Assembly (NCBI GenBank): GCA_040768745.1
Contig: JAXGMI010000001.1
Location: 1,824,001-1,888,000, forward strand
Source of the DNA: Desulfomicrobium sp.
GTDB lineage: Bacteria > Desulfobacterota > Desulfovibrionia > Desulfovibrionales > Desulfomicrobiaceae
Reading direction: 5' to 3'
Length of the DNA stretch: 64,000 bases
The notes below the pieces were generated by a model. That model searched no databases, was not told the origin of the DNA, and saw only the letters and a list, made by a program, of their open reading frames with translations. This document shows, piece by piece, positions 1 to 64,000 of the stretch; positions within the stretch are counted from its first letter, which is position 1, and each line of letters begins with the position of its first letter. A program made the position numbers and the translations under genes.

Positions 1-798
1 GTATGGTTTCAGAGCGTCAAAGTAAGCACGGGGAACCATGAAGGTGTCTCTGAAATCAATCTCGCGAGTTTCTTTTACGATGTTACCGATGGTGATGAAC
101 GGAACGCCTGTCGGAGATTTAGGCGGCGGTAAATGGTCGCCGTCCGTGATGTCTGTTGCCAAGTCCGCAAGCGTAACTGGTTCTCCTGTTTGCCATTGGT
201 CCGCAAAGACGGATTGGAGATGGCTTTCGAAGAGGGCGCGGGCGTTTTGGAGATTCTTTTCGGCGTTGGCTTTGGCGGTGGCGAGGCCCGCAAATGCTTC
301 GTCGAGAATGGCGACGATCCGCTGCTGTTCGGGGAGCGGAGGGACGGGAATATCGACACTTTGAAGTTTTTGAATCGTCAGAGTATCGACCGTTGCGCCA
401 TTGCCTCGGTCGAGTTGGTCAAAGAAGGAAGGCGACTTCAGCCATAAATTGACGAACTCGCTGCTTACCTCGGCGGCTCGCTTCATCCAGAGAACGCTCG
501 CGTCCTTGAAGTAAAACTTGTCGCTGCTTCGGACAACATGTGAGTTCCCGATTGTTCCAATCGCGGTGATGACAATGTCGCCCGCTTGAGGAACGCCGTA
601 TTTTTTCGATAGCTCGGCAAAGTGCTTCTCTGAGATGAAAAGCTCGTTGTTTACGAAACCGTCGGCTGCCAGTCGCGTCACTTCGCGCCCACGGTAGAAG
701 GGAACGCCCTCAGTCTTCCATTGGGATTTCAGAACGCGTTTGCTTGAGCCAATCTGGTAGAGATCGCTCAGCTTTTTTTTGGGCCACCCCTTCTTCAT
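1..798 (-). CDS. hsdS: Type I restriction-modification specificity subunit (5' part; runs off left edge)
   Basis: Hand translation from ATG 798: MKKGWPKKKLSDLYQIGSSKRV...GDIVITAIGTIG...IPVPPLPEQQRIVAILDEAF...DITDGDHLPP. Open to position 1; typical TRD plus the conserved PPLxEQQRIV spacer. Not in the ORF track because its stop is outside the window. Confidence 0.93.
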   Translation of the reverse strand, partial: MKKGWPKKKLSDLYQIGSSKRVLKSQWKTEGVPFYRGREVTRLAADGFVNNELFISEKHFAELSKKYGVPQAGDIVITAIGTIGNSHVVRSSDKFYFKDASVLWMKRAAEVSSEFVNLWLKSPSFFDQLDRGNGATVDTLTIQKLQSVDIPVPPLPEQQRIVAILDEAFAGLATAKANAEKNLQNARALFESHLQSVFADQWQTGEPVTLADLATDITDGDHLPPPKSPTGVPFITIGNIVKETREIDFRDTFMVPRAYFDALKPY

Positions 799-896
799 AG
801 CAGAGCCTTGATGTTGCTCAATACTACCGTGTTTTCGGCAGGATGACAGATGGAAATCATGGAAAGTATGTGATTGAAGTGCGTCATAGGCATCAT
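795..896 (-). CDS. 33-aa linker mini-ORF ending in an hsdM-like tail (possible translational coupler)
   Basis: MMPMTHFNHILSMISICHPAENTVVLSNIKALL*. Its ATG overlaps the upstream stop (ATGA) and its stop overlaps the hsdS ATG (ATGA). Confidence 0.45.
   Translation of the reverse strand: MMPMTHFNHILSMISICHPAENTVVLSNIKALL
850..876. repeat. Degenerate 9-bp tandem array downstream of the four-helix-bundle gene
   Basis: + strand ATGGAAATC ATGGAAAGT ATGTGATTG. Confidence 0.6.
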
Positions 897-1585
897 TTCT
901 TGTGTTGCTGGTTGCGGTGCGCGAGCCGCGCCTGGAACATCCGTTCGCGGAGGCCGCCTTGTTCCAGGAAATCTGTTTCCAACCGACGCAGTTGCTGGTC
1001 GAGCAGGTAGTTGGTCTGGTGAATCAGGCAGATGGCAATGTTGGCGATGACCTCGGGCGGTCGGGTTTCCACATACTCACGGTAAAGTTCAAAGGTATGT
1101 GGGGTCTTGCGGCCGAGGCGGCGGACAAATTGCGCTTCCTTGGAGTCCTTGTCCCAAATGACGTGGTCGCGCACGCGAAGATAGTCGCGGTAATCGGCGA
1201 GCAGCTCTTCGAGACTGGCCCGCCCGACATTGGTCAGCTTGATCTCGGATTCCTTGGAGGTGAGCCCGGCTTTGCTGCCTTCAAGGATGTTCTGCTTGCC
1301 GGAGCGCGCGGCCTGGATCATCTGGTCCACGGTGCGGTCGCCCTTGCCGAGGTACTTGTGGGCGAAGCGGTGCGTGATGTCGTAGATGACTTCGGCTTTC
1401 TGAAAAGAGAGCAGGGTTTGGTAATCGCCGCGCGGGGGGATGATGGGATGGGCGTCGGGCGAAGGTGGCTGAGAATGGGAGATATGGGAATTATGGGAGC
1501 CAGGGGAAATATGATTATCGGCATTTCCATGTTTTTCATTCTGCCCATCATTCCCATGCTTCCCATATTTCTCATCAGTATTCAT
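893..1585 (-). CDS. Four-helix-bundle protein with suffix domain (23S rRNA IVP/Avd-like; TIGR02436 + TIGR04258-like)
   Basis: GDYQTLLSFQKAEVIYD...RTVDQMIQAARSGKQNILEGS...KLTNVGRASLEELLADYRDYLR...NIAICLIHQTNYLLDQQLRRLETDFLEQGGLRERM; low-complexity repeat-encoded N-terminus. Confidence 0.88.
   Translation of the reverse strand: MNTDEKYGKHGNDGQNEKHGNADNHISPGSHNSHISHSQPPSPDAHPIIPPRGDYQTLLSFQKAEVIYDITHRFAHKYLGKGDRTVDQMIQAARSGKQNILEGSKAGLTSKESEIKLTNVGRASLEELLADYRDYLRVRDHVIWDKDSKEAQFVRRLGRKTPHTFELYREYVETRPPEVIANIAICLIHQTNYLLDQQLRRLETDFLEQGGLRERMFQARLAHRNQQHKK
1475..1575. repeat. Palindromic 9-bp periodic array (five units facing six inverted units)
   Basis: + strand ATGGGAGAT ATGGGAATT ATGGGAGCC AGGGGAAAT ATGATTATC (1475-1519). 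Minus-strand ATG-units start at 1575, 1566, 1557, 1548, 1539 and 1530. Confidence 0.85.
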
Positions 1586-3036
1586 AGCAGTTCCCGGATA
1601 GTGGCCAGCACCTTTGCGCTCTCAGCATCCAGCGCCGCGATTTCGTCCATGATTTCCTGTGGGCTGCGGTGTTTCACCTCTTCGCCGTTGTTCGGGTTCT
1701 TGGCCGAAAGGTCAAAGCTCGTCCGATCTATGCCGGTAACATCCACACTCCAGCTTTTGGGCGAGTCGGCCTTGGTTTTTTGCAGCTCCACGAACTCGGC
1801 CAGATCGGCGTCGTTCAAGGCCGTGGTCTTGCCCAAACTGCGGCCGGGGTCGAGTTGATAGAACCAGACCTTGCGAGTGGGCCGGCCTTTTTCGAAAAAG
1901 AGGACCACGGTCTTCACGCCAGCACCCTGGAAGGTGCCGCCTGGACAATCGAGGACCGTATGCAGGTCGCAGCTTTCCAGCAGCATTTTGCGCAACGACA
2001 CTGAAGCATTGTCCGAGTTGGACAGGAACGTGTTCTTGATGACCACGGCCGCCCGGCCCCCGGCTCTCAGCATCTTGATGAAGTGCTGCAGGAAGAGGAA
2101 GGCCGTCTCGCCGGAACGGATGGGGAAGTTCTGCTGGACCTCTTTGCGCTCCTTGCCGCCGAAGGGCGGGTTGGCCAGGATCACGTCGAAGCGGTCCTTG
2201 TCCTGGATGTCGGCCAGGTTTTCGCTCAGGGTGTTGGTGTGGACGATGTTCGGGGCCTCGATGCCATGCAGGATCATGTTCATGATGGCGATGACATAGG
2301 CCAGGGACTTCTTTTCCTTTCCGTAGAAGGTGCGTTCCTGGAGGGTCTTCAGGTCGTCCGTGGTCAGGTCCGGCTTGGCCGTGAGATAGGTGAAGGATTC
2401 GCACAGGAAGCCGGCCGAACCGCAGGCGCCGTCATAGATGCGCTCGCCGATCCTGGGCTGCGTAACCTGGATCATGGCCCGGATGAGCGGGCGCGGCGTG
2501 TAATATTCCCCGCCGTTGCGGCCCGCGTTGCCCATGCGCTTGATCTTCTCTTCGTACAGGGCCGAGAGTTCGTGCTTTTCGCTCTGGGAACCGAAACGCA
2601 GTTCGTCCACGTGGTCGATGATGTCGCGCAGGGTGTAGCCGCTGCGGATCTTGTTTTTGATCTCGCCGAAAATCTCGCCGATCTTGTATTCGATGGTGTC
2701 CGGCCCGGTGGCCCGCTGCTTGAATCCGTGCAGGTAGGGGAAGAGCTTGCGGTCCACGAAGTCGACCAGATCATCCCCGGTCATGGCCTTGTTGTGGTCC
2801 AACTTGCCGCCGCCGTTCTTGGGCGCGGCCCACGCCTCCCAGCGGTAGGGCGCATCAAGGATGAACGAATACTCCCGCCCTTCCAGGGCCGCTTCCGTGG
2901 CCTTGTCCTGCTCCAGCGCATCGAGATATTTGAGAAAGAGCAGCCACGAGGTCTGCTCCGTGTAGTCGAGTTCCGTCGTGCAGCCGCTCTCTTTCCAAAG
3001 CGCGTCGTCGATATTCCTGAATGCTTGTTCGAACAT
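1582..3036 (-). CDS. hsdM: Type I R-M N6-adenine DNA methyltransferase subunit
   Basis: MFEQAFRNIDD start; GEYYTPR, DGACGSAGFL (SAM-binding) and ANPPF (catalytic) motifs. Confidence 0.95.
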   Translation of the reverse strand: MFEQAFRNIDDALWKESGCTTELDYTEQTSWLLFLKYLDALEQDKATEAALEGREYSFILDAPYRWEAWAAPKNGGGKLDHNKAMTGDDLVDFVDRKLFPYLHGFKQRATGPDTIEYKIGEIFGEIKNKIRSGYTLRDIIDHVDELRFGSQSEKHELSALYEEKIKRMGNAGRNGGEYYTPRPLIRAMIQVTQPRIGERIYDGACGSAGFLCESFTYLTAKPDLTTDDLKTLQERTFYGKEKKSLAYVIAIMNMILHGIEAPNIVHTNTLSENLADIQDKDRFDVILANPPFGGKERKEVQQNFPIRSGETAFLFLQHFIKMLRAGGRAAVVIKNTFLSNSDNASVSLRKMLLESCDLHTVLDCPGGTFQGAGVKTVVLFFEKGRPTRKVWFYQLDPGRSLGKTTALNDADLAEFVELQKTKADSPKSWSVDVTGIDRTSFDLSAKNPNNGEEVKHRSPQEIMDEIAALDAESAKVLATIRELL

Positions 3037-3259
3037 GGCGTTTCTAAGGGTTGGCCAGCGCATAGCGGCCAGTGGGCAATGGTTTGGAATCAGAAAACCA
3101 GGTGTTTTTCTAGGTTACAACAGCCGGAGCAGACAAGGCCAATTTTGCAGCCGTGGCCCGGCGGCGGGTTCGGGGTGTTAAAAGAGCAAAAAATTTCTTT
3201 TTGCAAAAAAAATATGAGTATGTTATTTAATAACCATGAAAAACTGTTAAAACGCCGCG

Positions 3260-4351
3260 TCAGGCACAGGCCTGCATCGGCTGAACATTGGGTCGAAGTA
3301 TGTGCCCAAGGAATTTGAGATACAAAAAACACAGAACCCGGATGAACTTCCGGAAATTGAACGCGGCACAGGCCATGAACAGATTCACGGCGTCGCCGAC
3401 CTGGCCTTTGAGGTAATTGCGCAGCATCCTGTGGTCGTTCTTGAGGTGGCCGATGATCGGTTCGATGGCCGCACGCCGACGGAACCGTTCCCTGGCTTGC
3501 CGTTTGTCAGAAGCTGTTTTCGTCCGCTTGCCTGACTCGGGAATTTCGATGCTGGTCACGCCGACCTTGCGCTTGCCGCGGTATCCTCGGTCGCAGATCG
3601 CCATGGTCGGCCGTTGCCCCACGATGCTTTCGACTTGAGACAGAACCGCAGGCAGCGTGTGCCCGTCGAAAGGATTGTCCTGGAAGGACAAGGCGCCAAC
3701 GATGATGCCGCTGGTCTTGGTCACGGTCACGGAGGCTTTGGCGCCGAACTCGTACTTCTTGTGAGCCTTGCCTTTGCTGATGCAGGACACTCCGGGTTCG
3801 TGGAGGCTGTAGATCTTGCCGGTGTCGGATCGCTGCTCTGGCTGCATTCCGGTCTTCTTCCACAGTTCGACCGAGCAGCGGGGCAACTGGGCATCCAGGT
3901 CAGTTTCCAAGGCGATCCGCTGAAACCGTTGCCGCAAAATCTCGGCGGAAGGAACGCGTCCAAGGCCAAGGCTGGTCGCGAAGAAATCGTCGCCGTAGTA
4001 CTCACGAACATGGTCGAAATCCGTTTTGCCTTGGCACATGAGGCCGACCAATGTGCGGAAAATTTCGCGCTCCTTGATCTGCGGAGCTTTTCCAGGCCCA
4101 AGACGATCGACCAGTGTATCCAGACCGCAAACCCTGGCCATCTCGCTAATCAGGGCCAGGCCGACATGACCAATGTTGTTTCCTTCGTTTCGCTTGATAT
4201 CGGTGATGAGCATTGCAAACTCCTGTCGCACCCAATGGGTGCAAAAACTCATTCAGGAAAAGCAAACCCAATATACCGGTATCATTGATTTATTTCAAGT
4301 ACAAAATGTTTCAAAACTCTATATTCAATGCAACTTTTTCACGGATTTAGG
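3260..4351 (-). mobile_element. Chimeric IS remnant: IS1380-family 5' half fused in frame to IS5-family 3' half (ORF 3260-4213)
   Basis: N-terminal GHVGLALI...GKTDFDHVRE...GRVPSAEILRQR is IS1380-like; C-terminal KIYSLHEP..CISKGKAHKKYEFG..CDRGYRG..RRRAAIEPIIGHLK is IS5-like. Candidate left end CCTAAATCCGTGAAA at 4351; right end not identified. Confidence 0.8.
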
Positions 4352-4551
4352 TTAAAAGTCATCAACCTTGAAGAGGATGTTCTCTGCTTTCACTGTGATT
4401 CAATCTGTATGTCTGTCTTCTGGAAAAATTATTTCAAAATAGTTGCAAAAATACATATTATATTTTCAGAATCTGATCAAATTCATCTATTACAATTAAT
4501 AACGTAATTTTTTTTGTGATAACAATTTAAAATTACAATCATTATTCAATA

Positions 4552-5442
4552 ATGAATAAAATCATTTTCTTATACAAATTTATTTTTTTAAATTTTTTCA
4601 TTATTTCATTATCTTTAATTTTTATGAATATAAATTTATTTGCTTCAGAATTAAAATATAATATGAAAAATTCAATACAAATTGTAGATGAATCAACTGG
4701 AAAAAAAACATCGTATGAATTACTGGATACAGTATACGATCAAAAATTTAAAAATTTTGTTGTTTCAATTTCAAACTATATATCTGACAATATTGAAAAA
4801 TTAATAAATTTTTATAATTGTTCAAATGATAATCCGAAAATTGAACTTTGTTTTGTCTATAGGCCATTGATTCTTCAAAAAGCAGGAGGAGAATGCAGTA
4901 GTCTTATCACTGATGATTTGAAATCAAACATTATCTCTCATTTGAAGAGCCCTTGGGTGACCATTACAAGAAATCGTTCACCAATGCTTACACTTCATGC
5001 GGTGTTCATGTGGAACGAGCGGCAAGTTCTGATTGATCAGGCTTTGCTGGCGGGGTCTGATATTGCGCAAATCAAGTCGAACGCATCGATTGAGGCCGCT
5101 GTGTTTGAAAAATATGTTGAGGAGTATGCAAATTCTATCCTCCTTGCTCCGACTCCGGAAGCTCAAGCTGAAGCCAATGTCCGTATCGTTGAACGAATTC
5201 CTGCGGATATCTTGTGGCTTTTCAGGCAAGGGTGGCAAAGCACTCACGCACCATTCTCTATGGAATCGAGGCATACTCTTCATCTTGTTCTTGAACGTGC
5301 TGTGAATCAATATATCGATCTGTCAAAAGCACTTTTTGACAGATGTTTTATTTCAAAAAATACAAATGAACAATTTCATAATATTTTCTCTTTACATTCA
5401 ATTATTGATATCAACAAGCATAAAATTAAAAAGTTTCATTAA
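4552..5442 (+). CDS. Hypothetical exported/membrane-anchored protein, very AT-rich 5' half
   Basis: 296-aa ORF with a hydrophobic N-terminus; directly upstream of, and co-oriented with, the RTX gene. Confidence 0.7.
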   Translation: MNKIIFLYKFIFLNFFIISLSLIFMNINLFASELKYNMKNSIQIVDESTGKKTSYELLDTVYDQKFKNFVVSISNYISDNIEKLINFYNCSNDNPKIELCFVYRPLILQKAGGECSSLITDDLKSNIISHLKSPWVTITRNRSPMLTLHAVFMWNERQVLIDQALLAGSDIAQIKSNASIEAAVFEKYVEEYANSILLAPTPEAQAEANVRIVERIPADILWLFRQGWQSTHAPFSMESRHTLHLVLERAVNQYIDLSKALFDRCFISKNTNEQFHNIFSLHSIIDINKHKIKKFH

Positions 5443-5465
5443 AATTGAACAGAGAGGGTATTTGT

Positions 5466-8423
5466 ATGGCATTTTCAGACATCGAGGCAAAGACAACGAT
5501 CACTGGATTCACCGATGATCAGAAAACTTCAATCCTTGCAGACTTAAAAAAGGCGTATGAAGGTTCTGAAATAGCCAAAAAAATGTTCGATGATTGGATC
5601 GCAACAGCAGGACACACCATAGATATAAAGTATGTTGCTGGAAAATATCAGGCTTGGACTTCAACAGGACGGGTTGAAATAGATCCAGCATATTTATCAG
5701 ATGCGAGTTATATAAACGATAAAGGAACACCGATATTGGATTCACAGTTAACTGCTCTTACTCACGAACTTGGTCATGCGTTGACAGGAAGACGTGACAA
5801 CATAAGTGCTGTTGACTATCAAGGTGATAATGTCAGATACGTCAATACGATCTGGAATCAACTTGGATTGGAGAAGCAAATATCTTACGTAGCATACGCA
5901 AGAAATACTATTCATAAAGTCGGATATACATATACCAATGGTGCAGCCATAGATGCTGCCCGTTCCGGCGACATAGATATGAGTTTAACCGCGCTTAATG
6001 TATCGAACGATCTGTTGATTGGCGGCCCTTCCGCCAACATACTCCAGTCTGGCGGCGGGAACGACTTTCTTTTCGGAGCGGGGGGGGATGACCGATTGCT
6101 GGGTGGTGCCGGTACTGACACGGCAGTCTATTTCGGTTCACCGCTGGACTACGACATCCGGTTGACTGCGGATGGTACGTGGTCCGTCAAAAACGTGCGT
6201 GGTGCCAAGGATGCCGGTTTGGATATCTTGAAAAACATTGAAAAGGTGCAGTTTGACGCCACTGGCGGCGGCCACATTGCCTACGAGCTCAAAAAAGGCG
6301 GGCTTTCCTACCAAACCGATTTCGCCCTGGTCATAGATAGATCGGGGAGTATGGGTGATGATATAGATTCCGTGAAGGCGGTCTCTACCAGTCTTGTGAA
6401 TGCAGCATTCGGCGACGGGACGAAGGATGCCCGCATTGGCGCTGTCACATTCTCCGATACCGAATACGGTGAACCGACCAATGTGGTCCTTCAGTTCACA
6501 GACCAGGATGATTTTGCGGAAAGAAAGAGTGCCGCGATTGCCGCCATTAATGGCATTGGGCTGGATTGGGGTGGGGATGAGCCGGAAGTGGCTTTTGACG
6601 GCCTTCTTAAGGCGCTGGATGGGAGTATGGGCGAATGGAGGGCCGGCGCTGGCATCAAGCGTATTGCTCTGTTCACTGATGCGCCCGCTAAGGACAGTTC
6701 CCTTGCAGATCAGGTGACGGCACTTGCTCACAACATCGGGTTTTCAGTCGGATCTCGCTCAACTCTCTCGGGTGTTGGTGGTTCGGTCGACACCTTTAGC
6801 CTTACGTTCGAGGGTGACAGTTCGCTTCCTGCGGCTCGTGCTTTCCCAGATGACCCTGAAGCTGATGAGCTGCCCCCTTTTGAAATGACAGAAGAAGCCG
6901 TCGATCCTGATCCGACCACGACGCAAGTTCAGATATTCACGATAGTTACTGGAACTCCATACTGGGACACTTATGCATTTGAATCGATCTCGAGCGGCAA
7001 TGCTGGTCAGTTTCTGAGCGCTCCGGATAACGATACACTGGTAGATCTGCTTTTTGACATCGTCGAAGGCAAGGTTCCAGGGAACAATCCGCCGACAGAC
7101 ATGACCCTCTCCGCCAATGTGATTGCCGAGAATGCGGTCCTGGGACAGATTGTCGGCAGTCTCTCAACAACTGACGCGGACGCAGGGGAGACGTTCGTCT
7201 ATTCGTTGATCAATAATTCGGAACAGTTGTTCGGAGTCAACGGAGTGGACCTGGTTGTATCGGGAGCGTTGGACTTCGAGGCCGCCTCTTCGCATGACAT
7301 CACGGTGCAGGTAACGGATTCTGGAGGCAATGCGTACGTCAAGACGTTCACTGTCGACGTGACCAACATTGTTGGTGTTACCATAGCCGGCACAGACACT
7401 ACAGATGTGATTGATGCGGTTCATACAATTCTGGGTCAGCCGCTACCAACCGGTGAGGAGGATGCGATCACGGGTCTGGGCGGCGATGACTTCATCAGCG
7501 GCCTGGGCGGCAACGATACAATCGACGGTGGCTCAGGAAACGACACGCTCAAAGGCGGAACCGGCAACGACATGGTGGCCGGTGGAACCGGGAATGACAT
7601 TTTTATCTATCAATCTGGGAATGACACGCTCAATGGTGGAGCGGGCCAGGACACGGCAGTCCTGCCCATGTTCCCCGACGTGTATTCCCTGGTCCAGGAG
7701 GCTCCGGGGAGAATCAGGGGGACCTACGCGGATTACACCCTGACCCTGGAGGATGTGGAGTTCGTCCAGTTCGGGACATATTTCCAGACCACCCTTGCTG
7801 TGGGCGACCTGGCCTCGGGTCAGGCCAAGCTGCAGCTTGGCCGTCTGACGGATCTCTACCTGGCCTTCTTTGGCCGGGCACCCGATGTATCCGGTCTGGA
7901 ATACTGGCAGGAACGGCTGATGGAGGAGGGGCGGGATTTCGCCACGATCTCCAAGGACTTCGCGTGGAGCGATGAGGCCCAGCGTCTTTTCCCGCGGGAC
8001 GCCAGCAACCGGGAGTTCGTGCAGGCCATTTACCAGAACTGCTTTGACCGCGATCCGGACACGGGCGGATGGGACTACTGGACCCAGCGGTTGGATGCCT
8101 TGGGTTCGACGGATCTGAACGATCGCGGGTCCTTTGTGGGCGAGCTGATTCTGGGGGCGTACGCCGTGACGAGCGGAGAGGAGGATCGCGGCCTGCTGAC
8201 CCACAAGCACGAAGTGGCGATGCACTATGTGAACAGGTTGTCGGAGCAGCCGGAGGAGGAATTCGACGCCAGCATCAACGACCTGCTGGAGCTGGTCACC
8301 GGGGACTCGGGAACGCAGTCCAAAGCTGAGGCGGTCATCGACCATGTGTTCGAGGACCCGATCACCCTGACCGGGGTGATGAATGACCCGGCCCTGCTGG
8401 AGTCCATCTGGAGTGCTGCGTGA
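5466..8423 (+). CDS. Secreted multidomain protein: HExxH metallopeptidase-like + RTX Ca-binding repeats + VWA + cadherin + RTX + DUF4214-like C-terminus
   Basis: THELGHAL; GGGNDFLFGAGGDDRLLGGAGTD; VIDRSGSM (MIDAS); NNPPTD..ENA..TDAD..LDFE (cadherin); GLGGDD/GGSGND nonapeptides; LYLAFFGRAPDVSGLEYW and RDPDTGGWDYW. Confidence 0.88.
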   Translation: MAFSDIEAKTTITGFTDDQKTSILADLKKAYEGSEIAKKMFDDWIATAGHTIDIKYVAGKYQAWTSTGRVEIDPAYLSDASYINDKGTPILDSQLTALTHELGHALTGRRDNISAVDYQGDNVRYVNTIWNQLGLEKQISYVAYARNTIHKVGYTYTNGAAIDAARSGDIDMSLTALNVSNDLLIGGPSANILQSGGGNDFLFGAGGDDRLLGGAGTDTAVYFGSPLDYDIRLTADGTWSVKNVRGAKDAGLDILKNIEKVQFDATGGGHIAYELKKGGLSYQTDFALVIDRSGSMGDDIDSVKAVSTSLVNAAFGDGTKDARIGAVTFSDTEYGEPTNVVLQFTDQDDFAERKSAAIAAINGIGLDWGGDEPEVAFDGLLKALDGSMGEWRAGAGIKRIALFTDAPAKDSSLADQVTALAHNIGFSVGSRSTLSGVGGSVDTFSLTFEGDSSLPAARAFPDDPEADELPPFEMTEEAVDPDPTTTQVQIFTIVTGTPYWDTYAFESISSGNAGQFLSAPDNDTLVDLLFDIVEGKVPGNNPPTDMTLSANVIAENAVLGQIVGSLSTTDADAGETFVYSLINNSEQLFGVNGVDLVVSGALDFEAASSHDITVQVTDSGGNAYVKTFTVDVTNIVGVTIAGTDTTDVIDAVHTILGQPLPTGEEDAITGLGGDDFISGLGGNDTIDGGSGNDTLKGGTGNDMVAGGTGNDIFIYQSGNDTLNGGAGQDTAVLPMFPDVYSLVQEAPGRIRGTYADYTLTLEDVEFVQFGTYFQTTLAVGDLASGQAKLQLGRLTDLYLAFFGRAPDVSGLEYWQERLMEEGRDFATISKDFAWSDEAQRLFPRDASNREFVQAIYQNCFDRDPDTGGWDYWTQRLDALGSTDLNDRGSFVGELILGAYAVTSGEEDRGLLTHKHEVAMHYVNRLSEQPEEEFDASINDLLELVTGDSGTQSKAEAVIDHVFEDPITLTGVMNDPALLESIWSAA

Positions 8424-8747
8424 ATCATGATTTTCTGACAACGGAGTCAGGGAGAGCGGAGGGGCTCTCATGTCGGATGGGAAAATGTGCCGTAAGCCGG
8501 TGTCTGTGGAGCTGCATGTCTGCCTTTTGTGCATGTTGATGCTGTTGATGGTGTTCTCCACAGGATCGGAGGGTATGGACTGGGGAGAGAAAGATGCGAT
8601 GGAGCGTCATTATTAAGAAAGGTAAGCTCCCCTTGTTCCATGAAATCGAGCGGGCTATATTGTAACCGGAAATGTGCCGCCGGCCATGCTGCGCAGGGAA
8701 TTGTTCCCTGGGCGGTGGGGTTGCGCGGGAAATGAGGAGAGGTGACG

Positions 8748-8936
8748 ATGAGAAAGGGACTGATGGCACTGATTCTGGCGATGCTGCTTTGCTCTTCTCT
8801 CGCCTTTGCGGGGAATGCGCCCGGACCCCAGCAGGATTCAGGCGACGGCATTCCGGACGGAAGCGCGTTCTTTGATCCCGATTATACGGGAGCCCTGCCC
8901 ATTGGGTGGAGTACTGCTCCTGGACCCGGCAGATAA
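8748..8936 (+). CDS. Small secreted protein (62 aa) with SGDGIPDGS motif
   Basis: RBS AGGAGAGG; signal peptide MRKGLMALILAMLLCSSLAFA; downstream terminator. Confidence 0.7.
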   Translation: MRKGLMALILAMLLCSSLAFAGNAPGPQQDSGDGIPDGSAFFDPDYTGALPIGWSTAPGPGR

Positions 8937-9020
8937 CGTCAGGTGCAGGTGCTGCAAATGGGAGCGATGTTCTTTGACTTGCTAGACACAACAGGACATC
9001 GCGAGGATTGGTCAATTTTG

Positions 9021-9061
9021 CCGGAAAGCCCCCGTCATGAAACGGGGGCTTTCCGGTTTTT
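9021..9061 (+). terminator. Rho-independent terminator
   Basis: CCGGAAAGCCCCCGT-catgaa-ACGGGGGCTTTCCGG followed by TTTTT (perfect 15-bp stem). Confidence 0.85.
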
Positions 9062-9292
9062 GGAGTCATGGGAAACGTCAGAAAATTAGACCTGTCGCTC
9101 CCTGTGCAGCCACAGGCCTTTCGATTTCAGCAATCGCCACAGCCGGAAGCAAGCCCTGCCGGTCGTACTGTTTGGCGTAGGCGGCGTCGTTGTAGAGGCC
9201 TTCCCCGTATTTGTCTGCCGTATTCGGCTATGATGGTCTGGCCCTTGCCGGAGGCGACGAAGGCGATGAACTTTGCGGCCATGTCCGTGCCG

Positions 9293-11168
9293 CCCAAGTT
9301 TGACAGCAATATCGAGCTTATTTGTTTAAAATTAGGATATTATCGCTTCGGCGCTAGTTGGAGTTTACACTACATTTCCTTTTTCTCCACGGGTCGGGAT
9401 CGGCGGGACTCCCAGAGCACGCAGGATCTTTTTCTGCGCGTCCGTGGGGCGACTAGGAGTCATCAGCGTCTCCTCTCCGACCATGATCTCCCCCATCTTG
9501 ATCTGACGCAGAAGGCGGATGGCTGTCGGCACAGACACTGCCATTCCTTTGAGCTTGTTGCGCATCCAGCGCTCTAACTGCAATGCGATCACGCAGACAA
9601 ACACATGTGCCCTGATTCGCTCCTCAGTCCAGTGATACACAGGGCGTAGTTCCAAGGTGCTTTTGAGCGCTCTCCATCCCCGTTCAATTTCAGCAAGCTC
9701 TTTGTAATGTTTGATAATGTCTGCGCATGGTGCATCCATGTCGGTTGTTTCGAGAAGCAAGACGCCATCGATCTTTTCCTCCCAAGCCCTGCGTTTCCTG
9801 TGGGCCTTGACGATGACCTGATCCTGAGTGAGCGCAACTTGGAACAATGAGAGCAAGCCCTTGTCACGCAGGTAATCCCTGATGCGGTCGTATTGACCCT
9901 GTGGGCTTGGTTTGCGTCCCTTGCCTGACCTTGGGGCGAGTATTTCCCGGATCTTGGCATCGGCCTTGGCAAGGCGCTCCTGGCGGTTCGCCTTGGTTTC
10001 GGCTGCGATCTTCGGAGAATAGGCCATAACGAACCGGACCCCGCTGCGAACTTCCTCGACAATCTCCTCGTCCTGCCCATTAAACGAGATCTTAAGACGC
10101 AACGCCTCGATCACGCTCCGCGCCTCCTCTCCACGACGCAATGGATGCGCCACGATGAAGCCGAATTCCTCGGCCAGCAACGTCTCGAGATTTTGGTCCG
10201 AGAGCATTCCCCTGTCCCCGACAAACACCACGCTGCGTAGCTTGAAGCGAGTCTTCAGATCCTTCACCACCTCAACCACAGTGGTCTTATCCACGGTGTT
10301 CCCCGGAAAGACATGGTGGCAAAGCGGTATGCCGTCCTTGCCCATGACCACGCCGATGGTGATTTGGCGCCGATCAAACCGGCCATCGCGACTGTATCCG
10401 AAGCGCCGAATGTCATCCTCCACCAACGATCGATCCCCGTCGAACCATGTGGAAGTGATGTCATAGAAGAGCAGGTCGCCTTCCCAATGCGCCTTGGGCA
10501 TGAAGCGCTTGGCTATCAAGGGCTCCAAAGCTTCCTTCGCATCCAGCAATCTATCCATGGCGCGCAGGAGATGGTGATAGGCCGGGCGGTGTTGCTCAAA
10601 TCCAGAAAGCCAGACGCCATCGAGCCAATCCAGTAGCGCCAGTTTGGAGCACGGATCGCAGAGTCGATTGACGATCAGCAACTTGATCAGTTCAGCATAA
10701 TCCATCCCGGCCCCGGTCTTTACTCCTGCACGGGCCAGGGCTTTGGAGAGTCCCAGGATTTCCCAGAGATGTTTGACCGCGTGAACATGTCCGAAATCAC
10801 GTGCAAACGTGAGGAGCGGCGGTCCAGTCTGAACCGGGTCTCGACCGAGAGCTTTCTGGAAGCCAGCGATGAGTCTCTCGACCTGGTCTTCGCCCAAACT
10901 CTCGATAGTGCCGAGATGAGCCAGGATGCGTGTGCGCGGAGATCCGCCTTTCTCGGGATCACGGAAAGATTCCGCGATCTGAAGATGGCGGTAGACTTTG
11001 TCGCCTCGTTTCTGCTTGGCTATTCGTACAAACATAAACTACGAGTAGCATTATTATTCATGAATAGCAATGTTTATGTCTATTTTGTACGTACTACAAA
11101 TTGGGCATTAAAAAACAATATAAGTCATAACTTCGAGGTGTTAGCCTCAGGCCGCTGTCAAACTTGGG
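9293..11168 (-). mobile_element. IS1634-family insertion sequence, 1876 bp
   Basis: 15-bp perfect terminal IRs CCCAAGTTTGACAGC (9293-9307) and GCTGTCAAACTTGGG (11154-11168); 6-bp target duplication GTGCCG (9287-9292, 11169-11174). Confidence 0.93.
9365..11035 (-). CDS. IS1634-family DDE transposase
   Basis: FYDITSTWF, GYSRDGR, VGDRGM, IERGWRALKS, LRPVYHW..RIRAHVFVC motifs. Confidence 0.92.
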   Translation of the reverse strand: MFVRIAKQKRGDKVYRHLQIAESFRDPEKGGSPRTRILAHLGTIESLGEDQVERLIAGFQKALGRDPVQTGPPLLTFARDFGHVHAVKHLWEILGLSKALARAGVKTGAGMDYAELIKLLIVNRLCDPCSKLALLDWLDGVWLSGFEQHRPAYHHLLRAMDRLLDAKEALEPLIAKRFMPKAHWEGDLLFYDITSTWFDGDRSLVEDDIRRFGYSRDGRFDRRQITIGVVMGKDGIPLCHHVFPGNTVDKTTVVEVVKDLKTRFKLRSVVFVGDRGMLSDQNLETLLAEEFGFIVAHPLRRGEEARSVIEALRLKISFNGQDEEIVEEVRSGVRFVMAYSPKIAAETKANRQERLAKADAKIREILAPRSGKGRKPSPQGQYDRIRDYLRDKGLLSLFQVALTQDQVIVKAHRKRRAWEEKIDGVLLLETTDMDAPCADIIKHYKELAEIERGWRALKSTLELRPVYHWTEERIRAHVFVCVIALQLERWMRNKLKGMAVSVPTAIRLLRQIKMGEIMVGEETLMTPSRPTDAQKKILRALGVPPIPTRGEKGNVV

Positions 11169-11534
11169 GTGCCGGCGGTGCCGTCCGCAGGTCGGGTCAA
11201 GGCATTGTAGGTGTTCACGAGAAACCTGTCGCCCATGAACAGAATCTGCAGGTTGCCCAAATCCTTCCTGGCCGCCGCCCAGGTGCTCGAATCGATCATG
11301 AAGTAGCCGCGTTTCCTGTCGGCGCGCTTGAGTGTGGCCATCATGAAGTCCATGGACACGACCAGGAATCCAGCCTTGGGATTTCCGGCTTGACAAGTTG
11401 TTTATGCCAAAAAGGACATAGATGCTGCCGACATGGCGGGATAGGTTCCTGGCGCGGGGTCTGCTCAGCATCCCCCCTGCTGCGCTGGGTGGTCCCGGCA
11501 GTGTGAGCATACCCAAAGTGTCCTGAGGGTTGGA

Positions 11535-13016
11535 TCAGCCGGCAGTTGCCGATGAGGGAGCGTTGAATATGTCCAGTATGGCCTTGTCCAGGTATTTCTC
11601 CTCCCGGTAGGTGAGGAATGCGGAGTTGAAGGCCCTGGTCACGTCGCTGACCTTCCGGCAGGCCCTGCCGATGTCCCGCGAGTAGGATCTCACGACATCG
11701 CGTCCGTCAGCCCAGGCCGCGTCCTTGTCTTCCGCCGTGGCGGCCTTCAAGAGTTCTTCATCGATTTCATCGAGTTCCTCTTCCATGCCTGCCTGCGCGT
11801 TCATGATCTGCATGAGGTGGGTGTTGAGATAGTGGCACATCCCTCCGGCGGCATTGCGGAGCACCCTGTTCCGCTGATCCTCCATGGCCTGCGTTATGTT
11901 GGTGGCGATGCCCTCGTAATAGAGCAGGTACCCTGCATCATCTGTTTTCGCCCTGGCTGTGACGTCCAGTTCCAGGGATGCGCCGGAAATCGCCCGCAGA
12001 CGGACGTGCTTGTTGGCGACAAAGCCCTGTTCGTTCAGCTCGGCCAGAATTTCCGCTCTCGTTGAATCCAGCTCGAAGAACCGATTGACCTCGCTGCGCA
12101 GGGCCTCCTCCTTGCCGGAGAAACCCAGCAGCTCAATCCCTGCGTCGTTGATATCCAGAAAAATTCCGTCCGGGGTGAGGCAAAAGGCCATGTCCTTGGT
12201 GCCGTGAAAGAAGTCCCTGTATTTCTGCTCGCTGCGATGCAGGGCTTCCACCGCCTTCTTCTCCTCCGTGATGTCGCGGATGACGTGGTCCATGCGCTGC
12301 ACATCGCGTTTCCGGCAGTAGACAATGTATCCTTCGTCGCGCACCCATCTGACCTTTCTGTTTGCCCTGACAATCCGGTACTCCAACTCCCCGTACTCTT
12401 CGCTGGAGAGGTCCCGGTAGAAGGCCTGCACCACCTCGCGATCGTCCGGATGAACGAAGCCGAGCAGGTCGTCCTCTCGGGCCTTGGCCAGGGTCCTGAG
12501 CGGGATGCCGAAGAGTTGTTCGGCAGCAGGATTGATGGCCAGGATCCTCCTGTCGGCGGCGGAAAAGGAAACGACCACATCGTGCATGGAGTGCAGGATG
12601 CTTTCCAGCCGATCGTTCAGCCGCGTGACTTCATGTAAGGCCTCACGCTTGGCCGTGGTGTCGAGCAGGGAAACGAGCACCAGGGGAACCGGGACAGACT
12701 CCAGCAGGGACATGTCCATTTCCACCCAGGTCGGGTCAGCAGGTCCTGGCAATTGCATCTCCCAGGGTTCAGCAGGCGTTTTTCCCGCACAGATGTCGAG
12801 ATACCCGGATTCCGCTTTGCTCTGGTCCTGCGCATCCACCAAGCTGAAAAACCGCTGGCCCAGGAGGGCATGGTGTTCGCGTCCGGCCATGGCGCAAAAG
12901 GCATCGTTGGCGTACGCGATCTGGCCGCCCTTCAGAACGGCGATGCCTTCTCTGCAGCGCCCAACGATCCTGGCGTAATCGACCGTACTCTCGGGGAAGT
13001 TATGTTTGGTGTGCAT
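11535..13016 (-). CDS. Multi-PAS sensor protein with HisKA-like C-terminus
   Basis: Three PAS-like segments (YANDAFC; INPAAEQLFG..VHPDDRE; INDAGIELLG); H-box-like AAGGMCHYLN. Confidence 0.85.
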   Translation of the reverse strand: MHTKHNFPESTVDYARIVGRCREGIAVLKGGQIAYANDAFCAMAGREHHALLGQRFFSLVDAQDQSKAESGYLDICAGKTPAEPWEMQLPGPADPTWVEMDMSLLESVPVPLVLVSLLDTTAKREALHEVTRLNDRLESILHSMHDVVVSFSAADRRILAINPAAEQLFGIPLRTLAKAREDDLLGFVHPDDREVVQAFYRDLSSEEYGELEYRIVRANRKVRWVRDEGYIVYCRKRDVQRMDHVIRDITEEKKAVEALHRSEQKYRDFFHGTKDMAFCLTPDGIFLDINDAGIELLGFSGKEEALRSEVNRFFELDSTRAEILAELNEQGFVANKHVRLRAISGASLELDVTARAKTDDAGYLLYYEGIATNITQAMEDQRNRVLRNAAGGMCHYLNTHLMQIMNAQAGMEEELDEIDEELLKAATAEDKDAAWADGRDVVRSYSRDIGRACRKVSDVTRAFNSAFLTYREEKYLDKAILDIFNAPSSATAG

Positions 13017-13064
13017 ATCGTTCCATCGCTGTCTCGATTTAACAGGTTGGGGGTGCCCCGGACT

Positions 13065-14132
13065 TTACTCAGCCCTGCGCCGGTCCAGGCTCTCGGCATT
13101 GCAAAAGTCCTGGTAGGCGTCGTGGTCCAGGGGGTAGTCCCAGGAACCGTTGCGCAGTTCGATCCTTCCGCCGAATCCGGTCTTGAAACGGTAGAGCCCG
13201 TAAAAAGGATGGGCCGGATCCAGACCGGGAGAGACTGCGCCCATCTCGTAGGTAGCGCATCCGCGCGCACGGGCCATCAGCATGGCGTCCCAGTGCAACG
13301 CATACGGCCCCATGAAGTTCCTCTTGATGTTCGCGGACGCGCCATACAGGAAGTTCGCGGCCTTGCCGGTGATGGCCACGATGGCCCCGGCCAGGATGTC
13401 GCGGCCGTGCTGTGCGAGCAGAAACAGGATCTCAGCGTCTTTCCGTCTGCGGATCTGCGCGCTGAAAAGGGCCACGAAATGCCTGTAGCTGCAGGAGCTG
13501 AACCCGTTCCGCGACGCGGTCTGGCAATAGAGGGAATGGAATTCACGCAGCTTGTCCACGGACACGGCCCGTATCGTCACGCCTTTGCGGTGGGCGAGTC
13601 CGATATTGTAGCGTGTTTTCGGCTTCATGCGGCCCAGAATGTGCTCCTCCTGCCCGACAATGTCGACGACCAGCGAGCTGGCCACGGTCATATCCCGGAA
13701 CGATTTTCTGATGTTCCAGAATCGCGTGCCCATATTCATGCGCAGTTCGCGGATCCGCGGCTCCGGAAACGAATTCCATTTCTGCGCTTGCATCTCGTCG
13801 GCATATTGCGACTTCCACGGCAGGTCGTAGCGGATGAAGGCCACCTTCGGGCCCAGGTGCCGGGACAGTTTGACGGAAACGTGCTCCAAAAAAGGGCCGT
13901 AATCCTCCTCGGCCGGCGCAAATTCCGGGCCTTGGGGCACGTATGCGACCGCCTTTCCGCGGCCGAAGGGCTGGAGCAAAACCAGGACGTCCCCGCACTG
14001 CCGGGAAGAGAGCAGGTCGAAGGCCATGGGCGTGTAGCCCAGGCGGGACTTCACCTGCGCCCAGTACCGGGTTTGAAACAGAATGTCCGTGGGCAGCAGC
14101 GCTGACGTTGTTTTCGACGAAAGGTCCAACAT
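13065..14132 (-). CDS. FemAB/FemX-family (lipid II:glycine glycyltransferase-like) protein
   Basis: LFQTRYWAQVK..G, YVPQGP, MKPKTRYNIGLA.RKGV, YGAS, GLYRFKTGFGG. Confidence 0.85.
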   Translation of the reverse strand: MLDLSSKTTSALLPTDILFQTRYWAQVKSRLGYTPMAFDLLSSRQCGDVLVLLQPFGRGKAVAYVPQGPEFAPAEEDYGPFLEHVSVKLSRHLGPKVAFIRYDLPWKSQYADEMQAQKWNSFPEPRIRELRMNMGTRFWNIRKSFRDMTVASSLVVDIVGQEEHILGRMKPKTRYNIGLAHRKGVTIRAVSVDKLREFHSLYCQTASRNGFSSCSYRHFVALFSAQIRRRKDAEILFLLAQHGRDILAGAIVAITGKAANFLYGASANIKRNFMGPYALHWDAMLMARARGCATYEMGAVSPGLDPAHPFYGLYRFKTGFGGRIELRNGSWDYPLDHDAYQDFCNAESLDRRRAE

Positions 14133-14246
14133 ATCCGGCTCCTTGAACGAACGTTTTCGGGTTTCTGAAACAGCGTTGGGGATGCCTGCCCTGAATCAGG
14201 GAGTGATTCTTCAGCATGTCTCCAGGGGTCCCTGGGCCCGCATCCC

Positions 14247-14660
14247 TCAGCTATCGTAGTTTCCGGACCGCTCCGGCTGGTCGATGACTTCCTTGATGGC
14301 CAGACGCAACATGCCTCCACCGGGTCTCGGCCACTCGATTTCGTCGCCTTCGGACAGGCCCAGCAGTGCGCTGCCAACCGGGGCGAAGATGGAAATGGTT
14401 CCGCCGTTGATGTCCGTTTCCCCGGGATAGACGAGTTTGAGACAGTACTCCTCGTTGGAGTTCAGAAGCTGGAATTTGACCGTGGAGTTCATGGTCACCA
14501 CCGATGGCGGGACCTTCCTGGGATCCACTCTGATGGCGCGTTCCAGCTCCCCCTCCAGTTCGCTCTTGCCGGGGAATGCGGTGTTGGGCATCGAGTCCAG
14601 GAGTATTTCAAGCCGCTCGGCATCCTGGGCCGTGATGATGATGTCTGGTTTTCTGTTCAT
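14247..14660 (-). CDS. rnk: Regulator of nucleoside diphosphate kinase (GreA/GreB family)
   Basis: IITAQDAERL, VVTMNSTV, LVYP, ISIFAPVGSALLGL..GDEIEWPRPGG; RBS CAGGAG. Confidence 0.9.
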   Translation of the reverse strand: MNRKPDIIITAQDAERLEILLDSMPNTAFPGKSELEGELERAIRVDPRKVPPSVVTMNSTVKFQLLNSNEEYCLKLVYPGETDINGGTISIFAPVGSALLGLSEGDEIEWPRPGGGMLRLAIKEVIDQPERSGNYDS

Positions 14661-14771
14661 GTTTTTCTCCTGTGCGGGCATGTCGATACCTGGCCCGGCC
14701 CGGTGGGCCGGTTGCGGGATTTCAGCCCCTGCGTGTGGGCTGTCTTGTCCAGGTTGTGTTTTGGGCAAACG

Positions 14772-14804
14772 AAAAGGGGGCGTGCGACAAACACGCCCCC
14801 TTTT
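14772..14804. terminator. Intrinsic terminator hairpin upstream of rnk (bidirectional form)
   Basis: AAAAGGGGGCGTG-cgacaaa-CACGCCCCCTTTT. Confidence 0.8.
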
Positions 14805-15225
14805 GTGTGATACACAATGTTCAGGGCGTGATCAGGTGTCCACGCGGCGGCGAAGCTCTGCTGCTTCGGATATACGGCTTTGCTGGTTGCGTTGGGTCAT
14901 TGTCGTCGTCTGTTGGGACTGGGGAGTCCCGCTGTTGTCCCTGGTGCAAGAAAAAGGGGAAGCATCCAGTTGAGCCGGGACTCTTCCCTGAAAATACAAA
15001 AACAAAAACAAGCCATTCGTAACAGCTTGTTCCAGTTCATGCAAGTGGCCACATCTGCCAGGTGTTTTTGTCCCTCCCGCCCCGGACCAGGCGGTGCGGG
15101 ATGTGCCCATGGGCGCAGATCCAACCCGCCGGATACATCCAGGAAAAGACAGGTCCAGTCTGCACGGGAAACAGCGCTGCGGTTCTCCGCATGCAACCGG
15201 AACAGCATGGCCCGGCCATGCTGTT

Positions 15226-15417
15226 TCAATCGGCATTGTCAAGAATCTCCGCAAATTTTCTTTTCAGGTCGTCAAGCTCTGTCAGGATGGCAATGAGCAC
15301 TGCCCGCTGTCCGTCATCGGCAGGCAGATCTGAGAGCTGGTCCTGGAGTCGCAGAATCCTGGCCCCGAGAATGTCATAAACTCGGGAAATCTGGCGTTGT
15401 GTGGTTGTGTTTCTCAT
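15226..15417 (-). CDS. Small hypothetical coiled-coil protein (63 aa)
   Basis: MRNTTTQRQISRVYDILGARILRLQDQL...; perfect 12-bp inverted repeat (15201-15225) directly after the stop. Confidence 0.5.
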   Translation of the reverse strand: MRNTTTQRQISRVYDILGARILRLQDQLSDLPADDGQRAVLIAILTELDDLKRKFAEILDNAD

Positions 15418-15914
15418 GCAGGATGTTCTCGGCCTGGTTGCATCCAGGTGAAGTTGGATTCCTGACAGCCGAAAATGGTACAAATGTCAATCTGCGGGTT
15501 GTGTTGCACCCATTTGTCGACCTGCCTGGGGACGGGATTTTCTCGGACACAGGATCGGAAGCGCCAGGATCTGCCCATGACTCAGGTCCAGACGATCGGT
15601 TTGCGCGGCAACGTTTCCCCGCTTTCGGCCCTAGCGTCTCCAGGGTCCCATGATCGAGACTGTTGCATGCGGCCGCATGTTCGCCAAGCTTCTTGATTTT
15701 GACCCGGGCAGAACATACCGTGTCCAAAATCGCCGCCGCTCAGGAAGGGGCTTGGGTGCGCCTTTTCATTTTCCATGACGCGGGAATCCACCCGGGAAGG
15801 CATGAGCAGAGGCACAACCACCAGACGGCCCCGCCCGGTTGGCAGCAGTCGCTGGCTGCAACTGACCGGAAGGCCCCGCAAAGTTAGCCTGGACTCCTGA
15901 AGATGGGACATCCA

Positions 15915-16121
15915 ATGCACGACAATGAACTTCTTCGAATGCTGCCCTGCGCCAAATGCAAGAGCACGGATTTGCGGATAGAGTCCTGCAAGCCCCTGGG
16001 GCATACACGTGAGCTCTGGCGCGTTGTGTGTTCCTGTGGCAATGCGGCGCAGCAATGGTCTGTCTCGCGACCCGCTGCAGTCCGCCAATGGAACAGGTGT
16101 CTGGCGGAGGCGCGCATCTAG
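15915..16121 (+). CDS. Small zinc-ribbon protein, Lar (restriction alleviation)-like pattern
   Basis: LPCAKC...VVCSCG...AAVRQWNR. Confidence 0.65.
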   Translation: MHDNELLRMLPCAKCKSTDLRIESCKPLGHTRELWRVVCSCGNAAQQWSVSRPAAVRQWNRCLAEARI

Positions 16122-16154
16122 ACCCGTTCCCGATGTTCAACCTGAGAGGTCACA

Positions 16155-16757
16155 GTGAAACAATTCTTCTTTTTCGGGGACTCCATCACCCTGGGTGTCA
16201 ACGACCCCAAGGGCAACGGATGGGTGGGTCGGTTCATCCACAGGGCCATCGACGAGTACACATTGCCGGTGCCGCCCACCACCTTCTACAATCTGGGAGT
16301 CCGCAGGAATTCGAGCCGGGACATCCTGGGCCGCTGGGCAGCAGAATTCAGCGTCCGCCGGATGCAATCCGCCCGGCATTACCTGATCTTTTGTTTCGGC
16401 ACGGTGGACACGGTCCTTGCCGATGGAAAACCCAATGTTGACGTAGGTGAATCCGAGAACAATGCCCGTCTGATCCTTTCCGGGGCAAAAGAAGCGGGCA
16501 GGGTTCTGCTCATGAGCCCTCCTCCAGTTCGGGACGAAAGTCATTCCGAACGGATTGCGGCCTTGATCCGGGGCTACGCAACGCTCTGCCATGAGGCGGG
16601 GGTTCCGTTCCTGGACATCTTCAGCCCCCTGCGCGGGAAAAGGGACTTTCTGAATTCACTGGGCGATGGGATTCATCCGGACCCGGAGGGAAACACGCAG
16701 ATCGCTGGGCTGATTTCGGGATCGGATGTGGTGCAGTCCTGGGTGCAGGAGGAGTGA
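16155..16757 (+). CDS. GDSL/SGNH hydrolase
   Basis: FFGDSITLG, NLGV and DGIHP blocks. Confidence 0.9.
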   Translation: MKQFFFFGDSITLGVNDPKGNGWVGRFIHRAIDEYTLPVPPTTFYNLGVRRNSSRDILGRWAAEFSVRRMQSARHYLIFCFGTVDTVLADGKPNVDVGESENNARLILSGAKEAGRVLLMSPPPVRDESHSERIAALIRGYATLCHEAGVPFLDIFSPLRGKRDFLNSLGDGIHPDPEGNTQIAGLISGSDVVQSWVQEE

Positions 16758-16824
16758 TCGCGGAGACCCCTGAGAATTGCGGCAGGCCCTGGTCTGTGCC
16801 AGGGGACTCCGGCAGGGAGAAACC

Positions 16825-17541
16825 ATGACCGCGATCCCGTTTCTGCAGGGTCTGGGCACGGGGGCCGGACTGATCATCGCCATCGGCGCCCAGAACGCCT
16901 TTGTGCTGACCCAGGGTTTGGCCCGCAATCACCATCTGACCGTGGTCCTGATCTGCGCCCTCAGCGACGCGCTGCTCATCGCCGCCGGTCTGGCCGGCAT
17001 GGGCGCGGTCCTGCAGGCCGACACGGCACTTCTGTCCTGGGCCACCTGGCTCGGGGCCTTGTTTTTGTTCTGGTATGGACTGCGGTCCTTCCGGTCGGCC
17101 TTGGGGTCAGGCGGACTCGAACCCGGCCAGCGGGCGGGCTTGGGGTTCTGGGCCACCGTGGCCGCCACCCTGGCCGTGACCTATCTGAACCCCCATGTCT
17201 ATCTGGATACTGTCCTGCTTCTGGGTTCCATCGGCGGGCGGTACCCCCTGCCGGAGCGCGTGGCGTTCGGGGCGGGGGCGGCCACGGCGTCCCTGCTCTG
17301 GTTCCTGGCCCTGGGCCTGGGCGCTCCATTGTTCCTGCCCCTGTTTCGCCATCCCCGGTCCTGGGCCGTGCTCGACATCCTGGTGGGTCTGACCATGTGG
17401 GGGGTGGCCGCCTCCCTGGTGGTTCCGGCGCTGTCATCCTCCCCCTTTACCCCTGAACCTCCGCCAGCTATCACCCTCCCATCGGAGGAACCATGGCCAA
17501 GAAATACGACCCCTGCATGCACACGGCGGAACACATCCTGA
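16825..17541 (+). CDS. LysE/ArgO-family amino acid exporter
   Basis: AIGAQNAFVL and LNPHVYLDT motifs. Confidence 0.9.
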   Translation: MTAIPFLQGLGTGAGLIIAIGAQNAFVLTQGLARNHHLTVVLICALSDALLIAAGLAGMGAVLQADTALLSWATWLGALFLFWYGLRSFRSALGSGGLEPGQRAGLGFWATVAATLAVTYLNPHVYLDTVLLLGSIGGRYPLPERVAFGAGAATASLLWFLALGLGAPLFLPLFRHPRSWAVLDILVGLTMWGVAASLVVPALSSSPFTPEPPPAITLPSEEPWPRNTTPACTRRNTS

Positions 17542-17945
17542 ACCAGACCATGGACCGGCTTTTCGCCTGTGGCCGCTGCTTTTCGGCCCACGTCAACCCG
17601 GACAAGGCCAAGTGCGACTACCATTTTGGGCGGGACCTGACCGAGGCCGAGGCGCGGGAGGTGGAGGCGCGGGTTAACGCCGTGATCGCTGCCGACCTGC
17701 CGGTTGCGGCCGAGACCATGGACCGGTTTGAAGCCCAATCCCGCTTCAGCCTGGAACGTCTGCCCGGGGAGGCGGCCGCGGAACTGGCTGCCATTCGGGT
17801 CATACGCATCGGGGACTACGACGCCTGCCCCTGCATCGGCGAGCACGCGACCCGCACCAGAGCCCTGGGCACCTTCCGCCTGACCACCCACTCCCATGCG
17901 GACGGCGTGCTCCGGCTCCGCTTCAAGCTGTCCAAACCCGCATGA
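17493..17945 (+). CDS. Stand-alone AlaX-like tRNA editing domain (tRNA_SAD)
   Basis: MHTAEHIL (HxxxH) and CPCIGEH (CxxxH) Zn ligands. Confidence 0.8.
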
Positions 17946-20515
17946 CCACCTCGGAACTTCCCGTGCACGGCGGCAACGTCCGGGCCATGGCCCAGAACCT
18001 GGGCTGCGCGCCGGAGGAGATTCTGGACTTTTCGTCCAGTCTGAACCCCCTGGGTCCGCCGCAGTGGCTGCGGCCTGTGGTGGCCCGCGCCCTGGCCGGG
18101 ACAGCCCGGTACCCGGAGCCGAGGTCCGAGGGGTTGCGGCGCAGGGCCGCGGCGCGTCTGGGCCTTGCCCCAGAAAACGTGGTGGCCGGGAACGGGTCGT
18201 CAGAACTCCTCTACGCCCTGCCCCGGGTCTGCCGGGAAATGGGACTTGGCCGGGCCGTACTGCCCGGGCCCTGCTACGGAGACTATGCCCGGGCCTGCGC
18301 GGCGGCCGGGCTCAAGGTGGAAACCCTGACCCTGGGCCCCGAGGACAACTTCGCCCTGGACTGGGCCGCTCTTGCCGCCCGGCTGGAAAAGCCCGCCCTG
18401 GTCATGCTGGGTCAGCCGGGCAATCCGGCCGGGGTGCTGTTGGATCCGGAACGCGTCCTGGAGATGGCGGAAAGCCGTCGGTCCAGTTTTTTCCTGGTGG
18501 ACGAAGCCTTTGCCGATTTCGTGCCTGGCCTTTTCCGCCTGGCCACGGTCATGCGGCCCAACCTCTTCGTCCTTCATTCCCTGACCAAGTTCTACGCCGT
18601 GCCGGGCCTGCGCCTTGGCCTGGGATACGGCAGCGCGGGCATCTGCGCGGCCCTGTCCGCCCTGTTGCCGGACTGGAGCGTCAATGCCCTGGCCCAGGCC
18701 GTGGGGGAGAAGGCGCTGGAGGACGAAGAGTATGCCCGGAGGACCGTGGCCGCGGTGGCGGAGCTGCGCGACCGGTTGCATGACGATCTGGCCGGACTCG
18801 GGCTGACCGTGTTCCCTGGCCAGGCCAACTACCTGCTCTGCCAGTGCAGAAGCATGGACGCCTTTGCCCTGCAGGAGCGGCTGCTGTCCAGCCGCATCCT
18901 GATCCGTAACTGCGCCAACTACACGGGGCTCGACGCCCGTTATTTCAGGGTGGCCGTGCGTTCGGCCGGGGAGAACGAACGCCTGGTGGCCGCCCTGAGC
19001 GGAATTCTGGCCCCAGAGCGTCCCCGTCCTGCGGTGTCCCGGCGAACCCCGGCCATCATGGTGCAGGGACTGTCCTCCAACGCGGGCAAGTCGGTCCTGA
19101 CCGCGGCCCTGTGCCGCATTTTCCTGCAGGACGGCCTGACGGCGGCCCCGTTCAAGGCGCAGAACATGTCCCTCAATTCCTACGTCACCCGGGACGGGGG
19201 GGAAATGGGCCGGGCCCAGGTCCTGCAGGCCCAGGCCTGCCGCCTGGACCCCGACGTGCGCATGAATCCGGTGCTGCTGAAGCCCAATTCCGATACAGGA
19301 TCCCAGGTCATTGTCCTGGGCAAACCTGTAGGGAACATGGGCGTGGCCCGGTACATCCGTTTCAAGCCGGAAATTTTCCAGACCATCACCAGGGCCTACG
19401 ACGAGCTGGCCGCCACGGCCCAGGTCATGGTCCTGGAGGGTGCGGGCAGCCCGGCCGAGGTCAACCTGAAGTCCCACGACGTGGTCAACATGGCCATGGC
19501 CCGCCATGCGGGGGCCAAGGTCCTGCTGGCCGGGGACATCGATCGCGGCGGCGTGTTCGCCTCCTTTGTGGGCACCATGGAGGTCATGGAGGAATGGGAG
19601 CGGGCCCTGGTGGCAGGCTTCATCGTCAATCGCTTCCGGGGCAGGCAGGAGCTCCTGGGGGACGCCATGGACTACGTGCGCCGGTTCACGGGCGTACAGA
19701 CTCTGGGAGTGGTGCCCTTCATTGAAAATCTCGGGCTGCCGGAGGAGGATTCCGTCACCTTCAAGCAGTCACGTCCCAAAATCCGGGACGCGGCCGTGCG
19801 CATCGCGGCCGTGGACCTCCCCCATATTTCCAACTTCACGGACCTGGATGCCCTGGGCATGGAGCCCGACGTGAGCCTGATCATCGCCCGCCGCCCAGAG
19901 GACCTGAAGGGGGCCGATGCCGTCATCCTGCCCGGGTCGCGTAACGTGTTCGCGGATCTGAACCATTTGTGGGCCTCGGGTATGGCCCAGGCCCTCGTGT
20001 CCAGCGCGGCCGAGATGGTCGGAATCTGCGGGGGGATGCAGATGTTGGGGACTGCCATCACGGATCCGGCCCAAGTGGAGAGCGAGGGACGTGTGGGCCG
20101 ACCACTGGGCCTGCTGCCCCTGGCCACGGAAATGGCCGTGGACAAGGTCCTGTGTCAGGTCAGGGGGGTTTTTCTGCCGACCGGCCAGGAGGTGCGGGGG
20201 TATGAAATCCACCACGGCCAGACCCGGGTGCTGGTCGGACCGGTCGAGCCGGTCATGGCCCGCGCCGAAGGGACCGTCATGGGCTGGGGCCGGCCGGATG
20301 GCATGGTCTGGGGCACGTATCTGCACGGCGTGTTCGACGCCGATGAGTTCCGTCGGTTTTTCCTGGACCGCCTGCGGCGACGCAAGGGGATGCAGCCGCT
20401 GGGGGCCGTGCAGGTGGCCTACGATCTGGAAGAGGCCTTGGACCGCCTGGCCGCGGTGGTTCGGCAGGGCCTGGACATGGAACGCATATACGGGCTCCTG
20501 GCCAACCAGGGCTGA
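17942..20515 (+). CDS. cobQ: Fused L-threonine-O-3-phosphate decarboxylase (CobD) / cobyric acid synthase (CobQ)
   Basis: N-terminal [32 protein letters not shown] (PLP enzyme); C-terminal [35 protein letters not shown]. Confidence 0.93.
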
Positions 20516-20532
20516 ACCTCTAGGGCGGGCGC

Positions 20533-21216
20533 CTAGCGTGGCGCGAGGTAGTCCAGTACATCCTCCATCAGGGTGTTGATGCGTTGAAAATCCTGGGCCG
20601 TGGCAGACTGGATTTCCTCCCTGCCCTGGACAAAGGGCGCCGGAATCAGTTCCCGGCCACAATGGGCGATCATGGCCTCTATGGATGCGGGCGTGGCCTC
20701 CAGGTGGAACTGCAGGCCCAGGACGTTGCGTCGGTATGCAAACGCCTGGTTGAAGCATGCGGCGCTGCGGGCCAGATGCTGCGCCCCTGGGGGAAGGTCG
20801 AAGGTCTCCCCGTGCCAGTGGAAGACCTTTATCCGTTCCGGAAAGCAGAACGCATCCGCTGCGGGCTGGCCCTCCACATCAAACCAGCCGATTTCCTTTT
20901 CCCTGCCTTGGCAGACCCTTGCCTCCAGGGCGCTGGCGATGAGCTGGGCGCCCAGACAGACACCCAGGACCGGAACCTGGCGCTCCATGGCCGCCCGCAG
21001 GAACCGCTTCTCTTCCGCCAGCCAGGGAAATTCCGCCTCGTCATGCACGCTCATGGGTCCGCCCATGGCGATGACGAGGTCAAATTCAGGATTGGCGGGC
21101 AGAGCCGGAGACGTAAAGAAGCGGGTGTGCGTGACTGTCGCCGCGCGTCTCTTCAGCCATCCTTCCATACTGCCGATGCCCTCGAAAGCGACATGCTGCA
21201 GAACGTGGACCTTCAT
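20533..21216 (-). CDS. Class I glutamine amidotransferase
   Basis: GGPMS, GVCLGAQL and QFHLE triad motifs. Confidence 0.9.
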   Translation of the reverse strand: MKVHVLQHVAFEGIGSMEGWLKRRAATVTHTRFFTSPALPANPEFDLVIAMGGPMSVHDEAEFPWLAEEKRFLRAAMERQVPVLGVCLGAQLIASALEARVCQGREKEIGWFDVEGQPAADAFCFPERIKVFHWHGETFDLPPGAQHLARSAACFNQAFAYRRNVLGLQFHLEATPASIEAMIAHCGRELIPAPFVQGREEIQSATAQDFQRINTLMEDVLDYLAPR

Positions 21217-21281
21217 TGCTGACCTCCCATGCGGTACACCCTTGCCATAGTTTTCATGTTCCTGCGCAGGCAGGAAAATCA

Positions 21282-21315
21282 CGAGGGGTTCCAGTCTTCA
21301 GACCGAAACCCCTCG
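21282..21315 (-). terminator. Probable terminator after nrfA
   Basis: CGAGGGGTT...AACCCCTCG stem followed by TGATTTT on the minus strand. Confidence 0.55.
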
Positions 21316-21338
21316 CGCGGAAGCTTTCGCAGGAACCG

Positions 21339-22901
21339 TCAGCTGGTGGCCGGGGCCGGGATCAGGCGTTTGTTGCCTTCCCAGATCTTCTCGGCCTTGG
21401 GCGTGACCTTCAGGTACTGGAACCACTGGTGGGTGGCCATGTGCGCCGGATCCATCTGCAATTCGCGGCTGTGCTTCATGATGGGCGGCACCAGTTCCTT
21501 GATGTCCTTGGACAGGGCCTCGGCCGTGGTGAAGGCTGCGGCCTGGATGGCGATGTCCACGGCCTTCTGGCTGTACTGCTGGGACTTGGCCAGGGTGTCC
21601 AGGGCCTTGGTCGGGTTGTGGAATCCGACGCTGTTCTCGGCCGAGATGAGATCCCAGAAGAACTGCCCTTTGCGGCACATTTCCCGGGCATTGATCATGA
21701 GCTGATCGTAATTGGCCGGCTTATCACCCTGGAATTCGTTGGCCATGCGGATGGCCTCGTGGGCCTTGACCGAGATGTCCTGGGCGGCCATGAGCTGCTC
21801 CCAGACCTTGTGCTGGGTGTAGACCACGCGCTGCTTGAGGTAGTCAGGGGTCTTGTCCGTATGGCACTGGCGGCAGGCCTTCATGTCCGGATCCTTCAGT
21901 GGAGACGTCCAATGGTGGTTGGACATCTTCTTTTTGCCGTCCAGACGGGTGTAGCTCATGTGGCAGTCGGCGCAGGATACGCCGGCCGCCCCGTGCACGC
22001 CGTTGTGCCAGGTCTCGTACTCGGGGTGCTGGGCCTTGAGCATGGGTGTCTTGGACACCGGATGGATCCAGTCCACGAAATTGCCCTCGAATCCCGTGCC
22101 GTTGTAGTCGCCGTGATTCTTGTAATAGGTGTACATCTGTTCGGGATCCTTGCCTTGGGCCCAGGGGAATACCGGTTTTTTGGCCGGTCCAAAGCTTTTG
22201 TCCTGAAAATAGTATTCCACATGACACTGGCCGCAGACCAGGGCGCGCTGCTCGTTGCGGGGCAGGGTTTTGAAGTCCTTGCCTTCGGCCTTCAGGTGAT
22301 CCTGCAGGGGCACGGAATAGAGGCGCAGCTCCATGTTGGACGGGTCGTGACAGTTGGCGCAGCCGATGGTGTTCTCGTCCATGTCGACCTGTTCACGGAA
22401 CTGGTTGAAATCCTTGGCCCAGAAGTCGTCTCCATGTTCCTTGGTCCATTCGAGCATTTTCGCGCCCTTGCAGTTCCAGCAGGTCGAGGGCAGGCCCGCC
22501 TTTTCGTCATAGCGGTTCAGACGGTCGATGTGCAGGATATCCTTCAGGGCATAGGTATGTCCGCGAGCGGCCCGGTATTCGTAGCTGAAGGGATATCCGA
22601 GCCAGAGGTTCTTCAGGTACGGCTGGGCGTGCTTGTACCCTTCGGGCAGGGGGTTGACGTTGTCGTGCTTGTTGTAGGCCACGGATCCGCCGTATTCGGT
22701 CATGATCTCGGATTCGTTGTTGCGCAGGAATGTCTCGTAATGGAGCGGAAACTCGGACTTGAAGGCCGAATTTTTGATTTCTTCCTGCTTGAGCTTTGTT
22801 TTGAATTCAGGTGTCTTGGGATCGGATGTGTCGATGCAGGCCGTCAAGGCCAGGGCGCAGCCCACGGCCAGCAGGGTGAAAAGGGTTTTGGTGCTACGCA
22901 T
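21339..22901 (-). CDS. nrfA: Cytochrome c nitrite reductase catalytic subunit
   Basis: CWNCK active-site heme plus four CxxCH; KAQHPEYE; lipobox-like LTAC. Confidence 0.96.
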   Translation of the reverse strand: MRSTKTLFTLLAVGCALALTACIDTSDPKTPEFKTKLKQEEIKNSAFKSEFPLHYETFLRNNESEIMTEYGGSVAYNKHDNVNPLPEGYKHAQPYLKNLWLGYPFSYEYRAARGHTYALKDILHIDRLNRYDEKAGLPSTCWNCKGAKMLEWTKEHGDDFWAKDFNQFREQVDMDENTIGCANCHDPSNMELRLYSVPLQDHLKAEGKDFKTLPRNEQRALVCGQCHVEYYFQDKSFGPAKKPVFPWAQGKDPEQMYTYYKNHGDYNGTGFEGNFVDWIHPVSKTPMLKAQHPEYETWHNGVHGAAGVSCADCHMSYTRLDGKKKMSNHHWTSPLKDPDMKACRQCHTDKTPDYLKQRVVYTQHKVWEQLMAAQDISVKAHEAIRMANEFQGDKPANYDQLMINAREMCRKGQFFWDLISAENSVGFHNPTKALDTLAKSQQYSQKAVDIAIQAAAFTTAEALSKDIKELVPPIMKHSRELQMDPAHMATHQWFQYLKVTPKAEKIWEGNKRLIPAPATS

Positions 22902-23370
22902 CGGCGGCGCTCCTTTTGGCTACGGGGATTTTGGGAGTGTGGGGCACGTGACGGTGGCAATCCGTGCAGAACTTCTTGCTCTGCATGACCACGGTGCTGG
23001 TGGTTGCTTCGTGGCAGCGTTGGCAATTGGCCTGGGTCACGTCCTTGGTGTGTTCGCCCGGATGAATCAGATCCGGGATCTTGCTGGTGACCGTGGCCAG
23101 AGCGTCACGGGTGCCCTCTTTGGCCTTGAAGGGGATCTTGGCCACGATGTTGTGCGGGGCATGGCACTCGTTGCAGGCCAGTTCGGCGTGCACAGACCGC
23201 TTGTGGGTCAGGGCCGCCTCGGCCATGGAATGGCAGTTGCCGCAGAACATGGCCTGGTCCGTGGTGTTCATGGCGATGGCAGCCCCCACCGTGAGCACAA
23301 CGCCGATGATGGCCGGAGGCAAGGCGTAACGCCAGCTGCGGCCCCCAGAGTCATCTTTCTTACGATTCAT
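22894..23370 (-). CDS. nrfH: Tetraheme NapC/NirT-family quinol dehydrogenase
   Basis: N-terminal TM helix; CGNCH, CNECH, CQRCH, CTDCH; adjacent to nrfA. Confidence 0.94.
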   Translation of the reverse strand: MNRKKDDSGGRSWRYALPPAIIGVVLTVGAAIAMNTTDQAMFCGNCHSMAEAALTHKRSVHAELACNECHAPHNIVAKIPFKAKEGTRDALATVTSKIPDLIHPGEHTKDVTQANCQRCHEATTSTVVMQSKKFCTDCHRHVPHTPKIPVAKRSAADA

Positions 23371-23620
23371 CCTTCCCTCCTGCGTAGATAATTCCGTGGC
23401 AACCGCGCATCGTCCCTCGGCCGAGTTCTGCCAGAACAGATCGCGTTGCGGGCGCCACCTTGTGCACGCCGATTCTGAACCGATGAGGCCGCTTCAAGCC
23501 CCGCCACAGAAAATCAGCCACGCTCGTGCGGGCGGATTTCCGTGTGCACGGGTTTCAATTGATTTGATCAACTAGCAGGTATTCAAGTCCAATGAAAGTC
23601 ACATTGTTTGCCAAGATAAC

Positions 23621-23665
23621 TTGACAGGTCTTTATATCGAAATAAAGTGAGTCATCAATCACTTT
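23621..23665 (+). promoter_or_regulatory. Sigma70 promoter with overlapping palindromic operator (likely TetR autoregulation)
   Basis: TTGACA-16 bp-TAAAGT; AAAGTGA-gtcatcaa-TCACTTT at 23644-23665. Confidence 0.7.
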
Positions 23666-23681
23666 TTTGTGAGGCCCTGGA

Positions 23682-24290
23682 ATGCCTAGCCTTCCCAAAT
23701 ACTGCACTGCCGATCAGAGGCGGGTCATGACAGTCGAGTCCGTTCTCGCCTTGGCTGCCACGCAGAATCCGTCTGGGATCACCACCGCAGCCATCGCCGC
23801 GCACATGGGGGTGTCCCAGGGGGCGGTTTTCCGCCATTTCCCGACAAAAGACGCCATCTGGCAGGCGGCCATGGAGTGGGTGGCCACGGAATTGTATTCC
23901 CGTGTTGCACGTGTGGCGGAAAGCGCCGCCAGCCCGCTTTCCTCCCTTGAGGCGATGTTCATGGCCCACGTCGCCTTCGCTGTTGATTACCCCGGAGTTC
24001 CCCGCATGTTGTTTGGAGAACTCCAGAAAACAGAATCAACCCCGGCAAAAATCGCCGTTGCCTCGTTGCTTGAGCGATATGGAAAACTCCTGACATCGAA
24101 GTTGGAGCAGGGGAAATCCTCCGGAGAGGTGGATCCGAATATTCCCACTCCTGCCGCGGCCTCCCTTTTTGTCGGGGCTGTTCAGGGGCTCATCATCAAG
24201 GCGTTGTTGTTTGATGATGCGGAATATCTTCGCCAGGGCGCCTCAAAGACGTTTGCCGTGTTTCGTCGCGCCATAAGGAGCATTCCGTGA
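23682..24290 (+). CDS. TetR/AcrR-family transcriptional regulator
   Basis: ITTAAIAAHMGVSQGAVFRHFPTK HTH. Confidence 0.92.
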   Translation: MPSLPKYCTADQRRVMTVESVLALAATQNPSGITTAAIAAHMGVSQGAVFRHFPTKDAIWQAAMEWVATELYSRVARVAESAASPLSSLEAMFMAHVAFAVDYPGVPRMLFGELQKTESTPAKIAVASLLERYGKLLTSKLEQGKSSGEVDPNIPTPAAASLFVGAVQGLIIKALLFDDAEYLRQGASKTFAVFRRAIRSIP

Positions 24291-24630
24291 TGGGCCTCAT
24301 GTCCCGCAGGAAATTTCTGATGCTGGCGGTCTTGAGCGTGCTGGCCGTGGCCTTTTTGTATGTTGCGCTCAGATCAGGCCCGTTGGCTTCCGTTCCGGTC
24401 ACCGTGTTTGTGGACCGAATTCCGGGGGTGCAGAAATGATCAGCCTGGCCGGTCGCGATATCCTGCATTCCTGGGGCAAGTTCGTGTTCACCGGCATGGG
24501 CCTTGGCCCCCTGATCGGTGTGGCCAAGGCCGCCAACGTGACTTACTTGACCATGTAGGTCCGCCACGCCGGAGGAGACGTGCGGGCCATGGTGGTCGGC
24601 GTGGTTCCCGGCGGTCCGGGCGATCCCGGG
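24290..24630 (+). pseudogene. Internally deleted efflux adaptor (24290-24439) and ABC permease (24436-~24630) remnants
   Basis: MGLMSRRKFL..FLYVALRSGPLASVPVTV|FVDRIPGVQK*; MISLAGRDILHSWGKFVFTG..LIGV|AKAANVTYLTM*VRHAGGDVRAMVVG. Confidence 0.65.
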
Positions 24631-24658
24631 CCGTTGTTTGAATAGAGAAGGAGAGAGC

Positions 24659-25249
24659 ATGAAAGACCAATGCGGACTGATGGACCTGACCGAGGACGAC
24701 GTCCTCGACGCCATGCGCTCCATGCAGGGCTTCGTGGACATAACGCCGGGGACGTTTCGGGAGATTTACGCGCTGGCCTATGATCTGGCCCTGAAGCGCG
24801 TGCGCTCCCAGGGCAAGGCCGAGGACATCATGACCGCGCCCGTGCACTGCCTGCGGAAGGGCATGAGCGCCTCGGAAGCCGCCGCGCTCATGGCCGGGCT
24901 CGGCATCAGCGGCGCGCCCGTGCTCGACGGGGAGGGCCGGATCTGCGGGGTGGTTTCGGAAAAGGATTATCTGCGCAAAATGGGCCTGCCCGGCACGGCG
25001 TCATTCATGACCGTGGTCTCCACCTGCCTGAGCACCCCGGGGTGCATGGTCGCGGACCTGCGAGGGCTGCTGGTGGGCGACATCATGAGCTCCCCGCCCG
25101 TGGTTGCTTCCCGCGAGACGCCGGTGGCCGAGCTTTCGGAGATGCTGGCCAGGCATTGCATCAACCGCCTGCCCATCTGCGACGACGAGGGCTGCCCGGT
25201 GGGCATCGTGACCAGGACAGATCTCGTTGGCTCCATGCGCGGGAGGTAG
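24659..25249 (+). CDS. CBS-domain protein
   Basis: Two CBS repeats (SGAPVLD..GVVSEKD; NRLPICD..GIVTRTD); RBS GAAGGAG. Confidence 0.88.
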   Translation: MKDQCGLMDLTEDDVLDAMRSMQGFVDITPGTFREIYALAYDLALKRVRSQGKAEDIMTAPVHCLRKGMSASEAAALMAGLGISGAPVLDGEGRICGVVSEKDYLRKMGLPGTASFMTVVSTCLSTPGCMVADLRGLLVGDIMSSPPVVASRETPVAELSEMLARHCINRLPICDDEGCPVGIVTRTDLVGSMRGR

Positions 25250-25252
25250 GCT

Positions 25253-25789
25253 GTGGACTATTTCAAGAAAATGCGCGGCACAACCCAGAGTCCGCCCCGG
25301 GTCCGGGTTGTCGAGATTGTCTGGTCCTGGATAGGTGCCTTTCTGGGCATTGCCCTGGTGGGCCTCATGGGGTCCGCCTTTGTCGACCGGCTGGGCCAGG
25401 GCCTCCTGATCGGTTCCTTCGGCGCCACGGCTGTCCTCGTCTACGGGGCTGTGCGCAGCCCCCTGGCCCAGCCGCGAAATGTGCTCGGAGGTCATGTTCT
25501 TTCCGCCTTGATCGGCGTATGCACGCAGCAGGTCCTGGGGCACGTGCCGTGGCTGGCCGCAGCGGTCGCGGTCTCCACTGCCATTGCGGCCATGCACGCG
25601 AGCAGGACACTGCATCCTCCGGGAGGAGCCACGGCCCTCATCGCCGTCATTGGCGGGGAGTCTGTGCACAGGCTGGGCTTTTTCTACGCCCTGGCTCCGG
25701 TGGGACTGGGAGCGTCCATGCTCCTCGCCGTCGCCGTACTGGTCAACAACCTGCCGAAAAGCAGGCGGTATCCGGAATTCTGGTTTTGA
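25253..25789 (+). CDS. HPP-family membrane protein
   Basis: SFGATAVLVYG..SPLAQPRN..LHPPGGATAL. Confidence 0.92.
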   Translation: MDYFKKMRGTTQSPPRVRVVEIVWSWIGAFLGIALVGLMGSAFVDRLGQGLLIGSFGATAVLVYGAVRSPLAQPRNVLGGHVLSALIGVCTQQVLGHVPWLAAAVAVSTAIAAMHASRTLHPPGGATALIAVIGGESVHRLGFFYALAPVGLGASMLLAVAVLVNNLPKSRRYPEFWF

Positions 25790-25879
25790 TCGCCATTGGT
25801 GAAACATCATTTGCACCCTGGTCAGCCGCGTCTGATCACTAACCGGCCACGGTCTGTCATGGCCACAAAAGGAGGCTCT

Positions 25880-27541
25880 ATGTTCTGTTTTCAGTGTCAG
25901 GAAACGGCCAAAAATACTGGCTGCACGGTCAAGGGCATGTGCGGCAAGCCGGAAGAGACCGCCAACCTGCAGGATTTGCTGATCTTCGTTCTGCGCGGCA
26001 TCGCCGTGTACGGCGAACGCCTGAAGGAACTGGGGAGTCCGGACCGCTCCAACGACGACTTCGTGCTGCAGGGCCTGTTCGCCACCATCACCAACGCCAA
26101 CTGGGACGACGCCCGCTTCACGGCCATGATCCAGGACGGCCTGGCCCGCCGGGACAGGCTCAGAAGCGCCTTTCTGGCCGCCTACAAGGCCAAGCACGGC
26201 AAGGACTTCAGCGAGCCCCTGCCTGACGCAGCGACCTGGAGCGGATCGTCGGCGACCTTCGCCGACAAGGCCAAGGCCGTCGGTATCCTGGCCACGGAGA
26301 ACGAGGACGTGCGCTCCCTGCGCGAGTTCCTCATCATCGGCCTGAAGGGCATCGCGGCCTACGCCGAGCACGCCGCGGTGCTGGGCTTCCGCAAGCCCGA
26401 GATCGACGACTTCATGCTGGAGGCCCTGGCTTCGACGACCAAGAATCTGTCCGTGGACGAGATGGTCGGCCTGGTCATGAAGGCCGGACAGGTCGCGGTG
26501 ACGACCATGGCCCTGCTGGACGAGGCCAACACGAAGACCTATGGCCATCCCGAGATGACCCAGGTCAACATCGGCGCGGGCACGAACCCCGGCATCCTCA
26601 TCAGCGGCCATGACCTCAAGGACATGGAAGAGCTCCTGAAGCAGACCGAGGGCACGGGCGTGGACGTCTACACCCACGGCGAGATGCTTCCGGCCAACTA
26701 CTATCCGGCCTTCAAGAAGTACAAACACTTCATCGGCAACTACGGCGGTTCCTGGTGGCACCAGAACCCCGAGTTCGAGGCGTTCAACGGCCCCATCCTG
26801 TTGACCACCAACTGTCTGGTGCCGCTCAAAAAAGAGAACACCTATCTGGACCGCCTCTACACCACGGGCGTGGTGGGCTACGAGGGCGCCAAGCACATCC
26901 CGGAACGTCCTGCGGGCGGGGCCAAGGACTTCTCGGCCATGATCGCCCAGGCCAAGAAATGCGCGCCGCCCACGGAACTGGAAAAGGGGACCATCGTCGG
27001 CGGCTTCGCCCACCATCAGGTCATGGCCCTGGCCGACAAGGTGGTGGAGGCAGTCAAGTCCGGCGCCATCAAGCGCTTCGTGGTCATGGCCGGCTGTGAC
27101 GGGCGGCAGAAGGCCAGGAGCTACTACACCGAGGTGGCCGAGGCCCTGCCCAAGGACACGGTCATCCTCACGGCCGGGTGCGCCAAGTACCGCTACAACA
27201 AGCTGAACCTCGGCGACATCGGCGGCATCCCGCGGGTGCTGGACGCCGGGCAGTGCAACGACTCCTACTCCCTGGCCGTCATCGCCCTGAAGCTCAAAGA
27301 GGTCTTCGGTCTCGACGACATCAACAAGCTGCCCGTGTCCTACGACATCGCCTGGTACGAGCAGAAGGCCGTGGCAGTGCTCCTGGCCCTCCTGTTTCTC
27401 GGCGTGAAGGGCATTCGCCTCGGCCCCACCCTGCCGGGTTTCCTGTCCCCGGCCGTGGCCAAGGTCGTGGTCGAGAAGTTCGACCTGAAGCCCATCGGCA
27501 CGGTGCAGGACGACATCGCGGCCATGATGGCCGGCAAGTAG
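25880..27541 (+). CDS. hcp: Hybrid cluster protein (hydroxylamine/NO reductase)
   Basis: [10 protein letters not shown]...[43 protein letters not shown]. Confidence 0.97.
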
Positions 27542-27675
27542 ATAAAGGGGGGCTTCTTTCCTTCTGGCCTGCATGTCACATGTCCATGTCTGCCGGGCCG
27601 GTTCGTGAATGAGGATAATCGGGAAAGGAACGGAGGGCCGGAGACGACCGGTCCTCCGAAGTTTCCGGGAGTGGC

Positions 27676-28029
27676 ATGAGGATCATGACCAAAAGAGTGT
27701 ACGACCCGATCGGGGAAGATGGCGTACGTATATTGGTGGACAGGCTCTGGCCGAGAGGGCTGAGCAGGGAAGGGCTGCGGGGTCTGTGGTTGAAGGATGC
27801 GGCGCCCAGTTCCGACTTGCGTACATGGTTCAGACACGAACCTGACAAATGGCCCGAATTCAGGAGGCGGTATTTCTCCGAACTGGACGCCCGGCCGCTG
27901 GTTGTGCAGCGCATTGCGGCATTGGCCAAGGAGGGACCGGTCACTCTTCTGTATGCCAGTCGTGATCGGGAGCGGAACCAGGCCGTGGCGCTGCGTGACT
28001 ACCTTGAAGGGTTGTGCAATGGAACATGA
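27676..28029 (+). CDS. DUF488/YeaO-family protein
   Basis: KRVYD..DGVRILVDRLWPRG..APSSDLRTWF.H. Confidence 0.88.
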   Translation: MRIMTKRVYDPIGEDGVRILVDRLWPRGLSREGLRGLWLKDAAPSSDLRTWFRHEPDKWPEFRRRYFSELDARPLVVQRIAALAKEGPVTLLYASRDRERNQAVALRDYLEGLCNGT

Positions 28030-28270
28030 GCAATGGAGTGCCCGGCACGGTGCTGTACCCGTGAAAGAAGATCTGCCATGCGCGACACCTCGATCCTGCT
28101 CGATACGGAATTTTCGGAAAGTCTGAAGAGCCGGAAAAAAAAGGCATCAGCTCAGCATACACGTCCCTTTGTGTCCTGGAACAGGGAGACGCACGGGGAG
28201 AGGACCGGATTGAACGGGACGAACGTCACGTCTTGACAATGCCTGTGCCTCCGTGCTCCCCACAACGGTC

Positions 28271-29260
28271 ATGCACCCCTTTGTCTCTTCTCTTTCAGTA
28301 CGCGGAAGATTGGCCCCCAGCCCCACGGGTCATCTGCATCTGGGCAACGCTTGGTCATTTCTCTTATGCTGGCTGGCCGTGCGCTCCCAAGGTGGGCGCG
28401 TGGTGCTGCGCCTGGAGGACATCGATCCGGACCGGGCCCGGCCCACGTACGCCTCAACCATCATGCGCGACCTGTCCTGGTTGGGATTGGATTGGGACGA
28501 AGGCCCGGACCTTGGTGGTCCTTCCGGGCCCTACACCCAGAGCGAGCGTTTGGATCGCTACGCCGAGGTCATGGAGATTCTGTCCCGCCAGGGCCGGACC
28601 TATCCCTGCTACTGTACGCGCAGGGAACTCAAGTCCATGGCTTCGGCCCCCCACGCCGGGGATGTGGGGCCCATTTATCCCGGGACCTGCCTGCATCTTT
28701 CCGCGGCGCAGCGCGCCGAACGTGAAGCCGCGGGGCGCGCGCCTGCCGTGCGTCTGCACGGCGGCGGCACGACGTCATTTTACGACCTGATTCAAGGGGC
28801 TGTGCGGCTGGGTTGGGAGGAATGCGGCGGGGACTTTCCCCTGCAACGGTCCGACGGGGTGATCTCCTACCAATTGGCCGTGGCTGTGGACGACCTGGAC
28901 CAGGGCATCAGCCTGGTCGTGCGCGGGGCCGACATCCTGTCCAGCACTCCGCGTCAGATGGTGCTGTTTCGCCTGTTGGGAGGGACTGTCCCGCAGTACG
29001 CGCACGTGCCTCTGGTCCTGGACCATCACGGGGAACGACTGGCCAAGCGGCATCAATCCATGGAATTGCGCGCCCTGAGGGAGCAGGGAATCTCACCCAG
29101 GGCAGTGGCCGGGTACCTCGCCGACCTGGCCGGGCTTCTCCCCCAGGCCGGGCCGGCGACTCCGGCCGAACTCCTCCCTTTCTTTTCCTGGGAACGCATT
29201 CCACGCCATCCGGTGTTCCTGCCGCCACAGATCATGACCCTGCTGGCTGATCTCTCCTAG
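28271..29260 (+). CDS. gluQ: tRNA glutamyl-Q(34) synthetase (start uncertain: 28253 or 28271)
   Basis: RLAPSPTGHLHLGN, YPCYCTR, YQLAVAVDD, RGAD, LAKR; no anticodon-binding domain. Confidence 0.88.
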   Translation: MHPFVSSLSVRGRLAPSPTGHLHLGNAWSFLLCWLAVRSQGGRVVLRLEDIDPDRARPTYASTIMRDLSWLGLDWDEGPDLGGPSGPYTQSERLDRYAEVMEILSRQGRTYPCYCTRRELKSMASAPHAGDVGPIYPGTCLHLSAAQRAEREAAGRAPAVRLHGGGTTSFYDLIQGAVRLGWEECGGDFPLQRSDGVISYQLAVAVDDLDQGISLVVRGADILSSTPRQMVLFRLLGGTVPQYAHVPLVLDHHGERLAKRHQSMELRALREQGISPRAVAGYLADLAGLLPQAGPATPAELLPFFSWERIPRHPVFLPPQIMTLLADLS

Positions 29261-29272
29261 CCCAACACCTGT

Positions 29273-30055
29273 TCAACGATTTTTTTCCAGCCGGTCCAGC
29301 AGGCGCAGGTATCCGTCCAGAATGGTGAGGGGATGCGGCGGACAGCCAGGGATGTGGAGGTCGATGGGCACGATGGATCCCGCCCCGTCGTTGGTCTGGG
29401 CGTGTCCGGCAAAGGGTCCCCCGCTGATGGCGCAGGCGCCCACGGCGATGGCGATGCGCGGCTCGGGCACGGCCTCCCATGTCTTGCGCAGAGCCAGTTC
29501 CATGCCCTTGGACACGGGTCCGGTGATGAGCACGCCATCGGCATGCCGGGGGGAGGCCACATACTGGATGCCGAATCTGCTCAGGTCCCAGCCGATGGTC
29601 CCCAGCACGTTGATGTCCGCCTCGCACGCTCCGCATCCTCCCGCGCTGACCTGCCGCAGGCGCAGAGACCTGCCGAACAGGCGTCGCATCTTTTCGTCCA
29701 GTGCTTCGGCCAGCCGCATTTCCGTCTGTGCGGGGCTGAGGACCAGATCCTCCCTGCGTCTGGCTGCCAGGCGGTGGTCGTTGGTCTGCTGGATGGCCCC
29801 CTGGGGGCAGGCCGTGACGCAGTCCGCACAGAACAGGCAGCGGCCCAGATCCAGGCGGAGTTGACCGTTGGATCTGACGATGGCCTGACTCGGGCAGACC
29901 TCCACGCACAACGCGCATGTTGCGGAACATTTCGACGGATCCAGGCGCAAGGCCCCGCCGTGGCGGTCGGGCAGATCCGGGGCCGGGCCCTTGGGAAATG
30001 CCATGGTCATGCAGCCGCGTTTGAGACGATTGGTCAACGTATCGAAAATATACAT
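29273..30055 (-). CDS. Ehr/Hyf small subunit: 2x[4Fe-4S] ferredoxin fused to a NuoB-like domain
   Basis: CSATCALCVEVCP, CLFCADCVTACP, GCGACE, SPRHAD, GACA, PGCPP. Confidence 0.9.
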   Translation of the reverse strand: MYIFDTLTNRLKRGCMTMAFPKGPAPDLPDRHGGALRLDPSKCSATCALCVEVCPSQAIVRSNGQLRLDLGRCLFCADCVTACPQGAIQQTNDHRLAARRREDLVLSPAQTEMRLAEALDEKMRRLFGRSLRLRQVSAGGCGACEADINVLGTIGWDLSRFGIQYVASPRHADGVLITGPVSKGMELALRKTWEAVPEPRIAIAVGACAISGGPFAGHAQTNDGAGSIVPIDLHIPGCPPHPLTILDGYLRLLDRLEKNR

Positions 30056-30065
30056 GAACGGTCTC

Positions 30066-31547
30066 CTAGAGGTCGAAGCCGCAATAGGACAGAGTGAAGC
30101 TCTTGTTGCAGAGCGGGAAGTCCGAGATGGCCGTACCGCGCAAGGACAGGGCCAGACCGGTCCAGTTGTGGAACGAGGGGTCCGTGATCTTGTAGCGCCG
30201 GAACCGACCGCTGTGGTCAGTCAGGGCGGCGTGACAGACTTCCCCTCGCCACCCTTCCACCAGGGCCGCGGTCAGGGATTCGGGCGCTGGGACAGGGGCT
30301 GGTGCGAGGATGTCTCCGTCCACTGGCCCGTCGAGCTGTTCCAGCAGGTAACGGCCAGACCGCTGAATTTCCAGGGATTTGACCCGGGCGCGGGCTAAAA
30401 TGTCCCCGCTGGGCCAGACCGCGACAGGAGCCTGGGAGAATCGGTGCCATCCGGCCGGGTGGTCGTAGCGCACATCCCTGACCAGCCCGCTGGCCCTCGC
30501 GGCCGGCCCGACCAGACCGATGTCCGAGGCCTGGGACGTATGCACGACCCCCACGTTAAGGAAGCGGACCCGGACCGAGGCCGCGTCCCAGAACCAAGCC
30601 GTGGCCTGCTCCACGTCGGCCAGATGGGTCTCAAGCCTGGCTTTCAGGGTCTGCAGCCGCTGGGGATCCAGATCATGCCGGCATCCGCCTGGGCGGATCA
30701 ATCCGCGGCCAAACCGGTTTCCACACATGAGGGCCGTCAGGTTCAGAAAATCGCCCCGGATCTTGCCGCAGGCAGACATGGTCGGCAGAAAGGCCACGTC
30801 TCCGGCCAGGGCTCCCATGTCGCCAGTGTGGTTGGCCAGGCGTTCCAGTTCCAGGGCCAGGGCGCGCAGCCATTGGGCCCTGAGGGGGGCCTCGATTCCG
30901 GCCAGGGACTCCATGACCATGGCATGGGCTGTGGCGTGGGCAATGGTCGCGTCCCCGGAAACAGTCTCCATCTGACTCATGGTGGCCCGGTGCGGACCGC
31001 CGCCCATGTGCTCCTCGACGCCCCGGTGCTGGTAGCCCAGGGCGATCTCCAGGTGCAAAACTTCCTCCCCCTGGCACTGGAAGCGGAAATGGCCAGGTTC
31101 GATGACACCGGCGTGAACCGGGCCCACGGCCACCTCATGCACTTCGCCCCCGTCAACGCGGAAAAAGGGGGCGTTGGCCGGGGCCGTCCCGTTGGCATGG
31201 CGCACGGGCTTGATCCAGGGGTGTCCCAGGGGCACCAGCCCGTGCTGTTCCCAGACCTCGCGCTCAAAAAGGTGGGCCTGGGGATATCTGGGGGTCAGGG
31301 ATGGGTAGGATCCGCTGATGGGTTCGCTGCGGGCCACCCCCAGGACGCTTTCGGAATCCATGGCCAGAATTGCGACCAGGCATGTTTCCTCGTGATCCTG
31401 AACCCCGAACCAGGAGCAGATGCGGGCTCCCCGGTCCAGGAGTTCGCCCGTGACCCGGACCAGCTTGGTGATGGAGAAAACCGGCACTGCCGGCCAGGAG
31501 ACGCTAGATCCGTTGGGGAAGATGAAAAATGGGGCAAGTGTGTTCAT
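30066..31547 (-). CDS. Ehr/HyfG-like large subunit (NuoC+D-like) lacking Ni-binding CxxC motifs
   Basis: FEREVWEQHG, GPVHAGVIEPGHFRF, HRGVE, ELERLANH, EGWRG; C-terminal DFPLCNKSFTLSYCGFDL. Confidence 0.9.
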   Translation of the reverse strand: MNTLAPFFIFPNGSSVSWPAVPVFSITKLVRVTGELLDRGARICSWFGVQDHEETCLVAILAMDSESVLGVARSEPISGSYPSLTPRYPQAHLFEREVWEQHGLVPLGHPWIKPVRHANGTAPANAPFFRVDGGEVHEVAVGPVHAGVIEPGHFRFQCQGEEVLHLEIALGYQHRGVEEHMGGGPHRATMSQMETVSGDATIAHATAHAMVMESLAGIEAPLRAQWLRALALELERLANHTGDMGALAGDVAFLPTMSACGKIRGDFLNLTALMCGNRFGRGLIRPGGCRHDLDPQRLQTLKARLETHLADVEQATAWFWDAASVRVRFLNVGVVHTSQASDIGLVGPAARASGLVRDVRYDHPAGWHRFSQAPVAVWPSGDILARARVKSLEIQRSGRYLLEQLDGPVDGDILAPAPVPAPESLTAALVEGWRGEVCHAALTDHSGRFRRYKITDPSFHNWTGLALSLRGTAISDFPLCNKSFTLSYCGFDL

Positions 31548-32980
31548 GGCTGTGCAAAGAGTTGGAGAAGAGCTGCGGACCATGCGTCCCGAAGGACCTG
31601 AGGGGTGAACAGTCCGAGCCAGAGGGAGGCCACAAGCAGGGCAAGGGACGGCGCGATGATGCCGGCCGTCTCCTTGAGATGAATGCGTTCGGGGTTTTTC
31701 AGGCGGGGCCGGCCGTCAACGACGGCAAACACGATGCGGGACAATCCCAGGAAGGCCAGCAGCAGGCAGAAAAGAAAGAGGCCGATGGCCCAGCCCTGGC
31801 CCGCGCCCAGGCCCACCCGGATGATGAGCAGCTCGCTGAAGAAAGGGGCAAAGGGTGGGCAGGCCGTGATGGCGAACATGCCGGCCACGAAGATGCGCGA
31901 TGATCGGGGCAGAATCAAGGACATGCCCCGGACGTCATCCATGGAGGAGGATTTGGCGGCTCGCTGCAGGTTGGCGGCGCTGAGGAACAGGGCGCCTTTG
32001 GTCAGACCGTTGCTCCAGATATGGAAGAGCGCGGCCCACGCGCCCGGCGCCCCAAAGGACGCAGCGATGCTCAGGATGCCCATGTGTTCGATGCTGGAGT
32101 AGGCAAGCATGCGCTTGAAGTCTCGCGTGCGGAGCAGGAACAGGGCCGCCACCAGGGTGGAGAAGAGGCCGAGGCCGAGCAGGGTGCGGGACGCGAAAAC
32201 CGATTCTCCGGCCGCGTCGATGACGGACTTTATGCGCAGCAGAGCCATGAAGGCCACGGAGGTCACTCCACCGGCCAGAATGGCGCCGACTATGCCCGGG
32301 CTCTCTCCATACGCGTCGGGCTTCCAGGTGTGCATGGGAGCAAGGCCCATCTTGGTACCGTAGCCGACGAGGAGAAGAACCCAGGCCGCCAGGACCCAGA
32401 CTTTGGACAGCAGGGGACCGTGTTCGAGAAGGGCCGTGAAGGTGATATCTCCGGATCCTCCGCCATGGAGGGACGCGTAGCCCAGGCAGATGGAGCCGAG
32501 CAGGGACAGGGCGATGCCGGTGCCCCCGACGAGGAGATATTTCCAGGTGGCCTCGAAGGCCCGGGGTGTACCCAGGAAATGGATCAAGGGCACGGCGGCC
32601 AAAGTCACGGCCTCCGTGGCGATCCACAGGATGCCAAGGTGCCGGGCCTGGTGCCCGGCGCTCAAGAGTCCCAGCACCAGGAGCAGTGCTGCCACGAAGA
32701 CCCGGTTGTCCTGGGGATGCAGGCGCAGGTAGCTGACGGCGTAGACCGCGCAGGCCAGGAAGAGGAGGGACACGCCTGGCAGGATGGCCCGGGCCAGGGG
32801 GTCGAACGCCAGCCATGCGGCAGGGTCGAAGCCCGGGGGCCGAGTTAGAAACCAGAATGCCAGCAGGGTGTGGGCCAGGGCGAACACGGGCAGAAACAGG
32901 GGTCGGGTGCGATTGCTCGGCCACAAGGCCGAGAGGATGGCCCCCAGGAAGGGAATGAGGATGAGCAATAGGGATTTCAT
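31544..32980 (-). CDS. HyfF-like proton-translocating membrane subunit
   Basis: EATWKY, GYGTKMGLAPMHTWKPDAY, KRMLAYSSIEH. Confidence 0.9.
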   Translation of the reverse strand: MKSLLLILIPFLGAILSALWPSNRTRPLFLPVFALAHTLLAFWFLTRPPGFDPAAWLAFDPLARAILPGVSLLFLACAVYAVSYLRLHPQDNRVFVAALLLVLGLLSAGHQARHLGILWIATEAVTLAAVPLIHFLGTPRAFEATWKYLLVGGTGIALSLLGSICLGYASLHGGGSGDITFTALLEHGPLLSKVWVLAAWVLLLVGYGTKMGLAPMHTWKPDAYGESPGIVGAILAGGVTSVAFMALLRIKSVIDAAGESVFASRTLLGLGLFSTLVAALFLLRTRDFKRMLAYSSIEHMGILSIAASFGAPGAWAALFHIWSNGLTKGALFLSAANLQRAAKSSSMDDVRGMSLILPRSSRIFVAGMFAITACPPFAPFFSELLIIRVGLGAGQGWAIGLFLFCLLLAFLGLSRIVFAVVDGRPRLKNPERIHLKETAGIIAPSLALLVASLWLGLFTPQVLRDAWSAALLQLFAQP

Positions 32981-33621
32981 TCGTGCAGTGCCGTGAGTTT
33001 GCGGGTGTCAAGGGAATCGAAGGCCCTCTGGATGCGATCGACAATGATGCCGATGATGAAGATGCCGACCGTGACGTCCAGAAGGATGCCGAATTCAACC
33101 AGCATGGGGGTCGCGTGGATGAGCAGCAGTCCGAAGAGGTAGATCCCATTTTCCAGAATGAGGTAGCCGCAAACCTGGGAAATGGCCTTGGTCCTGCCGA
33201 TGAGCAGGATGAATCCGGTCAGGATGAGGGCAATGGCCCCCGGCACGAGCAGGGATCCGACATGCTCAGGAAAAAGGGGCAGATGCTGGGCAATGACCAC
33301 GGCGGCGATGGTCGCGGCTGCACCCAGAAGGAGCGAAGAGATATAGCCGATGAAGGGCTCCAGCTCACGGGCGATGTTGGCCGTGCGCATGGCCCTGTGC
33401 AGCAGGGTGGGAATGATGAATCCCTTGCCGGCTACGGTGGCGATGGTGATGAACACGAGCTGCCAGTCCATGGCCCCGTGTTCGAGCAGGAGGGGCAACA
33501 GTCCGAGCAGGACGCCCTGGGCGGCCACGGCCCGGATCAGCAGGCGCAGTCGGCTGGTGCCCAGGGCCAGCAGGTTGAGACCCACGGCCAGCCCAGTGAG
33601 AAGATTGAGGATTTCATTCAT
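32977..33621 (-). CDS. HyfE-like membrane subunit
   Basis: GYLILENGIYLFG..VEFGILLD. Confidence 0.88.
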   Translation of the reverse strand: MNEILNLLTGLAVGLNLLALGTSRLRLLIRAVAAQGVLLGLLPLLLEHGAMDWQLVFITIATVAGKGFIIPTLLHRAMRTANIARELEPFIGYISSLLLGAAATIAAVVIAQHLPLFPEHVGSLLVPGAIALILTGFILLIGRTKAISQVCGYLILENGIYLFGLLLIHATPMLVEFGILLDVTVGIFIIGIIVDRIQRAFDSLDTRKLTALHE

Positions 33622-34526
33622 AAGACACCTTCCATCCACGTCAGGAGCAAGGGAAAGAGGCAAAACAGGAAGCCGATGGTCAGCAGGAGAGGCACCCTCC
33701 GGAAGGCCAAACGGGCCGTCAGGGATTCGACCAGGCCCACGGCCACCACGACCAGCACAATGCCGCCGGCCATGGCGGCCAGCGAAAGGCCGAGAGGCAT
33801 GTGAGCCAAAGGCAGCACGGCCTGGACCAGCAGTGCGGAGAACAGCATCATTTTGACGGCGGCCCCGTGCAGAATCAGGGCGAAAGGAGGGCCGCTGTGA
33901 TCCAGAACCATGACCTCGTGGATCATGGTCAGCTCCAGGTGGGTATTCGGATCGTCGAAGGGGACCCGGCAGTTTTCAGCCAGCAGGATGATGAACAGCC
34001 CTACGGCCAACAGGGCCGCTCCGGGTCCGGGCGGGGGGGTGAACATGGAGGCCAAGGAGATGCTGCCGGACTCCAGGGCCAGGGTCAGAATGGCGGTGAT
34101 GATGCCGATTTCGGCCAGGACAGCAAAGCTCACTTCCCGGGCTGCGCCCATGCCCTCGAAGGCAGAGCCGGTCTCCATGGCTCCCCAGGCCGTGCTGAAA
34201 CGGGCCAGGGCCAGGAGATAGACCAGCAGGAGCACGTCGCCGTCAAAGGAAAAAATGCACCCGGCGCGCCCCAGGGGCATGAGCATGGCCGCCGCCACCA
34301 CGGCCACCCAGGCCACGGCCGGGGCAATCAGAAATCCAGGCGAGGCCAGGGTGCTCATGACCACGCCCTTGCGCCACAGCCGGGCCAAGTCAAAGTAGAG
34401 CTGCAGCACTGGCGGGCCCTGACGGCAGGCCACCCAGGCCTTGACCTTGTTGATGATACCCGGAAGCAAGGGGGCCAGGACCAGCCAGACCAGAAGACGT
34501 GCGAGAATGTCGAGGGCCTCCATCAC
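33618..34526 (-). CDS. HyfC/NuoH-like membrane subunit
   Basis: RQGPPVLQ, FEGMGAARE, ENCRVPFD..ELTMIHE. Confidence 0.9.
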   Translation of the reverse strand: MMEALDILARLLVWLVLAPLLPGIINKVKAWVACRQGPPVLQLYFDLARLWRKGVVMSTLASPGFLIAPAVAWVAVVAAAMLMPLGRAGCIFSFDGDVLLLVYLLALARFSTAWGAMETGSAFEGMGAAREVSFAVLAEIGIITAILTLALESGSISLASMFTPPPGPGAALLAVGLFIILLAENCRVPFDDPNTHLELTMIHEVMVLDHSGPPFALILHGAAVKMMLFSALLVQAVLPLAHMPLGLSLAAMAGGIVLVVVAVGLVESLTARLAFRRVPLLLTIGFLFCLFPLLLTWMEGVL

Positions 34527-36460
34527 ATTCCTCCCCAGAAGGCCATGGCGCCCAGGGCCATGACACCGGCAAAAACATACAGGATGTAGAGGTGCAGCCG
34601 GCCGTGCTGCATTTTTTTGGCTCCCTCGGCGAGCAGCCCCACACCCCTACCCAGGGGGTGAATGCAGTACTCAAGGACGGTTTCAGGGGTCCGTTCCAGG
34701 TAGAGGGCTTTTTCGGGGAACTGGCCGCGCACCTTGCGGACCAGACGCGCGGGGCGCAAGATCCACGCAAACCATCGCGTCACGATGCCGGCAAAGGAGC
34801 CGCTGGTGTACTGCATGTGTGTGGTGGGGGCGGCATAGCCGCAGTCCCAGGTCAGGGAGTCGCGCAATCCGTTTCGGGAGACCTTGCGCAGGACCACATA
34901 CGCTGCGGCCAGCAGTCCGCAGGCCAGAAGCAGGTGCAGACTGCCCAGATGGAAGACGGGGATATCCACATTTCCTGACCAGCCCGGATTCCATGCCGTG
35001 GCCGCGATTGCAGCGGGGCCGAGGGCCATGGCCGGAAACAGTCCGACCCAGAGCATGAGCCCGGCCAGGACAAGCATGGGCGCGCGCATGCCCCAACCGC
35101 ACTCCTGCACAGGGGCAGTGCGCCTGGTCCGCGGGGCACCGAGGAAGATGATGGCCACAGCCTTGGCAAAAGCGGCCAGGGCCAGGGCTCCGGCGGCGGC
35201 CAGGACGATGACGGACGGAACGATGGCCCCGGACACGGGGCCTTTGGCCGCCACAGCCCGGATCAGCCCGAGGTAGATCATCCATTCACTGACAAAACCG
35301 TTCAGGGGCGGAAGACCGGACACGGCCGCCGATCCCAGGGCAAAGAGCGACGCGGTCCAGGGCAGGAACCTCCACAGTCCGCCAAGCCGGCTCATGTCCC
35401 GGGTTCCCGTGGCATGGAGCACGGAGCCCGCCCCAAGAAAAAGGAGGGACTTGAACAGGCTGTGGTTCCAGACATGCAGCAGGGTTCCGCACAGGGCCAC
35501 CCGGCCCCAGGCTGCCTGCCCATTGGCCATGGCCAGGATGGCCAGTCCCAGTCCGGTCAGAATGATGCCGATGTTTTCCACGGAACAGTAGGCCAGCAGG
35601 CGCTTGAAATCGTTCTGAGCCATGGCGAAAGCGATGCCCAGGAGAGCGCTCATGGCCCCAAGCCCCAGCACGACCCATCCAGCCCCCGGGGGGAGTGGGA
35701 GCCAGGCGCTGAAGCGGACAATGCCGTAAACGCCCATCTTGATGGCCACGGCGGACATCAAGGCCGAGACGTGGCTTGGTGCGTTGGCATGGGCCGAAGG
35801 CAGCCAGACGTGCAGGGGAAAGAGGCCTGCTTTGACTCCAAAGCCGCACAGGGCCAGCCAGAAGAGGGGGGCCAGGGCGGCCTGGTCACGCATGGGGCCC
35901 AGGGCCCAGCTCCCGGTGCGGGCAGCCACGGCCGAGAAAAAGGCGAAAAGGATCATGGTTCCGGCATGGGAGGCGGCCAGGTAGAGCCAGCCGGCCTTCC
36001 GCGTTTCCGGTGCGGTATTGTCCAGGGTGATGAGGAAGTAGGCGCTGATGGCGAAGATTTCCCACGCCAGCAGGAAATGCAGTCCGTTGGCCAGGCTCAA
36101 GACCAGGATCATGCCCAGGATCAGGGCCGCGCTCCAGGACCGGCCACGGGGAGCCGAATCCGGATGGTGGTGATCGGACCAGTATTCGCGGGAGTAGACT
36201 GCGCTCAGCCCTCCGATCACGCTGACCGGAACAAGGAAAAGGGCGGAAATGCCATCCACGAGAAATTGTGGGGTCTGGCAGCCGAGGGTGAACGAGGCTT
36301 CCCATGCCCAATTTCCCGCGTCTCCCAGGACTTGGGCTGCGCTGATGAGGGCGCAGCCCGCTCCGGACAGAACCAAGGCAAGCCAGAGGCGGGGGAATCG
36401 TCCGCTCAGGATGGCCAGGCACAGGCAGGCCAGGGACCCAAAGAAGAACGGTGGGATCAT
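34523..36460 (-). CDS. HyfB-like antiporter subunit (paralog 2)
   Basis: KAGLFPLHVWLPSAH, KRLLAYCSVEN, GLPPLNGFVSEW, TWDCGY..MQYT. Confidence 0.9.
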   Translation of the reverse strand: MIPPFFFGSLACLCLAILSGRFPRLWLALVLSGAGCALISAAQVLGDAGNWAWEASFTLGCQTPQFLVDGISALFLVPVSVIGGLSAVYSREYWSDHHHPDSAPRGRSWSAALILGMILVLSLANGLHFLLAWEIFAISAYFLITLDNTAPETRKAGWLYLAASHAGTMILFAFFSAVAARTGSWALGPMRDQAALAPLFWLALCGFGVKAGLFPLHVWLPSAHANAPSHVSALMSAVAIKMGVYGIVRFSAWLPLPPGAGWVVLGLGAMSALLGIAFAMAQNDFKRLLAYCSVENIGIILTGLGLAILAMANGQAAWGRVALCGTLLHVWNHSLFKSLLFLGAGSVLHATGTRDMSRLGGLWRFLPWTASLFALGSAAVSGLPPLNGFVSEWMIYLGLIRAVAAKGPVSGAIVPSVIVLAAAGALALAAFAKAVAIIFLGAPRTRRTAPVQECGWGMRAPMLVLAGLMLWVGLFPAMALGPAAIAATAWNPGWSGNVDIPVFHLGSLHLLLACGLLAAAYVVLRKVSRNGLRDSLTWDCGYAAPTTHMQYTSGSFAGIVTRWFAWILRPARLVRKVRGQFPEKALYLERTPETVLEYCIHPLGRGVGLLAEGAKKMQHGRLHLYILYVFAGVMALGAMAFWGGM

Positions 36461-37143
36461 CGAGGCAGCCCTTTATGGGTGTCTGCTCCCTTCTCGACAA
36501 CTTTGAAAATGGCCTCGTCGTCCATTTCTGCATCCAGGTTCTGCAGTGCCCCTGAGGTGATGCCTTTGGCCAGCAGGCCGAGCATGTTCACGTGCAGGCG
36601 GGGGGTGGGGGAAATGAAAAAAAGCATGCGCGTGATGGGTATTCCGTCAGGCGGATCGGCCTCGGTGAAGGGGGTCTTGAGCAGGATCAGGGCCACCAGG
36701 GCGCAGTCTTCGCCCAGGGAGACACGCATGGCCGGATGGGGCAGGGCGAAGCCGCTGCCCACAGGGGCGATGTTCACCCCGCCGGGAGCGCACATGCGTT
36801 GCACGAGCATGTTCTGCACGGGACCGGGCAGGCCCGGAAGCCGGCCGACGATGCGATCACAGATCTGAGGCAGGTCGGTCTGCAGCACGTCACGCCAGAT
36901 CCCGCCACGACGAAGCAGAGGCCCCAGAGCCAGAGTGTCGGCCTGGGCCGGAGCAGGTTCCGACAGAAAGCCGGTATGGGCGGCAAGCCCATGCTTGGCG
37001 GCCCATTCCATAACCTGGGAGCGTTCGAAGAGGATGCGGCCCCGGTCATGGACGTGAGGCATGCCTTCCTTGCGCACCCAGTCGGTGACGACACTTTCTG
37101 ACACGCCGAAGGATTCAGCAATTTGGATAAGATTGAGGTACAT
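36457..37143 (-). CDS. Excisionase-type HTH fused to a PTS EIIA(Ntr)-like domain
   Basis: LIQIAESFGVSESVVTDWVR..FERSQVMEWA; GSGFALPHP (phospho-His motif). Confidence 0.82.
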   Translation of the reverse strand: MYLNLIQIAESFGVSESVVTDWVRKEGMPHVHDRGRILFERSQVMEWAAKHGLAAHTGFLSEPAPAQADTLALGPLLRRGGIWRDVLQTDLPQICDRIVGRLPGLPGPVQNMLVQRMCAPGGVNIAPVGSGFALPHPAMRVSLGEDCALVALILLKTPFTEADPPDGIPITRMLFFISPTPRLHVNMLGLLAKGITSGALQNLDAEMDDEAIFKVVEKGADTHKGLPR

Positions 37144-37173
37144 GATGTGAGTGAGATTTGAGTGTTTCCGAAA

Positions 37174-39117
37174 CTATGACCTGCCACTCAGGATTGCCGC
37201 TGCAGACAGAACCAGGATGGCGACGCACAGGTAGAAGATGTAGGATTGGACCCGGCCATGCTGAAAGCCGCTGGCCTTGTCCGCCAAGCGCAGAATCTTA
37301 TGCCCAACGGGTTCGACCACATGTTCAAGCACTGTTTCCGGAGTGTGGGACGCACACTGGGCCGCGGATGGAAAAAAGGTTGTGGGCCGGATTTCATGCA
37401 CCGTGGGTCGCAGAATCCAGGCAAACCACTCGTTGATGATGCCCGCGAAGGAGCCCGCCGTGTACTGCATGCGGGCAGAGGGAGCGGAGAAGCCGCAATC
37501 CCAGGTCACGGATCTGCGCACCCGGTTGCGCAGGAACCATATCGTGCCAACCCCGGCCGCCAGTCCCAGGACAGCCAGGGCCACATGGGTCAAGCCGAGG
37601 GTGTACAGTGCATCCGGGGCGCGGCTGGACATGTCCACAGCGGACCAATCCTTGGCCACGCGGGAGAGAACCTGCCAGAACATGGCCGGGAAGAGGCCGA
37701 TGAGCGTACATCCGGCAGCCAGCATCAGCATGGCCCCGCGCATGCCCCAGCCGCATTCGTGGGCGCGTTCGGCTGGCGCAGAACGGGGCGCACCAAGGGA
37801 CACCACTCCGCAGACCTTGGTGAAACAGGCCAGGGCCAAAGCTCCGGTCACGGCCAGAAGCACTGCGGCCGGAATGACAGCCATGGCCACATCGTTCCAT
37901 TCCATGCCTGCCAAAAGGAGTCCGGAGTAGATCAGCCATTCGCTGACGAAACCATTCAGGGGCGGTAGTCCGCTGATGGCCACGGAACCGAGGGTGAACA
38001 GGGCGGCGGTCCACGGCATGTGCCGCCACAGGCCACCCAGCCGGCTCATTTGGCGCGTTCCTGTGGCATGCAGCACGGCCCCGGCACCAAAGAACAGCAG
38101 CGACTTGAACAGGCCATGGTTCCATACGTGCAGCAATCCTCCAGCCAGGGCCAGGGTGCCCCAGTACGGCGTGTCCCGCTCCAGGGCCACGGTCGCAAAT
38201 CCCAGGCCCATCAGAATGATGCCGATGTTTTCCACGCTGTGGTAGGCCAGGAGCCTTTTGAGGTCGTGCTGTCCCAGGGCGAAGGCCACGCCGAGCACGG
38301 CGCTCGTGCATCCCAGTCCAGCCATGACCCAGCCCGCGCCTGGGGGCGTCGGGAGCCAGCCACTGAAACGAACCAGCCCGTAGATACCGATCTTGAGTGC
38401 CACGCCCGAAAGCAGTGCGGAGACATGGCTCGGAGCGTTTGCATGGGCCGATGGCAGCCAGACGTGCAGGGGGAACACGCCGGCCTTGATGCCGAAACCG
38501 AGGAATGCCAGCCAGAAAAGGGGGGCGAGTTCCACATTGTCCCGCATGGGTCCCAATTCCCAGCTTCCTGTTTGCGCGGCCAGAGATGCGAAAAAAGCGA
38601 AGAGGGCCAGGGTACCCACATGGGATGCGGCCAGGTACAGCCAGCCGGCTGCACGGACTTGGGGATTGCCTCGCTCCAGACTGACCAGAAAATAGGCGCT
38701 GACCGCAAAGAGTTCCCATCCAAGGAGGAAGTGCAGTCCATTGGCGGCAGTCAGGACGAGGCCCATGCCTGTAATCATGGCGTTCCACCACAGGCGGCCG
38801 GATGGGGCGGTACGGGGATGGGTCGAGTCGGGCCAGTACCTGATGGCGTAGATGGAACCTGCTGCGGCTACGGTGGAAAGGAGAACCAGAAAAAAGGCGC
38901 TGACGGCATCGAGGAGCAGGGTAAGAGGGGTTCCTCCCAGGAGGAAATCGCTCTTCCAGGACCATCCGGGCTGGCCGGTCAGCACAATGGTTCCTGCCAG
39001 AAAAGCCGTGATTGCACCAGTCAAGGTACATGCAGCCCACCATCGGGGAAAGGACATGCTTGCCATACCGCCAAGCATTCCGATCAAAGAGCATAAGAGT
39101 AACAAGGAAATATCCAT
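37174..39117 (-). CDS. HyfB-like antiporter subunit (paralog 1)
   Basis: KAGVFPLHVWLPSAH, KRLLAYHSVEN, GLPPLNGFVSEW, TWDCGF..MQYT. Confidence 0.9.
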   Translation of the reverse strand: MDISLLLLCSLIGMLGGMASMSFPRWWAACTLTGAITAFLAGTIVLTGQPGWSWKSDFLLGGTPLTLLLDAVSAFFLVLLSTVAAAGSIYAIRYWPDSTHPRTAPSGRLWWNAMITGMGLVLTAANGLHFLLGWELFAVSAYFLVSLERGNPQVRAAGWLYLAASHVGTLALFAFFASLAAQTGSWELGPMRDNVELAPLFWLAFLGFGIKAGVFPLHVWLPSAHANAPSHVSALLSGVALKIGIYGLVRFSGWLPTPPGAGWVMAGLGCTSAVLGVAFALGQHDLKRLLAYHSVENIGIILMGLGFATVALERDTPYWGTLALAGGLLHVWNHGLFKSLLFFGAGAVLHATGTRQMSRLGGLWRHMPWTAALFTLGSVAISGLPPLNGFVSEWLIYSGLLLAGMEWNDVAMAVIPAAVLLAVTGALALACFTKVCGVVSLGAPRSAPAERAHECGWGMRGAMLMLAAGCTLIGLFPAMFWQVLSRVAKDWSAVDMSSRAPDALYTLGLTHVALAVLGLAAGVGTIWFLRNRVRRSVTWDCGFSAPSARMQYTAGSFAGIINEWFAWILRPTVHEIRPTTFFPSAAQCASHTPETVLEHVVEPVGHKILRLADKASGFQHGRVQSYIFYLCVAILVLSAAAILSGRS

Positions 39118-39593
39118 AGCAAAACTGGATGCGATGATATATTTTTTCAGTTATAATGAATTTTCTAGGCGATAAATACGTCAATAATTAAATATACTGC
39201 ATATTATTTATGCAAATTACTACGCAGTTTTTATTTTTTAATGATCTTTTATATTTTCAAGATGAATTACAAGACATGCATTACGTAGTCATGAAAGCGC
39301 GTCCAGCATGATCTCAAATCCAGACCAGTGGATATGCCTCTCGACATAGGGAGTCAAGGAATTGAGCGGGTCCAGGCGAATTTTGTTCTAAAAGGACGTT
39401 GATCTGCAACAGGATTTCGCGGTTTTCGAGCAAGGGCGTACGGTTTTTCTGTTCTGCCAGGCAGGAAGCATCTTTTGCCTGTGCACAGAACTGTCCGGCT
39501 GGAATGCTTGGATAGTGGTGAGGGGCGGGCTGCTCCATGGGGGAAGAAATGTAATTTTTTTCCTGCGCAAAAGCCGAAAAGTGGAGGATTGGC

Positions 39594-39646
39594 TTGACTC
39601 GCCGGCGGGAAGGTGAGTATAAGTGGGAAAAAGTGGTAAATAGTGG
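39594..39646 (+). promoter_or_regulatory. dcw promoter with three MraZ-binding repeats
   Basis: TTGACT-18 bp-TATAAG; GTGG at 39623, 39633 and 39643 (10-bp period). Confidence 0.8.
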
Positions 39647-39665
39647 AAGAGGCGGTGCGATAGCG

Positions 39666-40121
39666 ATGTTTCGAGGGCATTCACAGCGTTCACAGGATCC
39701 CAAGGGGAGGCTCATGCTTCCGCCTGAATTCCGAGACGAGGTTTTTGCCCAGTCGGCCGAAGGGAAGCTCGTGCTGACCAATTTCGACGACTGTGTTGCG
39801 GCCTATCCTCTGCCTGAATGGGAAGTCATAGAGCAGAATTTTTCCCGCCTGAACATGGCCGACCGGCGTGTGCGCGATTTTCATCGATTTTTCATTTCCG
39901 GTGCAGTGGAGGTGACCCTGGACAGGCAGGGGCGGGTGCTCATTCCACCTCATCTGCGCAGCTATGCAGGGCTGCAGAAGGACATAGTTCTGGCCGGGGT
40001 CGGCCGCAAGTTCGAGATCTGGGATCAGGAGCGGTTCGAGGCCCAGCGCAAGGCCATGCAGGAAAATTTCGACCAGGTCATGGATGATCTGGCGGGCAAC
40101 GGCTTTGAGTTGCGGTTCTGA
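39666..40121 (+). CDS. mraZ: Division/cell wall cluster repressor
   Basis: MFRG..DPKGRLMLP, DRQGRVLIP. Confidence 0.95.
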   Translation: MFRGHSQRSQDPKGRLMLPPEFRDEVFAQSAEGKLVLTNFDDCVAAYPLPEWEVIEQNFSRLNMADRRVRDFHRFFISGAVEVTLDRQGRVLIPPHLRSYAGLQKDIVLAGVGRKFEIWDQERFEAQRKAMQENFDQVMDDLAGNGFELRF

Positions 40122-40129
40122 TCGGGGGC

Positions 40130-41092
40130 ATGGACATGCACTCCGATCACCAGCCAGTCATGCTCCACGAAGTGATGGAATGGATCGAGCCAAGGGCTGG
40201 AGGCCGCTATCTGGACGTCACTCTCGGTCTTGGCGGCCACGCAGCAAGGCTCATGGAGTTGACGGGCGGACAGGCGTATCTTCTTGGACTGGACCGGGAC
40301 CGGCAGGCCCTGGAAAAGGCTCGGGCCAGGCTGGCTTCCTATGGAGACCGGGTGATCACCGCGCATAGCTCCTTTCAGTTTTTTGAATCGGCCCTGGCCG
40401 ATGCCGGCTGGGATCTTGTGGACGGGGTCATTGCCGACCTGGGAGTGTCTTCGCTGCAGTTGGACAACCCTGAGCGGGGCTTCTCATTCCTGCATGAGGG
40501 ACCCCTTGACATGCGCATGGATGCCGGTTCAGGCGGGGAGCCGGCCTCGAACGTCGTCAACTCCGCCTCCTACGAGCGGCTCCGCAAGGTTATCTGGGAG
40601 TACGGGGAGGAGCCCATGGCCGGACGTATTGCCCGGGCCATCGTCTCCTCCCGTCAAGAGCGGAGAATCGAAACCACCCAGGAGCTGGCCCGCATCGTCG
40701 CCGCAGCCTACCCTGCCAAGAGGCGGGCTCTGGCCCGGAACCATCCGGCGACCAAGACGTTCCAGGCGCTGCGCATCGAGGTCAACCACGAGTTGGAGCA
40801 GATCGAAATTTTTCTGGACCGGGTCATCGATGTCCTTCGACCCGGAGCGCGCCTTGCCATCATTTCCTTTCATTCTCTGGAGGACCGCATCGTGAAGCAG
40901 GCTTTTCGCAAGGAAAGCTCCGGATGTCTTTGTCCCCGCGAATTCCCTGTCTGCCAGTGCGGGCATAAGAAGAGACTGAATCTGCTGGTGCGCAAACCCC
41001 TGGTTCCGACAGAAGAGGAAATGCGGGCCAACAGCCGGAGCAGGAGTGCCAAGCTGCGTGTGGCCGAGCGCGTGTCCGGGGGGAATACATGA
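40130..41092 (+). CDS. rsmH: 16S rRNA m4C1402 methyltransferase
   Basis: HQPVM, GLGGH, DLGVSS, PLDMRMD, FHSLEDR, RSAKLR. Confidence 0.96.
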   Translation: MDMHSDHQPVMLHEVMEWIEPRAGGRYLDVTLGLGGHAARLMELTGGQAYLLGLDRDRQALEKARARLASYGDRVITAHSSFQFFESALADAGWDLVDGVIADLGVSSLQLDNPERGFSFLHEGPLDMRMDAGSGGEPASNVVNSASYERLRKVIWEYGEEPMAGRIARAIVSSRQERRIETTQELARIVAAAYPAKRRALARNHPATKTFQALRIEVNHELEQIEIFLDRVIDVLRPGARLAIISFHSLEDRIVKQAFRKESSGCLCPREFPVCQCGHKKRLNLLVRKPLVPTEEEMRANSRSRSAKLRVAERVSGGNT

Positions 41093-41361
41093 GCGGGAGC
41101 AGATCGGGTTTCTGGAGCGTGGGGTTGATGTTTCTGGTGACCATCGCCCTGGGGCTTGGCCTGGTCTGGGTGAACATTGAGCGCGTGGATCTGGCCTACG
41201 AACTGAAAAGCCTGGAGAGAGAGCTGCAGGAAAAGCAGGAGCAGAACTCCAAGCTTCAGGTGGAGCGCCACTATCTTCTGGCACCTGCGACCCTGAGGGT
41301 ACGGGCGGAAATGGCGGGCCTGAAGCCTCCCCGCAGGGATCAGATCAGGACCTTGGAATGA
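41089..41361 (+). CDS. ftsL: Cell division protein FtsL-like
   Basis: TM helix plus coiled coil; located between rsmH and ftsI. Confidence 0.75.
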   Translation: MSGSRSGFWSVGLMFLVTIALGLGLVWVNIERVDLAYELKSLERELQEKQEQNSKLQVERHYLLAPATLRVRAEMAGLKPPRRDQIRTLE

Positions 41362-41377
41362 CGGGCAGAGCTGAATC

Positions 41378-43312
41378 GTGACCAAAAGCGGAAACAAACC
41401 ACCCAAAGACCGGAGCCGCGGCAAAATCATTTTCGCCGGGGTCGTGTTTGGTCTGGCCCTCTTGGGTCTGTGGGCCCGTGCATACTTCGTGCAGGTGGTC
41501 AAGGGTCCTGAATACGCGAGAATGGCCAACCGTCAGTACTGGGCCTCAGAAACTGTTTCCGGAAAACGTGGAGAAATATTTGATCGCAACGGGCTGCTTC
41601 TGGCCAAGTCCATCACCACGCAGTCCGTTTCTGTGCGACCCCACGAGGTGATTGATCCATGGACCGTTTCGCAGCGCCTGGGCAGGATTCTGGGCATCAA
41701 CCCGCGCAACATCAGCCGCATGCTGGGGGATAAAAAGCGATTCGTATGGGTCGCGCGGAAGATCAGCGACGCGCAGGCGACCGCCATCCGGGAGGAAATG
41801 CTTCCCGGGGTGCATCTGGAGGCCGAACATTCACGTCAATACCCTCAGGGGCACATGGCCGGACAGCTGCTCGGCTTTGTCAATGTCGATGGGCAAGGCA
41901 TCGAAGGCGTGGAGAAGAGTTTCAATGAGCTGCTGGCCCCCTCTTCCGCCAAGTACACAGTGCAGAAGGACGCCGCGGGCAACAGGCTTTCGTCGCCCGA
42001 GGCGGGGGACAGAACCAGTTTTGACGGCCAGAACCTGCGTCTGACCATCGACAGCCAGGTTCAGCTGGCCACGGAGGAAGCCTTGGCCCGGAGCGTGATG
42101 AACGCCAAGGCCAAGTACGGCATGGGGCTGGTGGTGGACGTGACCACGGGCGAAATTTTGGGCTGGGCGAACTACCCGCTGTTCAACCCCAACTCGGTCA
42201 AGAAGACAAGCGGGGAGTGGAAGAACCGTTTGGCCGTGGATATTTTCGAACCGGGATCGACCATGAAACCCATCATGGTCGCTGCGGCCCTGCAGGAAAA
42301 GGTTTGTACCCCGTTAACAGAGTTTTATTGCGAAAATGGGAAATGGCAGGTTGCTGGCCGCAGGATCAAGGACACGCACAAGTACGAAAAGCTCAGCGTC
42401 AACAAGATTATCCGCTATTCGAGCAATATCGGGGCGGCCAAGATAGGCCTGGCTCTGGGGGCCGCCAAATACAGCCACCATCTGGAAGAGATCGGGTTCT
42501 CCCGCCCGGTGGGCTTGCCCCTGCCCGGAGAATCGGCCGGACTGTTGCGGCCGGCCAGGCAATGGACGCAGGTCGATCTGGCCAACATGGCCTTTGGCCA
42601 GGGGTTGGGCGTGACCATGCTGCAGATGGCCGAGGCGTATCTGTGCATCGCCAACCAGGGTGTGCGTCTGCCCCTTCGCCTGGTGTATGAACCGGAACGG
42701 CCGGTGGAAGGGAAGCGGGTCTTTGATCCGGATGTGGCAGCCAAGGTCATGGCCATGCTTGAAGAGGTGGTCCAGGAGGACGGCACTGGCACCAGATCCC
42801 GCATCGAGGGAGTCCGCGTGGCAGGAAAAACCGGCACGGCCCAGAAGGCAAGTCCCACCGGAGGCTACGGCAGGGATTACGTGGCCTCGTTTTTCGCCAT
42901 CTTTCCGGCGGACAAGCCCCGCTATCTGGTCTGCATGATGGTCGACGAACCCCAGGCCGGGCATTACGGCGGGGTCCTGGTGGCTCCGGAAGTGCGCAAT
43001 GTCGGTGTACAGCTTCTGACCTCCACCGGGATGCTGGCCGAACCGACGGATACGAAGCATGCTTCGCAGCCGGCTGCGGAACGTTTCACGGCTTCAGTGC
43101 ACAGGGAGGATGCCATTCCTGTAGATCAGGACAGCATGCCCAACCTCCAGGGCATCACTGTCCGCAAGGCCTTGGAAATGCTTGTTGCCCACGGCATCGT
43201 ACCCACGGTCAGCGGGCAGGGCGTTCTCGTCGATAAGCAGAAGCCGCTTCCCGGCGAGAAGTGGCCATCGGACAAAAAATGTCAGCTTTGGCTGGGACAT
43301 CAGCCGGGATAG
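41378..43312 (+). CDS. ftsI: Peptidoglycan transpeptidase PBP3 with C-terminal PASTA-like domain
   Basis: RGEIFDRNG, EPGSTMK, SSN, KTGT. Confidence 0.93.
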   Translation: MTKSGNKPPKDRSRGKIIFAGVVFGLALLGLWARAYFVQVVKGPEYARMANRQYWASETVSGKRGEIFDRNGLLLAKSITTQSVSVRPHEVIDPWTVSQRLGRILGINPRNISRMLGDKKRFVWVARKISDAQATAIREEMLPGVHLEAEHSRQYPQGHMAGQLLGFVNVDGQGIEGVEKSFNELLAPSSAKYTVQKDAAGNRLSSPEAGDRTSFDGQNLRLTIDSQVQLATEEALARSVMNAKAKYGMGLVVDVTTGEILGWANYPLFNPNSVKKTSGEWKNRLAVDIFEPGSTMKPIMVAAALQEKVCTPLTEFYCENGKWQVAGRRIKDTHKYEKLSVNKIIRYSSNIGAAKIGLALGAAKYSHHLEEIGFSRPVGLPLPGESAGLLRPARQWTQVDLANMAFGQGLGVTMLQMAEAYLCIANQGVRLPLRLVYEPERPVEGKRVFDPDVAAKVMAMLEEVVQEDGTGTRSRIEGVRVAGKTGTAQKASPTGGYGRDYVASFFAIFPADKPRYLVCMMVDEPQAGHYGGVLVAPEVRNVGVQLLTSTGMLAEPTDTKHASQPAAERFTASVHREDAIPVDQDSMPNLQGITVRKALEMLVAHGIVPTVSGQGVLVDKQKPLPGEKWPSDKKCQLWLGHQPG

Positions 43313-43323
43313 GGAAGGCCGCG

Positions 43324-44745
43324 ATGAACCTCGAGACGGTTCTGGACAAACTCAGAAACAAGACCGGGCTGCGCACCCATTCAGGAAAGGTGCAGCCCGG
43401 GGATGTGTTTGTGGCTTTGGCCGGAACCAGGGTGGACGGGGCATATTTCATCGATGAGGCCGTGAACCGTGGTGCCTCTGTTGTCATACATGGGCATGGC
43501 GCCGCCGTCACGCCCAGGAGAGGCGTTGATTTCCTCAGCGTGGATGATCCGGCCAAGACCCTGGGCCGTTTGTGTCTGGCCGCATTCGGCACCGAGGCGC
43601 GTCTGCCCAAGATCATCGGAGTGACCGGAACCAACGGTAAAACCACCACTGCCCATTTGCTCCATCACCTTTTGAGCGCAAACGGTTTCTCCACAGGTCT
43701 GATCGGCACGGTCAGGTACGCGTGGGCCGGGAAGGAGTATGCTTCCTCCATGACCACCCCTGACTGCCTGGCTTTGCACGAATTGGTTGGGCGCATGAGC
43801 CGGGACGGGGTCGAATATCTGGTCATGGAAATCTCCTCCCATGCCCTGGACCAGGACCGTATTGCGGGGTTGCCTGTGGAGGTCGGTGTTTTTTCAAACC
43901 TGACCCAGGATCACCTGGACTATCACAGGGACATGGAGTCCTACTTCGCGGCCAAGGCCCGTCTTTTCTGGGGCGAGGACCAGCAGTGCGCCAGGGGCGT
44001 GGTCAACATGGATGACAGTTTTGGAAGCAGACTGCGTCGAGGTCGGCCTGATCTCGTCGGGTACGGGATTGAGACGTCAGATGCTCAACTGCATGGGCAG
44101 ATCCTGTCCGCTGGCACGTGGGGTATGCATCTCGGCATGAGCTGGGAAGGGCGGACATGGGAACTGCGTACCAGACTGGTGGGCCGTCACAATGCCTACA
44201 ACCTGCTCGCCTGCCAGGGTGCTGGACTTCTTCTGGGCCTTGACCCCGGGCGATTGGCCTGTCTGGCCGAGGCCGCTGGCGCACCTGGCCGCCTGGAACG
44301 GGTACCCAACGCACGCGGTCTGGATATTTTCATCGATTATGCGCACACCCCTGACGCATTGGAGAAAGTGTCCATGGCCCTCAAAACCATGGGATTCTCC
44401 CGACTGATCACTGTTTTTGGCTGCGGGGGGGACAGGGATGCGAGCAAGCGCCCTCTGATGGGGCAGGCAGTGGCCCGCCATGCCGATGTGGCTGTGCTGA
44501 CCTCGGACAATCCACGCACCGAGAATCCGGAATCCATCCTGGACCAGGTCCAGCCGGGTCTGGCCTCGGTCCGGCGTCTGATCCGGGAGGTGGACCGGCG
44601 CAAGGCCATCGGTTTGGCCATCGAGTGCATGCAGCCCGGGGACGCCCTGCTGATCGCCGGCAAAGGCCATGAGGACTACCAGATCATCGGAACCCAGAAG
44701 TGTCATTTTTCCGATTTTGAGGTGGTACGGGAGTACCTGCAATGA
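43324..44745 (+). CDS. murE: UDP-MurNAc-tripeptide synthetase
   Basis: GTNGKTT, DYAHTPD, DNPR, AGKGHE. Confidence 0.95.
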   Translation: MNLETVLDKLRNKTGLRTHSGKVQPGDVFVALAGTRVDGAYFIDEAVNRGASVVIHGHGAAVTPRRGVDFLSVDDPAKTLGRLCLAAFGTEARLPKIIGVTGTNGKTTTAHLLHHLLSANGFSTGLIGTVRYAWAGKEYASSMTTPDCLALHELVGRMSRDGVEYLVMEISSHALDQDRIAGLPVEVGVFSNLTQDHLDYHRDMESYFAAKARLFWGEDQQCARGVVNMDDSFGSRLRRGRPDLVGYGIETSDAQLHGQILSAGTWGMHLGMSWEGRTWELRTRLVGRHNAYNLLACQGAGLLLGLDPGRLACLAEAAGAPGRLERVPNARGLDIFIDYAHTPDALEKVSMALKTMGFSRLITVFGCGGDRDASKRPLMGQAVARHADVAVLTSDNPRTENPESILDQVQPGLASVRRLIREVDRRKAIGLAIECMQPGDALLIAGKGHEDYQIIGTQKCHFSDFEVVREYLQ

Positions 44746-46100
44746 TCATGACCCTGCATGACGCCGCCAGTGCCATTGGCGCCAGTGTGGATGACAACCG
44801 GGAAATGGAAGTGACCCGGGTTTGCATCGACAGCCGGGCCGTGCAGAAGGGCGACCTGTTTTTCTGCATCGTGGGACAGCGGCTGGACGGACATGAATTC
44901 GCCGCCCAGGCAGTGGCCGGGGGGGCCTGTGCAGTTGTGGCCAGCACCCCGCTGGATCTGGCCGTGCCGGTGCTGCTGGTCAGGGATACGACATTGGCCC
45001 TGGGTCGTTTGGCCAGGATGTGGCGGGAGAGGAGCAGGGCCAGGGTCGTCGGAGTGACGGGCTCGGCAGGCAAGACCACGGCCAAGGAGATGCTGGCGCA
45101 CGTGCTGTCCAAGGCCGGCAAAACGGCCAAAAACTTCCGCAATCTGAACAACCAGGTCGGCCTGCCCCTGTCCATTCTGGAGATGTGTGGAGACGAGGAT
45201 TTCTGGGTTCTGGAATTGGGTGTCAGCAGGCCGGGGGACATGGACGAACTGGGATACATCCTGGCCCCGGACGCGGCCCTGGTGGTCAATATCGGACCGT
45301 GTCATCTGGAAGGACTGGGCAGTTTGGCTGGCGTTGCCCGGGAAAAGAGCATCCTGCTGGATCATGTCCGCCCCGGTGGATTTGCCTGCATCAGCGCCGA
45401 TTATCCCCTCCTGGTCGCAGAAGGAAACAAGCGAAATCTGCGCCGGGTCAGCTTTTCCGCACGGAGCAATACGGCCGACTACGTCTGTCTGGGACGCGAA
45501 CAAACGCAGCAGGGCTTTGTGTACGCCCTGCAGGCCCAAGGGCGGAAGAACTCGGTCCATGTTCCGGCCAGCGTGCACGTGGCTGAGAATGTGGCCGCAG
45601 TAGCAGCCATGGCCATGGAACTGGGCATGACCGTCAGCGACATCGAGGCGGGTCTCAATGGGTATGCCCCGGTAGCGCAGCGTTTTGTGCAGACCCGTAT
45701 CGGCTCCTGGACGCTGATCGACGACACCTACAATGCCAATCCCGTGTCCATGGCCCGTTCCATCGCCGAGGCGGAAGATCTGGCCAAGGGCAAGCGACTG
45801 GTGCTGGTCCTGGCGGACATGCGTGAGCTTGGGGAGGACGCAGCTCGCGCGCACCGGGAACTGGGAGAGCGTATCGCAAGGTCCGGGGCCAGCCACGTCT
45901 TTTTTCACGGCCAGCATGCAGCGGACGTGGCCGCCGGGCTGAAAGAGTTCAAAGGTCGCTTTATGGCGGTGCAGAGCGCTGAGGAAGTGCTGCAGGCGTT
46001 GCAGTCCCAACGCCAGGAAGCCGGAGTGATGCTTTTCAAGGGATCGAGAAGCTGTAAAATGGAAAACTACTATTCTTTTCTGGAGAGGAACTGGGCGTGA
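44742..46100 (+). CDS. murF: UDP-MurNAc-pentapeptide ligase
   Basis: [23 protein letters not shown]. Confidence 0.95.
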
Positions 46101-47173
46101 TCTACCACCTCCTCTACCCCTTGAGCGACCAGTTCAGCATCCTGAACGTATTCCGGTACATCACGTTCCGGTCGATCTACGCCATGCTGACGGCCCTCAT
46201 ACTTTCCATCATCATCGGTCCGACGTGCATCAACTGGCTGCGCAAGCTCAAGTTCGGACAGCAGATCAAGGAATGCGGGCCGGATCACCAGAGCAAGAGC
46301 GGCACCCCGACCATGGGCGGTCTTCTTTTCGGGTTCTGCATGCTTTTGAGCGTCCTGCTGTGGGGGGATCTGACCAACAAGTTCGTGTGGCTGACCATCA
46401 TGGTCTTTGTGGGCTTCGGGGCGGTCGGTTTTACCGACGACTTCATCAAGGTGGTCCGCAAGCACAACGACGGACTTTCCCCCCGGGGCAAGCTTCTGGG
46501 TCAGCTTGTCATCAGCCTGGGCGCGGTCTCTCTGCTGGTCTCCTTCCCGGAATACTCGACGCGGCTTATGGTTCCGTTTTTCAAGAATTTCCAGCCGGAC
46601 CTGTCCTGGGTGTACGTGCCCGTGGGCATGTTCGTCATGATCGGAGCTTCCAACGGCGTCAATCTGACGGACGGGTTGGACGGACTGGCCATCGGTCCGG
46701 CCGTGGTTTCCGCCGGCTGCTTCGCCCTGTTTGTTTATGTGGCCGGACACGTGAACATGGCCAGCTACCTGCAAGTTGCCTACATCCCGGGGGTTGGTGA
46801 GGTGACCGTCATCTGCGGGTCCATGATCGGCGCAGGTCTGGGCTTCCTGTGGTTCAACGCCTTTCCGGCCCAGGTGTTCATGGGCGATGTAGGCAGTCTG
46901 AGCATCGGCGGCACCCTCGGGTTTATTGCTGTTCTCTGCAAACAGGAGTTGCTGCTGGTGATTGTGGGCGGACTGTTCGTCGTCGAAACCCTCTCCGTCA
47001 TCCTGCAGGTTGGCTATTTCAAGGTGAGTGGAGGGAAGAGAATTTTCCGCATGGCGCCCTTGCACCATCATTTTGAAAAGAAAGGGCTGCACGAGTCCAA
47101 AATCATCATCCGTTTCTGGATCCTCTCTCTGCTCCTGGCAGTCATGGCTCTGGGAACCCTCAAGTTGCGGTAG
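46097..47173 (+). CDS. mraY: Phospho-MurNAc-pentapeptide transferase
   Basis: [34 protein letters not shown]. Confidence 0.97.
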
Positions 47174-47180
47174 GCGGGTC

Positions 47181-48473
47181 ATGCGCGAATTCATCCATAC
47201 CAATCAGCTCCGCGGACACCAGGCAGTGGTCCTGGGCGCCGGAACCTCTGGCATTGCAGCTGCACGGCTTCTGGTCCGGCTGGGAGCGACGGTCCGCCTG
47301 CTGGAAAGGAATGCGGCCAGTGCCGCGAAGGTGCCGACGGATCTGGGTTTTGACGTCATTGGAGGTGAACACAGGCCCCAGGACTTGGCCGGCGCCCATC
47401 TAGTGGTGCTCAGCCCCGGGATTCCCAGGGCCAAAGTGGCATTTCTCATGCCGCAAAGGGCGCAGGTCATCTCAGAACTCGAACTGGCCAGCTGGTTTGT
47501 ATCGGAACCCACTATCGCCGTCACCGGAACCAACGGCAAGACCACGACCACGACCCTGATCAGCCGCATCCTGCAGCACAACGGCAAGAAGGTCTTCACG
47601 GGCGGGAACATCGGCACGCCCTTGTGCGAATACCTGCTCGGTGACGAGCAGGCGGATGTCCTGGTGCTGGAGGTGTCCAGCTTTCAGCTGCAGAACTCTC
47701 CGTCCTTTCATCCCCGGGTCGGGGTACTGCTCAATTTTTCCGCCAACCATCTGGATTACCATGCGGACATGGAAGAATATCTGTCCGCCAAGCTGTCCAT
47801 GTTCGCCCACATGGATACCGCGGACCTGGCCGTGGTGCCCCTGTCCATGAAGGACGAGCTGGAGGGCAGAAGGTTCACTGCAGCCCGGCGTGTCTATTTC
47901 GTGGCCACCAAACGATTCGTCTGTCCGGGTCTGCCCGGTGAACACAATCAAGAGAACATGGAGGCTGCCTTCCTTGCCTGCCGCGAATTCGGGCTGACCC
48001 AGGAAGAGGTGCAGAGCGGGATCGAGGGGTTTACCTCTCTGCCTCATCGTCTGGAAGCAGTAACAGAGCATGGAGGCGTGGTGTATGTGGATGATTCGAA
48101 GTCCACGACCATCGACTCCATGATTGCGGCCCTCAAAAGTCAGGATCGGCCGGTGCGTCTGTTGGCAGGAGGGGTTTTCAAGGGCGGCGACCTGCATGCG
48201 GTGCTGCCGCTCATCCGCGAACGGGTCAGGGGAATCTATCTGTTCGGGGCGTCGCGGGATGTCTTCGAGTCGGCCTGGAAGCAGTGCGGGCCTGAAATCA
48301 CCTGGGATCCGACCCTGGAGGATGCTGTGCTCCGGGCTGCCTCCGCGGCCGGCAGCGGAGAGTGCGTCCTGCTGTCTCCGGCCACAGCGAGTTTCGACCT
48401 CTTTGCCAACTACAAGGAACGCGGCAAGGCCTTCCAGCGAGCCGTCCGCCAATGGGTGGAGGGTACAACATGA
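47181..48473 (+). CDS. murD: UDP-MurNAc-L-Ala:D-Glu ligase
   Basis: [36 protein letters not shown]. Confidence 0.95.
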
Positions 48474-49591
48474 AGATCACCCAGCGTGAAGTTGCCCGCC
48501 AGCTTCTGAACTTCGACTATGTCCTGCTCGGGGCCGTCATCTGCCTGTCCTCTCTGGGGCTGATCATGGTCATGAGTGCCAGCGGAATCATGGCAGAAAA
48601 GGTTTTTGGGGACAAATACGCCCTGTTCTGGAAGCAGGCTGCGTTCATGGTCGCAGGTTTCGGCGTGCTTGCCGTCACCGCCCGCGCGGACATGCAGTTT
48701 TTTTATCGGCATACCTATATCTGGCTGATATTGGCGGCCATGTTGCTGCTTCTGACCGTTTTCTCGCCCTTGTCGACCAAGGCCGGCGGAGCCAGCCGCT
48801 GGCTGCGGCTCGGTCCGGTATCCATCCAGCCCCTGGAAGCGGCAAAGATCGCTCTGGTCTTTTATCTGTCCTACTTTTTCGCCAACAAACAGGAGATGGT
48901 CAAAACCTTCAGCGTGGGATTCCTGCCACCCATCCTGATGACCGGAGCCCTGTGCCTGCTTCTGCTGCTGCAGCCGGACTTCGGGGGTGCTGTTTTTCTG
49001 GCGGCCCTGCTTTTCCTGATGTGCCTTGTGGGCGGGACCCGGATCATCTTTCTGGGCTCTGCCGTAATGCTCGCGGTGGTTTCGGCCATCTTGCTGGTGG
49101 TCAATTCACCCTATCGATTCCGCCGTTTCTTTGCCTTCCTTGACCCATTCAAGGACGCCCAGAACAGCGGATATCAACTCGTGCAGTCTCTCTACGGTCT
49201 GGGCTCAGGTGGATGGGTCGGCCAGGGACTGGGTGAAGGCAAGCAGAAGCTTTTTTTCCTGCCCGAAGCCCACAACGATTTCATCATGTCCGTGGTTGGC
49301 GAAGAGCTGGGTTTTGTGGGCATCTCATTCATCGTCATGTTGTTTGGGCTGGTCCTGTGGCGAACAGTCGCGATCAGCATCCGGCAGACGTCCATGCATA
49401 ACCGGATCACGGCCTTCGGCATGGGTGCGATCCTGATCATCGGAGGTTTGCTGAACATGGGCGTGGTCCTTGGAGCCATTCCGCCCAAAGGGGTGCCCAT
49501 GCCGTTCTTGAGTTACGGCGGCAGCCATCTCCTGGCTGGTTTTTTCTGTATCGGCGTGCTGCTGAACCTCTCACGCAAGGTCAAGGGATGA
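48470..49591 (+). CDS. ftsW: Peptidoglycan polymerase FtsW
   Basis: [23 protein letters not shown]. Confidence 0.95.
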
Positions 49592-50655
49592 AGCGGCTGA
49601 TCCTGACCACAGGGGGCACCGGAGGCCATATTTTCCCTGCCTTGGCAGTGGCTGAGTCGGTGCGCGCGCTGGTGCCTGAATGTGAGATCCTCTTTGTGGG
49701 TGGCGAACGTGGTCCGGAACGCGAATGGGCGGCAAGGGCCCATGTCGGGTTTGCAGCCCTGCCGGCTCAGGGGGTTGTCGGACGCGGCCTGAAAAGCGCG
49801 GCCACGGCGTGGTGGCTGGGCAAAAGTCTGGTCAAGGCCTGGCAGCTGCTCAAGGCATTCAGGCCCGACGTGGTCCTCGGACTGGGCGGGTACGCGGGAT
49901 TTTCCTGCACCCTGGCAGCGACGTTCATGGGTATCCCTTCGGCCATCCACGAGCAGAACAGCATCCCGGGTATCGCCAACAGGGTTTTGGCCAAACGGGT
50001 GGACCGCATCCTGGTCAGTTTTCCGGACATGGATGCACCGGAATTCAGCGGAGACAATGCCGTCCTGACAGGCAATCCCATCCGCAGGAGCATCCGTCAT
50101 CTTCGGGACGAGCAGAGGGGATCGGGCCGCAACATCCTGGTCATCGGCGGAAGCCAGGGTGCTTCGGCGTTGAACAGATTCATGGTGCGGGAGTTGGACA
50201 GTTTCCGCAGCCAGGGTTTCAAGATCTGGCATCAGACCGGGCAGGATGAAGTCGAAAAGGTGCGGGCCGCCTACGCGGGGAAACATCAGGACGCCCGCGT
50301 GGAAGCCTTCATCGAGGACATGCACGAGGCGTATGCCTTTGCGGATCTGGTCATCTGCCGGGCCGGAGCCACAACCATCGCCGAACTGACGGCAGCGGGG
50401 AAGCCAAGCGTGCTGGTGCCCTTTCCCTACGCCACGCATGACCATCAGCTCAAGAACGCCCGGTTTTTGGAAAAAAACGGGGCGGCCCTGGTTTTCCAGC
50501 AGAGTCAGCTGGAAAACCTCAGCTTGGCCTCGGCCGTAGGCGACCTGTTCGAGGTTCATGAGCGACTGGCAAGAATGGGCCGGGCCGCGCGGGAAATAGG
50601 CATTCCCGATGCCGGGGAGCGGGTGGTCAACGAACTTTTGGCCCTGGCGGCATAG
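49588..50655 (+). CDS. murG: Lipid II GlcNAc transferase
   Basis: [25 protein letters not shown]. Confidence 0.96.
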
Positions 50656-50674
50656 GACCGGAGAAAGAATGAGT

Positions 50675-52042
50675 ATGAAATCAAAGATCAAAAGAATTCA
50701 TATGGTCGGCATCGGCGGCGCAGGCATGAGCGGCATCGCGGAAGTGCTGATCAACCTGGGCTACTCGGTCTCCGGCTCTGACTTGGTCAGAAGTCCTGTG
50801 GCGCAGCGCCTGGAATCTCTCGGGGCAGAGGTATCCATCGGCCATGCCCGGGAGAATGTGCGCGACGCCCAGGTCCTGGTCCGCTCTTCGGCTGTACGCG
50901 ACGACAACCCCGAGCTGGCCGAGGCCCGGACCAAGGGCATCCCCATTATTCCCAGGGCCGAGATGCTGGCTGAGCTGATGCGTCTGAAGACAGGCGTGGC
51001 TGTGGCCGGCACGCACGGCAAGACCACGACCACCTCTCTGCTGGCCACGATCTTCATGGAGGCTGGCCTCGATCCCACGGTCATCATTGGGGGACGGCTC
51101 AACGCCTACGGGGCCAACGCCATGCTGGGCCAGGGCCGGTATCTCATTGCCGAGGCCGACGAGTCCGATGGGTCTTTTCTGTGCCTCTTGCCGCGCATGT
51201 CCATTGTCACAAACGTGGACGCGGACCATCTCGATTTCTACAAAAATCTGGATGAGATCCGAAACAGTTTTGTGGATTTCATGAACAGCGTGCCATTCTA
51301 CGGACTGAACGTGGTGTGCGGGGATGACCCCGGGGTGCAGTCCATTCTGCATCGGGTGCGGCGCCCTGTCCTGGCCTACGGCTTCGGGGATGGGAACGCT
51401 TTGAGGGCAGAGATCATCGCCTGCGCTGCGGGATCCCGTTTCAATGTCTTCCGCCACCAGGAGTTCTGGGGTGAGGTTTCCCTGGCACACCCCGGCCGGC
51501 ACAACGTCCTGAACGCCCTGGCCGCTATCGGTGTGGCCATTGAAGCCGGGGTGCCCAGAAAGGACATCATCCGCGGATTGGCCTCCTTTGCCGGAGTGGG
51601 ACGGCGGTTTGAGCACAAGGGCACGAAAAACGGCGTGCTGGTGGTGGACGATTACGGCCATCATCCCACGGAAATCGCAGCCACCCTTGAAACGGCGCGC
51701 CTCTGCTACCCGGACAAACGACTGGTGGTGGCTTTTCAGCCCCACCGGTTCACCCGTACGCAGGCCCTGTTCGGGGATTTCTCCAAGGTTTTCGAAAAGG
51801 TGGACCAGCTGCTGTTGACCGAGATCTATCCGGCCAGCGAGTCGCCGATTCCTGGAGTGAGTGGGCAGAGCCTGGCCCAGGCCATCAGGCAGGTGACCGC
51901 CACACCGGTGCGGTTTTTCGAGGATTTCGGGGCCATGCAGGCGGCACTGCCTGAAATCCTGCGGCCTGGGGACCTGTTTCTGACCCTGGGCGCCGGGAGC
52001 ATCTGGACCGTTGGTCAGAGCTATCTGGAAGGCAAGGAATAA
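50675..52042 (+). CDS. murC: UDP-MurNAc:L-Ala ligase
   Basis: [30 protein letters not shown]. Confidence 0.96.
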
Positions 52043-52047
52043 GGACC

Positions 52048-52893
52048 ATGAACGTGGCGGTGATGGGCAAAAAGGTCCGCAGGAACATTCCCAAAAGGAC
52101 CGAACGCAAGAAATCCGTGACCACGGGTGAACTGGTCAACGGGTTTGCCGTGGGCTTCGGACGGACAATGGCCACGGCGGTGCAGTGGGCCTTCATGCTC
52201 GCCTTTCTTGGGACCGTGAGCTTCGGCATTCTTTATGCCTATCGTTGGGTGACCACCCATGAATTTTTTGCCCTGCTCAACCTCGATATCCGCGGCGGTC
52301 AGCGTCTGAATGCGGAGGAAATCGCCAATCTCGGCGGCGTGAAGCAGGGCAGCAACGTTCTCGGCATAAATATCGCCGACGTGCAGAGCCGGATCGAGGC
52401 CTGCGAATGGGTGGAACGTGTTTCCGTGACGCGCATTCTGCCCGACGGACTGGCCATCGAGGTCAAGGAGCGGGAGCCCGCATTCCTGACCAGGCTCGAA
52501 GACCAGCTCTACTATGCCGATATCAATGGGCAGCCCATCGTGGCTGTGGGAGTGGACAAATTCATTTCCCTGCCACTGCTCGAAAAGGAGGATGGCGTGC
52601 CGGTGGGAGCCGGAATTCGCACCTTGCTGGAAGAAATCACCCGCAATGCCCTGCCTTTCGGTATGAGCCAGATGGCCTGGATCAGGCAGGACAGCGCGGA
52701 ACAGTTCAGCCTGTTGTTGGAGAAGCCTCAGGTTCTTGTGCAATTGGATGGTACGGATCTGCATGCCACGTTGGCATGTCTGATCAAGCTTTGGGCCGAC
52801 CTGCAGGACCGGAACGAACTGGATCATGTCGCATTCATGTTCGTTATGCCGGGCCGGGCATGGATCAGACTCAACGCGGATCAAACACTCTAG
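52048..52893 (+). CDS. ftsQ: Cell division protein FtsQ
   Basis: TM helix plus POTRA-like WVERVSVTRILPDGLAIEVKER; located before ftsA. Confidence 0.85.
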   Translation: MNVAVMGKKVRRNIPKRTERKKSVTTGELVNGFAVGFGRTMATAVQWAFMLAFLGTVSFGILYAYRWVTTHEFFALLNLDIRGGQRLNAEEIANLGGVKQGSNVLGINIADVQSRIEACEWVERVSVTRILPDGLAIEVKEREPAFLTRLEDQLYYADINGQPIVAVGVDKFISLPLLEKEDGVPVGAGIRTLLEEITRNALPFGMSQMAWIRQDSAEQFSLLLEKPQVLVQLDGTDLHATLACLIKLWADLQDRNELDHVAFMFVMPGRAWIRLNADQTL

Positions 52894-52931
52894 GGAAAGC
52901 ATGCCGGCTGTGCCGGGAGACGAGGAGGAAC

Positions 52932-54158
52932 ATGGCCAAATCTGAATTGATCGTCGGTCTGGATATCGGAACGACCAAAATATGCGCTGTCGTCGGGGAA
53001 GTGGGCACCGACGGGGTCGATATCATCGGTATTGGGACCAGTCCGTCCACGGGTCTGCGCAAGGGTGTGGTAGTCAATATCGAGCAGACGGTGCAATCCA
53101 TCAAAAAGGCTCTGGAAGAGGCCGAGCTCATGGCCGGCTGCGAGATCCGCTCCGTGTACGCGGGCATCGCCGGCAGCCACATCAAGGGATTCAACAGCCA
53201 CGGCGTCATCGCGGTCAAGGGTGGCGAGGTCACTGCCCGAGACATCGAACGGGTCATTGACGCGGCCAAAGCCGTGGCCATTCCCCTGGACCGGGAAGTC
53301 ATCCACATCCTGCCCCAGGAATACATTGTCGACGACCAGACGGGCATCGCCGATCCGTTGGGCATGGCCGGCGTGCGGCTGGAGGTGAAGGTGCACATCG
53401 TCACCGGGGCGGTGACCAGCGCGCAGAACATCGTCAAATCCTGTCACAAGTCGGGCCTTGATGTGGAAGACATCGTTCTCGAAGCCTTCGCCTCCTCCAA
53501 GGCCGTGCTGACGGATGAAGAGCGCGAGATCGGCGTGGCCCTGGTGGACATAGGTGGCGGGACCTCGGATCTGGCTATTTTTCATGGCAATTCCATCAAG
53601 CATACCGGAGTCATCGCCCTGGGTGGGACCAACCTGACCAACGATATCGCTTTTGGTCTGCGCACGCCCACCCAGGCTGCGGAGAAAATCAAGATCAAGT
53701 ACGGATGCGCTCTGGCAGAACTGGTCCGCAAGGATGAGATCATCGAGGTTCCGAGCGTGGGCGGCCGCGAGCCGCGCAAGCTGAGCCGGCAGGTTTTGGC
53801 CGAGATCTGCGAGCCGCGGATGGAGGAGATGCTGGCTCTGGTCGATCAGGAGCTGATCCGATCCGGATTCAAGAAGCTCATTGGAGCGGGCGTGGTGCTG
53901 ACTGGTGGCGCTGCACGCATCGAAGGCATTCAGGAACTGGCCGAACAGGTCTTCAATCTGCCGACCAGGATGGCCTCGCCTACCGGAGTGGGCGGGCTCA
54001 AGGATGTGGTGGACAGCCCCATGTACGCGACAGCGGTGGGACTGCTCCTTTATGGCGCGGAAAAGCACGGTCGGGACAACAAGATCCGCATCCGCGACAA
54101 GAACATCTTTCAATCCATCCTGGCGCGCATGAAGAAATGGTTCGTGGACATCAGCTAG
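52932..54158 (+). CDS. ftsA: Cell division protein FtsA
   Basis: GLDIGTTKI, DIGGGT, LTGG; RBS GAGGAGG. Confidence 0.96.
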   Translation: MAKSELIVGLDIGTTKICAVVGEVGTDGVDIIGIGTSPSTGLRKGVVVNIEQTVQSIKKALEEAELMAGCEIRSVYAGIAGSHIKGFNSHGVIAVKGGEVTARDIERVIDAAKAVAIPLDREVIHILPQEYIVDDQTGIADPLGMAGVRLEVKVHIVTGAVTSAQNIVKSCHKSGLDVEDIVLEAFASSKAVLTDEEREIGVALVDIGGGTSDLAIFHGNSIKHTGVIALGGTNLTNDIAFGLRTPTQAAEKIKIKYGCALAELVRKDEIIEVPSVGGREPRKLSRQVLAEICEPRMEEMLALVDQELIRSGFKKLIGAGVVLTGGAARIEGIQELAEQVFNLPTRMASPTGVGGLKDVVDSPMYATAVGLLLYGAEKHGRDNKIRIRDKNIFQSILARMKKWFVDIS

Positions 54159-54232
54159 GCAAAGGGGAAGTTGGGCGGGTCGGTCAAACCGACGACGGAG
54201 TCTGGGATCAACGTCAACGATGAGGGGGAAGT

Positions 54233-55489
54233 ATGGATTTCCTGGAAATTGAACGCGAAGACAACGCTTTGATCAAAGTCATCGGCATAGGTGGCGGCGG
54301 CGGAAATGCGGTGAACAACATGATCAAGGCTGCCATGCAGGGCGTGACCTTTATTGCGGCCAACACAGACATGCAGGCCCTGAAGCATTCCAAGGCCGAA
54401 TACAAGATCCAGCTGGGGGACAAGCTGACCAAGGGTCTGGGAGCCGGGGCCAATCCGGACATGGGCCGGGATGCGGCCCTGGAGAGCCAATCGCAGATCC
54501 GCGACGTTCTGGGTGACTGCGACATGGTTTTCGTCACGGCGGGCATGGGAGGTGGCACCGGCACCGGAGCCGCCCCAGTCATTGCCCAGGTGGCCAAGGA
54601 TATGGGCGCACTGACCGTGGCTGTGGTGACTAAGCCCTTTTTCTTCGAGGGCAAGCGCCGGCAGCAGCAGGCTGAGCGGGGCATCAAGGAACTGCGCGAG
54701 ATCGTGGACAGCATCATCACCATCCCCAACGACAGGTTGCTGACCCTGGCGTCCAAGAAGGCTTCTTTCGTGGATATGTTGGCCAAGGCCGACGAGGTCC
54801 TCTTCCACGCGGTGAAAGGCATCTCCGATCTGATCATGGTCCCCGGGCTCATCAACCTGGATTTCGCGGACGTCAAGGCGGTCATGGAAGAGATGGGACT
54901 GGCCATGATGGGCACGGGCATCGCTTCAGGCGATGGACGCGCACGCGAGGCGGCCCTGAAGGCCATCACCAGCCCGCTGTTGGAGGATGTGACCATTGAC
55001 GGCGCCAGGGGCGTGCTCATGAACATCACCTGCGGGCCGGATCTGACCATCGAAGAGGTCAGCGAGGCCGCCAGTATCGTGCACGAAGCCGCGCACGAGG
55101 ATGCGAAAATCTACTTTGGCACCGTCTTTGACATGGATTGTGTGGACGAAATGCGCATTACCGTCATTGCCACGGGCATCCAGGACGGCAATATCCCGGT
55201 GGAGAAGGGTGGCAAGGTTACGGCTTTCGCACCGGCCTCGGGATCAGGCTCTGCCCGCCAAGAAGAAGGGTCCACGCTGATCCGGCCACAGAGGCGGAAG
55301 ATCACGGTCAATGAAACAACGGATCTGAGCGTGCCCGCCTATTTGCGCATGGGCAAGGGGCAGCCGGCACTGGATGAACGCCGCATGGAGTCCAGGGTAC
55401 GGTGCGTGAACGGCGCCGATGATGCGGAATTCCTGTTTGATGAGGAGGAATTCGAAATCCCGTCGTTCATCAGGAAGCAGGCGGATTAA
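54233..55489 (+). CDS. ftsZ: Cell division protein FtsZ
   Basis: GGGTGTG tubulin signature; C-terminal EIPSFIRKQ. Confidence 0.98.
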
Positions 55490-55537
55490 ACAGGCCGCAT
55501 TCTCTTCCACCGGGGCGCCAGCGCCACAGGAGGGGCT

Positions 55538-57196
55538 GTGTCCGAGCTGTATTTTGGGCGAACAGTCCCGCCGTTGAAGGAATGGGGGGGCCGCCTGCCC
55601 GTGGCTCTGGTTTTTCCTGAGCCTGCGGAGCATGGCCTCTCCACCCTCGGGTGGCAGGTGGTGTACCGGCTTCTCGCGTCCCGCGAGGATCTGGCGGTGG
55701 AACGTTTTTTTTGGGATCCCATTCCCCCGAGGCCCAGGTCCGTTGACTCCGGACGCGACCTGGGCCTCTTCCCCCTTGTGGCGTTCAGCCTCAACTTCGA
55801 AGGCGATTTCCCCGCGGTGCTGCGCATGCTCGGTGATGCCGGCATCGCGCTGAAGGCAGAGGACCGGCCGGAATGGCCCCTGGTCCTGGCCGGCGGGCCA
55901 TTGACGTTCCTCAATCCTTTTCCGGTCCTGCCGGCCTTGGATTGCCTCTTTGTGGGCGAAGCCGAAGCCGGGCTCTCTGCCATGGTCGATCGGGTGGCGG
56001 CAGCCTGGATCAAGGGAGAGGAAAAGGCCACGGCCCTGGATGCGATTGCCCATCTTCCGGGGGTGCTCGTCCCGGGAAAAAGTCGGCTGCCGGTGCGGCG
56101 ACAGGTCTGCGTGGAAGGAGATCTGATCCTTCGCAACCCCGGTTTCTCCTGTTTCGTCAGTTCCGAAGCCCAGTTCCGGGACATGCTTCTGCTGGAGGTC
56201 AACCGGGGCTGCCCCTACGGATGCAGGTTCTGCGCGGCAGGGAGCATCTACAAGCCCCCACGCCACGCGGAGATGGCCCGTCTGCAGGAAGTTGTGCGTT
56301 TGTGCGCACCGCACAAGGTCGGCCTGGTGGGTACGGCCTTGACGGACTGGCCGGACCTGCTGCCCTTTTTGCGCTGGCTGGAGGAGCGCAAGATCAAGTT
56401 CTCTCTCTCCTCACTGCGCGCCGACGGGCTTGATGACGAACTGCTCGAGTTCTTGCGACGTACCGGCACCCGCTCGGTGACCCTGGCCCTGGAAGGAGCC
56501 AGCGCACGGCTGCGATCCGCCATGAACAAACATTTCTCGGAAGAAGCCTTTCTGGACGCGGTGCGGCGCATCAGTCGCCTGCAGTTCAACACCCTCAAGC
56601 TGTACATGATCACAGGCTGGCCGGATGAAAAAGAGGAGGACTGGGTCGAGTTCGAGGAATTCCTGGGGCAAATCGACGAGGCCAGACGCCAGGGGCAGGG
56701 TATGAGAAGAAAGGGAGTGGATCTCATCTCCCTTTCCGCCAGCTGTCTGGTGCCCAAGGCCTGGACCCCACTGCAGTGGGCCGGGGTGCACGACGAGGAC
56801 TGGATCAGGCGGGCCATGAAGCGCCTGAAAACTGCCGCAGCCCGTTTCAGGGGAATGCGCTTTACCGGGGAAAATCCGGGTCAGGCACAGGTGCAGGCCT
56901 TTCTGGCCCGAAGCGGAGAAGAGATATTCCCCTTTCTGGAACGGGCTGCGCAGGTCGGTCTCGCTGCTGCGAGCCGGGAATGTGCGGCCACCATCAGGGA
57001 AGCGCTGGCAAAGAATCCTGACAAGGACACGGTGTTCCCGTGGGAGCGCCTGGATGTCGGGGTGTCCCGGAAATTTTTGTATGCGGAATGGAAAAAATAT
57101 GGCCATGCCCTGCTGACCCCTCCCTGCCCGGACAGCGGGTGTCAGGGGTGCAGGCTGTGTGGAATGGATGCCTTCCTGGCTGGATCCCCGCGATAA
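55538..57196 (+). CDS. Radical SAM protein
   Basis: RGCPYGCRFCAA (CxxxCxxC); C-terminal CxxCxxC. Confidence 0.88.
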   Translation: MSELYFGRTVPPLKEWGGRLPVALVFPEPAEHGLSTLGWQVVYRLLASREDLAVERFFWDPIPPRPRSVDSGRDLGLFPLVAFSLNFEGDFPAVLRMLGDAGIALKAEDRPEWPLVLAGGPLTFLNPFPVLPALDCLFVGEAEAGLSAMVDRVAAAWIKGEEKATALDAIAHLPGVLVPGKSRLPVRRQVCVEGDLILRNPGFSCFVSSEAQFRDMLLLEVNRGCPYGCRFCAAGSIYKPPRHAEMARLQEVVRLCAPHKVGLVGTALTDWPDLLPFLRWLEERKIKFSLSSLRADGLDDELLEFLRRTGTRSVTLALEGASARLRSAMNKHFSEEAFLDAVRRISRLQFNTLKLYMITGWPDEKEEDWVEFEEFLGQIDEARRQGQGMRRKGVDLISLSASCLVPKAWTPLQWAGVHDEDWIRRAMKRLKTAAARFRGMRFTGENPGQAQVQAFLARSGEEIFPFLERAAQVGLAAASRECAATIREALAKNPDKDTVFPWERLDVGVSRKFLYAEWKKYGHALLTPPCPDSGCQGCRLCGMDAFLAGSPR

Positions 57197-57319
57197 TGCA
57201 GGTGCGGGTCTGGTGACGTTTTTTTGCGGGTCGGGGCACCGGGGCGGGACAGATCCGGGACGGAGCCCGGGCCATCCACGCCTGGAAACGGGGGGGTATG
57301 TTGTCAGACAAGCCGGCGG

Positions 57320-58237
57320 TCAGAGGCTGTAGCGGTCGCGGAGACGATGTTCCAGCCTGGCAGCGGCCAGGGAGCAGGTGAAGGTCAGGGCGAAATAGAG
57401 CAGCGCCACGCAGGTCCAGACTTCAAAGGTCAGATAGGTCGTGGCCATGAGCTGGGATCCCTGAAATGTCAGCTCTTGGATGGAGATGACGGAAACGATG
57501 GCGGAATCCTTGATGGTGGAGATGACCTGCCCGGCCAGGGGAGGCAGCATGGTCCGGACGGCCTGGGGCATGATGATGTGCACAAGCATCGGACCGCGCG
57601 GAAATCCCAGGGCCTTGCCGGCCTCCCATTGTCCGGCGTCCACGGACCGGATGCCGCCACGCACGATTTCAGCCATATAGGCCCCTTCGTACAGCCCCAG
57701 GGTGATGGTGGCAGTGAGGAACGCATCGATCTGGTCCACATGTCCAAGCAGGAATGTCGCCCCCTGCTTGATCCATGGGGGGGATGAGCGCACCGCATCC
57801 TGCAGGCCCAGGGACGGGGTGATCTGCTCTGCCAGAAAGAAATAACAGAGAAAGACGAGGACCAGGGGAGGGAGGTTCCGGCACAACTCGACGTACGTGC
57901 CGCTCACGAGGCGAAGGTAGAGGCTTGGACTGCTCCGGGCCAGTCCGGCGCAGCATCCCAGGAAAAGGGCCAGAAGGGAGGACCAGCAGGTCAGACGGAT
58001 GGTGGTCAGGAGACCTTGGAGCAGGAGGCCAGGGTGCCCGTCGGGGCGAAGGATGTACTGCCAGAGGGTACCCCACTCCCAGGCATAGGCACCCAGTCCG
58101 CTCGCCCGCCAGACAACGACCCCGACGCTGGCCGTGAGCAGGGCAAGGAGGATGATGTCCAGCCTGGCCAGCCTGGGGCCAAGGCGATGTGGAGCCCGGA
58201 AGACGCCATTGGGTTCCGGGCATCCTGGGCGGATCAC
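57320..58237 (-). CDS. Polar amino acid ABC transporter permease
   Basis: RNLPPLV, AEIVRGGI, IKDSAIV; GTG start overlaps the upstream TGA. Confidence 0.88.
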   Translation of the reverse strand: MIRPGCPEPNGVFRAPHRLGPRLARLDIILLALLTASVGVVVWRASGLGAYAWEWGTLWQYILRPDGHPGLLLQGLLTTIRLTCWSSLLALFLGCCAGLARSSPSLYLRLVSGTYVELCRNLPPLVLVFLCYFFLAEQITPSLGLQDAVRSSPPWIKQGATFLLGHVDQIDAFLTATITLGLYEGAYMAEIVRGGIRSVDAGQWEAGKALGFPRGPMLVHIIMPQAVRTMLPPLAGQVISTIKDSAIVSVISIQELTFQGSQLMATTYLTFEVWTCVALLYFALTFTCSLAAARLEHRLRDRYSL

Positions 58238-59040
58238 TTGATTTTCGATTCCCAATCCACAGTCGTGAACCAGTAGGCGTATCGTTCAGCCAGCCAGCCA
58301 TCGGATTCGACCACCAGCACCCAGTTGTTCACATAGTTCAGAAAATCCACGTCTCCCTTGCGGATGGCAAATCCAATGGGCTCCTTGGTGAAGGTCTTCC
58401 CGCCCAGGGGCAGATAAAGGGCCTTCGGGTTCCGGGCGGCCTGGTGCTCCGGAAAGGGTGCCGAGGCGACCATGGCATGGGCTCGGCCGTTGAGCACTTC
58501 CTGCAAGGCCTGGGCCTCGTCGTCGAACATGCGCAAGGTGGCCAGGGGCATGTGCTTCTTGGCTGCTGCCACGGAAGTTGCACCGGTTTTGACGGCCAGG
58601 GTCACATCGGCTTTGTTGAAGTCGGCCAGGCTGGAGAGTCCCGGTGCGGCGGTCGCGCTGGCCACCATGGACATGCCGGAAAATTCATAGGGGGCGCTGA
58701 AGTTCACCTTCAGGTTGCGGCTGGGCAGAATACCCATGCCGCCGATGATGATGTCGAATTTGCCCGTCAACAGGGCCGGAATGATGCCCGACCATTTGGT
58801 GGGCACGAATTCGACCTTGACACCCATGTCTTCAGCCAGCCGCCTGGCCACGTCAACTTCAAATCCGATATATTCCCCGTTCTTGTCCTTCATGGCCCAG
58901 GGCACGAAGGTGTCGAACCCGACGCGAAGGACACCGCGCTCCAGAACGTGGTCCAGGACGCTCTTGTCGGCAGCATGGCCATGGACGGACAGTCCGCTTG
59001 TCAAAAGGATACAGCAAAGCAGGGCAAATACTCGGAACAT
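58234..59040 (-). CDS. Polar amino acid ABC substrate-binding protein
   Basis: Signal peptide; GVLRVG, GFEVDVA, WSGIIPALLTGKFD. Confidence 0.92.
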   Translation of the reverse strand: MFRVFALLCCILLTSGLSVHGHAADKSVLDHVLERGVLRVGFDTFVPWAMKDKNGEYIGFEVDVARRLAEDMGVKVEFVPTKWSGIIPALLTGKFDIIIGGMGILPSRNLKVNFSAPYEFSGMSMVASATAAPGLSSLADFNKADVTLAVKTGATSVAAAKKHMPLATLRMFDDEAQALQEVLNGRAHAMVASAPFPEHQAARNPKALYLPLGGKTFTKEPIGFAIRKGDVDFLNYVNNWVLVVESDGWLAERYAYWFTTVDWESKIK

Positions 59041-59056
59041 GAAACCTCCAAAAAGT

Positions 59057-59839
59057 TTAGACCCGCTCCATCGTCCTGGCCAGGGACGAGAGCAGAAGCG
59101 TGAAGACGAGATATATGGCCGCCACGGTGAACCAGACTTCAAAACTGAGGAACGTCTCGGCCACGATGGCCTGTCCATGCATGGTCAGATCAAAAATGGC
59201 AATGGTGGAGACCAGGGCCGAATCCTTGATGAGGGACACGCCCTGGCTGGTCAAGGGCGGAAGAACATGGCGCAGGGCCTGGGGCAGAATGACATGCAGG
59301 TAGACATCCACGGTGCGCATGCCCAGGCTGAGGGCCCCTTCCCATTGGCCTTTGGGAATGGCCAGGATACCGGCCCGGATCACTTCCGACGCATAGGCCC
59401 CCTCGAACAGGGCGAGGGCAAGTACTGCGGCCGCCAGGCGGTTCAGATCGAAAAGAGGGCCGAGGACAAAATAGATAAAGAAAATCTGAACCAGCAGGGG
59501 TGTATTGCGGATCACTTCCAGATAAGTCCGGGCCAGCGCACGCCCGACAGTGGATCGAGACAGCCGCAGCAGGGCCGTGGCAAGTGCCAGGATGGACGCC
59601 CCCACAAAACCCATGGCGGAAATCAGCAGCGTCATGCCTGCACCCTGCAGCAGGGGCCCGGGTCCCCCGTCAGGGGCAAGAAGGTAGCGGGGGATGCGGA
59701 ACCATTGCCAATTATACCCCATGTTTTCAGCGCCACGCAACACGGCCCACGCCAGTACGGCCATGGTCATGGCGTAGGCCAGCACGGAACAACAAGTGCC
59801 ACAGGGACCGCGGGGTCGAAAAAGACGTAGAAGCGACAT
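59057..59839 (-). CDS. Polar amino acid ABC transporter permease
   Basis: IRNTPLLVQ, SEVIRAGI, IKDSALVS. Confidence 0.92.
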   Translation of the reverse strand: MSLLRLFRPRGPCGTCCSVLAYAMTMAVLAWAVLRGAENMGYNWQWFRIPRYLLAPDGGPGPLLQGAGMTLLISAMGFVGASILALATALLRLSRSTVGRALARTYLEVIRNTPLLVQIFFIYFVLGPLFDLNRLAAAVLALALFEGAYASEVIRAGILAIPKGQWEGALSLGMRTVDVYLHVILPQALRHVLPPLTSQGVSLIKDSALVSTIAIFDLTMHGQAIVAETFLSFEVWFTVAAIYLVFTLLLSSLARTMERV

Positions 59840-59878
59840 GGAAGGAGGGCGGCCCCTTTGGACAGGGCCGCGGTGTTC

Positions 59879-60322
59879 TTATTCCTGGGGGCGGATGGTC
59901 ATGACCGGCACTGTGGCGGTTTTGACGACTTTTTCGGCCACGGACCCGAAAAGCAGGCGGTTCAGTCCCTGACGGCCGTGGGTGGCCATGATGATCATGT
60001 CCGCCTTTTCGGTCTGGGACAGATTGACGATGGAATCCGCAGCGTCGCCGCTGACGACCTTTCCTGTCGCCTTGACGTCAGGGAAGTGCTTGGCCACGAA
60101 GTCGGCCATGGTCTTTTCCGCCCCGCTGACGATGTCGCCCACCAGTTGCGGAAGCGATGCGGCGGGGAGGTCAAAAATCTCATACTGGATCATGGATGGA
60201 GCCACATAGACGACGAGGACCTCTGCATCGAATTTGAGGGCGAACTCCCGTGCCGCCTCGGCGATGGCTGTGCTGTTTTCAGAAAAGTCCACTGGGCACA
60301 GAATCTTGGTGAACATTGACAT
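59879..60322 (-). CDS. Universal stress protein
   Basis: ILCPVDFS, MATHGRQG..FGSVAEKVV. Confidence 0.93.
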   Translation of the reverse strand: MSMFTKILCPVDFSENSTAIAEAAREFALKFDAEVLVVYVAPSMIQYEIFDLPAASLPQLVGDIVSGAEKTMADFVAKHFPDVKATGKVVSGDAADSIVNLSQTEKADMIIMATHGRQGLNRLLFGSVAEKVVKTATVPVMTIRPQE

Positions 60323-60507
60323 AGGTTTCCTCCTGGCAGGCTTTGGATCTCTGGTGGAATGAAAGCAAAAAAATCATAGCACACCTGCGAATCATGGCAA
60401 GTTCGTCATTCCAATGGACAACCAGGGGCCTCCGGGGTCGGACACGGTCAGGTTTTCGTCAGCGTGATCCGCAGCGATGGCCGCGCGGGGCAACGGCTTA
60501 CTCAGGA

Positions 60508-60987
60508 TTACGCAGCGTTGAATTCGCCGCTTTTTCCACCGCTTTTGTGGGTCAGCCGGCAATCAGTGATGCGGATGTCGCGCTGGACAGCCTTGCACAT
60601 ATCGTAAACCGTCATGGCCGCCACCTGGGCGGCGACCAGGGCCTCCATTTCCACTCCCGTCGGCCCGGTGGTCCGGGCCTCGGCCTCGACGTCGATGCTG
60701 AAGTCCGTTGGGACCGGGGTGAGACGCACGTCCACCTTGGACAGGAAAATGGGGTGGCACATGGGGATCAGTTCCGAGGTCCGTTTGGCGGCCAGGATGC
60801 CGGCGATCTTGGCCGTGGTCAGCACGTCGCCCTTGGGCAAGGCGTTTTTCGTCAGCAGGCCGAAGGTGTGGGCGTTCAGGAGCACACGAGCCTTGACCAC
60901 GGCCCTGCGCTTGGTGTCGGTTTTGTCCCCGACGTCGACCATGACCACGTTTCCGGATTCGTCGATATGGGTCAGTTTTTCATCCAT
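60508..60987 (-). CDS. moaC: Cyclic pyranopterin monophosphate synthase
   Basis: LTH, MVDV, KGDVL, LIPMCHP, TGVEMEAL, YDMCK. Confidence 0.96.
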   Translation of the reverse strand: MDEKLTHIDESGNVVMVDVGDKTDTKRRAVVKARVLLNAHTFGLLTKNALPKGDVLTTAKIAGILAAKRTSELIPMCHPIFLSKVDVRLTPVPTDFSIDVEAEARTTGPTGVEMEALVAAQVAAMTVYDMCKAVQRDIRITDCRLTHKSGGKSGEFNAA

Positions 60988-61053
60988 CGTCCGCTCCACA
61001 AAGCAGAAGGGCCGGAAGACAAGCTTTCCGGCCCTGCAGCGCAAATGTTTGGC

Positions 61054-62163
61054 CTAATCGCCCATGGCCTTCTTGAAAAAATCCTTGACCTTGTTCAAGG
61101 GGCGCTTGTCCTCCAGCTTTTCAAACTCCCGCAGCAGCTCTTCCTGCTTCTTGGTCACGCTGGTGGGAATGCGCACCGATACCTCGACCAGGAGATCGCC
61201 CTTCTGGCTGCTGCCCAGGTGCGGGAGCCCCATGCCCTTGATGCGCAGAATTTTGCCGGACTGGGTCCCCTTGGGGATTTCCAGCGTTACGGGGTCATCC
61301 AGGGTGGGCACGTCGATCTTGGATCCGAGGATGGCCTGCACTATGGAGATGTCCGCCACAATGACGAGATCCTGCCCACGCCGGGTGAAGATCTTGTCTT
61401 CCTCCACGTAGATGACGACGTACAGGTCTCCGTAGGGGCCGCCGAACTCACCTGGCTCGCCCTCGCCGCGGAGCCGCAGACGACTGCCGTTGTCCACTCC
61501 TGCAGGGATGCGCACCTTGAGGTTTTTGTTGGCCTGCACGATGCCCTGGCCGCGGCACCTGGCGCAAGGGTGGGTGATGACCTTGCCTTCCCCGCGACAG
61601 ACCGGACAGGGGACGGAAATGCGGAAAAAGCCCTGGCTCTGGGTGACCTGACCCTGACCGCGGCAGTGCTGGCAGGATTCTGGGCTGTGCCCCGGGGCCG
61701 AGCCTGACCCGGAACACTCGGAACAGACTTCCTTTTTGGGGATGTTCAGCTCCACTTCCGTGCCTTTGGCCGCATCCCGGAAAGACACTGTCAGGTTGTA
61801 GCGGAGATCGGCCCCGGCCCGAGGCCTGCGCCGCGATCCCGCAGCCGCTCCAAATCCGAAAAAATCGCCGAAAATATCGCCAAAAGCGCTGAACACGTCG
61901 TCCGCGGAATGGAAGTGGTCCCCGAATCCTTGACCGTTGACCCCGGAGTGGCCAAAACGGTTGTACTGGGCGCGTTTGCTCTCGTCGCCCAGGACCTCGT
62001 AGGCTTCGGCCGCTTCCTTGAACCTGTCCTCGGCCTCGGGGTTGTCGGGATTGCGGTCCGGATGGTACTGGAAGGCCAGTTTCCGGTAGGCGCTCTTGAT
62101 TTCGTCGGCCGAAGCCTCCCGGCCAACGCCAAGCACCTCATAATAGTCACGTTTGTTCGCCAT
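61054..62163 (-). CDS. dnaJ: Chaperone DnaJ
   Basis: HPD J-domain, G/F region, four CxxCxGxG. Confidence 0.97.
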
Positions 62164-62393
62164 TATTCGTCCTGGTCATCCGCTTCGAAGCTGAAGTCCT
62201 CGATGTGCTCCACGTCAGGCAACACTTTTCCCTCGGCGATTTCACGCAGGGCGGTCACGACTTCCTTGTTCTTGCTGCTTACCAGGGGATCGTACCCCTC
62301 GTGGAACTGCTTGACCCGCTTGATGGCCATCTGCACGATCAAAAATCTGTTGTTGACCTTTTCCAAGCAATCTTCGACAGTTATTCTGGCCAT
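62163..62393 (-). CDS. rpoZ: RNA polymerase omega subunit
   Basis: [23 protein letters not shown]. Confidence 0.95.
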
Positions 62394-62623
62394 TTCCCCT
62401 CCAGGTATATATCGACATGCATTGAAGACAAAAGAAATGCCCGGCCCTTGTCGAGTCAGGCATAACTTTTCTTGCTACGCACAACCCCGCGTGGCTGTCA
62501 ATGCACAATTCGTGCCCGCCAACAGAACACTTTACAGGCCAGCTTTGGCTTTGTAGCGGCATGTGAACTCAATTTCTAATACCCGTTTCGCATCTGTCAA
62601 ATCCGAAAGGTCAGGAGAAGATC

Positions 62624-63373
62624 ATGGCCCAGTGGGGAAAGCTCAAGTATGCCCAGCAGTCCTGCCTCGGTCTGGCCGGAAAGATCATGCAGCAGGCAGG
62701 CATGGCCTGGCCCGGGGCGCGCATAGGTTTGGCCGTGTCCGGAGGGATCGACAGCATGGTCATGCTGCAGGTCATGACCATGCGCCAGCGCATCGTCCCC
62801 TTTCCCATCGAGCTTTTTGTCATCCATCTCAACCCCGGGTTCGATGGTTCGACCCACGCCCCCCTGGCGGAGTGGATGAGAGTCCATGGCGTGGCCGGAC
62901 ATCTGGAAACGACGGACTTCGGCCCCCGGGCCCATTCCCCGGAGAATCGCAAGAAGTCGCCCTGTTTCTTTTGCGCCTGGCACCGCCGCAAGCGTCTTTT
63001 CGACCTTTGCCGGCACTACAACCTGACCCATCTGGCCCTGGGGCACAATACGGACGACCTCGTGTCCACGTTTTTCATGAACATGCTCAACACAGGGAAG
63101 ATCTATGGGTTGGCGCCCAAGGAAGGGTATTTCGGGGGGAGGCTGACCATGATCAGGCCCATGCTTCTGCTCGACAAGAGTACCATCACCCAGGCGTGCC
63201 GCCAATGGGACCTGCCCGTGTGGGAGAACAGGTGTCCGTCCAAGGACAGGACCTCCCGCTCGGATACCCTTGAGAGTGCCCTGAGCCTGTGCGGGAAGGA
63301 CAAACGCATCCGCACCAACATGTTCAACGCCCTGCGGCGTTGGCAAATGGAATCCTGGCCCGGCATGACCTGA
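62624..63373 (+). CDS. TtcA-like PP-loop tRNA thiolation protein
   Basis: SGGIDS, PCFFCAWHRRK, GHNTDD, IRPM. Confidence 0.85.
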   Translation: MAQWGKLKYAQQSCLGLAGKIMQQAGMAWPGARIGLAVSGGIDSMVMLQVMTMRQRIVPFPIELFVIHLNPGFDGSTHAPLAEWMRVHGVAGHLETTDFGPRAHSPENRKKSPCFFCAWHRRKRLFDLCRHYNLTHLALGHNTDDLVSTFFMNMLNTGKIYGLAPKEGYFGGRLTMIRPMLLLDKSTITQACRQWDLPVWENRCPSKDRTSRSDTLESALSLCGKDKRIRTNMFNALRRWQMESWPGMT

Positions 63374-63513
63374 TTTCATTTCAGCGTCGGAAATTTCGCG
63401 TCTGCAGCCGGGCGGAGATGCCTCCCAGGGCCGGACAGGACCATGTGCGCGGGAGGGGTTCGCGAGTTTCGGCTCAGGCCGGCGTGGCGGGGCGCCAGGT
63501 CCGCTAAGCGGGT

Positions 63514-64000
63514 TCAGAAAACCTTGGCCGCAATCATGCTGCTGGAGATGAACACGCCGATGGTCGCTCCCAGGTTGGCGAAGACGACCACCAGCAGGAT
63601 GCGGCTGACCGGGTTCGTCCAGAAGCCCTTCACGGTCAGGACGCTGGTCGGGAGTTCTTCCAGGTCCGATACCGTGGGCTTCTTGACCCAGGCCTGCACC
63701 AGCCCTGCCACCCAACCCGCCGCGAGAATGGGGTGGAGCGTGGTGATGGGGGCGGCCAGGAAGCTGGACAGGATGGTCAGGGGATGTCCGAGGGCCGCGG
63801 CCGATCCCAGGGCCGCCAGCAGACCGGTGACCACCACCCAGATAGAGGCGGCTTGCATGGACGTCTCAACGCCGCCACGGAAAAAGCCGATTCCGAGCAG
63901 CGCGACGAAAAAACCGGGCAGGCCCCATTTCCAGAACGCACCCCACTTGGATGGCGGGGGCAGCTCTTCCAGGGGAGAGAGGTCAATTTCCTGCCCGAAG
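63514..64000 (-). CDS. TraB/GumN-family protein, C-terminal part (starts beyond right edge)
   Basis: GHPLTILSSFLAAPITTLHP..AGWVAGLVQAW..PTVSD..NPVSRILLV. Confidence 0.8.
   Translation of the reverse strand, partial: FGQEIDLSPLEELPPPSKWGAFWKWGLPGFFVALLGIGFFRGGVETSMQAASIWVVVTGLLAALGSAAALGHPLTILSSFLAAPITTLHPILAAGWVAGLVQAWVKKPTVSDLEELPTSVLTVKGFWTNPVSRILLVVVFANLGATIGVFISSSMIAAKVF

Follow-up and report, generated by a model that had tools for sequence, protein, structure and literature searches.

According to sections of PMC10053308, members of the protein family PF05635 lie within 23S rRNA intervening sequences and are homologous to the DGR accessory protein Avd. Sections of PMC3936711 likewise place the family in 23S rRNA intervening sequences, and also inside cas loci. 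A four-helix-bundle gene (FHB) between hsdM and hsdS of a Desulfomicrobium sp. encodes a relative of these 23S rRNA IVP proteins. Its product passed both NCBIfam cut-offs for the group (TIGR02436, 25.4 bits against 24; TIGR04258, 82.7 bits against 40). A predicted model (pLDDT 88) best matched Xcc0516 (2GSC; Z 14.6, rmsd 1.8, 110 aligned), which ranked first among 48,161 chains, and BT_0352 (2RLD; Z 13.1). The modelled fold also appears to be shared with Avd (8UB7, Z 12.0, rmsd 3.5, 115 aligned; 4DWL, Z 11.5), consistent with the 23S-IVP/Avd-like fold that a first-pass annotation of this DNA had assigned. Foldseek returned an E value of 0.18 at best, and a sequence search of the PDB gave no matches. 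Unlike the 23S rRNA IVP proteins, FHB resides in an mRNA operon rather than in rRNA, scores below the Pfam gathering threshold (PF05635, 21.4 versus 33.8), and both adds a helical insertion with a suffix domain and comes with 9-nt arrays. The locus differs from DGRs in that no reverse transcriptase was found among FHB neighbours or in the host genome (no PF00078 match; 99.99% complete).

Insertions with long target duplications, as outlined in parts of Furuta et al. 2010 (PMC2853133), combine variable direct repeats of >30 bp over stop/start sites with empty sites and the absence of a mobility gene. The same combination occurs here, with a copy of ~46 bp at the filled junction and a single tail in the congener G005 and 52 other alleles. 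In the examples given there, it is the R-M genes that were inserted, between nearly identical repeats (e.g. 44/46). Here, an accessory gene enters an R-M operon, and the repeats are alike at 20/30 positions, with the right copy resembling other alleles. FHB is embedded between hsd genes, and embedded genes of type I R-M operons ('guilt-by-embedding', 10.1101/2024.01.29.577857; PrrC) are described in the available portion of that work as optional cargo with many types per junction, as we observe; the available main text makes no mention of 'helix bundle', '23S', 'IVP', or 'recombination'. SPDIR, in the accessible part of 10.1101/2023.11.22.568220, yields replacement insertions at microhomologies without target duplication. 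This resembles one stand-alone FHB locus (L044, below), although SPDIR is described there for microindels, compared with ~800 bp here, and L044 may reflect operon decay. In the literature searched, which covered few subscription papers, neither the gene-plus-9-mer unit nor hsdM tail copies were described in any paper we found. The junction anatomy and its empty sites are new here.

Organization of the hsdM-hsdS junction

The window, a 64,000-nt stretch of the Desulfomicrobium genome, contains the junction at its left end (Table 1). The operon belongs to the EcoAI/FtnUII family, as assigned by hsdR to the left of the window (NF046051, 803.8 bits; cut-off 550), and hsdM probably starts at the ATG at 3036. 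The first-pass annotation had proposed that translation runs from hsdM through FHB and a 33-aa mini-ORF into hsdS by way of three ATGA overlaps; all of these ORFs and overlaps are present. The insert encodes only FHB and the 33-aa ORF, which has no family, and thus carries neither transposase nor reverse transcriptase, as had been stated. A scan for promoters and terminators gave signals at chance level.

Table 1. Features of the hsdM-hsdS junction (positions in the window)
Feature	Position	Strand	Annotation
hsdM, type I methyltransferase	1582-3036	minus	Pfam N6_Mtase + HsdM_N; PADLOC MTase_I 6e-164
hsdM 3' tail: purine-rich leader and ATGA overlap starting FHB	1582-1641	minus	
FHB (four-helix-bundle gene), 230 aa	893-1585	minus	array-encoded N-terminal extension + 182-aa core with suffix domain
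Six ATGRRA-type units of 9-nt period, in frame in FHB (forward arm of the 5' array)	1522-1575	minus	
TCCCAT-type units predicted to form a hairpin with the forward arm (reverse arm of the 5' array)	1475-1514	minus	
3' array: three degenerate reverse-type units, non-palindromic as an array	850-873	minus	
Bridging mini-ORF, 33 aa, from FHB stop to hsdS start; comprises 3' array and tail copy	795-896	minus	
Diverged hsdM 3' tail copy; gives hsdS its leader and stop/start overlap	795-840	minus	
hsdS 5' part, start 798, 401 aa in total, runs on left of the window	1-798	minus	Pfam Methylase_S

An identical 10-mer, CTGCTATGAA, sits at both boundaries (1581-1590 and 794-803), as had been reported. It was ruled out as a target-site duplication: the 10-mer occurs four times in the 3.09-Mb genome and forms the conserved terminus of something longer. 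What is duplicated is ~46 bp of the hsdM 3' end, in diverged form.

Palindromic arrays had been claimed for both flanks of the gene, and the claim holds for the 5' side. The 5' array is inverted, with a 9-nt period, inside the FHB reading frame; its 40-nt arms are 73% complementary, and its predicted fold of -35.1 kcal/mol (z -2.1) was equalled by 5 of 200 shuffles. The 3' array consists of one-way units whose folding is no better than chance (z -0.4). Recurrence of inverted arrays with homologues, a prediction of the first-pass annotation, was evident: arrays lie upstream of FHB at 62/78 loci and downstream at 46/78, versus 6/1062 control windows. The polarity of the 5' array, forward then reverse, is fixed in 59/75. 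Rfam returned nothing at gathering score, only sub-threshold hairpin matches. Outside DGRs, the arrays provide an Avd-like protein with a candidate ligand.

FHB is an optional occupant of the junction

If FHB is an insertion, as the first-pass annotation held, relatives should include empty sites, and they do. The congener G005 (hsdM 95% identical) carries a direct hsdM-ATGA-hsdS junction, the very arrangement that deleting the DNA between the two 10-mers recreates, while the congeners G007 and G019 are filled. These filled and empty congener alleles form a ready test pair. Among 80 metagenomic hsdM relatives, 52 have hsdM directly joined to hsdS, five carry FHB (one as a fragment), and 23 carry other inserts, including HEPN/MNT, GIY-YIG, DUF1016, KilA-N, and Bro-N. 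With FHB in 5/80 and other DNA in 23/80, the junction is therefore a general hot spot.

Filled alleles are scattered across both gene trees. On the hsdM tree (which includes L032 as a frameshifted long branch and excludes L055), FHB presence requires 16 changes, at least six of them forced by starred branches. On the FHB tree, hsdM-linked copies do not cluster (19 changes versus 20.9 when shuffled; 87/500 shuffles as low). As read from these phylogenies, FHB is repeatedly gained or lost at the junction. A second class of FHB genes, which have a start of their own, occupies the same site in L067, L082, L084, L090, and L111, a preference for which chance alone does not account.

The tail copy derives from other alleles

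A profile built from 48 empty-site hsdM tails retrieved the true hsdM tail (42.3 bits) and the copy ahead of hsdS (34.2 bits) as the top two matches in the genome, with the third at 16.1. A shared origin of both repeats from the same target was not borne out, as the copy's 20/30 identity to its own hsdM tail is no higher than that of the median empty allele, versus up to 25/30 for other alleles. Indeed, 22 of the 48 empty tails resemble the copy more closely than the own hsdM tail does. The best empty tail outscored the own tail in 11/11 usable filled loci, with L055 set aside for its frameshifted hsdM. Judged by these alignments, the tail copy is derived from another allele and not from its own hsdM.

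Between G000 and G007, the copy is less conserved (27/36 identical) than FHB (507/548) or the adjoining array (55/62), and hsdS differs. Tail-copy boundaries vary among filled loci. Each stacked cassette is preceded by a tail (L022, L055, and L074); those of L055 carry 74-bp near-perfect repeats, and near-identical flanking repeats occur in L055 only. Tail copies accompany 11/19 FHB inserts versus 1/13 other inserts. The last hsdM codons tend to travel along with FHB: Ala at position -3 is found in 29/50 empty tails versus 3/24 tails preceding FHB.

Translational coupling across the insert

The FHB stop is ATGA in 18/21 hsdM-linked loci versus 15/60 elsewhere, and translation is uninterrupted through 12/15 spacers versus 5.2 expected; as the loci share ancestry, Fisher values for such count comparisons overstate. 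From these counts, stop/start coupling looks to be under selection, and the spare hsdM tail copy likely maintains hsdS translation. The proposal of a non-polar insertion thus looks sound for the hsdMS operon. Filled alleles with a broken coupling chain also occur (L046, L067, and L074). The broader idea of an element built for entering operons in general did not hold up. Host-tail duplications and ATGA overlaps had been expected to recur at unrelated loci; duplicated tails were found at 0/62 non-hsdM FHB loci, where the highest local scores (26-38) came from GC-rich sequence or from the arrays and L042 lacked the length needed for the test, and ATGA stops showed the low frequency given above. 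Moreover, non-FHB cargoes at the junction are likewise joined by stop/start overlaps.

Stand-alone FHB loci

While 31/80 FHB loci are tied to EcoAI-family R-M, 62/80 homologues do not adjoin hsdM. At 13 of these 62 loci we found hsdM-tail scraps or decayed restriction genes. Specifically, 9/57 stand-alone FHB starts scored >=8 bits on an hsdM-tail profile (control starts, 1/3248 and 0/1228), and restriction-gene remnants lie <=3 kb from FHB at 9/62. As stand-alone loci were picked for having FHB, this evidence for stranding carries survivor bias. A restriction-operon trace is absent at 49/62, so hitch-hiking does not account for all of them. No mobility enzymes were present among 113 ORFs neighbouring FHB, 53 of which had no family and were in part wrong-strand picks. 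Viral contigs gave one match.

Three 41-genome searches for stand-alone empty sites yielded one usable pair, L044/G075; no empty site for L041 was found in its 41-genome search. In L044 the cassette stands in place of ~55 bp of its empty relative, with 8-bp microhomology and no target duplication. L044 also contains a KilA-N scrap, a type found at hsdM junctions, so this locus can be a decayed operon. The L060 site in G113 carries an apparent hsdR end, judged by eye from the sequence.

A model for movement of FHB

We favour, with a probability of roughly 0.6, a model in which FHB is an optional Avd-like gene with its own arrays at the EcoAI-family hsdM-hsdS junction, moved by recombination at hsdM tails and carried across phyla as a hitch-hiker on the operon. 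Host recombination acting on the hsdM tail likely underlies gain, loss, and stacking of FHB, whose cross-phylum spread is likely due to passage with the operon, not to a jumping enzyme of its own. Donor DNA would recombine within hsdM and rejoin at a variable point 20-60 bp ahead of the recipient hsdM stop, resulting in the order donor tail, FHB, array, recipient tail, hsdS. The 3' array would displace hsdS from the FHB stop, so that the alleles to persist, with HsdS expressed, would mainly be those having both a tail copy and an open bridging frame. The tail copy could then provide the homology arm through which hsdS is exchanged and cassettes are deleted or stacked. Decay of the operon would strand FHB, with a tail scrap serving as its leader. 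The FHB protein would probably form an Avd-like ring that binds the repeat hairpin, in RNA or single-stranded DNA form. Such a model would explain at the sequence level how type I R-M operons can gain and lose cargo without hsdS being silenced. It would also offer a large, function-less family a possible transposase-free route across phyla: ride a promiscuous restriction operon and get left behind. Passive transport does not account for the conservation of the arrays or for that of the protein, which is very high (mean column identity 80%). The second FHB class at this junction, the three filled alleles with a broken coupling chain, and the lack of a recombined form among contigs of eight sequencing runs also weigh against the model.

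A selfish, transposase-free element is an alternative we regard as improbable, though the foremost of those considered. Here, an FHB oligomer would bind its own hairpin arrays and insert an ssDNA or cDNA copy at gene-junction microhomologies, with the chemistry supplied by the host or by enzymes in trans. The captured hsdM tail would serve as leader and homology arm, allowing the element to home into empty hsdM-hsdS junctions with hsdS unsilenced, and the junction would become a cassette array that needs no integrase, every cargo being primed by a tail copy. The accompanying arrays and their fixed polarity, the predicted match to Avd, 69-91% identity of FHB homologues over many phyla, the replacement-type insertion at L044, and the excess of tail copies with FHB over other cargo are all consistent with this. 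However, the host has a single FHB copy and no reverse transcriptase, cassette ends are not fixed, and L044 is open to the reading of operon decay. The insertions are also old, being common to several species (the hsdM site to three genomes, the glnA site to six or seven). A conventional transposon does not fit, given the variable boundaries, the single genomic copy, and the absence of a transposase and of duplication at L044.

Somewhat less probable still, FHB could be an accessory defence or toxin-like gene that benefits the host, its arrays acting as regulatory RNA. Defence genes are often found inside type I R-M operons (according to the available portion of 10.1101/2024.01.29.577857), toxin-antitoxin and nuclease cargo occupies this same junction, and the ties of FHB to EcoAI-family R-M and of its family to cas loci (sections of PMC3936711) agree with such a role. 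On the other hand, FHB matched no PADLOC model, structural comparison revealed no catalytic fold, several copies (L068, L073, L075, L108, and L218) have suffered frameshifts or deletions, and the neighbours of stand-alone copies are mainly housekeeping genes.

It is very unlikely that FHB acts as an RNA-level intervening sequence, excised from the hsdMS message by RNase III-type processing following base-pairing between the 3' array and the 5' forward arm. Residence of family members in 23S rRNA intervening sequences (sections of PMC10053308 and PMC3936711) lends this some appeal. A terminal stem bracketing the FHB ORF is also possible: 850-865 can pair with 1524-1539, and a duplex of the 3' array with the 5' forward arm is predicted at -28.0 kcal/mol, but this long-range duplex competes with a stronger local hairpin (-34.6 kcal/mol). 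Processing of rRNA intervening sequences entails excision without ligation. In the hsdMS message, such excision would uncouple hsdS, whereas continuous translation through the insert appears to be selected, which argues that the insert stays in the message. Two RNA-library contigs (431-922 and 803-1018) span the 3' junction unaltered, weak evidence against the excision proposed in the first-pass annotation given possible DNA carry-over, and none of the RNA-library contigs contains a joint skipping the insert. Eight sequencing runs gave no excised or recombined form among assembled contigs, from which rare forms drop out. Short internal joints in those runs are likely from other organisms.

In one study a second strain diverges from the window at 848, beside the tail copy; its sequence past this point matched none of 249 loci, and its match to the host genome was no better than chance. 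This divergence, together with the three filled congeners, in which the first hsdS domain differs and follows a tail copy that changes fast, would suit a module dedicated to tuning or swapping restriction specificity, as had been suggested, but we consider this highly doubtful, with no recombinase present, most homologues away from hsdM, and hsdS starts equally variable in the 52/80 alleles that are empty of FHB.

Anatomy of the hsdM-hsdS junction

Re-reading of the sequence bore out the open reading frames, three ATGA overlaps and both 10-mers described in the first-pass annotation. The host operon runs hsdM, a four-helix-bundle (FHB) gene, a mini-ORF, hsdS, a 326-aa gene weakly matching Fic/Doc, and an hsdR of the EcoAI/FtnUII family. 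The boundary 10-mer, which occurs four times in the host genome, is the end of a ~46-bp diverged copy of the hsdM 3′ end (the tail copy). When a profile built from 48 empty-site hsdM tails was scanned across this genome, the copy was the second-best match (34.2 bits), after the true hsdM tail (42.3) and before the next (16.1). Of the palindromic arrays claimed on both flanks, the 5′ array is inverted, with a 9-nt period within the FHB frame (folding z −2.1), but the 3′ array consists of three units in a single orientation (folding z −0.4); their pairing with the 5′ forward arm would be possible.

Coordinates of the junction, its surroundings and compared loci
Sequence	Position	Strand	Feature
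Window	795-840		Tail copy
Window	795-896	−	Mini-ORF, 33 aa
Window	from 798	−	hsdS
Window	850-873		3′ array
Window	893-1585	−	FHB gene, 230 aa
Window	1475-1575		5′ array
Window	1582-3036	−	hsdM
Window	3237-4252		IS5-like insertion
Window	3260-4252		IS5-like transposase gene, directly upstream of hsdM
Window	5445-8423		Large protein near operon: RTX-type calcium-binding repeats, VWA, cadherin, DUF4214 domains
Window	9365-11035		IS1634 transposase, near operon
L055	2288-3900		Stacked DUF1016 and FHB cassettes, in that order, between 74-bp near-identical tail repeats
L046	1158-1480		Short 7-nt-period repeats directly before tail copy
G000 (host), C1	976558-976600		Two remaining ends of paralogous FHB gene

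Contigs of three runs diverge from the window at 3237-3259, beside the transposase gene, so the IS5-like insertion is probably polymorphic between strains.

Empty and filled junctions

Insertion into a direct hsdM-hsdS join had been proposed, and empty alleles exist. Among 60 relatives searched, three congeners carried hsdM at 93-96%; the junction is empty in G005, and G007 and G019 have the host's cassette with a different hsdS. In G007, hsdS codon 5 is TGA, a position at which relatives encode Trp; this filled allele may therefore lack activity or reinitiate further on. Within the 80 best metagenomic hsdM loci, 52 join hsdS directly (37 recognized by start motif, 15 by Pfam) and five hold FHB, which in one of them is a fragment. 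Other DNA fills the remaining 23, some of whose contigs end before hsdS could be seen: HEPN/MNT pairs, GIY-YIG with hairpins, DUF1016, KilA-N, Bro-N or non-coding repeats; given this variety, the junction is a general hot spot for inserts. REP-like hairpins follow hsdM at L102, L122, L130, L179 and L214, mostly with a GIY-YIG gene, and a non-coding palindromic repeat at the L126/L128 junction is translatable as a coupling ORF.

Origin of the tail copy

A tail copy accompanied 11 of 19 FHB inserts versus 1 of 13 inserts of other kinds for which an hsdS start could be seen; the rows counted lack independence, and in a few the start was wrongly picked. Its 5′ boundary was not constant among loci, and in stacked cassettes (L022, L055, L074) a tail precedes each. 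Tail copies were closer to other alleles than to their own hsdM tail; between host and G007 the copy was identical at 27/36 positions and its neighbours at 507/548 and 55/62. Ala stood at −3 in 3 of 24 tails preceding FHB versus 29 of 50 empty tails, making the FHB-preceding tail distinctive. Together these patterns fit a left tail from the donor and a right tail from the recipient. A second strain (two runs, one study) diverges from the window at 848, beside the tail copy.

At L055 a 9-mer array has become part of the hsdS frame, at its start. The 7-nt-period repeats at L046, also found after FHB at L075, suggest a relic of another repeat-flanked cassette.

Translational coupling

ATGA overlaps, expected at homologs, held at hsdM-linked loci, where the FHB stop is ATGA in 18 of 21, and were less common elsewhere (15 of 60). 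Translation continued without a break into the following gene in 12 of 15 spacers versus 5.2 expected from shuffled, length-shifted spacers; the 15 exclude four broken genes, three loci whose stop was out of view, three where no following gene was identified and three direct overlaps. For EcoKI, hsdM-hsdS coupling has been described (PMC3510504). A filter may operate in which the 3′ array would displace hsdS, so that alleles combining a tail copy with an open bridge would be the main ones to persist.

FHB genes across genomes

A genome scan confirmed at least 537 FHB relatives; the best 80, retained for analysis, share 69-91% identity across many phyla, and 18 sit after this hsdM type. Viral contigs gave one match. 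Period-9 arrays lay upstream in 62 and downstream in 46 of 78 FHB loci, versus 6 of 1062 control windows. On quick trees with many forks open, the hsdM-linked label was not clustered among FHB genes (19 changes; shuffle mean 20.9; 86 rows), and the FHB label required 16 changes among hsdM genes, at least six forced (98 rows).

Duplicated host-gene tails had been predicted at unrelated loci; none appeared at the 62 non-hsdM loci. An hsdM-like leader preceded 9 of 57 scoreable FHB starts there, versus 1/3248 and 0/1228 control starts, and remnants of hsdM, hsdS or hsdR lay near 9 of 62 (13 of 62 with either or both). Of ten genomes checked in connection with these loci, six carry the same hsdM type elsewhere. 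In one filled/empty pair off hsdM (L044/G075), ~55 bp are replaced with 8-bp microhomology, and L044 has a KilA-N scrap in common with hsdM-linked L046; this reflects either export or in-place decay of an operon.

Congeners carry further, older FHB insertions at fixed sites, one following a glnA-like gene. The paralog reduced to its ends in the host is intact in congeners (L209, L210), which indicates loss through internal deletion, not precise excision.

Nature of the insert

The insert is real and optional, and appears non-polar in this operon. We favor a passenger moved by host recombination (probability roughly 0.6). The closest published mechanism, insertion with long target duplication (PMC2853133), likewise spans start/stop sites; there, however, the repeats are near-identical and the R-M genes themselves are inserted. 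The literature searched yielded nothing on a gene-plus-9-mer unit or hsdM-tail copies.

A selfish element driven by its own protein is unlikely. No transposase, integrase or RT family occurred near FHB loci among 113 of 114 listed neighbor ORFs (53 without a family), nor any RT in the host genome. The protein passed TIGR02436 narrowly and TIGR04258 clearly. Its predicted structure (60 homologues; pLDDT 88) matched, within the top five rows, Xcc0516 (Z 14.6, rmsd 1.8), BT_0352 (Z 13.1), Avd (Z 12.0 and 11.5) and an unrelated helical bundle (Z 11.9); PMC10053308 describes the family as Avd-like.

Somewhat less probable still is an embedded defence gene. Genes embedded in type I operons are already known from 10.1101/2024.01.29.577857, whose supplements may include this family, and PMC3936711 and PMC10910872 place it within cas loci; no PADLOC model matched the protein. 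Highly improbable are a specificity module and RNA-level excision; as weak evidence against the latter, joints skipping the insert were absent from all assembled contigs of eight runs, and two RNA-library contigs (431-922 and 803-1018) retain the 3′ junction.

At 651-652, in the first hsdS domain, the window reads TT and six runs read CC; an RNA run of the likely source study agrees with the window.

Follow-up and report, generated by a model that had tools for sequence, protein, structure and literature searches.

According to the accessible text of PMC4990558, the 23S rRNA IVS of Coxiella burnetii carries S23p, an ORF of the same family as the protein described here, inside a 28-bp terminal stem that is cut by RNase III in vitro. 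For Avd, the accessible part of 10.1101/2023.10.23.563531 reports that all five protomers bind an 11-bp stem-loop and that flipped-out bases enter the crevices between the protomers. The four-helix-bundle family is also found beside cas4 and in cas loci, in a paper whose accessible part leaves repeats unmentioned (PMC3936711), and it is only named in the accessible parts of PMC5524665 and PMC7159879. The literature we covered, which left out most subscription papers and supplements, held no description of a link between such a gene and repeats, and the gene together with its repeats is likely an undescribed module. Short tandem units in inverted, pairing blocks are known from the cyanobacterial STRR heptamers. 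TRAP is an oligomeric ring that reads one RNA unit per subunit, in single-stranded form; its fold is unrelated to that of the bundle protein.

An earlier note on this DNA had described inverted, complementary-type 9-nt arrays around a four-helix-bundle gene. Our analysis of the locus and its relatives bears this out, the arrays being non-random, complementary, shared by homologues and tied to the gene.

The operon and its 9-nt arrays

All features of the locus lie on the minus strand of the window, the whole 64,000-nt stretch that was analysed. The type I R-M methyltransferase gene hsdM (1582..3036; Pfam N6_Mtase 1.7e-61 and HsdM_N) ends with a TGA (1584-1582) that overlaps the ATG of the four-helix-bundle gene (893..1585). 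The latter is a 230-aa ORF made of a 50-aa repeat-coded leader and a 180-aa core with a suffix domain. The conserved core starts at P51 (896..1435) and is under purifying selection (pN/pS 0.17 over 76 homologues). It includes the codon of Arg52 (1432-1430), the residue that co-varies with unit position 7, and the TIGR04258 suffix domain (residues 177-225; 911..1057). A 33-codon linker ORF follows (MMPMTHFNHILSMISICHPAENTVVLSNIKALL; 795..896), which overlaps by ATGA both the stop of the bundle gene and the start of the specificity subunit gene hsdS (1..798; Pfam Methylase_S 2.2e-16). The hsdS gene leaves the window and encodes 401 aa in the genome. Every join of the module with the hsdM-hsdS operon is an ATGA overlap. 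The hsdM 3' end followed by ATGAA (1581..1626; direct-repeat family D17, spacing 787) has a degenerate second copy at 794..839, with 28 of 46 bases equal as counted on the sequence. Both this copy and the 3' array lie within the linker ORF, which appears to keep hsdS coupled, and the junctions look built for coupled translation through an intact mRNA. The earlier note had mentioned neither the hsdM-end copy nor the coupled ORF.

A promoter and terminator scan of 700-3300 gave 0 promoters and 4 terminator-like sites, against 3.6 expected. The window locus (L231) had no Rfam match at E 0.1, and among the four loci searched only generic, below-threshold hairpin matches were seen, in L020 and L256. 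Upstream of hsdM, the ORF at 3260-4252 (minus strand) matches IS1380 transposase models with its N-terminal part and IS5 models with its C-terminal part, both under cut-off, and is likely a fused or nested IS remnant. A 296-aa ORF at 4552-5442 (plus strand) has no Pfam or NCBIfam match. It is followed by a 992-aa ORF whose repeats we presume to be calcium-binding from their look.

The 230-aa protein matched the NCBIfam families TIGR04258 (1.2e-23, 82.7 bits, cut-off 40) and TIGR02436 (1.3e-5, 25.4 bits, cut-off 24), and scored 21.4 bits with Pfam PF05635, below the cut-off of 33.8. The model of the 180-aa core was all-helical with a pLDDT of 92.4. In VIA it ranked Xcc0516 first (2gsc; Z 15.2, rmsd 1.6 Å over 110 residues), BT_0352 second (2rld; Z 13.1), Avd in the DGR complex third (8ub7; 12.3) and Avd fifth (4dwl; 11.5). 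The four long helices of the model superpose on 2gsc and Avd, which points to the Xcc0516/Avd structural family. Foldseek also returned 2gsc as its best match, at an E of 0.078, and a PDB sequence search with the single protein gave 0 matches, a profile matching 2gsc only at E 0.18. Only four-helix-bundle families match and the model is all-helical, and we recognised in the protein no domain of a nuclease, transposase or RT, HUH transposases and GIY-YIG nucleases included. TIGR02436 genes were present in 88 of 151 sampled genomes of the phylum; the GxxExxY family had no member in the window's own genome.

The 5' array opens with six purine-rich units of the xATGGGAAx type (1523..1576), which are, from 1576 to 1523, GATGAGAAA, TATGGGAAG, CATGGGAAT, GATGGGCAG, AATGAAAAA and CATGGAAAT, read in frame as D/N/H-G-K/N. 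Five pyrimidine-rich units of the xxTCCCAT type follow (1475..1519). They are read as S-H and are predicted to pair with the purine array; three of the five hold an exact TCCCAT, and degenerate units continue to about 1445. At the other end of the gene stand two ATG-led 9-nt units, ATGATGCCT and ATGACGCAC (879..896), which are probably decayed, and the three pyrimidine-rich units of the 3' array, CAATCACAT, ACTTTCCAT and GATTTCCAT (850..876), with a degenerate fourth to 841. In a 45-nt window, the period-9 self-match was 0.64 at the 5' array, a value matched by 1.7e-5 of the windows of contig C1, and 0.53 at the 3' array (0.17% of C1 windows); periods 6-8 and 10-12 were ordinary at the arrays, being matched by at least 2% of windows. 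Among the 72 inverted repeats in 1-4000, the one at the 5' array is the longest (40 nt, 73%). Sequence and period-9 statistics thus put the arrays where the earlier note had placed them, and the stop-free translated frames in a 9-nt register were as it claimed. The downstream ATG units that it counted in the pattern are present as well; the GRRA core is missing from them, and their duplex with the 3' array reaches only -3.8 kcal/mol.

We then compared predicted folds with shuffled controls. The segment 1465-1590 folds at -35.8 kcal/mol (z -2.3), and 4 of 200 dinucleotide shuffles were as good. The 40-codon leader folded better than synonymous resampling (z -4.7, 0/1000 as good) and codon-order shuffles (z -2.0, 33/1000), and showed no excess over permutation of its own synonymous codons (z -0.6, 250/1000). 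The whole region 790-1600, which the earlier note had suggested folding, had no extra stability over shuffles (z -0.93, 4/20 as good), and the 3' flank alone gave no stable hairpin (z +0.47 and -0.44).

Arrays, protein clades and the insertion site

A genome scan gave 542 relatives among 599 stretches, and the best 80 of the 542 together with the window made up 81 loci. At least two strict tandem units lie within 200-250 nt of a gene end in 70 of these 81, and in none of them did we find arrays in the first 440 nt of the core or 300-3000 nt upstream. The hosts belong to more than 10 phyla, mixed on the gene tree, and the arrays take 14 architectures. The genes hsdM or hsdS were nearby in only 21 of the best 80 relatives.

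Leader units keep one frame (158/166 and 123/153), because translation starts upstream, and downstream units are found in mixed frames. Codon choice in the leaders differs strongly from the cores, with His CAT:CAC at 183:10 versus 65:130 and Gly GGG at 132/167 versus 65/433. In the comparison of the window with two congeners, pN/pS was 0.08/0.11 and 0.21/0.28 for the leader, versus 0.024/0.26 and 0.037/0.40 for the core. Since the codons are set by the repeat, the leader pN is near its pS and the leader pS is lower than that of the core, the constraint acts on nucleotides.

Each suffix-family clade has its own 9-nt unit, with an ATGGGA, ATAGGAC, TCGGAC, TGGAC or AGGGAC core, which often also occurs in frame inside the gene. 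On the protein tree the unit labels require 16 changes, versus 43.1 when shuffled (0/200 as few); this is a quick tree of 72 rows that includes the repeat-coded loop columns, and 16 rows have no label. Such matching of unit and clade is also expected from the co-inheritance of adjacent DNA. A rule by which the suffix domain would mean 9-nt units was rejected, as G010 has a 9-nt array just after a short bundle gene. In one suffix-protein clade (L230, L233-L239, L241-L243) the next gene begins with an EDDL..SALQH motif, and we take this gene to be Cas4. The window's own genome (G000) also holds four short four-helix-bundle genes in one operon (C2:801-13147; L081-L085), each with its own 7-nt unit. 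Three of them have reverse-complementary 3' arrays, L083 has arrays in the same orientation, and an internal stop interrupts one of the genes.

At residue 52 the window's clade has Arg, and the other clades have His. Units with mostly C at position 7 were found in 0 of 71 Arg52 loci versus 14 of 16 non-Arg loci. Four non-Arg members are nested in the Arg clade: L049 and L059 have all-C units, L065 has C in 3 of 8, and L039 has none, having lost the Arg and kept A-type units. When 3' arrays alone were counted, 2 of the 4 informative non-Arg loci were mostly C, versus 2/54. The co-variation is suggestive and is confounded by linkage to the 5' array, since Arg52 lies a few bases from that array and 5'-end chimeras could explain the pattern.

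Arrays without a gene occur mainly in genomes that hold the bundle gene. The window's genome (3.1 Mb) has one gene-less array of the window's unit (C3:23802-23880), which forms a near-perfect hairpin (L256, C3:23795-23890) directly after a terminator-like stem, between genes that are presumably ppiC and mtnA. This hairpin is orthologous across the genus and not new, and the 12 loci that could be parsed, out of 15, fold into long hairpins with varied units. A pattern of three units was present in 3 of 251 genomes of the phylum, with 1 match in G000, 1 in G233, which has no suffix gene, and 28 in G091, which has a gene of the same clade. Three other unit patterns were found in 4, 16 and 3 of 35 gene-positive genomes versus 0, 1 and 0 of 35 negative ones, counts that include many matches at the gene itself as well as related genomes that are not independent of one another. 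Many gene-less arrays are present in G091 and G051, and dispersal is strong in few genomes only. In G000 a one-sided array of a different unit (TGGAC core; C1:1457443-1457475) lies just upstream of a gene, and we found no gene of the cognate clade in that genome. On contig C14 of G091 (L292:1201-1800 and L289), in-frame repeat hairpins with the pyrimidine block first (SHKSHPSHSSHHGTYGTHGTYGTYG) were seen within MmeI-like genes; the hairpins in the MmeI-like genes of this genome occur in both polarities.

The hsdM-hsdS junction behaves as an insertion site. In the congener G155 the site is empty and hsdM runs straight into hsdS; in G157 and G169 it is filled, with the same unit and an open linker ORF, the G169 version being two units longer and restarting at a second ATG. 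When 80 hsdM homologues were classed by eye, 53 were coupled directly to hsdS, 7 carried the bundle family, 19 had other cargo (YhcG, Bro-N, KilA-N, HEPN-like and GIY-YIG genes) and 1 was unclear. A downstream copy of the hsdM end was found in 12 of 81 bundle loci versus 0 of 64 control stretches, and also after other cargo in four loci. We rejected it as a fresh target-site duplication, since it equals its own hsdM end in 20/33 and 7/11 of other loci's copies are closer, and as specific to the bundle gene, since it is also present after other cargo. The copy therefore belongs to the junction hot spot and is an old inherited arm, and we infer from the sequences that the module spread by recombination between R-M loci.

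Several further features of this junction were observed. In L034, near-identical 101-nt direct repeats (hsdM end and purine array) stand on either side of the gene, the only fresh-looking duplication, and L055 has 131-nt, more diverged repeats of the same composition. In L197 (G157) codon 5 of the hsdS that follows the cassette is a stop, and the three congeners differ in the N-terminal region of hsdS right after the hsdM-end copy. Other repeat types are found at the junction in L093, L132, L160, L097, L113, L109 and L128. They include hairpins that precede small genes, with GIY-YIG confirmed in L160 alone, units resembling ACGCGGAGA in L097 and L113, and 7-nt arrays in L109 and L128.

What the arrays may do

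We tentatively favour the reading that the protein binds hairpin RNA of its cognate repeat, here over its own first codons, because of the shared Avd fold, the clade-matched units and the gene-less hairpins. The 9-nt arrays and the four-helix-bundle gene would form one module, whose parts likely travel together, and the protein would bind imperfect stem-loops of its own repeat type. Its target here would be the hairpin that spans codons 1-40 of the mRNA encoding it. A ring-shaped oligomer may recognise bases that bulge from the periodic stem, in the manner of Avd on its RNA, and this binding may damp the protein's own translation or stabilise the RNA. The module has no mobility enzyme and would spread as a passenger, by recombination through hsdM and the carried hsdM-end copy. 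With a period of 9 nt, the arrays could lengthen, shorten and lie in reading frames without breaking the translational coupling of hsdS. A binding site for the encoded protein was one of several roles suggested in the earlier note; it became our best reading, with the binding itself supposed from the clade-matched units and the Avd fold. Several observations count against it. Some divergent family members have few or no flanking units, both sides changed in only 1 of 14 consensus pairs among the L256 orthologues, and a comparison of congeners by eye found uncompensated substitutions in the 5' arrays of the genus, so that the window copy may be decaying. The mean leader folding energy of 77 homologues (-33.2, versus -35.4 for far flanks, with G+C not corrected) counts against selection for structure.

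The earlier note's idea of an IVS-like stem leads to a rival reading, in which pairing between the 5' purine array and the 3' array loops the gene out and RNase III excises it from the operon mRNA. We consider this improbable at the locus. The alternative pairing it assumed is possible on paper, as the duplex of the two arrays reaches -24.7 kcal/mol, matched by 3.6% of 1000 random segments; however, the prediction gives 32.9 expected pairs to the local 5' hairpin (-36.2 kcal/mol) and 0.01 to the stem that loops out the gene, and of the two the local one is the first to be transcribed. Since the local hairpin far outweighs the looping stem and the downstream ATG units barely pair, the loop around the gene is not favoured here. 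Of the 81 loci, 26 have a local pair at the 5' end and 19 one at the 3' end. The 5' purine and 3' pyrimidine arrays do occur together in 30 of the 81, and in 10 of these 30 the strict pattern finds a local partner at neither end; the Coxiella IVS is a precedent for a gene of this family in a cleavable stem, as far as the accessible text of PMC4990558 goes. In short paralogues with 7/8-nt units the own partner was the best match in 17/31 inverted and 5/31 direct comparisons (far-flank control 6/28), whereas in the 9-nt clade this was so in only 4/77 inverted and 7/77 direct ones. The IVS-like layout therefore fits the short members, and the 9-nt clade looks, by its sequences, more like a gene between two self-contained hairpins. 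The in-frame leader and the junctions suited to coupled translation also speak against this reading, as do, weakly, two RNA-run contigs that cross the 3' array uncut (X2 431-922 and X4 803-1018), though these come from one study at a depth of 3-4 and may be DNA. Coverage of the gene is interrupted in X2 and X5, which at that low depth says nothing either way. Somewhat more room, though still on the unlikely side, should be given to a selfish repeat system at the DNA level, REPtron- or Ssn-like, in which the protein acts on ssDNA hairpins, either by itself or together with a polymerase or recombinase of the host. It would start new arrays or lengthen existing ones, near the gene and genome-wide, and the RNA hairpin would be a side effect. 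This reading would account for the gene-less arrays of G000 (C3:23802-23880; C1:1457443) and the many in G091 and G051, for the MmeI-like genes with in-frame hairpins of both polarities, and for arrays within the bundle genes themselves. The hairpin can fold on either DNA strand (-22.1 and -21.6 kcal/mol), and the layout is the same as in RAYT-REP (PMC3733652) and SsnA-SRM (PMC11893778), to judge from the accessible parts of these papers. Yet the protein has no nuclease, transposase or RT domain, and the 3.1 Mb of G000 contain just a single gene-less array with this unit, a genus-wide orthologue. Eight sequencing runs (contigs only) gave no joint removing the cassette; their sole joint (1033-1273) has one side of 37 nt and probably derives from a paralogue.

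The arrays may also be self-complementary relics, grown by slippage and carried along with the gene, in which case the protein would have an unrelated job and would not read them. Decay without compensation in congeners would fit this, as would the freely varying copy number and layout (14 architectures among 81 loci) and a junction that takes other cargo (19/80), four times also with the hsdM-end copy. We find this reading quite doubtful, because it leaves unexplained why the unit at the two ends of the gene and within it is particular to each clade, why the four G000 paralogues each have a different 7-nt unit, and why gene-less arrays lie mainly in gene-bearing genomes. That the arrays are kept for an encoded peptide (a His-rich DGKNGK / SHSSH leader) is hardly credible. 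The leader reading frame is fixed, but its codons are nearly exclusively CAT, AAT and GGG, its pN is close to its pS, and sister clades keep arrays in untranslated DNA; 3' arrays occur in all frames. A much broader reading, which we regard as speculative and unlikely, would make four-helix-bundle proteins repeat-reading, nucleic-acid-binding rings with a residue-to-base code. Each clade would seed hairpin arrays with 7-9-nt units of its own and expand them around the gene, within it and at distant sites. The code would include the choice between a purine and C at unit position 7 by Arg or His at residue 52. Such systems would propagate themselves without a transposase, nuclease or RT, and rRNA IVSs and DGR Avd would be their domesticated offshoots.

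Comparison with known systems

The clade-matched hairpins offer a specific candidate ligand for each protein, which bears on the role of the IVS protein family outside DGRs. A protein that does read the unit would be a compact hairpin binder, possibly open to reprogramming, and would provide an origin for one class of tandem repeats dispersed in bacteria. The locus further illustrates a way in which a defence operon with coupled translation can take up passenger genes and not be silenced.

With ORF-bearing 23S rRNA IVSs, as described in the accessible text of PMC4990558, the module shares the protein family (PF05635/TIGR02436; Xcc0516 fold), complementary brackets and a sporadic horizontal spread. 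Unlike them, it lies in an mRNA operon between hsdM and hsdS and not inside an rRNA gene. Its arms are tandem 9-nt arrays instead of one 28-bp stem, with the local hairpin predicted to dominate over a terminal stem enclosing the ORF, and its protein has an extra suffix domain and is apparently translated through ATGA coupling.

DGR Avd shares the fold (VIA Z 12.3 and 11.5) and, by the accessible part of 10.1101/2023.10.23.563531, sets a precedent for a pentamer on a bulged stem-loop beside its own gene. The sites described here differ in being periodic arrays with clade-specific units. No reverse transcriptase was recognised among the ORFs of the surrounding 12 kb (C1:1816000-1828000, by eye) or by a family scan of the four nearest genes.

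REPtrons (RAYT and REP; PMC3733652) and SsnA with SRM/NTS (PMC11893778) are, in the accessible parts of both papers, likewise small genes flanked by their own hairpin repeats, with cognate repeats dispersed in gene-bearing genomes and sometimes inside ORFs; strong dispersal is seen in few genomes in our case. The bundle protein differs from theirs in having no HUH or GIY-YIG domain. Its repeats consist of 9-mers, head to tail and variable in number, that stand in inverted blocks and have no GTAG/CGTC tags. The STRR heptamers differ from the arrays in unit length, which is 9 nt here, and in that the unit described here is tied to a specific gene family. For a ring that reads repeat units, TRAP serves as the model analogy.
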